From assembly GCF_053078305.1 (NCBI RefSeq), contig NZ_CP166879.1: a stretch of 64,000 nt of DNA, one strand, 5' to 3'. Made by a program: the position numbers and the translations under genes. The notes under the pieces are model-generated. The model was not told the origin of the DNA. It made no database searches and saw only the letters and a list, made by a program, of their open reading frames with translations. This document shows positions 1 through 64,000 of this stretch, one piece after another (the first letter of the stretch is position 1; every line of letters starts with the position of its first letter).

Positions 1-432
1 GAATGGCGTTTCCATATGGCGGCCTATCAAAGCAGACCGGATGCCAACGCGGTTGTTCACAATCATGCCGTTCATTGCACAGCAGTTTCCATTCTTAACC
101 GACCGATCCCCGCTATTCACTACATGATTGCGGCGGCTGGCGGTAATTCTATTCCTTGCGCGCCTTATGCGACCTTTGGAACACGCGAACTTTCTGAACA
201 TGTTGCGCTGGCTCTCAAAAATCGTAAGGCAACTTTGTTACAACATCATGGGCTTATCGCTTGTGAGGTGAATCTGGAAAAAGCGTTATGGCTGGCGCAT
301 GAAGTTGAAGTGCTGGCGCAACTTTACCTGACGACCCTGGCGATTACGGACCCGGTGCCAGTGCTGAGCGATGAAGAAATTGCCGTAGTGCTGGAGAAAT
401 TCAAAACCTATGGGTTACGGATTGAAGAGTAA
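1..432 (+). CDS. fucA: L-fuculose-1-phosphate aldolase, C-terminal part (5' end lies outside window)
   Basis: Frame-1 ORF open from position 1, stop at 430-432; translation recognised as class II aldolase FucA C-terminus; followed by fucO as in fucAO operon. Confidence 0.85.
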   Translation, partial: EWRFHMAAYQSRPDANAVVHNHAVHCTAVSILNRPIPAIHYMIAAAGGNSIPCAPYATFGTRELSEHVALALKNRKATLLQHHGLIACEVNLEKALWLAHEVEVLAQLYLTTLAITDPVPVLSDEEIAVVLEKFKTYGLRIEE

Positions 433-456
433 TTTCGTAAAGCAACAAGGAGAAGG

Positions 457-1608
457 ATGATGGCTAACAGAATGATTCTGAACGAAACGGCATGGTTTGG
501 TCGGGGCGCTGTTGGGGCTTTAACCGATGAGGTGAAACGCCGTGGTTATCAGAAGGCGCTGATCGTCACCGATAAAACGCTGGTGCAATGCGGCGTGGTG
601 GCGAAAGTGACCCATAAGATGGATGCTGCAGGGCTGGCATGGGCGATTTACGACGGCGTAGTACCCAACCCAACAATTACTATCGTCAAAGAAGGGCTCG
701 GTGTATTCCAGAATAGCGGCGCGGATTACCTGATCGCTATTGGTGGTGGTTCTCCACAGGATACTTGTAAAGCGATTGGCATTATCAGCAACAACCCGGA
801 GTTTGCCGATGTGCGTAGCCTGGAAGGACTTTCCCCGACCAATAAACCCAGTGTACCGATTCTGGCAATCCCCACCACAGCAGGCACTGCGGCAGAAGTG
901 ACCATTAACTACGTGATCACTGACGAAGAAAAACGGCGCAAGTTTGTTTGCGTTGATCCGCATGATATCCCGCAGGTGGCGTTTATTGACGCTGACATGA
1001 TGGATGGTATGCCTCCAGCGCTGAAAGCTGCGACGGGTGTCGATGCGCTCACTCATGCTATTGAGGGGTATATTACCCGTGGCGCGTGGGCGCTAACCGA
1101 TGCACTGCACATTAAAGCGATTGAAATCATTGCTGGGGCGCTGCGAGGATCGGTTGCTGGTGATAAGGATGCCGGAGAAGAAATGGCGCTCGGGCAGTAT
1201 GTTGCGGGTATGGGCTTCTCGAATGTTGGGTTAGGGTTGGTGCATGGTATGGCGCATCCACTGGGCGCGTTTTACAACACTCCACACGGTGTTGCGAACG
1301 CCATCCTGTTACCGCATGTCATGCGCTATAACGCTGACTTTACCGGTGAGAAGTACCGCGATATCGCGCGCGTTATGGGCGTGAAAGTGGAAGGTATGAG
1401 TCTGGAAGAGGCGCGTAATGCCGCTGTTGAAGCGGTGTTTGCTCTCAACCGTGATGTCGGTATTCCGCCACATTTGCGTGATGTTGGTGTACGCAAGGAA
1501 GACATTCCGGCACTGGCTCAGGCGGCACTGGATGATGTTTGTACCGGTGGCAACCCGCGTGAAGCAACGCTTGAGGATATTGTAGAGCTTTACCATACCG
1601 CCTGGTAA
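457..1608 (+). CDS. fucO: Lactaldehyde reductase (iron-containing alcohol dehydrogenase)
   Basis: 383 aa ORF, RBS AAGGAG upstream; Fe-ADH family, recalled FucO sequence; tandem ATG at 457/460. Confidence 0.9.
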   Translation: MMANRMILNETAWFGRGAVGALTDEVKRRGYQKALIVTDKTLVQCGVVAKVTHKMDAAGLAWAIYDGVVPNPTITIVKEGLGVFQNSGADYLIAIGGGSPQDTCKAIGIISNNPEFADVRSLEGLSPTNKPSVPILAIPTTAGTAAEVTINYVITDEEKRRKFVCVDPHDIPQVAFIDADMMDGMPPALKAATGVDALTHAIEGYITRGAWALTDALHIKAIEIIAGALRGSVAGDKDAGEEMALGQYVAGMGFSNVGLGLVHGMAHPLGAFYNTPHGVANAILLPHVMRYNADFTGEKYRDIARVMGVKVEGMSLEEARNAAVEAVFALNRDVGIPPHLRDVGVRKEDIPALAQAALDDVCTGGNPREATLEDIVELYHTAW

Positions 1609-1662
1609 ATGCGCTGATGTGATAATGCCGGATACGACGTTTGCGGCGTATCCGGCTCGCCG

Positions 1663-2529
<867 letters not shown>

Positions 2530-3897
2530 TTAATCGCAGGCAACGATCTTCATTGCCAGGCCGCCGCGAGAGGTTTCGCGGTACTTGGCGTTCATATCTT
2601 TACCTGTTTCGTACATGGTTTCGATAACTTTATCGAGGCAGACGCGCGGCTCGCTGGTACGGCGCAGCGCCATACGTGCGGCGTTCACCGCTTTTACTGC
2701 CGCAATGGCGTTACGCTCGATGCATGGCACCTGTACCTGTCCGGCGACCGGGTCACACGTCAGACCGAGGTTGTGCTCCATGGCGATTTCCGCCGCGATG
2801 CACACCTGCGCCGGGCTTGCACCTAACAGTTCTGCCAGACCAGCCGCCGCCATTGAGCACGCCACACCAACTTCACCCTGGCAACCCACTTCGGCACCAG
2901 AAATCGACGCGTTCATCTTATAAAGAGAACCAATGGCGCTGGCTACCAGCAGGTAACGAGCCAGTGAGTTAGCGTTCACTTCGCGGATAAACTTATCGTA
3001 GTACGCCAGCACTGCCGGGATAATCCCGCACGCACCGTTAGTCGGCGCAGTCACCACGCGACCGCCAGCAGCGTTCTCTTCGTTCACTGCCAGTGCAAAC
3101 ATGTTGATCCAGTCAACAACCGCCATCGGGTCAGTGGTGGTTTTATCCTGGCTGACCAGCATCCGGCGTAGTGCCGCAGCACGGCGTGGAACGCGCAGTT
3201 TGCCAGGCAACACGCCTTCGGTGGAAATACCGCGCTCAATACCGCCGCGCATGACTTCCCAGACGTTCGCCAGGTGCTGTTCCAGCTCTTCTTTGCTGTG
3301 CAGCGCCAGCTCGTTTTTCATCATCAGGCCAGAGAGTGACAGCCCGGTTTCCTGACAATGTTTTTGCAGATCGGCTGCTGAACTGTACGGATAAGGAACT
3401 TCAACCGGTGCGCTATCCTGCTGGCCAAAATGCTCTTCATCAACGATAAAGCCACCGCCAATAGAGTAGTAAGTCTGACTGTAAACGACTTTATCACCCG
3501 CCAGCGCGGTAATGCGCATACCGTTTTCATGCAGAGAAAGGTTGTCGGCATGGAAGTTCATGCACTGATCAACCGGGAACTCCACTTCATGCTGACCGTT
3601 TGCCAGCATCAGGCGACCATGAGTATTCACATCCTGAATAAAACCAGGGATGGAATCGATATCCACGGTATCCGGCAGGTTACCCGCCAGGCCCATAATA
3701 ATGGCGATATCAGTGTGGTGGCCTTTACCAGTCAGAGAGAGCGAGCCGTACACGTCAACCACCACGCGGGTCACGTCTTTAAGCTGGTTACGGGCAATCA
3801 GATCGTCGGTAAATTGTTTACCCGCTTTCATTGGTCCAACGGTATGAGAACTGGAAGGGCCAATGCCGATTTTGAAAATATCGAATACGCTAATCAT
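2530..3897 (-). CDS. sdaB: L-serine dehydratase 2
   Basis: 455 aa ORF, Fe-S L-serine dehydratase family, downstream of sdaC. Confidence 0.9.
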   Translation of the reverse strand: MISVFDIFKIGIGPSSSHTVGPMKAGKQFTDDLIARNQLKDVTRVVVDVYGSLSLTGKGHHTDIAIIMGLAGNLPDTVDIDSIPGFIQDVNTHGRLMLANGQHEVEFPVDQCMNFHADNLSLHENGMRITALAGDKVVYSQTYYSIGGGFIVDEEHFGQQDSAPVEVPYPYSSAADLQKHCQETGLSLSGLMMKNELALHSKEELEQHLANVWEVMRGGIERGISTEGVLPGKLRVPRRAAALRRMLVSQDKTTTDPMAVVDWINMFALAVNEENAAGGRVVTAPTNGACGIIPAVLAYYDKFIREVNANSLARYLLVASAIGSLYKMNASISGAEVGCQGEVGVACSMAAAGLAELLGASPAQVCIAAEIAMEHNLGLTCDPVAGQVQVPCIERNAIAAVKAVNAARMALRRTSEPRVCLDKVIETMYETGKDMNAKYRETSRGGLAMKIVACD

Positions 3898-3954
3898 AGG
3901 AAATACATCGCGTTAAAACGGAGGAAGCGCCGCCCGAAAGCGGCGCGAAAGGAC

Positions 3955-5244
3955 TTAGCTGAACAGAGAGTAGAAGATTGCGGAGATTGCAATCAGACCC
4001 ATCACGACAACGAATACGTTGCTGATGTGACCGCTGTACTTACGCATTGCCGGTACTTTCTGAATTGCGTACATCGGCATCAGGAACAGGATCATCGCGA
4101 TGATTGGGCCGCCCAGGGTTTCAATCATACCCAGGATGCTCGGGTTCAGGGTGGCAACAATCCAGGTCGTTACCAGCATGAACAGCGCAGTGATACGGTT
4201 CAGCTTGTTGATTTCGATAGACTTACCTTTACCACGCAGAGATTTAATCACCATACCGTTGAAGCCTTCACGTGCGCCCAGGTAGTGGCCGAGGAAGGAT
4301 TTGGTGATAGCGATAATCGCGATAATCGGAGCCATCCACGCGATAACCGGTGCGTTAAAGTGGTTAGCCAGGTAAGACAGAATCGAGATGTTCTGCTCTT
4401 TAGCCGCAGCCAGGTCTGCCGGAGTCAGGCTCAGTACACAGCTGAAGACGAAGAACATTACGGTCAGCACCATCATGATGTGTGCGAATGCCAGGATCTT
4501 CGAGCATTTCTGTTCTGCCATATCGCCGTACTCTTCACGCTTCGCAACGGCGAAAGAAGAGATGATCGGAGAGTGGTTGAACGAGAACACCATTACCGGA
4601 ATTGCCAGCCACAGGGTCATCCACAGACCGTTTCCGGTTGCAGATGCAGTGTCCAGAGACAGCGTTTCCAGTGCTGCGCCGTTCCACTGCGGGATCAGGT
4701 ACAGAGCCAGCAGCATCAATACGCCAACAAACGGGAACACCAGAATACTCATCGCTTTAACGATCATCTGCTCACCGAAGCGAACGATGGTCATCATACC
4801 CACGATCAGGATCAGCGACAGAATCGCACGCGGCGGTGGCGTCATACCCAGCTGGTGAGACATGAAGCTTTCAACTGTATTGGTGATTGCCACGCTATAA
4901 ACCAGCAGGATCGGGTAGATAGCGAAGAAGTAGAGCAGGGTAATCAGTTTACCTGCGCCAATACCAAAGTGTTCTTCTACAACCTCGGTGATGTCTTCGC
5001 CCGGGTTTTTACCAGACAGTACGAAGCGAGTCAGGCCGCGGTGAGCAAAAAACGTCATCGGGAACGCAAGGATAGCCATGATGATCAGCGGGATCATACC
5101 GCCAACACCGGCGTTGATTGGCAGGAACAGCACGCCCGCGCCGATTGCCGTGCCGTAAAGGCCCAGCATCCACATGGTGTCTGTCTTGCGCCAGGCACTA
5201 CGAGAGTCTTTCGACGCAATCGTGCTGGTTTGAGTCGTTTCCAT
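3955..5244 (-). CDS. sdaC: Serine:H+ symporter
   Basis: 429 aa polytopic membrane protein, HAAAP family; sdaCB operon order. Confidence 0.9.
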
Positions 5245-5800
5245 CTATTTCTCCTGGAGGAATGCAAATAATTCAGCTTTTAGCCAGTTCAGCCCGGGAA
5301 GGTGCCTGACCGTAAAAATGAAATCTGTCTATCGGCGATGGCTTAATCATTTACCGCCGTAATAATTTGAGGGCGGAAAGATACACACAAGTTATGTATC
5401 TATCAGTGATCTTGATCCCAAATACAATAATCTACTTGGAAGATAGATTATCCCAACGCTTTACTCTGTAAATCAAAAGTAAAAGAGAATTTAAGGGCAA
5501 TATTTGCCCATTAAACGACATCTGACTTCTTCCGGGGCGCGCAATATATGTAGGTTGAACTGAAAAAATCAATACTTTTAGTTAATCATGGCGATAATTT
5601 CTTTTTCATAGCGATAAAATACGGTTTATGAAAATAGGGAAACGTTTGCGTTGCAACATAAATTGTATGACATATTAACTGTGATGATATTTGTCGCGTG
5701 AGGGTGGTAAGAAACATTCATATAACAAATGAAATGAGTTGATGAGTAAGTGACCAAAAACGAGAAAACCCGGCAACAAACGTCACCGGGGGAGCGGAGA

Positions 5801-7165
5801 TTACGTGCAGATTTCGTAGCAAGGGATGTAGGCTGAGCCTGGCAACTTCATACGATGCTGGGCAACAAAACCCTGTAGCAGGTCGTCCATACGACGCATA
5901 ATCTCTTTATCGCCGTTGATTTTGTAAGGACCAAACTCTTCAATGGCGCGAATACCGACTTCTTTTACGTTACCCGCCACAATACCGGAGAACGCACGGC
6001 GCAGGTCGGCAGCCAGCACTTCAACGGGTTGATCCGGGTAAAGCTTCAGATTAGCCATATTCTCGTGAGACGGCTCAAACGGCATTTGCAAATCTGGCGC
6101 AATGCGCATTGACCAGTTAAAGCTGTAAGCGTCACCAGTGTCGCGGCGATTTTCTTTCACCAGCGGCATCGATTTTTTCATCTGACGAGCGACTTCAGCG
6201 GCGTCATCAATGATGATGCGGTAATGGCGGCGCGCGTTTTCACCCAGCGTATGCACGACAAACTCGTCCAGTACGCGGAAGTAGTCGGCGCTCTCTTTCG
6301 GGCCGGTGAGGATCAATGGTAAAACCTGATCTTTGTTGGCCGGGTTCATTAAAATTCCCAGCAAATACAGCAACTCTTCTGCCGTACCCACACCGCCAGG
6401 GAAGATAATGATACCGTGAGCGATACGGACAAACGCTTCCAGACGTTTTTCGATATCCGGCATGATGATCAATTCGTTGACCAGCGGGTTAGGCGGTTCA
6501 GCGGCGATAATCGACGGCTCTGTCATACCAATAAAACGACTGTCTTTGTAACGCTGCTGCGCGTGTCCGACCGCAGCGCCTTTCATCGGCGCTTCCATCG
6601 CTCCTGGACCACAGCCGGTGCAGATATTCAGCTCGCGCAGCCCCAGCTGGTTTCCGACGCGACGGGCATACAAATACTCGTTTTCGTTAATTGAGTGACC
6701 GCCCCAGCAGACCACCATATTTGGCGCTTCACCCACATGCAGTGCGCGAGCGTTACGCAAGATGGAAAAGACCAGGTTAGTGATGTGGACGGAGTTGTCG
6801 AGATTCAGGTTGGGAAAACGAACGGTGTTATGGATTTGCCCGTAAACGAAGAGAATGTCTCGCAGAACCGCGAACAAGTTGGCCTGCAAAGCGCGAATAA
6901 TTCGCCCATCGACAAAAGCCTCTTCCGGGGGATTAATCAGTTCCAGCTTTACGCCGCGTTCACGGCGCAGGACGTTAATATCGAAATTTTCAAAACGAGA
7001 CAGCAATTCTTTGCTGTTATCGGTCAAACTACCGGAGTTCAGTACGGCAAGTGAACAGTTGCGAAACAGTTGATAGAGGTCGCTGCTGGCGGTGCGTTTA
7101 AGCATATCCACTTCCAGCTGCGACAACATATCCATGGAGCCAAGCGGGCTAATATGTGTAATCAA
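5801..7165 (-). CDS. ppnN: Nucleotide 5'-monophosphate nucleosidase (LOG family)
   Basis: 454 aa ORF matching recalled YgdH/PpnN; LOG-type motif GGVGTAEEL present. Confidence 0.85.
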
Positions 7166-7276
7166 GAAAAACTCCTTATGGGACGAATATCGTCATTCCC
7201 TTTGATTACAATAGCCCTGCCTGATGACCTTTCACAACCTTCTGCGTGAATCCAGCACGCAAAATTGAGAAAAAAT

Positions 7277-8125
7277 TTATTGCCGAACCAGTCTTGTGGT
7301 CGATGGGACAAAATCGCTATTACTGCGCCACGGGTTAATGTCCAGACCGCCACGACGGGTATAACGTGCGTAAACGCTCAATTTCTCTGGCTGGCAGAAG
7401 CGTAACAGGTCATTAAAGATGCGTTCCACGCACTGTTCGTGGAACTCGTTGTGATGACGGAATGAGACCAGGTAACGCAGCAGTTTTTCTCTGTCAATTT
7501 GGCGTCCACGATACTGAATTTGGATCGAACCCCAATCTGGTTGATGGGTGATCAGGCAGTTTGATTTCAGCAGGTGGCTGACGAGCGTCTCTTCCACTAC
7601 TTTTTCACCACTGGTGGCATTCTCCAGATAGTCAGTAGTGAATTCATAGTTATCGATAGTGATATCCTGGTCATCAATGCAAGTGCCATTGAAATGACCT
7701 ATCGGCTGGCCTTCCAGTTCATCAAGACGATATAACGCCACGCTAACCTCACCCTGAGCGCAAGTGCTTAAGTCGCGCTCCAGCGTCTGGCGCACATCAT
7801 CCCAGTTATTAAAACGCGTCTGGTTAAAACTGTTGAGATAGAGCTTAAAACTCTTCGACTCAATCAGATTTACGCTGGTGTAATCAAGTTCAACATGACC
7901 GACAGCGACCTGCGGCAAACCTTTCGCATTCAGCCAGGAAAGTTCATACAGCGTCCAGATATCCGTACCGTGAAAAGGCAGGTTATCCGCTTTCAGACCC
8001 AGCGGGTCGCGATTCAGGCTGCGTGGAACGCCTTGCAGTAGGCTGGCGTCATAGGTATCCCGGTAATCGGTTGATTTTCCAAGAGTCAGGCCCGCAAGAG
8101 CCTGATGGTTTGCATAAGAAGACAT
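7277..8125 (-). CDS. queF: NADPH-dependent 7-cyano-7-deazaguanine reductase
   Basis: 282 aa ORF, two-domain QueF type; synteny with syd. Confidence 0.85.
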
Positions 8126-8192
8126 GTTTCACCGTCATAAACCAGATAAACTAAACGACAAGTGTATCTGGTTTAAGTGAAGAGAGAAATTA

Positions 8193-8738
8193 GTGGACGA
8201 TTTGACCGCACAAGCCCTGAAAGATTTTACTGCACGCTACTGCGATGCGTGGCATGAAGAGCATAAAAGCTGGCCGTTAAGTGAGGAACTGTACGGCGTT
8301 CCTTCACCGTGCATTATTTCAACTACTGAAGATGCCGTATACTGGCAACCCCAGCCGTTTACCGGGGAACAAAATGTAAACGCGGTTGAACGCGCTTTTG
8401 ATATTGTGATACAACCCACAATTCATACCTTTTATACGACTCAGTTTGCCGGGGATATGCACGCGCAGTTTGGCGATATCAAACTGACATTGCTGCAAAC
8501 CTGGAGTGAAGACGACTTCCGTCGGGTGCAGGAAAATCTGATTGGTCATCTGGTGACTCAGAAAAGGCTAAAACTGCCACCCACGCTATTTATCGCGACG
8601 CTGGAAGAAGAGTTAGAGGTCATCTCGGTGTGTAATCTCTCCGGTGAAGTGTGTAAAGAGACGCTGGGAACACGTAAACGGACGCATTTAGCCTCAAATC
8701 TTGCGGAATTCCTTAATCAACTTAAGCCTCTTCTGTAA
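8193..8738 (+). CDS. syd: SecY-interacting protein Syd
   Basis: 181 aa ORF matching recalled Syd. Confidence 0.85.
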
Positions 8739-8757
8739 TCCAAATACCCCATCTGGT

Positions 8758-8775
8758 TGTGAGAGATCTCTTACA
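8758..8775. promoter_or_regulatory. UvrY (BarA/UvrY response regulator) binding palindrome upstream of csrB
   Basis: Sequence TGTGAGAGATCTCTTACA, an 18-nt near-palindrome about 175 nt upstream of the csrB 5' end; matches recalled UvrY/SirA box. Confidence 0.7.
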
Positions 8776-8948
8776 GACTCTGTAGGAGATCGCCAGGAAA
8801 TAAGCGAATACTTAAAAAGATAAGAATCGTTATTTTCATTTAAAATCAATATGTTGCTTGTTAATTCCTAACTTTCATATGAAATTTTCCTTAAGGCATT
8901 GTCTGTAAGCGCCTTGTAAGACTTCGCGAAAAAGACGATTCTATCTTC

Positions 8949-9317
8949 GTCGACAGGGAGTCAGACAACGAAGTGAACATCAGGATGATGACACTTCTGA
9001 AGGACACACCAGGATGGTGTTTCAGGGAAAGGCTTCTGGATGAAGCGAAGAGGATGACGCAGGACGCGTTAAAGGACACCTCCAGGATGGAGAATGAGAA
9101 CCGGTCAGGATGATCCGGTGGGTCAGGAAGGCCAGGGACACTTCAGGATGAAGTATCACATCGGGGTGGTGTGAGCAGGAAGCAATAGTTCAGGATGAAC
9201 GATTGGCCGCAAGGCCAGAGGAAAAGTTGTCAAGGATGAGCAGGGAGCAACAAAAGTAGCTGGAATGCTGCGAAACGAACCGGGAGCACTGTGAATACAG
9301 TGCTCCCTTTTTTTATT
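8949..9317 (+). ncRNA. csrB: CsrB small RNA (CsrA-sequestering)
   Basis: About 370 nt non-coding stretch with many CAGGATG / AGGA(T)G GGA-motifs spaced every 15-30 nt; ends in hairpin GGGAGCACTG...CAGTGCTCCC plus T7 run at 9282-9314. Confidence 0.92.
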
Positions 9318-9359
9318 CCTGCTATCCTTCGCGGCAGTTTTTCTTATTGAGGTTGCTTT

Positions 9360-9689
9360 ATGACCACTCATGACCGCGTTCGTCTCCAGTTGCAGGCGCT
9401 TGAAGCGTTACTGCGTGAACATCAGCACTGGCGAAACGATGAACCCCAGCCACATCAATTTAACAGTACCCAACCGTTCTTTATGGACACCATGGAACCA
9501 CTGGAGTGGTTGCAGTGGGTGCTGATCCCGCGAATGCACGATTTGTTAAATAACAACCAGCCGTTACCGGGCGCTTTTGCCGTTGCTCCCTATTATGAAA
9601 TGGCGCTGGCGACGGACCATCCGCAACGCGCGCTTATTCTGGCTGAGTTGGAAAAACTGGATGCTCTTTTTGCGGATGATGCGAGCTAA
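9360..9689 (+). CDS. yqcC: DUF446 protein YqcC
   Basis: 109 aa ORF; stop overlaps truC start (TAATG). Confidence 0.8.
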   Translation: MTTHDRVRLQLQALEALLREHQHWRNDEPQPHQFNSTQPFFMDTMEPLEWLQWVLIPRMHDLLNNNQPLPGAFAVAPYYEMALATDHPQRALILAELEKLDALFADDAS

Positions 9690-10471
9690 TGCTGGAAATA
9701 CTCTATCAGGATGAATGGCTGGTTGCGGTAAATAAACCCTCCGGCTGGCTGGTTCACCGCAGCTGGCTGGATCGCGACGAGAAAGTAGTGGTCATGCAAA
9801 CCGTGCGTGACCAGATAGGACAGCATGTTTTTACTGCTCATCGTCTGGACCGACCAACTTCTGGTGTGTTGTTGATGGGATTATCCAGCGAGGCCGGACG
9901 GCTGCTGGCACAACAGTTTGAACAGCACCAAATCCAGAAACGTTACCATGCGATTGTGCGCGGCTGGTTGATGGAAGAAGCGGTGCTGGATTATCCACTG
10001 GTGGAAGAACTGGACAAAATCGCTGATAAATTTGCCCGCGAAGATAAAGGCCCGCAGCCAGCAGTGACGCATTATCGCGGTCTGGCGACCGTAGAAATGC
10101 CGGTAGCGACCGGACGTTACCCGACCACGCGCTACGGCCTAGTGGAACTGGAGCCGAAAACCGGACGCAAACATCAGCTTCGCCGACATCTTGCCCATTT
10201 GCGTCATCCGATTATTGGCGATAGCAAACATGGCGATTTACGCCAGAATCGCAGCGGTGCTGAGCATTTTGGTCTTCAGCGGTTAATGCTGCATGCCAGT
10301 CAGTTGTCATTGACGCATCCTTTTACTGGCGAGCCGCTGACTATTCACGCGGGCCTGGACGACACCTGGATGCAGGCGTTATCACAATTTGGCTGGCGCG
10401 GTCTGCTTCCTGAAAATGAAAGGGTTGAGTTCAGTGCGCCATCAGGTCAGGATGGAGAGATAAGTTCCTAA
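9689..10471 (+). CDS. truC: tRNA pseudouridine(65) synthase
   Basis: 260 aa RluA-family pseudouridine synthase; translationally coupled to yqcC. Confidence 0.85.
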
Positions 10472-10488
10472 TCCAGGGAGAAAACGGT

Positions 10489-10938
10489 ATGGCGGAAATT
10501 GGTATTTTTGTCGGCACCATGTACGGAAATTCGCTGTTAGTGGCGGAAGAAGCAGAAGCAATTCTGACCGCACAGGGCCACAAAGCAACGGTATTTGAAG
10601 ATCCTGAATTAAGCGACTGGCTGCCCTATCAGGATAAGTATGTTCTGGTGGTTACGTCCACGACCGGGCAGGGCGACCTTCCTGATAGCATTGTGCCGCT
10701 CTTTCAGGGAATCAAAGATAGTCTGGGCTTCCAGCCGAATCTGCGTTATGGCGTGATTGCGCTCGGCGACAGCAGTTATGTAAATTTCTGCAATGGCGGC
10801 AAACAGTTCGATGCCTTGTTGCAGGAACAGAGCGCTCAGCGGGTTGGCGAAATGCTGTTGATTGACGCCAGTGAGAACCCGGAACCGGAAACGGAATCAA
10901 ATCCGTGGGTCGAACAGTGGGGCACGCTGTTGTCCTGA
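10489..10938 (+). CDS. yqcA: Flavodoxin-like protein
   Basis: 149 aa ORF with flavodoxin signature ([10 protein letters not shown]). Confidence 0.8.
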
Positions 10939-11372
10939 TATGTTCAGCGAGCGGTAAATGTCGTTTTAGCGGTGCTGAATCGAATCTTTTCAGGCAAATG
11001 CCAGTAAAAACTGCTTCATAGCGCGGATTTTTACTGGCGTTTGCCTGGAGTCAAGCGATCCATTTCATACTCTTCTTTATTTCTTCGTTTTAACCCTTCC
11101 TTTCTTGTTCTTGTTTTCATTTCCGTGAAGTGGATTCCACCGTCCAGGGCTAATGCCAAAATCGGGCCTCATTGAACGCATTAATGTTGTGTTGTTGCAC
11201 GGTGAGCCGCTATGGCGCGCTTTTTATACTGCTATTGCCAGATATAAACACGCGCCGTATTCGGCGAACGACCTATAAAAACGGCAAAAAACACCCTACG
11301 TCACCTCTGATTTCCTGGCGATGTCGCAGTCCAGAGTGAGCGTGGCTAACGCGAATTTTCAGGAGTGCAACA

Positions 11373-12725
11373 ATGAGTTCTTTAAGTCAGGCTGCGAGCA
11401 GTGTGGAAAAACGCACGAATGCTCGTTACTGGATAGTGGTGATGTTGTTTATCGTCACATCCTTCAACTACGGCGACCGCGCTACGCTTTCTATTGCCGG
11501 TTCGGAAATGGCCAAAGATATCGGCCTTGATCCCGTGGGAATGGGCTATGTGTTCTCTGCCTTCTCATGGGCTTATGTTATCGGGCAGATCCCTGGTGGT
11601 TGGTTGCTGGATCGTTTTGGTTCAAAACGCGTCTACTTCTGGTCGATCTTTATCTGGTCGATGTTTACCTTGCTGCAAGGCTTCGTCGATATCTTTAGTG
11701 GATTCGGCATTATCGTTGCCCTGTTTACTCTGCGCTTCCTGGTCGGGCTTGCTGAAGCGCCATCTTTCCCCGGCAACAGTCGCATTGTTGCGGCCTGGTT
11801 TCCGGCGCAGGAAAGGGGAACGGCGGTGTCGATTTTTAACTCCGCTCAATACTTCGCAACGGTGATCTTCGCGCCGATTATGGGCTGGCTGACGCATGAA
11901 GTGGGCTGGTCACACGTCTTCTTCTTTATGGGCGGTCTGGGGATTGTCATCAGCTTTATCTGGTTGAAAGTCATCCACGAGCCAAATCAACATCCGGGGG
12001 TAAATCAGAAAGAGCTGGAGTACATCGCCGCGGGTGGCGCGCTGATCAATATGGATCAGCAAAACACCAAAGTTAAAGTGCCGTTCAGCGTGAAGTGGGG
12101 GCAGATCAAACAACTGCTCGGGTCACGGATGATGATCGGCGTTTATATCGGTCAGTACTGTATTAACGCCCTGACTTACTTTTTCATTACCTGGTTTCCG
12201 GTTTATCTGGTGCAGGCGCGTGGGATGTCGATTCTGAAAGCGGGCTTTGTGGCTTCCGTTCCGGCGGTTTGTGGTTTTATCGGTGGTGTGCTGGGTGGGA
12301 TTATTTCCGACTGGCTGATGCGCCGCACGGGATCGCTGAACATTGCGCGTAAAACACCGATCGTAATGGGCATGTTGCTGTCGATGGTGATGGTGTTCTG
12401 CAACTACGTCAACGTTGAGTGGATGATCATCGGCTTTATGGCGCTGGCCTTCTTCGGTAAGGGCATCGGGGCGCTGGGTTGGGCAGTAATGGCAGATACC
12501 GCGCCAAAAGAGATCAGCGGTCTTTCCGGTGGCCTGTTCAACATGTTCGGTAACATTTCTGGCATCGTCACGCCAATCGCAATTGGTTATATCGTTGGCA
12601 CGACTGGCTCGTTTAATGGGGCGCTGATTTATGTTGGTGTTCATGCCTTAATCGCGGTACTGAGCTACCTGGTGCTGGTGGGCGATATCAAGCGTATCGA
12701 GCTGAAACCTGTCGCGGGGCAATAA
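11373..12725 (+). CDS. gudP: Glucarate/galactarate MFS transporter
   Basis: 450 aa MFS protein, first gene of gudPXD. Confidence 0.85.
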
Positions 12726-12726
12726 G

Positions 12727-14067
12727 ATGACGACACAATCCAGTCCTGTTATTACTGATATGAAAGTCATTCCGGTCGCCGGGCACGATAGCATGTTGCT
12801 TAATATTGGTGGGGCACATAACGCATATTTCACCCGCAATATTGTGGTACTCACCGATAACGCCGGGCATACCGGCATTGGTGAAGCGCCGGGCGGAGAG
12901 GTGATTTATCAGACGCTTGTCGAAGCTATTCCGATGGTGCTGGGCCAGGAAGTTGCGCGCCTGAATAAAGTGGTTCAGCAGGTGCATAAAGGTAATCAGG
13001 CCGCCGATTTTGATACCTTCGGTAAAGGGGCCTGGACCTTTGAATTGCGCGTTAACGCCGTGGCGGCGCTGGAAGCCGCCTTGCTTGACCTGCTAGGTAA
13101 GGCGCTGAATGTTCCGGTCTGCGAACTGTTAGGGCCAGGCAAGCAACGCGATGCTATCACCGTCCTCGGTTATCTGTTTTATATCGGTGATCGGACTAAA
13201 ACCGATCTTCCTTATCTGGAAAATACGCCGGGCAATCATGAGTGGTATCAGTTGCGACATCAGAAAGCGATGAACAGCGAAGCCGTTGTGCGTCTGGCGG
13301 AAGCCTCACAGGATCGCTATGGCTTTAAAGATTTCAAACTTAAGGGCGGGGTGTTACCTGGCGAGCAAGAAATCGACACTGTTCGTGCATTGAAGAAAAG
13401 CTTCCCGGATGCGCGGATTACCGTTGATCCCAACGGTGCCTGGCTGCTTGATGAAGCCATTTCTTTGTGCAAAGGGCTGAATGATGTTCTTACCTATGCC
13501 GAAGATCCATGCGGCGCAGAACAGGGCTTCTCCGGACGTGAAGTGATGGCGGAGTTTCGGCGGGCGACCGGCTTGCCCGTCGCGACTAATATGATCGCCA
13601 CCAACTGGCGCGAAATGGGCCATGCGGTAATGCTCAATGCGGTGGATATTCCACTTGCCGATCCGCATTTCTGGACGCTTTCCGGTGCAGTCCGAGTGGC
13701 GCAGCTTTGCGACGACTGGGGGCTGACCTGGGGCTGCCATTCTAATAACCATTTCGATATCTCTCTGGCGATGTTTACCCATGTGGGCGCGGCGGCACCG
13801 GGTAATCCTACCGCTATCGATACCCACTGGATTTGGCAGGAGGGCGATTGTCGCCTGACCCAAAATCCGCTGGAGATTAAAAACGGAAAAATTGCCGTTC
13901 CTGATGCGCCCGGTCTGGGCGTGGAACTGGACTGGGAACAGGTACAAAAGGCACATGAGGCCTATAAACGTCTGCCTGGCGGTGCGCGTAACGACGCAGG
14001 CCCGATGCAGTACCTGATCCCCGGCTGGACCTTTGACCGTAAACGTCCCGTTTTCGGCCGTCATTGA
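12727..14067 (+). CDS. gudX: Glucarate dehydratase-related protein (enolase superfamily)
   Basis: 446 aa, paralogous to the following gudD ORF. Confidence 0.85.
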
Positions 14068-14087
14068 TTCTGAAAAAGGACATAAAT

Positions 14088-15428
14088 ATGAGTTCTCAAT
14101 TTACGACGCCTGTTGTTACTGAAATGCAGGTCATCCCGGTGGCGGGCCATGACAGTATGCTGATGAATCTGAGTGGTGCACACGCACCGTTCTTCACGCG
14201 TAATATTGTGATTATCAAAGATAATTCTGGTCACACTGGCGTAGGGGAAATTCCCGGCGGCGAGAAAATCCGTAAAACGCTGGAAGATGCGATTCCGCTG
14301 GTAGTGGGTAAAACGCTGGGTGAATACAAAAACGTTCTGACGCTGGTGCGTAATACTTTTGCCGATCGTGATGCCGGCGGGCGCGGTTTGCAGACATTTG
14401 ATTTGCGTACCACTATTCATGTAGTTACCGGGATAGAAGCGGCAATGCTGGATCTGCTGGGGCAGCATCTGGGGGTTAACGTGGCATCCCTGCTGGGCGA
14501 TGGTCAACAGCGTAGCGAAGTCGAAATGCTCGGTTATCTGTTCTTCGTCGGTAATCGCAAAGCCACACCGCTGCCGTATCAAAGCCAGCCGGATGACTCA
14601 TGCGACTGGTATCGCCTGCGTCATGAAGAAGCGATGACGCCGGATGCGGTGGTGCGCCTGGCGGAAGCGGCGTATGAAAAATATGGCTTCAACGATTTCA
14701 AACTGAAAGGCGGTGTACTGGCCGGGGAAGAAGAGGCCGAGTCTATTGTGGCACTGGCGCAACGCTTCCCGCAGGCGCGTATTACGCTCGATCCTAACGG
14801 TGCCTGGTCGCTGAACGAAGCGATTAAAATTGGTAAATACCTGAAAGGTTCGCTGGCTTATGCAGAAGATCCGTGTGGTGCGGAGCAAGGTTTCTCCGGG
14901 CGTGAAGTGATGGCAGAGTTCCGTCGCGCGACTGGCCTGCCGACTGCAACCAATATGATCGCCACCGACTGGCGGCAGATGGGCCATACGCTCTCGTTAC
15001 AATCCGTTGATATCCCGCTGGCGGATCCGCATTTCTGGACGATGCAAGGTTCGGTACGTGTGGCGCAAATGTGCCATGAATTTGGCCTGACCTGGGGTTC
15101 ACACTCTAACAACCACTTCGATATTTCCCTGGCGATGTTTACCCATGTTGCCGCCGCTGCACCGGGTAAAATTACTGCTATTGATACGCACTGGATTTGG
15201 CAGGAAGGCAATCAGCGCCTGACCAAAGAACCGTTTGAGATCAAAGGCGGGCTGGTACAGGTGCCAGAAAAACCGGGGCTGGGTGTAGAAATCGATATGG
15301 ATCAAGTGATGAAAGCCCATGAGCTGTATCAGAAACACGGGCTTGGCGCGCGTGACGATGCGATGGGAATGCAGTATCTGATTCCTGGCTGGACGTTCGA
15401 TAACAAGCGCCCGTGCATGGTGCGTTAA
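14088..15428 (+). CDS. gudD: Glucarate dehydratase
   Basis: ATG at 14088 preceded by AAAAGGA RBS gives 446 aa; ORF track offers upstream start 14064. Confidence 0.88.
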
Positions 15429-15441
15429 GACAAAAAACCAA

Positions 15442-15464
15442 AACCGGCTCTATCTGGAGCCGGT
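15442..15464. terminator. Hairpin AACCGGCTC-tatc-GAGCCGGTT between convergent gudD and barA
   Basis: 9-bp perfect stem; A-run on plus strand (T-run on minus) fits termination of barA; no T-run after it on plus strand. Confidence 0.5.
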
Positions 15465-15490
15465 TTGAGACTGATGCCAAACACAAAATT

Positions 15491-15588
15491 GCCTGATGCG
15501 CTACGCTTATCAGGCCTACATGCTTTTTAATTTATTGAATTTAATTGGTTTTGTAGGCCGGATAAGGCGTTAACGCCGCATCCGGCAT
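15491..15588. repeat. REP/BIME-type extragenic palindromes
   Basis: Two inverted GCCTGATGCGCTACGCTTATCAGGCCTACA-like units typical of E. coli REP elements. Confidence 0.75.
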
Positions 15589-15660
15589 AAACACAGGCAC
15601 TTTGTCACCAATCTGAAACCAGCGTCATAAAAAGCCGATTGCTACTCGACAAGACGTCCG

Positions 15661-18417
15661 TTACCCGAGAATTTTGCTGGCTTCGCGCGCGACATTATCC
15701 ATCTCGTCCAACAGTTCCAGCAGCTCCGGCTCCAAATCTTCTTCTTTAGTACCGCTACGTAGCTGTTGTTCGATCAGTTGGCAGAGATTCTTCATACGCG
15801 GCACACCGCTATAGCCGCAACTGCCATGCAGTTTATGAATCAAATCAACCAGGCCTTCCGGGTTTTCTCCAACCAGCTGTTCCTCAACTTTGTTGCGAAC
15901 TTCAGGCAGGAAATCGAGTAACATTTGCAGCATATCGCGCGCTAAATCGGTTTTTCCTGCTGCCTGGCGTAGTGCCAGTTGCCAGTCGAGGGTCGCATTC
16001 GGGTTCACCACAATTTCGTTGACTTCGGGCGTCACGACGCGAGACGAAATACCGCTGCCAGGCTTGTAGCGCAACAACAAATTATGCAATCGCTCTTCTT
16101 CAATCGGTTTCGCCAGATAATCGCTCATCCCTGCGCCAAGCAGCTTCTCTTTTTGCCCGGCCATTGCATGCGCCGTTACCGCGATAACCGGCGTTTGTTG
16201 CTGATGGGGGAGCTGGTGGATGAGCTCGCAGGCCCGAATGCCATCCATGTCCGGCATTTGAATATCCATTAAGATCAAATCGAACGGCATCTGTTTCGCC
16301 CGTTCAACCGCCTGATGCCCGCTATCGCAAAGTTCCACATGTTGCACCATATCTTCCAGCAATGCGCCGATAAGTTTCAGGTTAGCGGGGTTGTCATCAA
16401 CCGCCATGACTGTCATTGCCAGCTTACTTTCATCGGTTACAGGCAAAAGCGTGTTTTGTTTGTGATGACAAAATTCCGTCAGGGCAGGCAGCAGGCGCGT
16501 AGGTGTTAATGGTTTCAGCAGACACGCGCCGATACCATCTTGCTTGAGTTTTTCAGCATTGACTTGTGCATGGCAAGGAAGTGCCAGCATCAGGAAATCG
16601 GTCATCGATACCGCTTTCGCTAATCGCTCATGTTGCATTGTTAGCGGCTCGCGGAAGGTCACCGCGATGCCTAACAACATCATGTCGTAATGCGCGGGAG
16701 GCAGCGCGGAGAACGTTGGGCTATAAACCACTTCCAGCGGCGTTTCACTTAAAATATCCAGCGTGCATTGCGCTGCTGCGGAGTTTGGTTCGACATAGGC
16801 CAGGCGTTTACCGGCGAGGCACTGGGTGGATGGCCCTTCAATAATAATGTTCGGGTTCAGATCGAGATTAATGTGGAACCAGAAAGTTGAACCGCGATTC
16901 GGCTGGCTATGGAACGAAATATCGCCGCCCATTTCATTAACCAGTTTTTGTGTAATCACCAGCCCCAGCCCGGTGCCACCATGACGGCGGGAAATACTGG
17001 CATCAGCCTGTCGGAAGGCCTGGAATAAGCGCGATTGATCACGTTCAGGAATACCAATGCCGGTATCCCGAATCTGCACTTCAATCTGCACTTTGGTATT
17101 ACTCAGCGCACGTTTTTCTACCAGAATATCAATGTTGCCATTCTCGGTGAATTTAATTGCATTCCCCACCAGGTTAGTGATGATTTGCTGTAATCGCAGT
17201 GGGTCGCCGATCACGTTATCAGGCACGTCGCTTTTAATATTGAGCGTCAGTTCCAACCCTTTATCGTGAGAAGAATGTGCCAGCAGAGTAACGACTTCAT
17301 CCAGCGTGCTGCGTAGTGGGAATGGAATACTTTCCAGAATCAGCTTACCTGCTTCCAGTTTCGAGAAGTCGAGAACATCATTAATAATTGCCAGCAAATT
17401 ATTTGCCGAACGTTCAATCGTATTCAGGTGATCGCGCTGCGTTGGTGTTAATTCTGTTTTCAGCGTCAGGCGGGTAAAGCCAATAACACCATTCAGTGGT
17501 GTACGCAGCTCGTGTGACATATTTGCCAGAAACTCGGATTTAATACGTGCCGCTTCCTGGGCGCGCTTTTTCGCCAGATCCAACTCAACGTTCTGAATTT
17601 CCATCTGCTCCAGCGTTTCACGCAGATCGGACGTCGCCTGGTCGATATTGTGCTGCATCTCTTCGTGATAAGCAGCCAGCGACATTGCCATCGAGTTGAT
17701 ACCGTTTTTCAGCATATCCAGCTCGCCGAGCATAAATCCTTCCACCCGGCTGTCGAGTTGCCCGCGACGGATGCGGTCGACGGTATTCACCATGTTGCGA
17801 ATCGGACCGGTTACATCGCGCATTAAGCGCCAGCCAAAAATAAGCGCAATACCGATACAAAACAGCATCATCACGCTGGAAATAAAGATCTCTTTATATT
17901 GCTGCAAGCGAACCGATTTAAGATCCAGCTCAAGCGCAATATATCCCAACATATTTTGACTATTTTTGGCATCGCTACTGGGCGATTCGTCGGGGGAGTA
18001 ACTCTCAGAAATAATCGGCGTGCGCAGGATCATAATATCGCCGTCACGAGTGACAGTGAGCTGGCGAGGAAACGGCACGTTGCTGCCGAGCTGCATTGAT
18101 GAGGGATCAAGATGAAAATTGGAGGTGACAAAGAGTCGGTTATTTTCATCATAAACCGAAATCGCGCGAACAATATCGGAATGGCGACGATGCAGTACGC
18201 TTATTAACTGACCGATAGATTCGCGATTTTGCAGGCTCATGCCATATTCAGTAGAAACTGCAAGCGGCTCAATAATGCTGGCACCGGCATCTTCCAGTTG
18301 ACGCTGCAAGTCGTTATAGCGATGCACGACGAAAAAGATACTCAGCAATAAACCAATAAGGACGGTCGGTGCCAGGATCAGAATCATCATGCGTGCGCGC
18401 AGGCTGTAGTTGGTCAT
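15661..18417 (-). CDS. barA: Hybrid sensor histidine kinase BarA
   Basis: 918 aa; TM/HAMP, HisKA (HELRTPLN), HATPase, receiver and HPt domains readable in translation. Confidence 0.92.
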
Positions 18418-18473
18418 GGAGTTCCGTTATGGGACAATTAAGGTCACACTGTTAAATTGAGAAAGTCTCGCCA

Positions 18474-19775
18474 ATGGCGCAATTCTACTCTGCAAAACGA
18501 CGCACGACGACGCGTCAGATCATAACCGTTTCAGTCAACGACCTCGACTCTTTTGGTCAGGGCGTGGCGCGACATAACGGCAAAACGCTATTTATCCCCG
18601 GATTATTGCCGCAGGAAAACGCGGAAGTTACTGTTACTGAAGATAAAAAACAGTATGCCCGCGCTAAAGTCGTACGCCGGTTAAGCGATAGCCCGGAACG
18701 CGAAACGCCACGCTGTCCTCATTTTGGCGTATGCGGCGGCTGTCAGCAACAACACGCCAGCGTGGATTTACAGCAGCGAAGCAAAAGTGCGGCACTCGCC
18801 CGATTAATGAAACACGAAGTCTCTGAAGTGATCGCCGATGTTCCCTGGGGCTATCGCCGTCGCGCGCGTTTAAGTCTGAACTACTTACCGAAAACACAGC
18901 AACTTCAGATGGGGTTTCGCAAAGCGGGCTCCAGTGACATTGTCGACGTTAAACAATGCCCCATTTTAGTGCCCCAACTTGAAGCATTGCTGCCCAAAGT
19001 CAGGGCATGCCTGGGCAGCTTACAAGCTATGCGCCATCTTGGTCATGTTGAACTGGTACAGGCAACCAGCGGCACGCTGATGATTTTGCGCCATACCGCA
19101 CCGCTAAGTTCGGCAGATCGCGAAAAACTGGAACGCTTTTCGCATTCTGAAGGCCTGGATCTGTATCTCGCCCCCGATAGTGAGATACTCGAAACCGTCT
19201 CTGGTGAGATGCCCTGGTATGACTCAAATGGGTTGCGCTTAACTTTTAGCCCGCGCGATTTTATTCAGGTCAATGCGGGTGTGAACCAAAAAATGGTAGC
19301 GCGTGCGTTGGAATGGCTGGATGTGCAACCTGAAGATCGCGTACTGGATCTGTTCTGCGGTATGGGCAACTTTACACTGCCATTGGCGACACAAGCTGCC
19401 AGTGTGGTCGGTGTAGAAGGTGTTCCGGCGCTGGTGGAAAAAGGCCAGCAGAATGCGCGTCTTAATGGCTTACAGAATGTGACGTTTTATCACGAAAATC
19501 TTGAAGAAGATGTCACAAAGCAGCCGTGGGCGAAAAACGGCTTCGATAAAGTGTTGCTGGACCCTGCGCGAGCAGGTGCCGCAGGTGTTATGCAGCAAAT
19601 TATAAAACTGGAACCTATTCGTATAGTTTATGTATCCTGTAACCCTGCAACGCTGGCTCGGGATAGCGAAGCGTTATTAAAAGCAGGATATACCATTGCG
19701 CGACTGGCGATGCTGGATATGTTCCCACACACGGGACATCTGGAATCGATGGTACTTTTCTCGCGCGTTAAATAG
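18474..19775 (+). CDS. rlmD: 23S rRNA (uracil1939-C5)-methyltransferase
   Basis: 433 aa; TRAM-like N-terminus with Cys cluster ([10 protein letters not shown]), SAM MTase fold. Confidence 0.88.
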
Positions 19776-19822
19776 TTGCGATTTGCCGATTTCGGCAGGT
19801 CTGGTCCCTAAAGGAGAGGACG

Positions 19823-22057
19823 ATGGTTGCGGTAAGAAGTGCACATATCAATAAGGCTGGTGAATTTGATCCGGAAAAATGGATCGCAAGTCTGGGTATT
19901 ACCAGCCAGAAGTCGTGTGAGTGCTTAGCCGAAACCTGGGCGTATTGTCTGCAACAGACGCAGGGGCATCCGGATGCCAGTCTGTTATTGTGGCGTGGTG
20001 TTGAGATGGTGGAGATCCTCTCGACATTAAGTATGGACATTGACACGCTGCGGGCGGCGCTGCTTTTCCCTCTGGCGGATGCCAACGTAGTCAGCGAAGA
20101 TGTGCTGCGTGAGAGCGTCGGTAAGTCGGTCGTTAACCTTATTCACGGCGTGCGTGATATGGCGGCGATCCGCCAGCTGAAAGCGACGCACACTGATTCT
20201 GTTTCCTCCGAACAGGTCGATAACGTTCGCCGGATGTTATTGGCGATGGTCGATGATTTTCGCTGCGTGGTCATCAAACTGGCGGAGCGTATTGCTCATC
20301 TGCGTGAAGTAAAAGATGCGCCGGAAGATGAACGCGTACTGGCGGCAAAAGAGTGCACCAATATCTACGCGCCGTTGGCAAACCGTCTTGGGATTGGGCA
20401 ACTGAAATGGGAGCTGGAAGATTACTGCTTCCGTTATCTCCACCCGACCGAATACAAACGCATCGCAAAACTGTTGCATGAACGCCGTCTCGACCGCGAA
20501 CACTATATCGAAGAGTTTGTCGGTCATCTGCGCGCTGAGATGAAAGCTGAAGGCGTTAAAGCTGAAGTGTATGGTCGTCCGAAACACATCTACAGCATCT
20601 GGCGCAAAATGCAGAAAAAGAACCTCGCCTTCGATGAGCTGTTTGATGTGCGTGCGGTACGTATTGTCGCCGAGCGTTTACAGGATTGTTATGCCGCACT
20701 GGGGATAGTGCACACTCACTATCGCCACCTGCCGGATGAGTTTGACGATTACGTCGCTAACCCGAAACCAAACGGTTATCAGTCTATTCATACCGTGGTT
20801 CTGGGGCCGGGTGGAAAAACCGTTGAGATCCAAATCCGCACCAAACAGATGCATGAAGATGCAGAGTTGGGTGTTGCTGCGCACTGGAAATATAAAGAGG
20901 GCGCGGCTGCTGGCGGCGCACGTTCGGGACATGAAGACCGGATTGCCTGGCTGCGCAAACTGATTGCGTGGCAGGAAGAGATGGCTGATTCCGGCGAAAT
21001 GCTCGACGAAGTACGCAGCCAGGTGTTTGACGACCGGGTGTATGTCTTTACGCCGAAAGGTGATGTCGTTGATTTACCTGCGGGATCAACGCCGCTGGAC
21101 TTCGCTTACCACATCCACAGTGATGTCGGACACCGCTGTATCGGGGCAAAAATTGGCGGGCGCATTGTGCCGTTCACCTACCAGCTGCAAATGGGCGACC
21201 AGATTGAAATTATCACCCAGAAACAGCCGAACCCCAGCCGTGACTGGTTAAACCCAAACCTCGGTTACGTCACAACCAGCCGTGGGCGTTCGAAAATTCA
21301 CGCCTGGTTCCGTAAACAGGACCGTGACAAAAACATTCTGGCTGGGCGGCAAATCCTTGACGACGAGCTGGAACATCTGGGGATCAGCCTGAAAGAAGCA
21401 GAAAAACATCTGCTGCCGCGTTACAACTTCAATGATGTCGACGAGTTGCTGGCGGCGATTGGTGGAGGGGATATCCGTCTCAATCAGATGGTGAACTTCC
21501 TGCAATCGCAATTTAATAAGCCGAGTGCCGAAGAGCAGGACGCCGCCGCGCTGAAGCAACTTCAGCAAAAAAGCTACACGCCGCAAAACCGCAGTAAAGA
21601 TAACGGTCGTGTGGTGGTTGAAGGTGTCGGTAACCTGATGCACCACATCGCGCGCTGCTGCCAGCCGATTCCTGGAGATGAGATTGTCGGCTTCATTACC
21701 CAGGGACGCGGTATTTCAGTACACCGCGCCGATTGCGAACAACTGGCGGAACTGCGCTCCCATGCGCCAGAACGCATTGTTGACGCGGTATGGGGCGAGA
21801 GCTACTCCGCCGGATATTCGCTGGTGGTCCGCGTGGTGGCTAATGATCGTAGTGGGTTGTTACGTGATATCACGACCATTCTCGCCAACGAAAAGGTGAA
21901 CGTACTTGGCGTTGCCAGCCGTAGCGACACCAAACAGCAACTGGCGACCATCGACATGACCATTGAGATTTACAACCTGCAGGTGCTGGGTCGCGTGCTG
22001 GGTAAACTCAACCAGGTGCCGGATGTTATCGACGCGCGTCGGTTGCACGGGAGTTAG
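19823..22057 (+). CDS. relA: GTP pyrophosphokinase ((p)ppGpp synthetase I)
   Basis: 744 aa RelA/SpoT family; immediately upstream of mazEF. Confidence 0.93.
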   Translation: MVAVRSAHINKAGEFDPEKWIASLGITSQKSCECLAETWAYCLQQTQGHPDASLLLWRGVEMVEILSTLSMDIDTLRAALLFPLADANVVSEDVLRESVGKSVVNLIHGVRDMAAIRQLKATHTDSVSSEQVDNVRRMLLAMVDDFRCVVIKLAERIAHLREVKDAPEDERVLAAKECTNIYAPLANRLGIGQLKWELEDYCFRYLHPTEYKRIAKLLHERRLDREHYIEEFVGHLRAEMKAEGVKAEVYGRPKHIYSIWRKMQKKNLAFDELFDVRAVRIVAERLQDCYAALGIVHTHYRHLPDEFDDYVANPKPNGYQSIHTVVLGPGGKTVEIQIRTKQMHEDAELGVAAHWKYKEGAAAGGARSGHEDRIAWLRKLIAWQEEMADSGEMLDEVRSQVFDDRVYVFTPKGDVVDLPAGSTPLDFAYHIHSDVGHRCIGAKIGGRIVPFTYQLQMGDQIEIITQKQPNPSRDWLNPNLGYVTTSRGRSKIHAWFRKQDRDKNILAGRQILDDELEHLGISLKEAEKHLLPRYNFNDVDELLAAIGGGDIRLNQMVNFLQSQFNKPSAEEQDAAALKQLQQKSYTPQNRSKDNGRVVVEGVGNLMHHIARCCQPIPGDEIVGFITQGRGISVHRADCEQLAELRSHAPERIVDAVWGESYSAGYSLVVRVVANDRSGLLRDITTILANEKVNVLGVASRSDTKQQLATIDMTIEIYNLQVLGRVLGKLNQVPDVIDARRLHGS

Positions 22058-22070
22058 GCAGAAATTTGCT

Positions 22071-22118
22071 CGTATCTACAATGTAGATTGATATATACTG
22101 TATCTACATATGATAGCG
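22071..22118 (+). promoter_or_regulatory. mazEF promoter region with alternating palindrome
   Basis: ATCTACA-A-TGTAGAT palindrome followed by overlapping TATCTACATATGATAG repeats, 15-60 nt upstream of mazE. Confidence 0.6.
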
Positions 22119-22134
22119 GTTTGAGGAAAGGGTT

Positions 22135-22383
22135 ATGATCCACAGTAGCGTAAAGCGTTGGGGAAATTCACCGGCGGTGCGGATCCCGGCTACGTTAATG
22201 CAGGCGCTCAATCTGAATATTGATGATGAAGTGAAGATTGACCTGGTGGATGGCAAATTAATTATTGAGCCAGTGCGTAAAGAGCCCGTATTTACGCTTG
22301 CTGAACTGGTCAACGACATCACGCCGGAAAACCTCCACGAGAATATCGACTGGGGAGAGCCGAAAGATAAGGAAGTCTGGTAA
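22135..22383 (+). CDS. mazE: Antitoxin MazE
   Basis: 82 aa AbrB/SpoVT-like ORF; stop overlaps mazF start. Confidence 0.92.
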
Positions 22384-22718
22384 TGGTAAGCCGATACGTA
22401 CCCGATATGGGCGATCTGATTTGGGTTGATTTTGACCCGACAAAAGGTAGCGAGCAAGCCGGACATCGTCCGGCTGTTGTCCTGAGTCCGTTCATGTACA
22501 ACAACAAAACAGGTATGTGTCTGTGTGTTCCTTGTACAACGCAATCAAAAGGATATCCGTTCGAAGTTGTTTTATCCGGTCAGGAACGTGATGGCGTAGC
22601 GTTAGCTGATCAGGTAAAAAGTATCGCCTGGCGGGCAAGAGGAGCAACGAAGAAAGGAACGGTTGCCCCAGAGGAATTACAACTCATTAAAGCCAAAATT
22701 AACGTACTGATTGGGTAG
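22383..22718 (+). CDS. mazF: Toxin MazF (ACA-specific mRNA interferase)
   Basis: 111 aa PemK/MazF family; mazE-mazF-mazG order after relA. Confidence 0.92.
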   Translation: MVSRYVPDMGDLIWVDFDPTKGSEQAGHRPAVVLSPFMYNNKTGMCLCVPCTTQSKGYPFEVVLSGQERDGVALADQVKSIAWRARGATKKGTVAPEELQLIKAKINVLIG

Positions 22719-22789
22719 GTGTTACTAACTCACTTCTATTCTGGTCACAGGTTTCCACCTGACAGACCCGCAATTTTCAGGACATTCTA

Positions 22790-23581
22790 ATGAATCAAAT
22801 CGACCGTTTGCTCACTATTATGCAGCGCCTGCGCGACCCGGAAAACGGCTGCCCGTGGGATAAAGAGCAGACATTTTCTTCTATTGCGCCTTACACCCTT
22901 GAAGAAACCTACGAGGTGCTGGACGCTATTGCCCGCGAAGACTTTGACGATCTGCGCGGTGAACTCGGCGATCTGCTGTTCCAGGTGGTGTTTTACGCAC
23001 AAATGGCTCAGGAAGAAGGGCGCTTTGACTTTAATGATATTTGCGCTGCGATTAGCGATAAATTAGAGCGTCGCCATCCGCATGTTTTTGCTGACAGTTC
23101 TGCCGAAAACAGTAGTGAAGTGCTTGCCCGTTGGGAGCAAATCAAAACCGAAGAGCGCGCGCAGAAAGCGCAGCATTCGGCGCTGGACGATATTCCTCGT
23201 AGTTTACCGGCTTTAATGCGTGCGCAAAAAATCCAGAAACGTTGCGCCAACGTTGGCTTCGATTGGACGACGCTTGGTCCGGTAGTCGATAAAGTCTACG
23301 AAGAGATCGACGAGGTGATGTACGAGGCACGGCAGGCTGTTATCGACCAGGCTAAACTGGAGGAGGAAATGGGTGACCTGCTGTTTGCCACGGTCAATCT
23401 GGCTCGTCATTTAGGGACAAAAGCGGAAATCGCATTGCAAAAAGCGAACGAAAAATTCGAGCGTCGTTTTCGCGAAGTGGAGCGTATTGTTGCCGCGCGT
23501 GGATTGGAAATGACAGGTGTTGACCTCGAAACAATGGAAGAAGTCTGGCAACAGGTAAAACGGCAGGAAATTGATCTCTAA
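22790..23581 (+). CDS. mazG: Nucleoside triphosphate pyrophosphohydrolase MazG
   Basis: 263 aa with tandem MazG domains. Confidence 0.9.
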   Translation: MNQIDRLLTIMQRLRDPENGCPWDKEQTFSSIAPYTLEETYEVLDAIAREDFDDLRGELGDLLFQVVFYAQMAQEEGRFDFNDICAAISDKLERRHPHVFADSSAENSSEVLARWEQIKTEERAQKAQHSALDDIPRSLPALMRAQKIQKRCANVGFDWTTLGPVVDKVYEEIDEVMYEARQAVIDQAKLEEEMGDLLFATVNLARHLGTKAEIALQKANEKFERRFREVERIVAARGLEMTGVDLETMEEVWQQVKRQEIDL

Positions 23582-23594
23582 GGGAATTACGCGG

Positions 23595-23637
23595 TCAAGC
23601 GCCATTTGTGTCATTTTTTAAATGACAAGCGCTTGAT
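23595..23637 (+). terminator. Bipartite hairpin after mazG
   Basis: TCAAGCGC...GCGCTTGA outer stem and TGTCATTT...AAATGACA inner stem, followed by T-rich run. Confidence 0.45.
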
Positions 23638-23793
23638 TTGCGTCAAAAACATTTACCCCAAAGGGGCTATTTTCTCACTCCTGATTTCAATAGTGCGCTG
23701 GCGAAGAGGAGGGATAATGAAAGTTTGTGGCACAGGTCATGTTCGGGTATACTGCTTTCCCGTCCTGGTTATTCCATCGTCTTTTCAACCTAA

Positions 23794-25446
<1,653 letters not shown>

Positions 25447-25518
25447 GTAAAAAAGTTAGAACGGCAACGCGTACCCAGGGTACGCGTTGTTTGTCTGGAG
25501 TTTCAGTTTAACTAGTGA

Positions 25519-26832
<1,314 letters not shown>

Positions 26833-26857
26833 GTCTGACTTTATCTGATTTAAAAAT

Positions 26858-26883
26858 GCCAGCCTTCGGGCTGGCGTTTTTTA
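26858..26883. terminator. Bidirectional intrinsic terminator between eno and the convergent TPM operon
   Basis: GCCAGCC-ttcg-GGCTGGC hairpin flanked by A5 on one side and T6 on the other. Confidence 0.8.
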
Positions 26884-26891
26884 TGGTTGAG

Positions 26892-27785
26892 TTACCAGCG
26901 ACCGGACGCGCCGCCACCGCCAGAAGAACCGCCCCCGCCGCTAAATCCGCCGCCACTTGAGCCTCCACCGGAAGAGGATGAAGAAGAACTTTTTCTTGAA
27001 GCTCTTTCTTTACTGAGTTTTTTGTATTTGGCGCGTAGCTTTTTATTGACGATAAGCCAAAAAATAACCAGTGGTACGCTCGCAAAAGGCGTTAACATAC
27101 CGCAGGCAACGATTAAATTGGTCCATGGTCCTGGCTCGGCAACATAGAGGAATACCATCCCGTAAATGGCGCCAGTGAGAGTGATCCAGGGTAAATTCGA
27201 CGGATCGGTAAAAACAATAAAATATGAAAGTACCGCCAGCAATATAATTACAGCAAGCGATAATGGAATAGGGGGATTGATACTGTAATAATCCCCCTTG
27301 TCTTCCGATAATTCACCATTCAACAGAAGCGCGCCGATATTTTCGCTTGCCAGTGTTAATCCACCCATCAGGTCATCACTTTTGAAGGCAGGGATCAATA
27401 TATCCCTGATAATCTTCGCCGCTTGCAGGTCGGTAACCACCCCTTCCAGCCCGTAGCCAACCTCAATACGAACAGCATGATCCTCCCAGGCAACCAGAAG
27501 TAAAATACCATCGTTTCTCTGCTTATCTCCCAGTTTCCAGCTATCAAAAACGCGTGTTGCATATTGTTCAATGGAATCGTCTCCGGTGGACGGCACTACT
27601 AATACAGCGACCTGCGCCCGTGTTTTATGTGTAATATCCTGCAGTTGCTGTGTCAGTGATTGTTGTTCAGAAGTGCTTAACGTACCAGTAATATCGGTCA
27701 CCTGTTGGCGCAGCTCCGGCACAGCAATTTGCTGGGCAAGCCCAGGAAGGCACCACAAAGTGAATAGAATAAAGATTAAGCGCAT
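26892..27785 (-). CDS. TPM-domain membrane protein, paralog 1 (YgcG-like)
   Basis: ATG at 27785 (ORF track uses TTG at 27797); signal peptide, TPM-like domain, C-terminal TM segment and Gly/Ser-rich tail ending SGRW. Confidence 0.75.
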   Translation of the reverse strand: MRLIFILFTLWCLPGLAQQIAVPELRQQVTDITGTLSTSEQQSLTQQLQDITHKTRAQVAVLVVPSTGDDSIEQYATRVFDSWKLGDKQRNDGILLLVAWEDHAVRIEVGYGLEGVVTDLQAAKIIRDILIPAFKSDDLMGGLTLASENIGALLLNGELSEDKGDYYSINPPIPLSLAVIILLAVLSYFIVFTDPSNLPWITLTGAIYGMVFLYVAEPGPWTNLIVACGMLTPFASVPLVIFWLIVNKKLRAKYKKLSKERASRKSSSSSSSGGGSSGGGFSGGGGSSGGGGASGRW

Positions 27786-27790
27786 TACGA

Positions 27791-28939
27791 TCACCAACGG
27801 CCGGATGAACCGCCGCCTCCTGAAGAACCGCCACCACCGCGGAAAGAATTTCTCGACGAAGAGCGAGAATGAGCATTACGATTCCCCGTTTTCCTGTTGC
27901 TTTTTTCTCCTGACCCCAGCTTAAGATTGCCAGTAAATTTGGCCACAATGATCAGCAGAACGATGCCAGCAATGGTTATTGGGCCGATAAAATGATCAAT
28001 TAACCCAATAATTGTTGAGATGAATGCAATATCTTTATTACTGGCGAACACCAGGCACCATCCCACAATAATTATCAGCATCACGACAAACAATGAATTT
28101 CGTCCTGATTCACGAACCTGCGGAGTCTTCTTTTGTTTTTTCACTTTAGCGTTTTTATTTTTTGGGGCCAGCATCATAGGAAATACGCGGCACAAATTAA
28201 AAACTACCGCGAGACGCTGCTTGCAGGTTGTTGCTAACAATAAACTAAAACAAACGACCGATACCCGCCGAATGATGACATCGTCCTGAAAGGAGAAAAA
28301 CCAGACCATAGGGGTAATCATCGATATCATCCATATGCCACGCCGTGGGCGGCTGGCAAATCGCCAGAGGACAACGATGGCAACGATCATCAGCAGTGTC
28401 CAGGCAAGACATGGCAGCGAACGTTGCGGATTAGCAAACAGATGATTGGCTAAAGCATCCAAAGGGCTAAGGTTCGCTTTGATATGGGTAAACTGTGCGA
28501 TGCTTTCAATTCCGCCCGTTAATCCAGCAAAGAGATTGTTTTTTTCGAATTCTGGCTGCATATGGTAACGAACAATTTGCGCAGCTTGTTCCGGCGGCAA
28601 CATCTCTTCCAGTCCATGTCCAATCTTCATTGACGCCAGCCCTTCCGGCCATACGACGAGAATTAAGATACCTTCGCCATATCGCTTCTCTCCAACGGGT
28701 TTCCAGTGATATACCCCGTATCTCTGCGAGGCTGCAAGTTTAATGTTTTTGCCCCCTGTGGTCGGCGTAACCAACACGGCCACCTGGAAGTGGTTTTGCT
28801 GCTCGAGAGTCTGTAATTGTTGAGTTAAAGCAGTTTGTTCTTCTGTCGTTAATGTCCCGGTTAAGTCATTCACTGAAGGCAATCGTTCAGCGAATACCTG
28901 AAAACTGCATAGCATCAGAAGTAAGAGAAAAATACGCAT
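27791..28939 (-). CDS. TPM-domain membrane protein, paralog 2, with extended multi-TM region
   Basis: 382 aa; signal peptide, TPM-like domain, about 5 hydrophobic helices, Gly/Ser-rich tail ending SGRW. Confidence 0.72.
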   Translation of the reverse strand: MRIFLLLLMLCSFQVFAERLPSVNDLTGTLTTEEQTALTQQLQTLEQQNHFQVAVLVTPTTGGKNIKLAASQRYGVYHWKPVGEKRYGEGILILVVWPEGLASMKIGHGLEEMLPPEQAAQIVRYHMQPEFEKNNLFAGLTGGIESIAQFTHIKANLSPLDALANHLFANPQRSLPCLAWTLLMIVAIVVLWRFASRPRRGIWMISMITPMVWFFSFQDDVIIRRVSVVCFSLLLATTCKQRLAVVFNLCRVFPMMLAPKNKNAKVKKQKKTPQVRESGRNSLFVVMLIIIVGWCLVFASNKDIAFISTIIGLIDHFIGPITIAGIVLLIIVAKFTGNLKLGSGEKSNRKTGNRNAHSRSSSRNSFRGGGGSSGGGGSSGRW

Positions 28940-28956
28940 ATCAATTCCTTTTGTTA

Positions 28957-29847
28957 CTAGCGCCCGGAAGCGCCACCGCCACCAGATGAACCGCCACCAC
29001 CGCTGAAATTGTCATTGTTGAATGAAGAGGATGACGATGATGAATAGTGGGAGGAAGAATTGCTTCTTGTATGGCGTGATGGCTGGTTGACATCACGCAT
29101 CAAATCCCGAACTTTTTTGCCGAAGGGAGTAACAGCGATGGCGACAGCCAGGAACGGTGTGGCGAAGCAGAGTAATGTTGCGAGTACTCCCCAGCTTCCG
29201 CTGAAGCCTGCTATAGGTAAAACAAAGGCCAGTACAATAGCTGCGAAGCAAATTACTCCCAGCGTTTTGATATATCCTCTGGCAGAAATAAACGTCAGTA
29301 CTATCGCCCAGACTAACAATGCCCACCAACCGCTAAAGGGCAAAGGGTGATCGGTCGGTGTAATCGTTGCTAAATTATTCCCCGTCAGACGACTTTCAAG
29401 ATCGCTGATCCCCTTTTGTAAACCGACAGCAAGGTCGCCTTTTTTAAATGCAGGAATAATATTGTTGCGAATAATTTTCCCGGACTGCGCATCCGTAATA
29501 ATACCTTCCAGTCCGTAACCGATTTCAATACGCACGGTATGATCCTGCCAGGCGACTAACAGTAGAACGCCATTATCGCGGTCTTTATCACCCGGTTTCC
29601 AGCTATCGAATACCCGCGTTGCGTACTGCTCGATGGTTTCATCGCCTGTTGTATCAACCACTAACACGACCAACTGTGCGTGGTTTTTTTGCGTCAGGGC
29701 TTTAATCTGGTTGGTCAGGGTGTTTACTTCGCTGTTTGTTAATGTGCCGGTTAAGTCATTCACATACTTGGGGGATTCAGGTACTGGAATTTGTGTGGCA
29801 AACACAGATGAACAGAAGAAAGCCATAAGGAAGATAAAATTTCGCAT
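28957..29847 (-). CDS. TPM-domain membrane protein, paralog 3 (YgcG-like)
   Basis: ATG at 29847 (MRNFIF...); about 55 percent identical to paralog 1 by eye over the TPM domain; Gly/Ser tail ending SGR. Confidence 0.75.
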   Translation of the reverse strand: MRNFIFLMAFFCSSVFATQIPVPESPKYVNDLTGTLTNSEVNTLTNQIKALTQKNHAQLVVLVVDTTGDETIEQYATRVFDSWKPGDKDRDNGVLLLVAWQDHTVRIEIGYGLEGIITDAQSGKIIRNNIIPAFKKGDLAVGLQKGISDLESRLTGNNLATITPTDHPLPFSGWWALLVWAIVLTFISARGYIKTLGVICFAAIVLAFVLPIAGFSGSWGVLATLLCFATPFLAVAIAVTPFGKKVRDLMRDVNQPSRHTRSNSSSHYSSSSSSSFNNDNFSGGGGSSGGGGASGR

Positions 29848-29860
29848 AGAACTTCCCCGC

Positions 29861-30463
29861 TTAATGAGCATTAGCATTCTGGCTAAAATCTATTGTTGGG
29901 GCTTTACTTACTGCGGTGACATCATCCGGCAAATAATTTTTCTTTGGTGTGTAATCCATGACCTTTGCGGTTAATACAGCGGGGAATTTGCGGATAGTGA
30001 CATTATATTGTTCAATGGCTTTAATATATCTTCCTCGCGCAACGGCAATTCTATTTTCACTTCCTTCGAGCTGTACCATTAAGTTTTGATAGAGCTCTTG
30101 AGCCTTTAACTCAGGGTAACGCTCACTAATTATCGTTAACTGACCGAGAGTGCGAGTCACCTGCGCCTGGGCCTGTTGCCAGGCTTGTAATTTTTGTGCA
30201 TCTCCCGGAGCTTGCTGAAGATCGCTGCTGGCGCGATTAGCCTGGCTACGAGCCAATGTTACGGCTTCCAAAACGTCTTTTTCATGGCTGGAATAACCTT
30301 TAATACTGGCGACAAGATTAGGAATAAGATCGGCGCGACGTTGATATTGATTCAATACCTCAGACCAGGAGGCGTTAACCTGCTCATCATAGGTTTGAAT
30401 ATCGTTATATCCACAGCCTGATAAATTGAAAATAAATATAATTACGATGAATATTCTGAGCAT
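29861..30463 (-). CDS. LemA-family lipoprotein
   Basis: 200 aa; N-terminal signal with lipobox-like LSGC; LemA-like coiled region; first gene of 4-gene minus-strand operon. Confidence 0.7.
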   Translation of the reverse strand: MLRIFIVIIFIFNLSGCGYNDIQTYDEQVNASWSEVLNQYQRRADLIPNLVASIKGYSSHEKDVLEAVTLARSQANRASSDLQQAPGDAQKLQAWQQAQAQVTRTLGQLTIISERYPELKAQELYQNLMVQLEGSENRIAVARGRYIKAIEQYNVTIRKFPAVLTAKVMDYTPKKNYLPDDVTAVSKAPTIDFSQNANAH

Positions 30464-30635
30464 GTTTAAATCCCTTTTAATTAATTCCTTAAAACATAAT
30501 ACTCTGCTTCATTTTATTCTTTATGATCTAATCCACTTTTTGCCATAAACCTGCCTGTAACAGAATGTTAATAAGACATGATTGTTGTGGCAGGATCTGC
30601 AATAATTAACAATTATCCACTTCACAGAGAATGCT

Positions 30636-31307
30636 ATGCAGTACCCGATTAACGAGATGTTCCAGACCCTGCAAGGTGAGGGTTACTTTACCGGCGTCCC
30701 CGCCATTTTTATTCGTTTACAGGGATGCCCGGTTGGCTGTGCCTGGTGCGACACCAAACACACCTGGGAAAAGCTTGAGGATCGGGAAGTCTCCCTTTTC
30801 AGCATTCTGGCGAAGACCAAAGAGAGTGATAAGTGGGGGGCGGCGAGCAGTGAAGACTTGCTGGCTGTCATTGGTCGCCAGGGATATACCGCGCGGCATG
30901 TGGTGATTACGGGTGGTGAGCCTTGCATTCATGATTTGCTGCCACTGACTGACCTGCTCGAAAAGAACGGTTTTAGCTGCCAGATCGAAACCAGTGGTAC
31001 TCATGAGGTACGCTGCACACCGAATACCTGGGTTACCGTATCGCCAAAGCTGAACATGCGCGGCGGCTATGAAGTGTTGTCACAGGCACTGGAGCGAGCC
31101 AACGAAATCAAGCATCCAGTGGGGCGCGTACGTGATATTGAAGCACTGGATGAACTTTTGGCGACGCTGACCGATGATAAACCGCGAGTCATTGCTCTGC
31201 AGCCGATTAGCCAAAAGGATGATGCCACACGTTTGTGCATTGAAACCTGCATTGCGCGTAATTGGCGTTTGTCGATGCAAACCCATAAATATTTAAATAT
31301 TGCCTGA
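30636..31307 (+). CDS. queE: 7-carboxy-7-deazaguanine synthase (radical SAM)
   Basis: 223 aa with CxxxCxxC-type motif (CPVGCAWC). Confidence 0.88.
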   Translation: MQYPINEMFQTLQGEGYFTGVPAIFIRLQGCPVGCAWCDTKHTWEKLEDREVSLFSILAKTKESDKWGAASSEDLLAVIGRQGYTARHVVITGGEPCIHDLLPLTDLLEKNGFSCQIETSGTHEVRCTPNTWVTVSPKLNMRGGYEVLSQALERANEIKHPVGRVRDIEALDELLATLTDDKPRVIALQPISQKDDATRLCIETCIARNWRLSMQTHKYLNIA

Positions 31308-31499
31308 TTAAACATTTATAAGCGTTATAAATGGGTGGAACCTGTAAAGACTTCTACTCATTTATATTCTTTGTCGTCTCTGAAAAACCTCCATTTTGCC
31401 CATCCTGAACTAATCATTATCATTCTCTACAAATTCTGTGGCGTTAATTTTTCACTGGAGTGAAAATTATTGCGGTAAAGTTTGGTAGATTTTAGTTTG

Positions 31500-31645
31500 T
31501 ATAGAGTTATTTTAAATATTTACCTTTTTAATCAATGGGTTAAGTGCTCTTTAACATAATGGATGTGTTGTTTGTGTGATACTGTAAAGTTGGTAGATTG
31601 TGACTGGCTTAAAAAATCATTAATTAATAATAGGTTATGTTTAGA
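31500..31645 (+). promoter_or_regulatory. CRISPR leader for array 2
   Basis: AT-rich; contains AGTTGGTAGATTGT motif 44 nt upstream of first repeat, shared with the cas-adjacent leader. Confidence 0.8.
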
Positions 31646-32528
31646 GAGTTCCCCGCGCTAGCGGGGATAAACCGTAATGAGTCAGGGGAATACCGAATAT
31701 TTTATAGAGTTCCCCGCGCTAGCGGGGATAAACCGAAATTTATCGAGATCGGCAGGGGTTACTGACAGAGTTCCCCGCGCTAGCGGGGATAAACCGGCCG
31801 TTAATCCGGACTGCCAGCGAATAACGCTGAGTTCCCCGCGCTAGCGGGGATAAACCGCAACATATTTAAACGATTTAAGCCAGGCATATGAGTTCCCCGC
31901 GCTAGCGGGGATAAACCGGGATTCATCACGCGGTTATCCGGGGGCCGTTAGAGTTCCCCGCGCTAGCGGGGATAAACCGGTGGTTGCGGGGTTATCGGTG
32001 GTAGTCACAATGAGTTCCCCGCGCTAGCGGGGATAAACCGCTCCAGCTCGATATCACACGACGCTATATCAGGAGTTCCCCGCGCTAGCGGGGATAAACC
32101 GGAAACAGCGCCCGCCGGTGCTGCGTTACCGTGGAGTTCCCCGCGCTAGCGGGGATAAACCGCCAACAAACTCATTTGCACTGGATTCGTGGATGAGTTC
32201 CCCGCGCTAGCGGGGATAAACCGACCGGCGCAATTGTTTTTCAGCAGCACCCGGCGAGTTCCCCGCGCTAGCGGGGATAAACCGTATTTTCTTTGTTGCG
32301 GTAGGCAATATCGCCAGAGTTCCCCGCGCTAGCGGGGATAAACCGGTATTTTGTCACGACCAGCACGAGGCCGAATAGAGTTCCCCGCGCCAGCGGGGAT
32401 AAACCGCCCCAACTCATGCCCACATGAAAAACGTTGACGAGTTCCCCGCGCCAGCGGGGATAAACCGCCGCAAAAGGTATTATTTTTATCCGTCAGTACG
32501 AGTTCCCCGCGCCAGCGGGGATAAACCA
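31646..32528 (+). CRISPR. CRISPR array, 15 repeats of 29 bp, 14 spacers of 32 bp (type I-E repeat)
   Basis: Exact 61-bp periodicity; 12 repeats GAGTTCCCCGCGCTAGCGGGGATAAACCG then 3 leader-distal repeats with CCAGCG loop; terminal repeat ends ...AACCA. Confidence 0.97.
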
Positions 32529-32996
32529 CCATATAACCCGTTATCTCTTTCTCAAGTTTTTATATTAGCTGTACTTGTAATAAGCAACATATCCACGTAA
32601 CACCTCATGTTCAAAATAGTTCCCCATGCCAGATAAGTTCACAATTATCGATACAAAAAATCAAATTTAATCAAAGTGTTATTTGTATAATCCTTAAACC
32701 GTTAAGAAATTTTAATATATTATTTTTTTAATATTAATTAATGCCTGTTAATTTTTTCTTTAGAATAACAGTGTATTTTTTAAGCTTGTTATTCATTGAT
32801 TAAGTAATAAATCTGGAAATTTGTCTTTGTTTTGAGGCTAATGAGTGGTTTTACATAACCGCCTCTATACGCTGTTGATGAATAGTTCTTATGAATAAAG
32901 ATATCCTGTTCATACTTTAAGTGAAAATTGATAAAGTGCGATTCGTATTGTCTTTTATTCTAAAGACATCGAGTGTAGTTAATATTCCTTGTAAAA

Positions 32997-33119
32997 ACAG
33001 GGATAAACCGAACTAGTTAAAGTTTTTATTATGTTCCCTGCATCAGCGGGGATAAACCGGACTTGTTATCATTTTTTAAGTTGTCGAACTTATGTTCCCC
33101 GCGCCAGCGGGGATAACCA
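32997..33119 (+). CRISPR. Vestigial CRISPR remnant (degenerate repeats)
   Basis: Partial repeat GGATAAACCG at 33001, ATGTTCCCTGCATCAGCGGGGATAAACCG at 33031-33059, ATGTTCCCCGCGCCAGCGGGGATAACC at 33092-33118; another fragment near 32617-32637. Confidence 0.7.
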
Positions 33120-33165
33120 TTCAGGTATGTTCAGGCCGGGCAGTTTCCCGCCCGGTTTTCCTCAC

Positions 33166-34644
33166 TTACGCATTCGACCAGCTCTGGATCGAATCCGCAT
33201 TCCCCAATTCCCCATGCATCACTTCATACGATTTTTTCAGAATCACATCAGTGTGTTTGGTTAAATCTTTGAAAATGCCTTTATTCATCGCGTCGTAGCG
33301 TTTGGCATTGCTCTCAACAGGCATAAAGATATCTTTCACGCGAACCATTTTATCGACAGCCGTTGCGTAATCCGGGTATAGCCCCAGACCTACCGCTGTA
33401 TTAATCGCTGCCCCCAGGCTTGCACAACCGTTAATGGCATTACGTCGTGCCGGAAGGTTGAACACGTCGGCAAAAATCTGCATAAACAGATCGCTGTTCG
33501 AACCGCCGCCAGTAATGATTACATGCTTCGCAAAGTGATTCATTTCATTACACATATTGTCGTAATTGTTCTTCAGCGTCAGCGCCACGCTTTCCAGTAT
33601 CGAACGATATATCCATGCGTAATCCATGCTGGAATCAAAGCCGATCATAATCCCACGTTTGTAGGGTTCCCACGGGTTGGTCAGCCAGTCCAGCACCGTC
33701 ATCAGACCATTACAGCCAGGCGGCACACAAGAAGCTTTTTTGTTGAGCAAATCTTCCGGTGAAAGATCCTGTGCTTTGGCATCCTGAATTAACGACTCGC
33801 CTAACATGTCGCGTAGCCAGCTCACCGTCCACATGCCTTTACGGATACCGTACCCTTCATACAGCAATGTTTCCGGAATAGAAGACATAATCGGCCAGTA
33901 CGCCACCGGATCTTTCGGCAGTGCTTTACCGTTCATCATCAGCGCGATGTAGGTGCCAAGAGAAATCACCGCCGTTTCATCATCCAGTAATCCGGCTCCC
34001 AGAGCTTCTACCGGTTTATCACTGGTGGTACAAACAACCGGCAGCCCTGACGGGAAATGTGTCGCCAGCGCGGCTTGAGGTGTGATCTGTCCAAGAACAG
34101 TGCCTGGCATTTGCACATCAAACAGCATATGACGGGGGATATTAAACTTCTCCATTACCGCAGCATCTTCGCTCCATGCCCAGCTCTTATAATCCACCGG
34201 CCACTGACCAAAATAGTTGGCGATATTGTCTTTAAACTCGCCGGTTAAGCGATGCGTCAGATAACCCGAAAAAGAGGTGACATATGCCACGTCAGGATTA
34301 GTGTGTTCGTAGGGACGCGTTACGCGTGCATCCTGCCAGCTAATCAACGGCGCAGCAGGCGTGCCATCGGCTTTCAATAACGCACGGCAGCAACGGATGG
34401 ATCCCAGACCAATACCGACAATATCTTCTTTATTCCCGGCAAACTGACTCATCAAATCGTGACCGGCAAAACATAATGATGCCCATAAATCGTCGTCAGG
34501 ATGTTCTGCAGTATCGGCATCTGGCGTGTGCATCGGCTGCAATAAACCTTTGCCTTCGCAAACCACGTTACCTTCCAGATCGTATATCACCACTTTTGTG
34601 CTCTGACTTCCGCCATCAATCCCTATGATGTATTTTTTCGACAT
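33166..34644 (-). CDS. ygcE: FGGY-family carbohydrate kinase
   Basis: 492 aa, FGGY sugar kinase N- and C-domains. Confidence 0.8.
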   Translation of the reverse strand: MSKKYIIGIDGGSQSTKVVIYDLEGNVVCEGKGLLQPMHTPDADTAEHPDDDLWASLCFAGHDLMSQFAGNKEDIVGIGLGSIRCCRALLKADGTPAAPLISWQDARVTRPYEHTNPDVAYVTSFSGYLTHRLTGEFKDNIANYFGQWPVDYKSWAWSEDAAVMEKFNIPRHMLFDVQMPGTVLGQITPQAALATHFPSGLPVVCTTSDKPVEALGAGLLDDETAVISLGTYIALMMNGKALPKDPVAYWPIMSSIPETLLYEGYGIRKGMWTVSWLRDMLGESLIQDAKAQDLSPEDLLNKKASCVPPGCNGLMTVLDWLTNPWEPYKRGIMIGFDSSMDYAWIYRSILESVALTLKNNYDNMCNEMNHFAKHVIITGGGSNSDLFMQIFADVFNLPARRNAINGCASLGAAINTAVGLGLYPDYATAVDKMVRVKDIFMPVESNAKRYDAMNKGIFKDLTKHTDVILKKSYEVMHGELGNADSIQSWSNA

Positions 34645-34670
34645 GATTTTTCTCCTGTAATTTTCCTGGC

Positions 34671-35948
34671 TTACTTGCTGCTAGCCATTGCGGGGGCGCT
34701 ATCAGCAGTACGAATTTTTTGGAACAGCAAAAAGGTAAAGACGATCACCATGCCGAGTGCCGCCATGCCCATCAGCCACATGTTGCGGTAGGCTTCTGCT
34801 GCGGGCAGGGTGTCCTGCCAGTGGCCGATAATCGGGTAAACGAAGACATCCGGCAGGAATCCAATCACCGAACAAATACCTACCGTGGTGCCCATAATGT
34901 AAGACGGTGTTCTCGCTTCGCCAGGGCAGGCCCAGTACAGCCCGCGTGAGGCGTAACAGGTGAATCCCAGCAGTAAAATCAGGCCAATCCCCATCGCGAC
35001 CGATTGCGGGTTAGAGTTGGTAACAAGCAGGGCAGTCAGTGCCAGCAGGCCGATGATGGAAAGGATTTGAATCACGCGGGTAGGGGATTTCACTTTACTG
35101 TAGGTGGTGATAATGCCGCCAAGTGGGCCGCACAGCGCGCGGAATATTTTGTTGATCACAATCCCCATGTAGCTCGCCGCCACCAGCGACATGCCATACA
35201 TTTCGGTCAGATAGTTGGTGGAGTAACTCAGAATGGCGTAGATGGTGAAGACACCAAAAATCACCATGCTGCAATACCAGGTGGTGCTGATGCGCAAAAC
35301 GGCCAGGATGTCGCTAAGCTGGAATGATTGTTTATCTTCGTTATTGGCACTGCGCAGGTTGTTGTTATCGCTAACAAAAAACCAGCACAGAATCCCCAAC
35401 AAGATGTAAACCACACTATAGATGATAATGACCGTTTTCAGGCTGGCGCTGTCATCCGGTGCAAAGCGAGAAAAGACCCACATGGTAAACACCGCCAGCG
35501 ACATTACACCGACGCCGCGCAGCCCTTCCATCCAGCCCATAATTTTCCCTTGCTCGCTATGATCGCCAAGCAACGATGCGGCTTTAATCGACACCGACCA
35601 CAGCATTAAAATCGTTGTTATCGCAAAGGCGACCTGAATACAGAGCATTACCCACAGCGGTGGATATGTTGCCATTAACAGACCCAGTAATCCGGTAATG
35701 ATCATCGCGGAAGTAATCATTTTGCGGTGTGAAAATTTATCGGCAATAACGCCGCTGGGGGCATAAAGAATAATAGCTGCAATACCAAAGGTACTCATTA
35801 TTAAACCTATCTCGGTATTGCTGAATCCCATAAATTTCGCCATGGGAATTTGATAAATATAACGTAAATAAGCCAGGTCAAAACTAACGCCGCCGCTAAA
35901 ACTAATTATCGCGAGGGTTATCCAACGGCGATATGAGTTGTGTTGCAT
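34671..35948 (-). CDS. yqcE: MFS transporter
   Basis: 425 aa, about 12 TM helices. Confidence 0.75.
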   Translation of the reverse strand: MQHNSYRRWITLAIISFSGGVSFDLAYLRYIYQIPMAKFMGFSNTEIGLIMSTFGIAAIILYAPSGVIADKFSHRKMITSAMIITGLLGLLMATYPPLWVMLCIQVAFAITTILMLWSVSIKAASLLGDHSEQGKIMGWMEGLRGVGVMSLAVFTMWVFSRFAPDDSASLKTVIIIYSVVYILLGILCWFFVSDNNNLRSANNEDKQSFQLSDILAVLRISTTWYCSMVIFGVFTIYAILSYSTNYLTEMYGMSLVAASYMGIVINKIFRALCGPLGGIITTYSKVKSPTRVIQILSIIGLLALTALLVTNSNPQSVAMGIGLILLLGFTCYASRGLYWACPGEARTPSYIMGTTVGICSVIGFLPDVFVYPIIGHWQDTLPAAEAYRNMWLMGMAALGMVIVFTFLLFQKIRTADSAPAMASSK

Positions 35949-36266
35949 ATCGTATTCCCATTTGTAATAGACAAAAAAAAGAGAAAAGTAAGCCGCCCTT
36001 TCAGGTGGATTACTTTTCTCAGGTCTCTAGTAATTGCAATAAGAAATAACATGGAAAGCAGAGGTGTTGTGTGAGAGTAATCACGCTTCTGCTTTTTAAA
36101 ACTATTTGATAATGCGAATATCACACTGTGATTACGATCACATTAGCAGTTATGCCCTTATGCTAAAAATTATCTCCAGTTACCAGAGATAATGAGAAAG
36201 GTAACTTCCCTCTCGCGGGGGAAGTTACCTTTCTTTTTTTTTGCCTTACGGAAATTGGAGCTAACT

Positions 36267-37052
36267 ATGTCAATCGAATCTCTCAATGCGTTCTCAATGG
36301 ATTTTTTCTCCCTGAAAGGTAAAACCGCAATTGTTACCGGCGGGAATAGCGGTTTAGGCCAGGCATTTGCCATGGCGTTGGCCAAAGCAGGCGCAAATGT
36401 CTTTATTCCTAGCTTCGTCAAAGATAACGGCGAAACAAAGGAAATGATTGAAAAACAGGGTGTTGAAGTTGATTTTATGCAGGTGGATATCACCGCAGAA
36501 GGCGCGCCGCAGAAGATTATCGCTGCTTGCTGTGAGCGTTTCGGAACAGTTGATATTCTGGTTAACAATGCCGGTATTTGTAAGCTGAATAAGGTGCTGG
36601 ACTTTGGTCGAGCCGACTGGGACCCGATGATTGATGTGAACCTGACCGCCGCATTCGAGTTAAGCTACGAAGCGGCAAAAATTATGATCCCGCAGAAAAG
36701 CGGTAAAATTATTAATATCTGTTCATTGTTCTCTTACTTAGGTGGACAATGGTCACCTGCATATTCTGCCACTAAACATGCTCTTGCCGGATTCACCAAA
36801 GCTTATTGTGATGAACTAGGTCAATATAATATTCAGGTAAATGGTATCGCCCCTGGCTATTATGCAACAGATATTACGCTGGCGACACGCAGTAATCCAG
36901 AAACCAATCAGCGCGTTCTTGATCATATTCCGGCAAAACGTTGGGGCGATACTCAGGATTTAATGGGCGCAGCCGTATTCCTCGCAAGTCCGGCATCGAA
37001 TTATGTCAACGGGCATTTATTAGTGGTTGATGGCGGTTATTTAGTGCGCTAA
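36267..37052 (+). CDS. ygcW: Short-chain dehydrogenase/reductase (KduD/FabG-like)
   Basis: ATG at 36267 gives about 261 aa with TGGNSGLG Rossmann motif; ORF track start 36192 is probably an upstream extension. Confidence 0.8.
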   Translation: MSIESLNAFSMDFFSLKGKTAIVTGGNSGLGQAFAMALAKAGANVFIPSFVKDNGETKEMIEKQGVEVDFMQVDITAEGAPQKIIAACCERFGTVDILVNNAGICKLNKVLDFGRADWDPMIDVNLTAAFELSYEAAKIMIPQKSGKIINICSLFSYLGGQWSPAYSATKHALAGFTKAYCDELGQYNIQVNGIAPGYYATDITLATRSNPETNQRVLDHIPAKRWGDTQDLMGAAVFLASPASNYVNGHLLVVDGGYLVR

Positions 37053-37121
37053 CCCATAACGGTGGTTTCTGTTTTCTCTTATTAATGATTATTCCATTTT
37101 TATTATCAGGAAGGAATTACT

Positions 37122-38576
37122 ATGTCTTTATCTCGCGCAGCGATTGTCGACCAGCTAAAGGAAATTGTTGGTGCAGATCGCGTAATTACCGATGAAACAG
37201 TATTAAAGAAGAACAGTATTGACCGTTTTCGTAAATTTCCGGATATTCATGGTATTTATACTTTGCCGATTCCGGCTGCGGTCGTAAAACTCGGTTCCAC
37301 AGAACAAGTCTCCCGTGTGCTGAATTTTATGAATGCGCACAAAATTAACGGTGTGCCGCGTACCGGTGCTTCCGCCACCGAAGGTGGGCTGGAAACTGTT
37401 GTAGAAAACTCGGTGGTGCTCGACGGTTCCGCCATGAATCAAATCATTAATATTGATATTGAGAATATGCAGGCGACGGCGCAATGTGGCGTTCCGCTGG
37501 AGGTGCTGGAAAACGCGTTGCGTGAAAAAGGTTACACCACGGGGCATTCTCCGCAGTCAAAGCCGCTGGCGCAGATGGGCGGCCTGGTAGCAACCCGCAG
37601 TATCGGGCAGTTCTCCACACTCTACGGCGCAATCGAAGATATGGTCGTTGGTCTGGAAGCCGTATTGGCTGATGGCACCGTCACACGTATTAAAAACGTG
37701 CCACGCCGCGCGGCTGGCCCGGACATTCGTCACATCATCATCGGCAACGAAGGTGCATTGTGCTATATCACTGAAGTAACAGTGAAAATCTTTAAATTCA
37801 CCCCGGAAAACAATCTCTTCTACGGCTATATCCTGGAAGACATGAAAACCGGCTTCAACATCCTGCGTGAAATCATGGTGGAAGGGTATCGTCCGTCGAT
37901 CGCTCGTTTGTATGACGCTGAAGATGGCACCCAACACTTCACGCATTTTGCCGACGGAAAATGCGTGCTGATCTTTATGGCTGAAGGTAACCCTCGCATT
38001 GCGAAGGCGACGGGCGAAGGGATTGCGGAAATCGTTGCCCGCTACCCGCAATGCCAACGCGTGGACAGCAAGCTGATCGAAACCTGGTTTAACAACCTGA
38101 ACTGGGGACCGGATAAAGTGGCTGCCGAACGTGTGCAGATCCTCAAAACCGGCAACATGGGCTTTACTACCGAAGTGTCCGGCTGCTGGAGCTGCATCCA
38201 CAAAATCTACGAAAGCGTTATTAACCGTATTCGTACCGAGTTCCCGCACGCCGACGACATCACTATGCTGGGCGGTCACTCCTCTCATAGCTATCAGAAC
38301 GGCACCAACATGTACTTCGTCTACGACTACAACGTTGTCAACTGTAAGCCGGAAGAGGAAATCGACAAGTACCACAATCCGCTCAACAAAATCATTTGCG
38401 AAGAAACCATTCGCCTCGGTGGTTCGATGGTGCACCACCACGGTATCGGTAAACATCGCGTTCACTGGAGCAAGCTGGAACACGGCAGCGCGTGGGCGTT
38501 GCTGGAAGGGCTGAAAAAGCAGTTCGATCCTAACGGCATTATGAATACGGGTACTATCTATCCGATTGAAAAATAA
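37122..38576 (+). CDS. ygcU: FAD-linked oxidase (alkyl-DHAP synthase / D-lactate dehydrogenase-like)
   Basis: 484 aa, FAD_binding_4-like N-terminal domain. Confidence 0.8.
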   Translation: MSLSRAAIVDQLKEIVGADRVITDETVLKKNSIDRFRKFPDIHGIYTLPIPAAVVKLGSTEQVSRVLNFMNAHKINGVPRTGASATEGGLETVVENSVVLDGSAMNQIINIDIENMQATAQCGVPLEVLENALREKGYTTGHSPQSKPLAQMGGLVATRSIGQFSTLYGAIEDMVVGLEAVLADGTVTRIKNVPRRAAGPDIRHIIIGNEGALCYITEVTVKIFKFTPENNLFYGYILEDMKTGFNILREIMVEGYRPSIARLYDAEDGTQHFTHFADGKCVLIFMAEGNPRIAKATGEGIAEIVARYPQCQRVDSKLIETWFNNLNWGPDKVAAERVQILKTGNMGFTTEVSGCWSCIHKIYESVINRIRTEFPHADDITMLGGHSSHSYQNGTNMYFVYDYNVVNCKPEEEIDKYHNPLNKIICEETIRLGGSMVHHHGIGKHRVHWSKLEHGSAWALLEGLKKQFDPNGIMNTGTIYPIEK

Positions 38577-38669
38577 TGTGTCAGGCAGCGTTCCGCGATG
38601 ACGGGGCGTTGCCTTTTCGGCTTCTCAGGCGAGAAGCCGTTCTTATTACCGGACAATGAAGGGGTAAAG

Positions 38670-40007
38670 ATGAACACTTCACCGGTGCGAATGGATGATT
38701 TACCGCTTAACCGTTTTCACTGTCGAATTGCTGCGCTCACTTTCGGCGCACACCTGACCGACGGTTATGTTCTCGGCGCCATTGGTTACGCCATTATTCA
38801 ACTTACGCCCGCCATGCAACTGACGCCGTTTATGGCGGGAATGATCGGCTGCTCGGCGCTCCTTGGTTTGTTTCTTGGCAGCCTGGTTCTTGGGTGGATC
38901 TCCGACCATATTTGTCGGCAAAAAATCTTCACCTTCAGCTTTTTGCTGATTACGCTCGCTTCGTTCCTGCAATTTTTTGCCACCACGCCAGAGCATCTTA
39001 TTGGACTGCGCATTTTGATCGGCATTGGTCTGGGAGGCGATTACTCAGTCGGTCACACCTTGCTGGCTGAATTTTCCCCGCGCCGCCATCGCGGTATTTT
39101 ACTGGGCGCATTCAGCGTGGTGTGGACCGTAGGCTATGTGCTGGCAAGTATTGCCGGACATCACTTTATTTCCGAAAACCCGGAGGCCTGGCGCTGGCTA
39201 CTGGCATCGGCAGCTCTGCCCGCGTTGTTGATTACGTTATTACGCTGGGGAACGCCAGAATCGCCACGCTGGCTACTGCGCCAGGGGCGTTTTGCAGAAG
39301 CTCACGCTATCGTGCATCGCTATTTTGGTCCCCATGTTTTACTGGGCGATGAAGTGGTAACGGCGACCCATAAACACATCAAAACCTTGTTCTCTTCGCG
39401 TTACTGGCGGCGCACGGCGTTTAACAGCGTCTTCTTTGTCTGCCTCGTAATCCCATGGTTTGTGATTTATACCTGGCTGCCAACTATCGCCCAGACTATT
39501 GGTCTGGAAGATGCGCTGACTGCCAGCCTGATGCTTAATGCGTTGTTAATTGTGGGCGCGCTGCTGGGATTAGTTCTGACGCACCTGCTGGCACATCGCA
39601 AATTTTTGCTGGGAAGTTTTTTGCTGCTGGCGGCAACGCTGGTAGTAATGGCCTGTTTGCCTTCCGGCAGTTCATTAACGCTGCTGCTTTTTGTTCTCTT
39701 CAGCACCACCATTTCGGCAGTCAGTAATCTGGTGGGCATTTTGCCTGCGGAAAGTTTTCCTACTGACATTCGCTCGCTGGGCGTCGGTTTTGCCACCGCC
39801 ATGAGTCGGTTGGGGGCGGCGGTAAGTACTGGCCTGCTGCCGTGGGTGCTGGCGCAGTGGGGAATGCAAGTCACCTTATTGCTCCTGGCGGCAGTGTTGT
39901 TGGTTGGTTTTGTTGTGACCTGGCTATGGGCACCAGAAACCAAAGCACTCCCGCTGGTGGCGGCGGGAAATGTAGGAGGTGCGAATGAACATTCTGTTAG
40001 CGTTTAA
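38670..40007 (+). CDS. ygcS: MFS transporter (sugar/aromatic acid porter-like)
   Basis: ATG at 38670 with GAAGGGG RBS, about 445 aa, 12 TM. Confidence 0.78.
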   Translation: MNTSPVRMDDLPLNRFHCRIAALTFGAHLTDGYVLGAIGYAIIQLTPAMQLTPFMAGMIGCSALLGLFLGSLVLGWISDHICRQKIFTFSFLLITLASFLQFFATTPEHLIGLRILIGIGLGGDYSVGHTLLAEFSPRRHRGILLGAFSVVWTVGYVLASIAGHHFISENPEAWRWLLASAALPALLITLLRWGTPESPRWLLRQGRFAEAHAIVHRYFGPHVLLGDEVVTATHKHIKTLFSSRYWRRTAFNSVFFVCLVIPWFVIYTWLPTIAQTIGLEDALTASLMLNALLIVGALLGLVLTHLLAHRKFLLGSFLLLAATLVVMACLPSGSSLTLLLFVLFSTTISAVSNLVGILPAESFPTDIRSLGVGFATAMSRLGAAVSTGLLPWVLAQWGMQVTLLLLAAVLLVGFVVTWLWAPETKALPLVAAGNVGGANEHSVSV

Positions 40008-40762
40008 AGCCGAACCGGATGCCGGAATGCTGGCGGAAAAAGAGTGGCAGGCGGCGGCTCAGGGTAATAGCGGACCGGATGTTTCGCTACTGCGAAGTTT
40101 ACTCGGTGCTGATGAACAGGCTGCCGCCGCGCTGCTGTTGGCGCAGAGAAAAAACGGTACGCCGATGTCTTTAACCGCGTTGAGCATGGGGGATGAACTG
40201 GCGTTACACTGGCTGCGCTATCTCATGGCTCTTGGGTTTGAGGAAGCTGTATTGCTGGAGACGGCGGCAGATCTGCGCTTTGCGCCGGAATTTGTCGCTC
40301 GCCATATTGCCGAATGGCAGCGTCAGAATCCGCTGGATCTGATAATTACCGGCTGCCAAAGCAGCGAAGGGCAGAATGGGCAAACGCCATTTTTGCTGGG
40401 TGAAGCTGGGCTGGCCCTGCTTCACCCAGGTGGAGCGTTTCACTCTCGACGCGCTGTTTATCACCCTCGAACAGCGTACTGAACATGGGCTGCGCTGTTG
40501 TCGGATTCGCTTGCCTGCGGTGATTGCCGTGCGTCAGTGCGGTGAAGTGGCCTTGCCAGTACCGGGAATGCGCCAGCGAATGGCTGCGGGGAAAGCGGAA
40601 ATTATCCGTAAAACTGTTGCTGCCGAATTGCCAGCGATGCAGTGTCTGCAACTGGCAAGAGCAGAGCAACGACGCGGAGCGACGCTGATTGATGGGCAAA
40701 CGGTAGCAGAAAAAGCGCAAAAGCTATGGCAGGACTATTTACGCCAAAGGATGCAGCCATGA
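39985..40762 (+). pseudogene. ygcR: Electron-transfer flavoprotein beta-like (FixA-like), apparently frameshifted
   Basis: Two overlapping ORFs (to 40482, and 40376-40762) in different frames; locus is 778 bp, not a multiple of 3; frame changes near 40390-40400. Confidence 0.6.
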
Positions 40763-41619
40763 ATATCGCAATTGTGACAATAAATCAGGAGAATGCCGCA
40801 TTAGCGGGCTGGCTGGCGGCGCAGGATTTCAGCGGTTGTACCCTGGCGCACTGGCAAATAGAACCACAGCCCGTAGTGGTGGAACAGGTGCTGGATGCGC
40901 TGGTGGAACAGTGGCAGCGAACGCCTGCGGACGTTGTTCTCTTTCCGCCGGGAACGTTTGGCGATGAACTGTCGACCCGGCTGGCCTGGCGTTTACATGG
41001 TGCAAGCATCTGCCAGGTGACTTCGTTAGAGATTCCAACCGTAAGCGTGCGCAAATCCCACTGGGGAAATGCGCTAACGGCGACGCTGCAAACAGAAAAA
41101 CGCCCGCTATGTCTTTCCCTGGCGCGCCAGGCGGGAGCAGATAAAAATGCCACGTTGCCCTCTGGTATGCAGCAACTGAACATAGTCCCAGGTGCGCTTC
41201 CGGACTGGCTGGTTAGCATAGAGAACCTGAAAAATGTTACCCGCGACCCATTAGCTGAGGCCAGACGGGTGTTGGTGGTGGGGCAGGGCGGAGAGGCAGA
41301 TAACCAGGAAATCGCTATGCTGGCAGAAAAGCTGGGAGCCGAAGTGGGCTACAGTCGGGCGCGAGTGATGAACGGTGGCGTTGATGCTGAAAAAGTGATT
41401 GGTATTTCCGGACATCTGCTGGCACCTGAGGTGTGTATTGTTGTTGGTGCTTCTGGCGCAGCAGCGTTAATGGCGGGCGTACGCAATAGCAAGTTTGTGG
41501 TGGCGATTAATCATGACGCCAGCGCAGCGGTATTTTCACAGGCAGATGTTGGCGTGGTTGATGACTGGAAAGTGGTGCTGGAGGCACTGGTGACAAACAT
41601 TGACGCAGATTGCCAATAA
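40759..41619 (+). CDS. ygcQ: Electron-transfer flavoprotein alpha-like (FixB-like)
   Basis: ATG at 40759 gives 286 aa; ATGA overlap with end of ygcR reading frame. Confidence 0.8.
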   Translation: MNIAIVTINQENAALAGWLAAQDFSGCTLAHWQIEPQPVVVEQVLDALVEQWQRTPADVVLFPPGTFGDELSTRLAWRLHGASICQVTSLEIPTVSVRKSHWGNALTATLQTEKRPLCLSLARQAGADKNATLPSGMQQLNIVPGALPDWLVSIENLKNVTRDPLAEARRVLVVGQGGEADNQEIAMLAEKLGAEVGYSRARVMNGGVDAEKVIGISGHLLAPEVCIVVGASGAAALMAGVRNSKFVVAINHDASAAVFSQADVGVVDDWKVVLEALVTNIDADCQ

Positions 41620-41624
41620 CGTGT

Positions 41625-41730
41625 TGCCGGATGATCCTGCCTACGGTTCTGGACTGGGGACCTGTAGGCCTGATAAGACGCGTTAAGCGTCGCATCAGGC
41701 GCTGAATGTCGGATGTGGCGTGCGGCCTAC
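41625..41730. repeat. REP/BIME extragenic palindromes
   Basis: GCCTGATAAGACGCG...CGCATCAGGC-type REP units between convergent ygcQ and ygcP. Confidence 0.7.
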
Positions 41731-41766
41731 AAATCAAACCAAATTCAATTGGTTACGATTATCCCG

Positions 41767-42342
41767 TCAAAGCAATTTTTTCGCTAACGTCCAGACTCCG
41801 GTATTCGTGGTGGAAAGCGCCACGACACCCGCGTTAATCGCATTACGCGCATCTTCTTCATCGCATACCAGCCCGCCAGCAATCAGCGGTTGGCGGATTT
41901 TTTCCGTCACCCAGCCCAGCACTTTGGGCATGCAGCCTGGCAGGATCTCAATACAATCCGGATTCGATTGCGCAACTTGCTTATCAATGTTGTGAAACGA
42001 AATCGAATCAACAATAAACAGGCGATGAATACAGAAAAAACCTTCCGCTCTTGCCGCTTTCAACATTGAGGCTTTGGTACTGATAATGCCGTCCGCCTCG
42101 GTCACCAGTTTCAAAAACTGAATCACGACTTCTTTATTTGACGCGCCTTCCAGCAAATCAACATGAATAAAAGCATATTTCCCGGCGTTCTTAATCTTTT
42201 TAACGATATTACTGATGGTGCAGATATTGCCGTACAACACGGAAATAAATTGGCATTCAGAATCGATTGCCAGTTGCAGGCTGGCATTATCTTTAACGGC
42301 AGCAATCACCGGATTCTGGCGGAGCAGGTGTAAGAGGGGCAT
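41767..42342 (-). CDS. ygcP: GlpP-like glycerol-3-phosphate responsive antiterminator family protein
   Basis: 191 aa; family assignment from memory of YgcP. Confidence 0.65.
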   Translation of the reverse strand: MPLLHLLRQNPVIAAVKDNASLQLAIDSECQFISVLYGNICTISNIVKKIKNAGKYAFIHVDLLEGASNKEVVIQFLKLVTEADGIISTKASMLKAARAEGFFCIHRLFIVDSISFHNIDKQVAQSNPDCIEILPGCMPKVLGWVTEKIRQPLIAGGLVCDEEDARNAINAGVVALSTTNTGVWTLAKKLL

Positions 42343-42358
42343 AAATTATCCTTATTAT

Positions 42359-42619
42359 TTATCCAAAGCGGTAGGTGATGCCGAATCCGGAAGGTGGATA
42401 GCGCCACTGTTGTAGTGTTGATTCGTCGCACAGCAAACGGCAGGTGCCACACTCAAGGCAACCGCGATAATCAACACGCAAGTCGCCTTCCGGCGTGAGC
42501 GCAAAAAGACCTGCCGGGCAGGCGTTAATTAATCGTTCTGCCGTCTGGCGCTCAACGGAGTCAGCCGGAACAATATGCGGCGCATCAGCAGCGCGCCAGA
42601 GATTACGGGCTACAGACAT
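42359..42619 (-). CDS. ygcO: Ferredoxin-like protein (FixX-like)
   Basis: ATG at 42619 gives 86 aa with Cys cluster (CLECGTCRLLCD); overlaps ygcN stop by 10 nt. Confidence 0.75.
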   Translation of the reverse strand: MSVARNLWRAADAPHIVPADSVERQTAERLINACPAGLFALTPEGDLRVDYRGCLECGTCRLLCDESTLQQWRYPPSGFGITYRFG

Positions 42620-43881
42620 CGAACACTCCTGATAACATCGCCCGCCAGATTCCACAAGCCATGACGACGTAAATGACGCCAGAGTAACTGGCGCAGCGGT
42701 GGAACAGGTTTATCACCCTGATCCCATAAATCGCGGGAAATATCCTGCATTAACGCAGGCCACGTACGGTACCATCCCGGGCGTTGCAAAAGCGCCGGAA
42801 CATGCTGATAACGCTGTAGAACTTCCCACAGCAGGCTGCGCTCTACGTTGTGATGATAAAGCGGAAACAGATTTTGCGGCTCGCGGTGCTGGCAGGCGCT
42901 TATCAGTGTTTGTGCCGCCGCCTGCGCGCCAGTTAGCGCCGTATCCATGCCGCGCACAGAAATTCCGGTATTGACGCAACTGCGCAACGCATCGCCCACC
43001 AGCAGCCAGCCGTTACCGGCGTATTGTACCGGCATACTGTGCAAGCCACCTTCTGGCACCAGATGCGCACCATACTCCAGTGATTCCGTGTTTTTGATAA
43101 GCGGGCGCACTGCCGGATGCGTTTTAAAGCGAGCAAGCAGCTCGCTTGCCGGAACACGACTTTGCGTAAGGGAAGAGAGTGGGCAAACAATCCCTAACGA
43201 GAGCGTTTGTTGATTAGTATAAAGAAATGCGCCGCCGGGTAAGTCATCACAGATTCCGCCGCTGAACAGCAACGCTGCGCCTTCGTTATTCTCCAGATGA
43301 AAACGTTCTTCAATAGCGGATGTTTCCAGCGACAGCACTTCTTTGATCCCCAACGCCATCGCTTCGCCAGCAGGACGAGTCACTAACCCGTGACGTTCAG
43401 CCAGGACGCTGTTGGCACCTTCTGCCAGCACCACATAACGGGCGCGGAGAATATCGTCACCACAAATGACACCACACACCCTGCCGTTTTCTTCATACAG
43501 TGCATCCACCGTCGCACCAGGGATGCATTCGACACCTTCTTTTTCGGCTTCGGCAACCAGCCACGGATCGAACCGTGCACGTAATACACTCCAGGATTCA
43601 CCGCCGGGCTGTAAGCTGGAAAACGTCGTTGCGCAATCCGGCGTTAACAGGGAAAGGCTTTCGTGAGTGATGCGTCGTTCAAGAGGCGCGGTCAGATGAA
43701 ATTGAGGGAGGAGTTCCGCGAGTGCATGGGTATATAACCGCCCGCCGGAAAGATTTTTGCTGCCGGGGATTTCAGCGCGTTCCAGTAACAAAACGGATAA
43801 ACCCGCTCGCGCGCAGCGTAACGCGCAAGCGGTGCCTGCAATACCGGCACCAATAATAATAATGTCGCAGTCGTCTTCCAT
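42610..43881 (-). CDS. ygcN: FAD-dependent oxidoreductase (FixC-like, ETF-quinone oxidoreductase type)
   Basis: ATG at 43881 gives 423 aa with GAGIAG dinucleotide-binding motif. Confidence 0.8.
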   Translation of the reverse strand: MEDDCDIIIIGAGIAGTACALRCARAGLSVLLLERAEIPGSKNLSGGRLYTHALAELLPQFHLTAPLERRITHESLSLLTPDCATTFSSLQPGGESWSVLRARFDPWLVAEAEKEGVECIPGATVDALYEENGRVCGVICGDDILRARYVVLAEGANSVLAERHGLVTRPAGEAMALGIKEVLSLETSAIEERFHLENNEGAALLFSGGICDDLPGGAFLYTNQQTLSLGIVCPLSSLTQSRVPASELLARFKTHPAVRPLIKNTESLEYGAHLVPEGGLHSMPVQYAGNGWLLVGDALRSCVNTGISVRGMDTALTGAQAAAQTLISACQHREPQNLFPLYHHNVERSLLWEVLQRYQHVPALLQRPGWYRTWPALMQDISRDLWDQGDKPVPPLRQLLWRHLRRHGLWNLAGDVIRSVRCL

Positions 43882-43958
43882 GTCATGCCCCAGATATCCT
43901 GAACACAACACCCTAACATAGCGTTACTTAAGGGAAATTGACCGCCGCCACACTCTTA

Positions 43959-44324
43959 TCATTCGCCGCGATAGATACAACCAGCGGTGCAGGTTTCTTT
44001 TACCATCACCGCACTTAACAGCGGCACAACGGGTTTAACCTGATCCCAAATCCATTTTGCTAAAACTTCGCTAGTTGGGTTTTCCAGACCTGGAATATCA
44101 TTGAGATAATGGTGATCGAGGCGCTCATAAGTTGGCTTAAACGCCGCTTTTAGTTCAGCGAAATCGATAATCCAGCCCGTATGCGGATCGACTTCCCCGG
44201 TAATTTCCAGTCGCACCATAAAGGAATGCCCGTGCAGGCGACCACATTTATGCCCTTTCGGGACGTGTGGTAAGCGGTGAGCGGCTTCGAAGGTGAAATC
44301 TTTAAATAACGTGGTGGACATCAT
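43959..44324 (-). CDS. queD: 6-carboxy-5,6,7,8-tetrahydropterin synthase
   Basis: ATG at 44324 gives 121 aa with PTPS Cys-x-His motifs; ORF track shows longer 149 aa frame. Confidence 0.85.
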
Positions 44325-44639
44325 AATTTCTCTACAGGACGATAAAACCGCCGTAGAGTACCGGAAAGGCTGTTTTTTCGCATTATCTAAAACGACTTTG
44401 TTGCGCAAAATCGCTGATTTATCTTAATGATTGGCTAAATTCATTTGTTTTTCATTAGGTTGGTTAATCTATTTTGTTGTTAAAGACTATTGCTAAAACA
44501 GGTTAGTCGATTTGGTTATTAGTTATCGCTATCCCGTCTTTAATCCACACCGTTCACCCCGTTAACCTTACCTTCTCTTCTGTTTTATGGGCGCTGACAG
44601 GGCGCAGAAACAGCTTTGCTTACTGGAACATAACGACGC

Positions 44640-46439
44640 ATGACGACACAGGTCCCACCTTCCGCGTTGCTTCCGTTGAACCCGGAGCAACTGGCACGCC
44701 TTCAGGCGGCCACGACCGATTTAACTCCCACCCAGCTTGCCTGGGTTTCTGGCTATTTCTGGGGCGTGCTCAATCAGCAGCCTGCTGCGCTTGCAGCAAC
44801 GCCAGCGCCAGCCGCAGAAATGCCGGGTATAACTATTATCTCCGCCTCGCAAACCGGCAATGCGCGCCGGGTTGCTGAAGCATTACGCGATGATTTATTG
44901 ACGGCAAAACTGAACGTTAAGCTGGTGAACGCGGGCGACTATAAATTCAAACAAATCGCCAGCGAAAAACTGCTTATCGTGGTGACGTCAACGCAAGGAG
45001 AAGGGGAACCGCCGGAAGAAGCCGTCGCGCTGCATAAGTTCCTGTTCTCCAAAAAAGCGCCGAAGCTGGAAAACACCGCATTTGCCGTGTTTAGCCTCGG
45101 CGATAGCTCTTATGAATTTTTCTGCCAGTCCGGGAAAGATTTTGACAGCAAGCTGGCGGAACTGGGCGGTGAACGCCTGCTCGACCGTGTCGATGCCGAC
45201 GTTGAATACCAGACCGCTGCCAGCGAGTGGCGCGCTCGCGTGGTTGATGCGCTTAAATCGCGTGCGCCTGTCGCGGCACCTTCGCAATCCGTCGCTACTG
45301 GCGCGGTAAATGAAATCCACACCAGCCCGTACAGCAAAGACTCGCCGCTGGTGGCGAGCCTCTCTGTTAACCAGAAAATTACCGGGCGTAACTCTGAAAA
45401 AGACGTTCGCCATATCGAAATTGACTTAGGTGACTCGGGCCTGCGTTACCAGCCGGGTGACGCGCTGGGTGTCTGGTATCAGAACGATCCGGCACTGGTG
45501 AAAGAACTTGTCGAACTGCTGTGGCTGAAAGGCGATGAACCTGTCACCGTCGAGGGCAAAACGTTGCCTCTGAACGAAGCGCTACAGTGGCACTTCGAAC
45601 TGACCGTCAACACCGCCAACATTGTTGAGAATTACGCCACGCTTACCCGCAGTGAAACACTGCTGCCGCTGGTGGGCGATAAAGCGAAGTTACAGCATTA
45701 CGCCGCGACGACGCCGATTGTTGACATGGTGCGTTTCTCCCCGGCACAGCTTGATGCCGAAGCGCTAATTAATCTGCTGCGCCCGCTGACGCCGCGTCTC
45801 TATTCCATTGCCTCCTCGCAGGCGGAAGTCGAGAACGAAGTACACGTCACCGTTGGTGTGGTGCGTTACGACGTGGAAGGCCGCGCCCGTGCCGGGGGGG
45901 CCTCCAGCTTCCTTGCGGACCGCGTGGAAGAAGAGGGCGAACTCCGCGTATTTATCGAACATAACGATAACTTCCGCCTACCAGCCAATCCAGAAACCCC
46001 GGTGATTATGATTGGCCCAGGCACCGGTATCGCGCCGTTCCGCGCCTTTATGCAGCAACGTGCTGCCGATGAAGCACCGGGTAAAAACTGGCTGTTCTTT
46101 GGCAACCCGCATTTTACGGAAGATTTCCTCTACCAGGTGGAGTGGCAGCGCTACGTCAAAGAGGGTGTGCTGACACGTATCGATCTCGCCTGGTCGCGCG
46201 ATCAAAAAGAAAAAGTTTACGTACAAGACAAACTACGCGAACAGGGCGCGGAGCTGTGGCGCTGGATCAATGACGGTGCCCACATTTATGTCTGCGGCGA
46301 CGCTAATCGCATGGCGAAAGACGTTGAGCAGGCACTTCTGGAAGTGATTGCCGAATTTGGTGGTATGGACACCGAAGCGGCGGATGAATTTTTAAGTGAG
46401 CTGCGCGTAGAGCGCCGTTATCAGCGAGATGTCTACTAA
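44640..46439 (+). CDS. cysJ: Sulfite reductase [NADPH] flavoprotein alpha subunit
   Basis: 599 aa, flavodoxin plus FAD/NADPH domains. Confidence 0.95.
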
Positions 46440-48151
46440 TGAGCGAAAAACATCCAGGGCCTTTAGTGGTCGAAGGAAAACTGACAGACGCCGAGCGCAT
46501 GAAGCTTGAAAGCAACTACCTGCGCGGCACCATTGCGGAAGATTTAAACGACGGTCTGACCGGCGGCTTTAAGGGCGACAACTTCCTGCTGATCCGCTTC
46601 CACGGCATGTATCAGCAGGATGACCGCGACATCCGCGCCGAACGTGCTGAACAGAAGCTGGAGCCGCGCCACGCGATGCTGTTGCGCTGCCGTCTGCCGG
46701 GTGGGGTGATTACCACTAAACAGTGGCAGGCGATAGACAAATTTGCCGGTGAAAACACCATCTATGGCAGCATTCGCCTGACCAACCGCCAGACGTTTCA
46801 GTTCCACGGCATTCTGAAAAAGAACGTCAAACCGGTGCACCAGATGCTGCACTCGGTTGGTCTTGATGCGCTGGCGACCGCTAACGACATGAACCGTAAC
46901 GTACTCTGCACCTCGAACCCTTACGAGTCGCAGCTACACGCGGAAGCGTATGAATGGGCGAAGAAAATCTCTGAACATCTGCTGCCGCGTACCCGCGCGT
47001 ATGCGGAGATCTGGCTCGATCAGGAAAAAGTCGCCACCACTGATGAAGAACCGATCCTCGGCCAGACCTACCTGCCGCGTAAATTCAAAACCACGGTAGT
47101 GATCCCGCCACAGAACGATATCGATCTGCACGCCAACGACATGAACTTCGTGGCGATCGCCGAAAACGGCAAGCTGGTGGGCTTTAACCTGTTGGTGGGC
47201 GGTGGGCTTTCCATCGAACACGGCAACAAGAAAACCTACGCCCGCACCGCGAGTGAGTTTGGCTATCTGCCGCTAGAGCATACGCTAGCGGTGGCGGAAG
47301 CCGTCGTGACAACTCAGCGTGACTGGGGTAACCGAACCGATCGTAAAAATGCCAAAACCAAATACACGCTGGAGCGCGTGGGGGTTGAGACGTTTAAAGC
47401 GGAAGTGGAGCGTCGCGCGGGGATCAAATTTGAACCGATCCGTCCGTATGAGTTCACCGGACGCGGAGATCGTATTGGCTGGGTTAAGGGCATTGATGAT
47501 AACTGGCACCTGACGCTGTTTATCGAAAATGGTCGCATCCTTGATTATCCGGGGCGTCCGCTGAAAACCGGCCTGCTGGAGATCGCGAAGATCCACAAAG
47601 GTGATTTCCGCATTACGGCGAACCAGAATCTGATCATCGCCGGTGTGCCGGAAAGCGAGAAAGCGAAGATCGAGAAGATCGCCAAAGAGAGCGGGTTAAT
47701 GAATGCCGTCACGCCGCAGCGTGAAAACTCAATGGCCTGCGTCTCGTTTCCGACTTGCCCGCTGGCGATGGCGGAAGCGGAGCGTTTCCTACCGTCTTTT
47801 ATCGACAACATCGATAATTTAATGGCGAAACATGGTGTTAGCGATGAGTATATCGTGATGCGTGTAACAGGCTGCCCGAACGGTTGTGGTCGCGCGATGC
47901 TGGCGGAAGTGGGCCTGGTGGGTAAAGCGCCGGGTCGCTACAACCTGCATCTTGGCGGCAACCGTATTGGGACACGTATCCCACGGATGTATAAAGAAAA
48001 CATCACCGAGCCGGAAATCCTGGCGTCGCTTGATGAACTGATAGGGCGCTGGGCGAAAGAGCGCGAAGCGGGTGAAGGCTTCGGCGACTTTACGGTGCGT
48101 GCGGGCATCATTCGCCCGGTGCTCGATCCGGCGCGCGATTTGTGGGATTAA
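46439..48151 (+). CDS. cysI: Sulfite reductase [NADPH] hemoprotein beta subunit
   Basis: 570 aa; start overlaps cysJ stop (TAATG). Confidence 0.95.
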
Positions 48152-48163
48152 CCATCAGCCCGG

Positions 48164-48206
48164 TCTTGTAGGCCTGATAAGACGCGTGAGCGTCGCATCA
48201 GGCAAG
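48164..48206. repeat. REP element between cysI and cysH
   Basis: CTTGTAGGCCTGATAAGACGCG...CGCATCAGGC palindrome. Confidence 0.7.
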
Positions 48207-48224
48207 GCAAACAGTGAGGAATCT

Positions 48225-48959
48225 ATGCCCAAACTCGATCTAAACGCCCTGAACGAACTGCCGAAGGTAGATCGCATTCTGGCGCTGGCAGAAACTAACG
48301 CCCAACTGGAAAAACTGGACGCTGAAGGCCGCGTAGCCTGGGCGCTGGATAATCTGCCCGGTGAATATGTGCTTTCTTCCAGCTTCGGCATTCAGGCGGC
48401 GGTGAGCCTGCATCTGGTGAATCAGATTCGCCCGGATATTCCAGTGATCCTCACCGATACCGGTTACTTGTTCCCGGAAACCTACCGCTTTATTGACGAG
48501 TTAACGGACAAACTCAAGCTCAACCTGAAAGTGTACCGTGCTACCGAAAGCGCAGCCTGGCAGGAAGCACGCTACGGAAAACTGTGGGAACAGGGCGTTG
48601 AAGGCATTGAAAAGTACAATGACATCAACAAAGTCGAACCGATGAACCGGGCGCTGAAAGAACTTAACGCGCAAACGTGGTTTGCTGGCCTGCGCCGCGA
48701 ACAATCCGGCAGCCGCGCCAATTTACCGGTGCTGGCAATTCAGCGTGGCGTATTTAAAGTGCTGCCGATTATCGACTGGGATAACCGAACTATTTATCAG
48801 TACCTGCAAAAACATGGCCTTAAATATCACCCATTATGGGATGAAGGATATTTATCGGTTGGTGATACCCATACAACCCGTAAATGGGAACCCGGCATGG
48901 CTGAAGAAGAAACGCGTTTCTTTGGCTTAAAAAGGGAATGTGGGTTACACGAAGGGTAA
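48225..48959 (+). CDS. cysH: Phosphoadenosine phosphosulfate reductase
   Basis: ATG at 48225 after GAGGA RBS gives 244 aa; upstream in-frame extension of the ORF-track call runs through the REP element and is not credible. Confidence 0.92.
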
Positions 48960-49223
48960 ATATTGCCGGATAAATTAAACGCCTCTGTCAGAAATGATGG
49001 GGGCGTTTTTATTTTGCGAGCAGCATTCCTGATTTTAAACGTGAACGCCGCTGGAAGAATTAACAGGTATAGAATGGTGTTGGGTGCTTGAGGCTGTCTG
49101 GCGTTAAGCATTCGCGAGGTTCCAGATGGACAAAAGCCCCAGGCGATATTTCTATCAACCTGAGGCCAGCGTTCGAACCTAAGCAATTCGAATGTTAGTC
49201 TCTTCTTTGCAGGGAGGCAAGAC

Positions 49224-49376
49224 ATGCTGACAAAATATGCCCTTGTGGCAATCATCGTACTGTGTTGTACAGTACTGGGATTCACGCTGATGGTAGGCGA
49301 CTCGTTGTGTGAGTTGAGTATCAGAGAACGTGGTATGGAGTTTAAGGCTGTTCTCGCTTACGAATCGAAGAAGTAG
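49224..49376 (+). CDS. hokX: Hok/Gef-family type I toxin (probable hokX)
   Basis: 50-codon ORF, not in the ORF track because under 60 aa; hydrophobic N-terminal TM segment plus conserved Hok C-terminal pattern (LCEL..R...EF.A.LAYESK); followed by a hairpin. Confidence 0.65.
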
Positions 49377-49568
49377 CCACCACGCGGGGGTAAAACCCCG
49401 CGTATTGAATTGTGATGGTTTGGTCTCCTGCACCCTTTTTTAAATTTATATTTTTTATGTGAATATATTGTCTCTATTTATTATTATGAATTTCAAATGA
49501 AAATCATAAATTTATTCACAATATAAATGTTTTATTGGCTGATATATATCACAGATAATTTTTAAAAT

Positions 49569-52268
49569 ATGCGTAAATATCCTTTAAGTTTACTGAAGGA
49601 TAAAAATATTGTGACTTTCTTTGATTTCTGGGGAAAAACCCGACGCGACGAGAAAGAAGGGGGTGACGACTATCACCTTCTTTGCTGGCATTCGCTGGAT
49701 GTGGCCGCGATGGGCTATTTAATGGTTAAAAGAAATTGCTTCGGGCTGGCTGATTATTTTCGTCAATTAGGGATTTCTGACAAGGAACAGGCGGCTCAAT
49801 TTTTCGCCTGGTTGTTGTGCTGGCACGATATTGGAAAATTTGCCCGCTCATTTCAGCAACTTTACCTGCACCCACAACTCAAGGTTCTGGAAGGCGCAAG
49901 AAAGAATTACGAAAAGATCTCTCATTCAACGCTGGGCTACTGGTTGTGGCATCATTATTTAAGTGAATGCGAAGAATTGCTTCCTGCCTCTTCACTCTCT
50001 ACTCGCAAACTTAAACGTGTAATAGCGATGTGGATGCCCATGACTACCGGGCATCATGGTCGGCCCCCTGACCGTATTGATGAACTGGATAATTTTCTGC
50101 CTGAAGACAAAGCTGCCGCACGAGATTTTCTCCTTGAAATCAAGTCACTGTTTCCGCTCATAGAGATTCCCACATTCTGGGATGATGACGAGGGCGTTGA
50201 ACTTTTAAAACAACTTTCCTGGTATATCTCTGCAACAGTCGTACTCGCAGACTGGACGGGTTCGTCAACGCGATTTTTTCCACGCGTCGCACAGACAATG
50301 AATATTAAAGATTACTGGCAGAAAACTTTAGTTCAGGCTCAAAACGCCTTAACCGTCTTTCCTCCAAAAGCAGAAACCGCACCTTTCACCGGAATTAATA
50401 CGCTGTTTCCTTTTATTGAGCACCCGACACCATTACAGCAAAAGGTACTGGATCTGGATATCAGCCAGCCAGGGCCACAGTTATTTATTCTGGAAGATGT
50501 GACTGGCGCAGGTAAAACAGAAGCGGCGCTTATCCTGGCGCACAGGTTGATGGCTGAGAATAAAGCTCAGGGTTTGTTTTTTGGCCTGCCAACAATGGCA
50601 ACGGCCAATGCCATGTACGATCGGCTGGTCAAAACCTGGCTTGCTTTCTTTTCGCCAGAATCCCGCCCCAGCCTGGTGCTGGCACACAGCGCCCGTACAT
50701 TAATGGAACGCTTTAATGAATCACTCTGGTCCGGTGATTTAGTCGGGTCAGAAGAACCGGATGAACAAGCGTTCAGTCAAGGATGTGCAGCCTGGTTTGC
50801 CGACAGTAACAAGAAGGCTTTACTGGCTGAAATTGGCGTCGGCACGCTGGATCAGGCGATGATGGCAGTGATGCCGTTTAAACATAATAATCTGCGGCTT
50901 CTGGGGTTGAGTAACAAAATCCTGCTGGCTGATGAGATCCACGCCTGTGACGCTTACATGTCGTACATTCTTGAAGGGTTGATTGAGCGACAGGTGCGTG
51001 GCGGAAACAGCGTCATTTTGCTTTCTGCTACGTTATCTCAACAGCAGCGCGACAAACTTGTCGCCGCCTTTGCGCGTGGCACAGAGGGCCAGCAAGAAGC
51101 TCCGTTCCTGGAAAAGGATGATTACCCCTGGCTGACGCATGTCACGAAATCCGATGTGCATTCGCACCGGGTAGCGACGCGCAAAGACGTTGAGCGTAGC
51201 GTGAGCGTGGGTTGGCTTCATAGCGAACAAGAATGTATTGCGCGTATCGAATCAGCGGTAAGTCAGGGGAAATGCATCGCCTGGATCCGGAATTCTGTCG
51301 ATGACGCTATTAAGGTTTATCGTCAGTTACTTGCCCGCGGCGTCATTCCTGCTTCCAGCCTTTCACTTTTTCATAGCCGCTTTGCTTTTAGCGATCGCCA
51401 GCGAATTGAAACGGAAACGCTGGCACGCTTTGGTAAAAATTGTAGTTTAAAAAGATCATCTCAAGTCATTGTTTGTACACAAGTAATTGAGCAAAGTGTG
51501 GATATTGACCTGGACGAAATGATCTCCGACCTGGCCCCCATTGATTTGCTGATCCAGCGAGCGGGGCGATTACAACGGCATATTCGTGATATTAATGGTC
51601 AGTTAAAACGTGATGGAAAAGACGAGCGTTCCCCTCCTGAATTGCTGATTCTGGCCCCCGTCTGGGACGACTCTCCGGGTGACGAATGGTTTGGTAGTGC
51701 GATGCGTAACAGCGCATATGTCTACCCCGATCATGGGCGAATCTGGCTGACGCAGCGAGTATTGCGTGAGCAAGGCGCTATTCAGATGCCACACGCAGCC
51801 CGGCTTCTTATTGAATCCGTCTACGGTGAGGACGTGGTAATGCCGGAAGGATTTGCCCGCAGCGAGCAGGAGCAAGTGGGCAAATATTACTGCGATCGCG
51901 CAATGGCTAAAAAGTTTATGCTGAACTTCAGGCCCGGCTATGCCGCCAATATCAACGATTACCTCCCGGAAAAGCTGTCGACACGTCTGGCTGAAGAGTC
52001 TGTTTCCCTGTGGCTGGCTACCTGTATTGACGGTGTGGTGAAGCCTTATGCCAGCGGTGCTCACGCATGGGAAATGAGCGTTGCCAGAGTGCGTCGAAGC
52101 TGGTGGAAAAAACATCGGGATGAATTTTCTTTACTGGAAGGGGAAGCGTTCAGGCAGTGGTGCATTGAACAACGGCAAGATCCGGAGATGGCAAACGTGA
52201 TTTTAGTCACCGATGACGAAAGCTGCGGGTATTCGGCTACGGAAGGATTGATTGGCAAGGTTGATTGA
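49569..52268 (+). CDS. cas3: Cas3 HD nuclease / helicase (type I-E)
   Basis: 899 aa; HD motifs (HSLDVAA, HDIGK), Walker A (GAGKTEAA), DEAH-like box (LADEIHACD); preceded by AT-rich promoter region. Confidence 0.92.
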   Translation: MRKYPLSLLKDKNIVTFFDFWGKTRRDEKEGGDDYHLLCWHSLDVAAMGYLMVKRNCFGLADYFRQLGISDKEQAAQFFAWLLCWHDIGKFARSFQQLYLHPQLKVLEGARKNYEKISHSTLGYWLWHHYLSECEELLPASSLSTRKLKRVIAMWMPMTTGHHGRPPDRIDELDNFLPEDKAAARDFLLEIKSLFPLIEIPTFWDDDEGVELLKQLSWYISATVVLADWTGSSTRFFPRVAQTMNIKDYWQKTLVQAQNALTVFPPKAETAPFTGINTLFPFIEHPTPLQQKVLDLDISQPGPQLFILEDVTGAGKTEAALILAHRLMAENKAQGLFFGLPTMATANAMYDRLVKTWLAFFSPESRPSLVLAHSARTLMERFNESLWSGDLVGSEEPDEQAFSQGCAAWFADSNKKALLAEIGVGTLDQAMMAVMPFKHNNLRLLGLSNKILLADEIHACDAYMSYILEGLIERQVRGGNSVILLSATLSQQQRDKLVAAFARGTEGQQEAPFLEKDDYPWLTHVTKSDVHSHRVATRKDVERSVSVGWLHSEQECIARIESAVSQGKCIAWIRNSVDDAIKVYRQLLARGVIPASSLSLFHSRFAFSDRQRIETETLARFGKNCSLKRSSQVIVCTQVIEQSVDIDLDEMISDLAPIDLLIQRAGRLQRHIRDINGQLKRDGKDERSPPELLILAPVWDDSPGDEWFGSAMRNSAYVYPDHGRIWLTQRVLREQGAIQMPHAARLLIESVYGEDVVMPEGFARSEQEQVGKYYCDRAMAKKFMLNFRPGYAANINDYLPEKLSTRLAEESVSLWLATCIDGVVKPYASGAHAWEMSVARVRRSWWKKHRDEFSLLEGEAFRQWCIEQRQDPEMANVILVTDDESCGYSATEGLIGKVD

Positions 52269-52271
52269 GAT

Positions 52272-52323
52272 GCCCTGGCGTCGGATGACGCCAGGGCTTA
52301 TCCCCGCTGACGCGGGGAACAGG
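52272..52323. repeat. Perfect 11-bp hairpin followed by inverted orphan CRISPR-repeat-like sequence
   Basis: GCCCTGGCGTC-ggat-GACGCCAGGGC at 52272-52297; minus-strand reading of 52295-52323 is CCTGTTCCCCGCGTCAGCGGGGATAAGCC, 25 of 27 identical to the array repeat. Confidence 0.8.
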
Positions 52324-52718
52324 AACCAATTTTTGTATCTCACTAACTTGGTTAATCCCTAGAATCAGGGAATGGATTTATTTTATCAATGCTATTGTGA
52401 TTATGATAGATGGGTAATTGCTATGAGTTAATGAGAAACAAAAATTTTAAATAATGTCCGGATCCGGAGTTGAGTCACACCGTTACAAGGCGTATTTTCG
52501 TGACCGGTGAAAAGCTGCGGTGAAGAGGACTACGATGTTGTCGATTTTTTTGCTTCAACTTGTGCTAAGTCTGCTTTCAAAACGACAAACTAAGTTCGAT
52601 TTTCGTATCACATTCAACGTCTTTTCTTTTATCCGACTCAGATTAAGTCTCCAACTAAATCTGAAAATATGGTGATGGACAACCGACCAGGGATGGTCTT
52701 TTCTACGAGAGGATGCGT

Positions 52719-54281
52719 ATGAACTCGTTTTCACTTCTGACAACCCCGTGGTTGCCCGTTCGTTTTAAAGACGGAACGACAGGCAAACTGGCGCCAGTCG
52801 ATCTGGCTGATGAAAATGTTGTCGATATCGCTGCGCCACGAGCAGATCTCCAGGGAGCAGCATGGCAGTTTTTACTGGGGCTACTACAAACCAGTTTCGC
52901 GCCCAAAAATCATGGTCGTTGGGATGATATCTGGCAAGACGGACTGGAAGCCGAAAAGCTACGGGAAGCATTGCTGTCTTTAGAACATGCTTTCCAGTTT
53001 GGGCCAGATTCCCCTTCATTTATGCAGGATTTCGAGGCGCTCACGGGAGATAAAGTTCAGGTTGCTTCATTACTGCCTGAGATTCCCGGCGCTCAAACAA
53101 CGAAGTTTAATAAAGACCACTTTATTAAGCGTGGCGTGACTGAACACGTATGCCCTCATTGTTCCGCGTTAGCTCTGTTCTCCCTACAGTTAAATGCACC
53201 GTCAGGCGGCAAAGGCTACCGAACCGGTTTACGCGGCGGTGGGCCGATGACGACTCTGATTGAATTGCAGGAGTATCAGGGCAATCAACAAGCCCCCTTG
53301 TGGCGCAAACTGTGGCTCAACGTGATGCCGCAGGATGAAGCCGACTTACCGCTACCCAAAAAATTTGACGATCTGGTTTTCCCCTGGCTTGGCCCGACGC
53401 GTACCAGCGAACTGGCCGGTGCGGTGGTAACCGATGATCAGGTCAATAAACTCCAGGCGTACTGGGGAATGCCGCGGCGTATTCGTATTGATTTTAATAC
53501 CACGACAGTCGGCAACTGCGATATTTGCGGTGAGCAGGACGACGCGCTTCTGAGCCTGATGACGACCAAAAATTACGGTGCGAATTATGCCATGTGGCAG
53601 CATCCATTAACGCCTTACCGTGTACCACTTAAAGAGGGTGGCGAGTTTTACTCAGTTAAACCACAACCAGGCGGTTTAATTTGGCGCGACTGGTTAGGCC
53701 TTATCGAAACGGGTAAGTCAGAAAACAATACGGAACTTCCCGCTCTGGTGGTGAAACTCTTTAATGCCAGCAGTCTCAAGCAGGCAAAAGTAGGCCTATG
53801 GGGATTTGGCTATGATTTCGACAACATGAAAGCCCGCTGTTGGTACGAACACCGTTTCCCGCTGCTGCTCAATAAAAAAGAAGGCCAGATACCGAAACTG
53901 CGGCTGGCTGCGCAAACGGCTTCACGCATTCTAAGTCTGTTACGGAGTGCATTGAAAGAAGCATGGTTCTCCGATCCAAAAGGTGCACGGGGTGATTTCA
54001 GTTTTGTGGATATCGACTTCTGGAACAAAACTCAGCATCGCTTCCTGAGGTTAGTGCGCCAAATTGAAGAAGGTCAGGATGCGGATGAATTACTCAGCAA
54101 ATGGAATAAGGAGATTTGGTTATTCTCGCGTCAGGATTTTGACGAGCGTGTATTCACCAATCCTTATGAGCCCGTTGATTTAAAACGCGTCATGACCGCG
54201 CGCAAAAAATATTTTACAACATCGGCGGAGAAGCAAAATGCTAAAGCCGCCAGGGAGAAAAAGCAGGAGGCTGCTGAATGA
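52719..54281 (+). CDS. cse1: Cse1/CasA (Cas8e), Cascade large subunit
   Basis: About 520 aa first gene of Cascade operon; ATG 52719 has better RBS spacing than 52713; position between cas3 and cse2. Confidence 0.85.
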   Translation: MNSFSLLTTPWLPVRFKDGTTGKLAPVDLADENVVDIAAPRADLQGAAWQFLLGLLQTSFAPKNHGRWDDIWQDGLEAEKLREALLSLEHAFQFGPDSPSFMQDFEALTGDKVQVASLLPEIPGAQTTKFNKDHFIKRGVTEHVCPHCSALALFSLQLNAPSGGKGYRTGLRGGGPMTTLIELQEYQGNQQAPLWRKLWLNVMPQDEADLPLPKKFDDLVFPWLGPTRTSELAGAVVTDDQVNKLQAYWGMPRRIRIDFNTTTVGNCDICGEQDDALLSLMTTKNYGANYAMWQHPLTPYRVPLKEGGEFYSVKPQPGGLIWRDWLGLIETGKSENNTELPALVVKLFNASSLKQAKVGLWGFGYDFDNMKARCWYEHRFPLLLNKKEGQIPKLRLAAQTASRILSLLRSALKEAWFSDPKGARGDFSFVDIDFWNKTQHRFLRLVRQIEEGQDADELLSKWNKEIWLFSRQDFDERVFTNPYEPVDLKRVMTARKKYFTTSAEKQNAKAAREKKQEAAE

Positions 54282-54814
54282 GTATTGTAAAAGAGGAGCA
54301 CAAAGCCACGCTGCGTAAATGGCACGAAGAGTTGCAGGCTAAACGCGGCAATCGTGCCAGTCTGCGGCGTAGCACAACGGTTAATGATGTTTGCTTGTCA
54401 GAAGGGTTTCGTTCTCTGCTGATGCAGACCCACACTTTGTGGAAAATTGAAGCACAAGAGTGGCGTTTTACCGCACTGGCGCTGGTCGCCGCAGTTAGCG
54501 CCAATGTAAAAGCCATTGATGAACGGCAGCCTTTTGCCGCGCAGCTGGCGGCGGTAATGTCGGAGGGGCGTTTTACTCGCCTGTCGGCAGTAAAAACGCC
54601 GGATGATTTACTGCGTCAGTTACGTCGCGCGGTCAAATTATTAAACGGTTCCGTCAATCTTATCTCTTTGGCAGAAGATATTTTCCGCTGGTGCCAGGAG
54701 AGCGACGACCTGCTCAATCATCACCGCCGCCAGCAGCGGCCAACCGAATTTATCCGTATCCGCTGGGCACTGGAATATTACCAGGCTGGCGACGCCGATA
54801 ACGAACAAAATTAA
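54278..54814 (+). CDS. cse2: Cse2/CasB, Cascade small subunit
   Basis: 178 aa; ATGA overlap with cse1. Confidence 0.85.
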   Translation: MSIVKEEHKATLRKWHEELQAKRGNRASLRRSTTVNDVCLSEGFRSLLMQTHTLWKIEAQEWRFTALALVAAVSANVKAIDERQPFAAQLAAVMSEGRFTRLSAVKTPDDLLRQLRRAVKLLNGSVNLISLAEDIFRWCQESDDLLNHHRRQQRPTEFIRIRWALEYYQAGDADNEQN

Positions 54815-54828
54815 TAAAGGACTATCTC

Positions 54829-55884
54829 ATGACAACATTTATTCAGCTTCATTTGTTAACCGCTTACCCTGCTGCCAACCTTAACCGTGATGATACTGGT
54901 GCGCCAAAAACTGTGGTACTGGGTGGTGCAACGCGTCTGCGCGTTTCCTCACAAAGTCTGAAACGTGCGTGGCGCACTTCTGCACTTTTTGAACAGGCAC
55001 TGGCGGGCCATATTGGTATTCGCAGTGGGCGAATTGCGCGTGAGGCGGCAACTATCCTGATTGAGAAAGGAATCGAAGAGAAAAAAGCCATCGAATGGGC
55101 GGCAAAAATTGCGGATTATCTTGGGAAAGCTAAAAACGACAAAAAACCAAAAGATCCGCTCACTAACGCCGAAACTGAACAATTAGTTCATATCAGCCCG
55201 GCAGAATTTGACGCCGTAAAAGCGCTGGCCCATCAACTGGCAGAAGAAAAGCGCGCGCCAAAAGAGGAAGATCTCGCGTTGTTACGTAAAGACCGTATAG
55301 CGGTAGATATCGCTATGTTTGGTCGTATGCTGGCGAATAAACCTGAGTTTAATGTTGAAGCCGCCTGCCAGGTCGCGCATGCGTTTGGTGTCAGTGAAAC
55401 GATTGTCGAAGATGATTTTTTCACCGCCGTTGATGATTTGCGCCAGGCCTCTGAAGATGCCGGTGCCGGGCATCTCGGAGAAACCGGATTCGGTTCAGCA
55501 CTTTTCTACACCTATATCTGCATTGATAAAGATCTGCTGGTAGAAAACCTCGGCGGTGACGAAGCGTTAGCTAATCAGACCATACGCGCTTTTACGGAAG
55601 CCGCGCTTAAAGTTTCCCCAACCGGTAAACAAAATAGCTTTGCCAGCCGTGCCTACGCCTCCTGGGCGCTGGCGGAAAAAGGCACTGATCAACCGCGTTC
55701 TCTGGCGGCGGCTTTCTATGAACCCATTAATGGTACCCGTCAGTTAGATGTGGCGGTGCAGCGTATTACAACGCTTCGCGAAAACATGAATACGGTCTAC
55801 GAACAGAAGACTGAATGCGCAAGTTTTGACGTGATGAACAAACAGGGAAGCATGAAGGACGTACTGGACTTTATCTGCGCGTAA
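54829..55884 (+). CDS. cas7: Cas7e/CasC, Cascade backbone subunit
   Basis: 351 aa with LNRDD...RVSSQSLKRA N-terminal signature recalled from CasC. Confidence 0.88.
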   Translation: MTTFIQLHLLTAYPAANLNRDDTGAPKTVVLGGATRLRVSSQSLKRAWRTSALFEQALAGHIGIRSGRIAREAATILIEKGIEEKKAIEWAAKIADYLGKAKNDKKPKDPLTNAETEQLVHISPAEFDAVKALAHQLAEEKRAPKEEDLALLRKDRIAVDIAMFGRMLANKPEFNVEAACQVAHAFGVSETIVEDDFFTAVDDLRQASEDAGAGHLGETGFGSALFYTYICIDKDLLVENLGGDEALANQTIRAFTEAALKVSPTGKQNSFASRAYASWALAEKGTDQPRSLAAAFYEPINGTRQLDVAVQRITTLRENMNTVYEQKTECASFDVMNKQGSMKDVLDFICA

Positions 55885-55894
55885 GGGGCGGCTT

Positions 55895-56641
55895 ATGAGC
55901 CAATATCTGATTTTTCAGCTTCATGGGCCAATGGCATCCTGGGGCGTCGATGCCCCCGGCGAAGTGCGTCATACCCATGAACTGCCTTCGCGCTCAGCAT
56001 TGCTGGGTCTGCTGGCTGCCGGGGTAGGGATTCGGCGTGATGATACCGAACGCTTAAACGCGTTTAATCGCCACTATTCACTGGTGGTTTGCGCCAGCCG
56101 TAACCCGCGCTGGGCACGGGATTATCACACGATCCAGATGCCAAAAGAGGTGCGCAAAGCGCGTTATTTCAGCCGTCGCGAAGAGTTGAGCGACTCTGAT
56201 CTTCTGAGCGCGATTATCTCCCGGCGCGACTACTACACCGACGCCTGGTGGATGGTGGCGGTGGCAACAACAGCCGATGCGCCTTACAGCCTCGAACAGT
56301 TGCAGGGCGGTTTACGCCATCCAGTTTTTCCTCTTTATCTGGGGCGAAAAAGTCATCCGCTGGCATTACCACTTGCGCCGTTACTGCTCGAAGGCAACGC
56401 GTCTGATGTTTTACGTAACGCATACCAACAGTATCAGGATCATTTCCACGACCTGAAAGTCTCACTCCCGAAACTTCAGGATGAATGCTGGTGGGAAGGG
56501 GAGCACGACGGCCTGGTCGTGAGCAAAATATTACGCCGCCGGGATGTTCCTTTAAATCGCCAGCAGTGGCTGTTTGGGGAACGCACCGTCAATCAGGGGC
56601 CGTGGCTCAGCAAGGAGGAACCATGTACCTCTCAAGAATAA
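55895..56641 (+). CDS. cas5: Cas5e/CasD
   Basis: 248 aa; N-terminal L.GPM..WG motif typical of Cas5e. Confidence 0.85.
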   Translation: MSQYLIFQLHGPMASWGVDAPGEVRHTHELPSRSALLGLLAAGVGIRRDDTERLNAFNRHYSLVVCASRNPRWARDYHTIQMPKEVRKARYFSRREELSDSDLLSAIISRRDYYTDAWWMVAVATTADAPYSLEQLQGGLRHPVFPLYLGRKSHPLALPLAPLLLEGNASDVLRNAYQQYQDHFHDLKVSLPKLQDECWWEGEHDGLVVSKILRRRDVPLNRQQWLFGERTVNQGPWLSKEEPCTSQE

Positions 56642-57269
56642 CCTTACATACCGCTCAGCTTTTGCCTGCGCAGTTGCTGCATCTGGTGGATCGCGGTGAA
56701 TATGTGATGCATCAGTGGCTGTGGGATCTCTTCCCTGGCGGCAAAGAAAGGCAATTTCTTTATCGTCGGGAGGAACTTCAGGGTGCGTTTCGCTTTTTTG
56801 TCCTCTCGCAGGAACGCCCGGCGGAAAGTGAAACTTTCACTATCGAATGCCGGTCATTTGCTCCGGAGCTGCGTACCGGACAATCCCTTTGTTTCAACCT
56901 GCGGGCGAATCCCACAATTTGTAAAGCGGGCAAGCGCCACGATCTGCTGATGGAGGCGAAACGGCAGGTGAGGGGACAGGCGGAAGGGCGTGATGTCTGG
57001 TTGCATCAACAACAGGCGGCGCTGGACTGGCTGGCAGCGCAGGGGGAGAGAAGCGGTTTTACACTGCTGGATACCTCGGTTGATGCCTACCGACAACAGC
57101 AACTGCGGCGGGAAAACTCCCGGCAACTGATCCAGTTCAGTAGCGTGGATTATACGGGGATGCTTACGGTCACCGATCCCGGGTTATTTCTGCAACGTCT
57201 CAGTCAGGGGTATGGCAAAAGCCGCGCGTTCGGCTGTGGTCTGATGCTGATCAAACCCGGAGCAGAGGT

Positions 57270-57273
<4 letters not shown>
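56623..57273 (+). CDS. cas6e: Cas6e/CasE, crRNA endoribonuclease
   Basis: ATG at 56623 after AGGAGG RBS, 216 aa starting MYLSRI...; overlaps cas5 end by 19 nt; ORF track shows only a longer upstream-extended frame. Confidence 0.85.
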
Positions 57274-58483
<1,210 letters not shown>

Positions 58484-58579
58484 GTTATGTGTTCTTTAAA
58501 AATAAGGAAATGTTTGAATTTAGTTGGTAGATTGTTGATGTGGAATAAATTTGTTTAAAAACAGATATGTATGCTTAGT
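58484..58579 (+). promoter_or_regulatory. CRISPR leader for array 1
   Basis: AT-rich, contains AGTTGGTAGATTGT at 58522-58535, 45 nt upstream of first repeat. Confidence 0.8.
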
Positions 58580-59579
58580 GTGTTCCCCGCGCCAGCGGGG
58601 ATAAACCGGGGGGGCAATAATATGTGCGGCGGATCACCAGGTGTTCCCCGCGCCAGCGGGGATAAACCGTCGGAAAAATGGCTGGCCTCAACGGTGAAAA
58701 CGTGTTCCCCGCGCCAGCGGGGATAAACCGCCAGGGTGAAACTTTTCGCTGACGTAAATAAAGTGTTCCCCGCGCCAGCGGGGATAAACCGACAATCACA
58801 TATACGACGCGAGACGGAGATCGGTGTTCCCCGCGCCAGCGGGGATAAACCGTGATGGGCGAATACAAGCGCTGGCGCAACGAGGTGTTCCCCGCGCCAG
58901 CGGGGATAAACCCGGCATTCTTAACCGGCGCAACAAGGGGGGCGCGTGTTCCCCGCGCCAGCGGGGATAAACCGGTTAACTCCAGGTGGCGCGGCAGTGT
59001 TCAGAAGTGTTCCCCGCGCCAGCGGGGATAAACCGTGCTCTCATTTGTGTCGGCATCACTCGCGTCGGTGTTCCCCGCGCCAGCGGGGATAAACCGTCTG
59101 CCGCGAGCTGGTCTACGCCTACGCCATGGTGTTCCCCGCGCCAGCGGGGATAAACCGACATATGCCACAACCAGGCGAAGAAAAGTGTTCCCCGCGCCAG
59201 CGGGGATAAACCGCCCGTCACCGACGCGCAGTGGCGCTACCGTGAGTGTTCCCCGCGCCAGCGGGGATAAACCGGTCGCTGGGTTATTTTGTGTTGTGGG
59301 GCGATCGTGTTCCCCGCGCCAGCGGGGATAAACCGCTCATATTCGGATTGATCGTGTGTTTCGGTTTGTGTTCCCCGCGCCAGCGGGGATAAACCTGCGT
59401 ATATCTGTTGATGCGCACGGCGTGGCGGGTGTTCCCCGCGCCAGCGGGGATAAACCGAATGATTTAATACCAGACGCAGAGTGCCACACGTGTTCCCCGC
59501 GCCAGCGGGGATAAACCGGGCGCACTGGATGCGATGATGGATATCACTTAGAATTCCCCGCCCCTGCGGTAGAACACCC
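58580..59579 (+). CRISPR. CRISPR array, 17 repeats (GTGTTCCCCGCGCCAGCGGGGATAAACCG), 16 spacers
   Basis: 61-bp periodicity except one 56-bp unit (27-nt spacer at 59158-59184); degenerate terminal repeat GAATTCCCCGCCCCTGCGGTAGAACACCC at 59551-59579. Confidence 0.97.
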
Positions 59580-59599
59580 AGCTCCCATTTTCCAACCCA

Positions 59600-60637
59600 T
59601 CAAGACGCCTTCGCCAACTCCTTCACCAGCGGTAGCATTATCCGCATAACGTCACGGCAACGACGTTCTATTCTTCCAGGAAGTGCTTTATCAATATGTT
59701 GCTGATTATCCAGTCTTACGTCATGCCAGCTATTTCCCGCAGGGAATGCGGCTGTTTTTGCGCGTTGCTGATAACCATCCTTATTCCCAAGATTCCAGTT
59801 AGTCGCTTCCACCGAAAGTACAGCAATGCCCGCTTTGTCGAATATTTCTGCGTCATTACAACACCCAGTGCCTTTCGGATAATTTTTATTCAAACCCGGA
59901 TTGGTCGTTGCGGCAATTCCATGACTACGCGCAATTGCCAGCGCCCTGTCGCGCGTTAATTTCCTTACTGCTTCAGGGGTTTTTACACCGCTGTTGAAAT
60001 ACAATTTATCGCCAACAATTAAGTTATCGAGATTAATCACCAGCAGCGTATTTTTCTTTTCGGTGTCACTCATCCGCTTGAGTAAATTCTCAGCGCCTAA
60101 TTTCCCTTCCTCTTCGCCGCTGGTCGCCACAAATCGAATACCATACTCGGTAGGCGTATTTTTCAGGCGTTCTGCCAATTCCAGCATGACACCTAAACCT
60201 GCGGCGTTATCATCCATTCCTTGTAACGTCAGCCCGCCGAGATTGGCATCGGCGTCAGCATCGCTCAGCGGGGCGTAAGTATCCAGATGCGCCATAATGA
60301 TGATCTGCTGCGGCGCTTTGCCTTCATGAGCGGCAATCACCGTACTTCCCGTCACGTTATGCCAGCTCTTGCGATTATCGCGGGCGGTATAAATATACCG
60401 ACTATTAAATGTCCGAATATCACTGCGATAACCCATTTGCTGAAACTGTTGGCGAATATAATCGGCAGATAACATTTCTGCAGGAGTTCCGGTCATGCGT
60501 CCCGGAAAGAAAGTAGCAATATGTCGTGCCTGGGTATTAGCAAAATCGCCAGGTTTAGGTGACGAGGCGTGTACGGGGAGAATAAAGCATACGCCGAGCG
60601 CCAGGGCAGCGGTACGGTGGCGCAATGCGGAAAACAT
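59600..60637 (-). CDS. iap: Alkaline phosphatase isozyme conversion aminopeptidase
   Basis: 345 aa with signal peptide, M28 peptidase family; classical CRISPR-adjacent gene in E. coli. Confidence 0.88.
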   Translation of the reverse strand: MFSALRHRTAALALGVCFILPVHASSPKPGDFANTQARHIATFFPGRMTGTPAEMLSADYIRQQFQQMGYRSDIRTFNSRYIYTARDNRKSWHNVTGSTVIAAHEGKAPQQIIIMAHLDTYAPLSDADADANLGGLTLQGMDDNAAGLGVMLELAERLKNTPTEYGIRFVATSGEEEGKLGAENLLKRMSDTEKKNTLLVINLDNLIVGDKLYFNSGVKTPEAVRKLTRDRALAIARSHGIAATTNPGLNKNYPKGTGCCNDAEIFDKAGIAVLSVEATNWNLGNKDGYQQRAKTAAFPAGNSWHDVRLDNQQHIDKALPGRIERRCRDVMRIMLPLVKELAKAS

Positions 60638-60888
60638 AGTGAGTCCTTAAATACCATGCAAATTTTTTTACCGCCATAGTATGAAACTGCCGCTGCGCTA
60701 AAACAATTTCAAATCTTCCTAAACGCCCGAAATCCGGTGCCTTAAGCACTTTTTGATATTAGCTTTGCCAAATCGTTATTCCGTTAAGGAACTACTCATT
60801 CTAATTGGTAATTTCATTCGTTCTCTTACGCTCCCTATAGTCGAAACATCTGATGGCAAGAAAATAGCGGTATTGCAAAGGAACGGTT

Positions 60889-61797
60889 ATGGATCAAATA
60901 CGACTTACTCACCTGCGGCAACTGGAGGCGGAAAGCATCCACATTATTCGCGAGGTGGCGGCAGAATTCTCAAATCCGGTGATGCTCTACTCTATCGGTA
61001 AAGATTCCAGCGTCATGCTGCATCTGGCGCGCAAGGCGTTTTATCCAGGTACGCTACCTTTCCCGTTGCTGCATGTCGATACCGGCTGGAAATTCCGCGA
61101 GATGTATGAGTTCCGCGATCGTACGGCGAAAGCCTACGGCTGCGAGCTGCTGGTGCATAAAAACCCGGAAGGCGTGGCGATGGGGATTAATCCATTCGTG
61201 CACGGCAGCGCGAAACATACCGATATTATGAAAACTGAAGGTCTGAAACAGGCACTGAACAAATACGGTTTTGATGCCGCCTTCGGTGGTGCGCGCCGTG
61301 ACGAAGAGAAATCCCGTGCTAAAGAGCGTATCTACTCTTTCCGTGATCGCTTCCATCGCTGGGACCCGAAAAATCAGCGCCCGGAGCTGTGGCACAACTA
61401 TAACGGGCAGATTAACAAAGGCGAAAGCATCCGCGTTTTCCCGCTCTCTAACTGGACCGAGCAGGATATCTGGCAATACATCTGGCTGGAAAATATCGAC
61501 ATTGTTCCGTTGTATCTCGCTGCGGAACGTCCGGTTCTGGAACGCGACGGTATGTTGATGATGATTGATGACAACCGTATCGACCTGCAACCGGGCGAAG
61601 TGATTAAAAAACGGATGGTGCGTTTCCGTACGCTGGGCTGCTGGCCGCTGACCGGTGCGGTGGAGTCAAATGCACAAACGCTGCCGGAGATCATCGAAGA
61701 GATGCTGGTTTCCACCACCAGTGAACGTCAGGGGCGTGTGATTGACCGCGACCAGGCTGGTTCTATGGAGCTGAAAAAACGTCAGGGGTATTTTTAA
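60889..61797 (+). CDS. cysD: Sulfate adenylyltransferase subunit 2
   Basis: 302 aa PAPS-reductase-like fold. Confidence 0.95.
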
Positions 61798-61798
61798 G

Positions 61799-63226
61799 AT
61801 GAACACCGCACTTGCACAACAAATCGCCAATGAAGGCGGCGTCGAAGCCTGGATGATTGCGCAACAACATAAAAGCCTGCTGCGTTTTCTGACCTGTGGT
61901 AGCGTCGATGACGGCAAAAGTACCCTGATTGGTCGTCTGCTGCACGATACCCGCCAAATCTATGAAGATCAGCTCTCATCGCTGCATAACGACAGCAAAC
62001 GACACGGTACCCAGGGCGAGAAACTGGATTTGGCGTTGCTGGTGGATGGCCTGCAAGCTGAACGCGAACAGGGTATTACTATCGACGTGGCTTACCGTTA
62101 TTTCTCTACCGAGAAGCGTAAATTTATTATCGCCGACACCCCCGGGCACGAGCAGTATACCCGCAATATGGCGACCGGCGCCTCAACGTGTGAGCTGGCG
62201 ATCTTATTGATCGACGCCCGTAAAGGCGTGCTCGATCAAACCCGTCGTCACAGTTTTATCTCCACGCTGCTGGGGATCAAACATCTGGTCGTAGCGATCA
62301 ACAAAATGGATCTGGTGGATTACAGTGAAGAGACATTCACCCGCATTCGTGAAGACTACCTGACTTTCGCCGAACAGTTACCTGGCAATCTGGATATTCG
62401 CTTTGTGCCGCTCTCTGCGCTGGAAGGCGACAACGTGGCTTCGCAAAGTGAAAGTATGCCGTGGTACAGCGGTCCGACACTGCTCGAAGTGCTGGAAACC
62501 GTGGAGATCCAGCGAGTGGTGGATGTCCAGCCAATGCGCTTCCCAGTGCAGTACGTTAACCGCCCAAATCTCGATTTTCGTGGCTACGCCGGAACGCTGG
62601 CATCCGGTCGCGTGGAAGTCGGGCAACGTGTAAAAGTGCTGCCCTCTGGTGTGGAATCAAACGTCGCGCGGATCGTGACTTTTGATGGTGATCGCGAAGA
62701 AGCCTTTGCCGGAGAAGCGATCACCCTGGTGCTGACGGATGAGATCGACATCAGCCGTGGCGATCTGCTGCTGGCGGCAGACGAAGCGTTACCAGCTGTG
62801 CAGAGCGCGTCGGTGGATGTGGTATGGATGGCGGAACAGCCGCTTTCCCCGGGCCAGAGTTATGACATCAAAATTGCCGGTAAGAAGACGCGTGCTCGTG
62901 TTGATGGCATTCGTTATCAGGTTGATATTAATAACCTTACCCAACGCGAAGTTGAAAACCTGCCGCTGAACGGCATCGGCCTGGTGGATCTCACTTTTGA
63001 CGAGCCACTGGTGTTAGATCGTTATCAGCAAAACCCGGTTACCGGTGGGCTGATTTTTATCGATCGCCTGAGCAATGTGACCGTAGGTGCCGGTATGGTG
63101 CATGAGCCAGTTAGCCAGGTAACTGCTGCGCCATCTGAATTTAGTGCATTCGAACTGGAATTGAATGCCCTGGTTCGCCGCCACTTTCCACACTGGGGCG
63201 CGCGCGATTTGCTGGGGGATAAATAA
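61799..63226 (+). CDS. cysN: Sulfate adenylyltransferase subunit 1 (GTPase)
   Basis: 475 aa with GTP-binding motifs ([18 protein letters not shown]). Confidence 0.95.
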
Positions 63227-63831
63227 TGGCGCTGCATGACGAAAACGTCGTCTGGCATAGCCATCCGGTCACTGTGCAACAACGCGAGCTACACCACGGT
63301 CATCGTGGTGTAGTGCTGTGGTTTACCGGCCTCTCCGGGTCCGGTAAATCAACGGTCGCCGGGGCGCTGGAGGAGGCGTTACATAAACTCGGCGTTAGTA
63401 CGTATCTGCTGGATGGCGATAATGTTCGCCACGGATTATGCAGCGATCTCGGTTTTAGCGATGCCGATCGTAAAGAGAATATCCGTCGCGTCGGTGAAGT
63501 GGCGAATTTGATGGTTGAAGCCGGACTGGTGGTGCTGACCGCATTTATCTCGCCACACCGCGCCGAACGCCAGATGGTTCGCGAACGCGTAGGAGAAGGG
63601 CGCTTTATCGAAGTGTTTGTCGATACGCCGCTGGCGATTTGCGAAGCCCGCGATCCAAAAGGCTTATATAAGAAAGCGCGTGCCGGTGAACTGCGCAACT
63701 TTACGGGAATAGATTCCGTTTACGAAGCGCCTGAATCGGCAGAAATTCATCTCAATGGTGAACAATTAGTAACAAATTTGGTACAGCAATTATTAGATCT
63801 GTTGAGACAGAACGATATTATCAGATCCTGA
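63226..63831 (+). CDS. cysC: Adenylylsulfate kinase
   Basis: 201 aa with P-loop GLSGSGKST; TAATG overlap with cysN. Confidence 0.95.
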
Positions 63832-63880
63832 GACACCACCGGGTTTCCATGCCCGGTTCGTCAAAGTAACAGGATCAAAT

Positions 63881-64000
63881 ATGCGTAATAGCCATAACAT
63901 TACACTAACAAATAACGACAGCCTTACTGAGGATGAAGAAACCACATGGTCACTGCCTGGTGCCGTGGTCGGTTTTATCTCTTGGTTATTTGCGCTGGCG
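63881..64000 (+). CDS. ygbE: Small membrane protein, N-terminal part (3' end outside window), probably ygbE
   Basis: ORF starting MRNSHNITLTNNDSL... runs to window end; position downstream of cysC. Confidence 0.5.
   Translation, partial: MRNSHNITLTNNDSLTEDEETTWSLPGAVVGFISWLFALA

What the first reader, a model, noticed from the sequence alone, without database searches (positions are those of the whole stretch)
59158..59184. Anomalously short 27-nt spacer in array 1
All other spacers in both arrays are 32 nt (61-bp unit), but the unit starting at 59129 is 56 bp. This indicates a 5-bp internal deletion in the spacer, an aberrant integration, or an assembly error. Such a spacer would give a crRNA with shortened guide.
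Basis: seen in the sequence. Interest (0 to 1): 0.3.

Follow-up and report, generated by a model that had tools for sequence, protein, structure and literature searches.

The report
Inherited 27-nt spacer in E. coli CRISPR1
One spacer in this E. coli type I-E CRISPR array really is 27 instead of 32 bases long, and because four different strains carry it, it is an inherited oddity and not a sequencing error; it is otherwise an ordinary CRISPR locus.

Summary
In the cas-adjacent CRISPR1 array (58580-59579), the 10th spacer from the leader (59158-59184, ACATATGCCACAACCAGGCGAAGAAAA) is 27 nt long. It lies between two perfect 29-nt repeats. All other spacers in both arrays are 32 nt.

This length is a real outlier. 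None of 2082 unique spacers from arrays with this repeat family in other species was 29 nt or shorter.

It is not an assembly error. The window is identical to the E. coli strain 48 draft (JPQG01000003.1). The same 27-nt spacer also occurs in three other independent assemblies whose arrays differ in make-up. One ancestral event was therefore inherited by a clade.

I found no 32-nt version and no protospacer. I searched 5426 complete E. coli genomes, phage and plasmid collections, IMG/VR and JGI metagenomes. The origin therefore stays open: a post-integration deletion (favoured) or integration of a 28-bp rather than a 33-bp fragment.

All eight I-E cas genes are intact. Cas6e should cut out a 56-nt crRNA. 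By analogy with published -3 and -6 engineered spacers, it would load a five-Cas7 Cascade with weakened interference but retained priming.

Interest is low. This is a rare length variant in a well-known system.

The parts
49569..52268 (+). cas3 (899 aa), intact ORF
   Evidence: NCBIfam cas3_core and cas3_HD are above their cut-offs. The exact protein is WP_044189942.1.
52719..54281 (+). cse1/casA (520 aa as called in public records)
   Evidence: TIGR02547 scores 610 bits. The exact 520-aa protein is found on related contigs.
54278..54814 (+). cse2/casB
   Evidence: TIGR02548 scores 102 bits.
54829..55884 (+). cas7/casC
   Evidence: TIGR01869 scores 448 bits.
55895..56641 (+). cas5/casD
   Evidence: TIGR01868 scores 160 bits.
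56623..57273 (+). cas6e/casE (216 aa), the pre-crRNA endoribonuclease
   Evidence: TIGR01907 scores 290 bits. The exact 216-aa protein is in the public collection.
57270..58193 (+). cas1e (307 aa), intact here
   Evidence: TIGR03638 scores 379 bits. The DNA is 100% identical to strains ET350, PS10-3 and ECNB21-M121.
58190..58483 (+). cas2e (97 aa)
   Evidence: TIGR01873 scores 131 bits.
58484..58579 (+). AT-rich leader between cas2 and the first repeat; it sets the direction of transcription and of spacer acquisition
   Evidence: Read directly from the sequence. The same arrangement is annotated in E. coli records.
58580..59579 (+). CRISPR1 array: 16 full repeats plus a degenerate terminal repeat, and 16 spacers
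   Evidence: The homologous site is annotated 'CRISPR' in E. coli genomes.
59129..59157 (+). Perfect repeat upstream of the short spacer; it ends in the canonical G
   Evidence: 0 mismatches.
59158..59184 (+). The 27-nt spacer W10, ACATATGCCACAACCAGGCGAAGAAAA, 10th from the leader
   Evidence: The identical spacer is present in L138/L147, L149, L150 and L153.
59185..59213 (+). Perfect repeat downstream of the short spacer
   Evidence: 0 mismatches.
59150..59205 (+). Predicted mature crRNA of 56 nt: 8-nt 5' handle AUAAACCG, 27-nt guide, 21-nt 3' hairpin handle
   Evidence: Inferred from the established Cas6e cleavage position in the I-E repeat. Processing is reported to be independent of spacer length (PMC5159557). 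No RNA data are available here.
59551..59579 (+). Degenerate terminal repeat, GAATTCCCCGCCCCTGCGGTAGAACACCC
   Evidence: Sequence and the D1 family.

Best explanation
The 27-nt unit is a genuine, vertically inherited spacer of the E. coli type I-E CRISPR1 array. A single event in the common ancestor of a clade made it 5 nt short. That clade includes E. coli strain 48 and several lineages whose Cas3 differs from the window's by 13-15 residues. The most likely event is a small deletion after integration, inside a spacer that was once 32 nt and without touching either repeat. In a largely silent, slowly evolving E. coli array such a deletion would be neutral and would persist. Shown here: the spacer exists, it is exceptional in length, independent assemblies reproduce it, it has perfect repeats on both sides, and a complete cas operon lies upstream. 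Inferred: Cas6e cuts out a 56-nt crRNA with a 27-nt guide. Cascade assembles on it with five rather than six Cas7 subunits. The complex can still recognise a matching target with an AAG PAM, but with weaker binding and R-loop locking. Its activity is expected to fall between the published -3 construct (full interference) and the -6 construct (poor interference, priming retained).
For: Existence and exact coordinates. Rarity: none of 2082 unique spacers of this repeat family is 29 nt or shorter, and 762 E. coli spacers in the literature span 29-35 bp. Not an artefact: the window is 100% identical over 8202 bp to JPQG01000003.1. The same 27-mer between perfect repeats occurs in GCA_030473905.1 (after W7, before W11), GCA_052552105.1 (same context) and GCA_958306875.1 (after W7, before x31). 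Those strains differ from the window by 13-15 Cas3 residues and by a cas1 nonsense mutation. The flanks are free of indels of their own: 1580 bp on the left are 100% identical to three genomes, and 4450 bp on the right are gap-free against four genomes. The cas operon is complete. Function by analogy rests on three papers. In E. coli, -3, -6, -12 and -18 spacers are all processed; the -3 crRNA binds a Cascade with 5 Cas7 and interferes fully; -6 loses phage and transformation protection but still causes plasmid loss and priming (PMC5159557). A -6 spacer loses silencing (PMC5009729). S. thermophilus Cascade needs an R-loop of at least 28 of 33 bp to lock, and its -6 complex does not lock (PMC6859484). 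Deletion is favoured over aberrant acquisition only on prior grounds. The natural length distribution falls off steeply (31 nt x5, 30 nt x2, nothing shorter), as expected from a structural 33-bp ruler, whereas mutational deletions are not limited in length.
Against: No 32-nt parent spacer was found in any relative. Every lineage that keeps this spacer has the 27-nt form, and lineages without it have lost the whole unit (L151: W9 then W11; L139: W9 then W13). No protospacer was found that would show which 5 nt are missing. The spacer contains no obvious 5-nt tandem repeat that would predispose it to slippage. Expression and Cascade loading were not tested. The E. coli I-E system is known to be silenced by H-NS under laboratory conditions (background knowledge), so the crRNA may rarely be made.
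Confidence: 0.5

Rival explanations
1. Aberrant acquisition. Cas1-Cas2 integrated a 28-bp fragment (PAM-derived G plus 27 nt) instead of the canonical 33 bp, so the spacer was short from the day it was acquired.
For: All copies seen in four array contexts are 27 nt, and no longer version exists in any collection searched. The upstream repeat ends in the canonical PAM-derived G and both repeats are perfect, as expected for a normal integration reaction at both junctions. The deficit of 5 nt equals the length of one 3' overhang of the canonical Cas1-Cas2 prespacer (23-bp duplex plus two 5-nt overhangs). That is background knowledge and a numerical coincidence only; it was not tested.
Against: The I-E integrase acts as a structural ruler. 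In 2082 natural spacers of this repeat family, nothing shorter than 30 nt was seen and only 7 were shorter than 32 nt. PMC5159557 describes E. coli Cas1-Cas2 as structurally constrained to select 33-bp fragments.
Confidence: 0.33
2. Chimeric spacer. A single deletion of 61n+5 bp had one end in one spacer and the other end in a more leader-distal spacer. It removed the intervening repeat(s) and left a 27-nt fusion of two unrelated spacers. Such a guide would match no target.
For: It needs one event, like the simple deletion. The related arrays show many unit losses at this position, so the region is deletion-prone. It would also explain why no protospacer is found.
Against: Comparison with 2184 collected spacers found no spacer sharing more than 6 nt of prefix or 5 nt of suffix with the 27-mer. 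The losses seen in relatives all begin and end in repeats and leave intact 61-bp units. The BLAST search of 5426 complete genomes would have detected a parent sharing 13 nt or more plus the repeat edge, and it found nothing.
Confidence: 0.12
3. Sequencing or assembly artefact in the source record.
For: The source is a draft assembly (JPQG01000003.1) and no reads could be inspected.
Against: The same 27-mer is present in three other assemblies from different samples and submitters, with different neighbouring spacers. The window shows no indels of its own in about 6 kb of flanking sequence compared with other E. coli. All cas ORFs are intact.
Confidence: 0.02

Closest known systems
[quoted passage not shown]
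   Same: The locus order is the same: cysH, cas3, cse1, cse2, cas7, cas5, cas6e, cas1, cas2, leader, array, iap, cysDNC. The repeat is the same, the period is 61 bp, and the trailer-end spacers W11 and W13-W16 are shared with many E. coli strains.
   Different: One spacer is 27 nt rather than 32-33 nt. Nothing else differs.
Engineered shortened-spacer crRNAs in E. coli Cascade (Kuznedelov et al. 2016, PMC5159557; Luo et al. 2016, PMC5009729)
   Same: The system, the repeat handles and the kind of change are the same: a guide shortened by a few nucleotides. The natural -5 falls between the tested -3 and -6 constructs.
   Different: Those constructs were truncated at the leader-distal end by design and were assayed against a known target. 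Here the missing 5 nt cannot be located, the target is unknown, and nothing has been measured.
S. thermophilus type I-E Cascade with altered-length crRNAs (Songailiene et al. 2019, PMC6859484)
   Same: It is the same effector architecture. It shows that lengths off the 12-nt Cse2 period assemble poorly and that short R-loops do not lock.
   Different: It is a different organism with a 33-nt wild-type spacer. Only steps of 6 nt were tested.

Membership tests
Type I-E CRISPR-Cas locus | Full I-E gene set: cas3, cse1, cse2, cas7, cas5, cas6e, cas1e, cas2e | tested here: met
   All eight ORFs are intact. Each matches its I-E-specific NCBIfam model above the cut-off; cas3 does so through its core and HD domain models.
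Type I-E CRISPR-Cas locus | 29-nt partly palindromic repeat with a CCCCGC/GCGGGG stem, in direct repeats with a 61-bp period | tested here: met
   There are 16 full repeats, 14 of them identical to the consensus, and 14 of the 15 steps are 61 bp. Rfam reported no family at gathering threshold, so this rests on the sequence and on the CRISPR annotation of homologous E. coli records.
Type I-E CRISPR-Cas locus | AT-rich leader on the cas2 side of the array, with new spacers added at that end | tested here: met
   The leader at 58484-58579 was read directly. The array comparison shows shared old spacers at the iap end and lineage-specific spacers at the leader end.
Type I-E CRISPR-Cas locus | Spacer length of 32 nt (33 bp including the PAM-derived G), set by the Cas1-Cas2 ruler | tested here: not met
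   The feature is met by the 15 other spacers of array 1 but not by the spacer at 59158-59184, which is 27 nt. This concerns one spacer only and does not affect the classification of the locus.
Type I-E CRISPR-Cas locus | Protospacer flanked by an AAG-type PAM whose G becomes the last repeat nucleotide | tested here: inconclusive
   The repeat before the short spacer ends in G, as expected. No protospacer was found, so the PAM could not be read.
Functional crRNA guide of E. coli Cascade | Transcribed, cut by Cas6e and loaded into Cascade | not testable with these tools
   This is inferred only from intact repeats, an intact cas6e and published behaviour of -3 and -6 spacers.

The most novel reading that the evidence does not exclude
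The spacer was integrated as a 28-bp fragment. It would then be a natural record that the type I-E Cas1-Cas2 ruler can fail by exactly one 5-nt overhang. It would also have persisted as a natural short guide that assembles a five-Cas7 Cascade and favours priming over direct interference.
Probability: 0.2. Interest if true: 0.35.

Novelty: already known. Interest (0 to 1): 0.15.

Why it matters
It matters little for biology at large. For CRISPR specialists it is a natural counterpart of the engineered shortened guides. It occurs in strains that still have an intact I-E operon, so those strains could be used to ask whether off-length guides are tolerated, expressed and loaded in vivo. For CRISPR-based typing of E. 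coli, the 56-bp unit is a stable clade marker. Spacer-calling software that assumes 32 nt could mis-parse it.

Tried and rejected
**Parent spacer or protospacer in complete E. coli genomes**
- blastn with word size 11 and E up to 10 against 5426 complete E. coli genomes gave no match.
- Megablast of the array and of the W9-W11 segment found only genomes that share W11 and W13-W16.

**Protospacer in phages and plasmids**
- Searches of 50,697 phage and 72,556 plasmid records gave only matches of 17-29 nt at E of 0.2 or more.
- The best-looking hit was 21 nt with one mismatch in Salmonella IncFII plasmids. It lacks an AAG PAM and diverges after position 21, so I judged it chance.

**IMG/VR viral contigs**
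- Exact 20-mer, exact 19-mer and PAM plus 15-mer scans gave either nothing or 15-16-nt chance matches.
- Three wobble-degenerate 27-mer scans that cover all reading frames gave hits with only 18-21 of 27 identities and no PAM.

**JGI metagenomes**
- A repeat-anchored pattern allowing any spacer length from 20 to 40 nt gave no hits.
- The 5' 20-mer gave one 21-nt hit in an AT-rich contig, with PAM ACA and divergence afterwards. I judged it chance.

**Other attempts**
- A protein search with the spurious 98-aa ORF that spans W9-W12 returned only repeat-driven similarity of 73% or less. No hit contained the spacer-encoded peptide.
- A 13-nt match between W10 and a spacer of an Enterobacteriaceae MAG (L056) led to no phage target and was dropped.
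- An RNA fold of repeat-spacer-repeat pairs the two repeats with each other and says nothing about processing.
- An Rfam scan of the array found no family at gathering score.
- The window itself contains no second copy or near-copy of the spacer, so it is not self-targeting within these 64 kb.

Full report
**What is there**

The window is E. coli chromosome. The iap-cysDNC flank is 99.5% identical, without gaps, to strain D8. The last 8202 bp of the window are 100% identical to JPQG01000003.1, the draft genome of E. coli strain 48, a strain carrying subAB2-3.

Positions 49569-58483 carry a complete type I-E cas operon: cas3, cse1, cse2, cas7, cas5, cas6e, cas1 and cas2. All are intact ORFs that match the I-E NCBIfam models. 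An AT-rich leader follows at 58484-58579. The CRISPR1 array follows at 58580-59579, and iap lies on the opposite strand.

The array has 16 full copies of the repeat GTGTTCCCCGCGCCAGCGGGGATAAACCG and a degenerate terminal repeat.

**Check of the observation**

The repeats at 59129-59157 and 59185-59213 have no mismatch to the consensus and start 56 bp apart. The spacer between them, ACATATGCCACAACCAGGCGAAGAAAA (59158-59184), is 27 nt long.

Every other spacer is 32 nt. That covers the 15 others in array 1, the 14 in array 2 (31646-32528) and the one in the small remnant array (33031-33120).

**How unusual it is**

I used the single genome-contig scan to sample arrays with this repeat family. 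The pattern accepted any spacer of 20-33 nt. I then re-parsed the 120 loci returned.

The 2082 unique spacers had these lengths:

| Length (nt) | Count |
|---|---|
| 30 | 2 |
| 31 | 5 |
| 32 | 1979 |
| 33 | 92 |
| 34 | 1 |
| 38 | 1 |
| 43 | 1 |
| 46 | 1 |

- The 43-nt and 46-nt cases carry partial repeat copies.
- No spacer was 29 nt or shorter, so a 27-nt spacer is rarer than about 1 in 2000.
- A survey of 237 urological E. coli strains reports 762 unique spacers of 29-35 bp (PMC12736100).

**Is it an artefact?**

None of 5426 complete RefSeq E. coli genomes contains this spacer or anything alignable to it. Arrays in the closest complete genomes share only the old trailer-end spacers W11 and W13-W16.

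I reached draft assemblies by exact-protein look-ups. The window's CysN allele occurs on only two contigs, and its Cas3 and Cse1 alleles on a few dozen. I then looked up the Cas3 alleles of the relatives found in this way.

| Assembly (locus) | Array make-up, leader end first |
|---|---|
| Strain 48 / the window (L147) | W1-W9, W10(27 nt), W11-W16 |
| GCA_030473905.1 (L149) | x33, W4-W7, W10(27), W11, W12, x24 ... |
| GCA_052552105.1 (L150) | x33, x35, W2-W7, W10(27), W11, W12 ... |
| GCA_958306875.1 (L153) | x33, x35, W2, W3, W6, W7, W10(27), x31 ... |

- In all four assemblies the 27-mer is identical and lies between perfect repeats.
- The three relatives differ from the window by 13-15 Cas3 residues and by a nonsense mutation in cas1. 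They are different strains, sequenced independently.
- About 6 kb of sequence flanking the window's array shows no indels of its own against other E. coli.
- Assembly error is therefore excluded for practical purposes.
- Spacers are added at the leader end, and W1-W9 lie on the leader side of W10. The short form therefore predates those acquisitions and the split of these lineages.
- Other relatives have lost the whole unit: L151 has W9 followed directly by W11, L139/L146/L152 have W9 followed by W13, and L140/L142 have W5 followed by x31.
- No relative carries a 32-nt form.

**Origin**

Finding the protospacer would settle the origin, but I found none.

- Phage and plasmid BLAST gave only chance-level matches at E of 0.2 or more. 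The 21-nt match in Salmonella IncFII plasmids has no AAG PAM and stops abruptly.
- Six IMG/VR scans gave nothing credible; three of them were wobble-degenerate and covered all reading frames.
- Two JGI metagenome scans gave one 21-nt chance hit.
- A chimeric origin from two known spacers finds no support among 2184 collected spacers.

Three one-event origins therefore remain:

1. A 5-bp deletion inside a spacer that was once 32 nt.
2. Integration of a 28-bp rather than a 33-bp fragment.
3. A deletion of 61n+5 bp that fused two spacers.

I favour the first, on prior grounds only. Natural spacer lengths fall off very steeply below 32 nt, as expected from a structural ruler, whereas mutational deletions have no such limit. 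The evidence does not discriminate strongly between the three. My confidences are about 0.50, 0.33 and 0.12, with about 0.02 for an artefact.

**How it would work (inferred)**

Both repeats and cas6e are intact. Cas6e processing in E. coli does not depend on spacer length (PMC5159557).

The expected product is a 56-nt crRNA (59150-59205): the 8-nt handle AUAAACCG, a 27-nt guide and the 21-nt hairpin handle.

Published work on shortened guides sets the expectation:

- In E. coli, a -3 crRNA binds a Cascade with five Cas7 and gives full interference.
- A -6 crRNA gives no protection against phage or transformation, but it still causes plasmid loss and efficient priming.
- Another study found that a -6 guide lost silencing.
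- S. thermophilus Cascade needs about 28 of 33 bp of R-loop to lock. Complexes whose length is off the 12-nt Cse2 period assemble poorly.

A -5 guide should therefore form a five-Cas7 complex of reduced affinity. It would sit at the borderline for interference and would probably still be competent for priming. None of this was measured, and the target is unknown.

**Comparison and verdict**

The locus is a standard member of the E. coli type I-E system. Only the spacer-length feature fails, and only for this one spacer.

The finding is a real, rare, inherited length variant with no evidence of special function. It is a natural analogue of engineered short guides and a usable clade marker. Interest is low (0.15). 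The underlying kind of system is already known.

Noticed in passing
window 58885-58913 and 59368-59396: Two array-1 repeats end in C and T instead of G. In relatives the variant base stays with the downstream spacer (C with W6, T with W14) even when the upstream spacer differs: W3 instead of W5, and x3 instead of W13, in L153. This fits the known I-E rule that the last repeat base comes in with the spacer from the PAM.
   Followed up: partly
window 31646-32528 (array 2): The 11 leader-proximal repeats of array 2 carry C to T at repeat position 14 (hairpin loop GCCA to GCTA). The 4 oldest repeats keep C, and the last repeat ends in A. This looks like a first-repeat mutation that was copied into every later acquisition.
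   Followed up: no
window 32990-33120: A decayed remnant array lies about 500 bp downstream of array 2. It has a partial repeat end, two degenerate repeats (4 mismatches each) and one 32-nt spacer.
   Followed up: no
window 58060 (cas1); L148-L151 and L153: The sister lineages, including those that carry the same 27-nt spacer, have a single T to G change that truncates Cas1 at codon 264. The window's cas1 is intact. Adaptation is probably dead in those lineages.
   Followed up: partly
L139-L153 (CRISPR1 arrays of relatives): The related arrays form a mosaic of whole-unit losses, such as x30 and x36 singly and blocks like W8-W9 or W10-W12. L150 has one duplication (W14 W14). All rearrangements begin and end in repeats.
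   Followed up: partly
L016 about 1377 (minus strand) and L070 about 8286 (minus strand): In the cross-species survey, two apparent 46-nt and 43-nt spacers end in a partial repeat copy (GTGTTCCCCGCG..). They look like repeats truncated by deletion rather than long spacers.
   Followed up: no
L003 1501-1521 and L012 8328-8348: A Salmonella IncFII plasmid intergenic region and an AT-rich metagenome contig both match spacer positions 1-21, and both stop matching at position 22. Both are preceded by ACA rather than AAG. I judged this to be coincidence.
   Followed up: partly
window 13240-13539 / 14604-14903 and 26894-29008: There is a pair of 300-nt segments that are 69% identical and 1364 bp apart, probably paralogous genes. 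There are also four copies of a GC-rich 53-nt motif (families D3 and D4). Neither is related to the CRISPR finding.
   Followed up: no
window about 49224-49376: A 50-aa hok/gef-family ORF is called between cysH and cas3 in the related assemblies (L139 9656-9808, Pfam PF01848).
   Followed up: no
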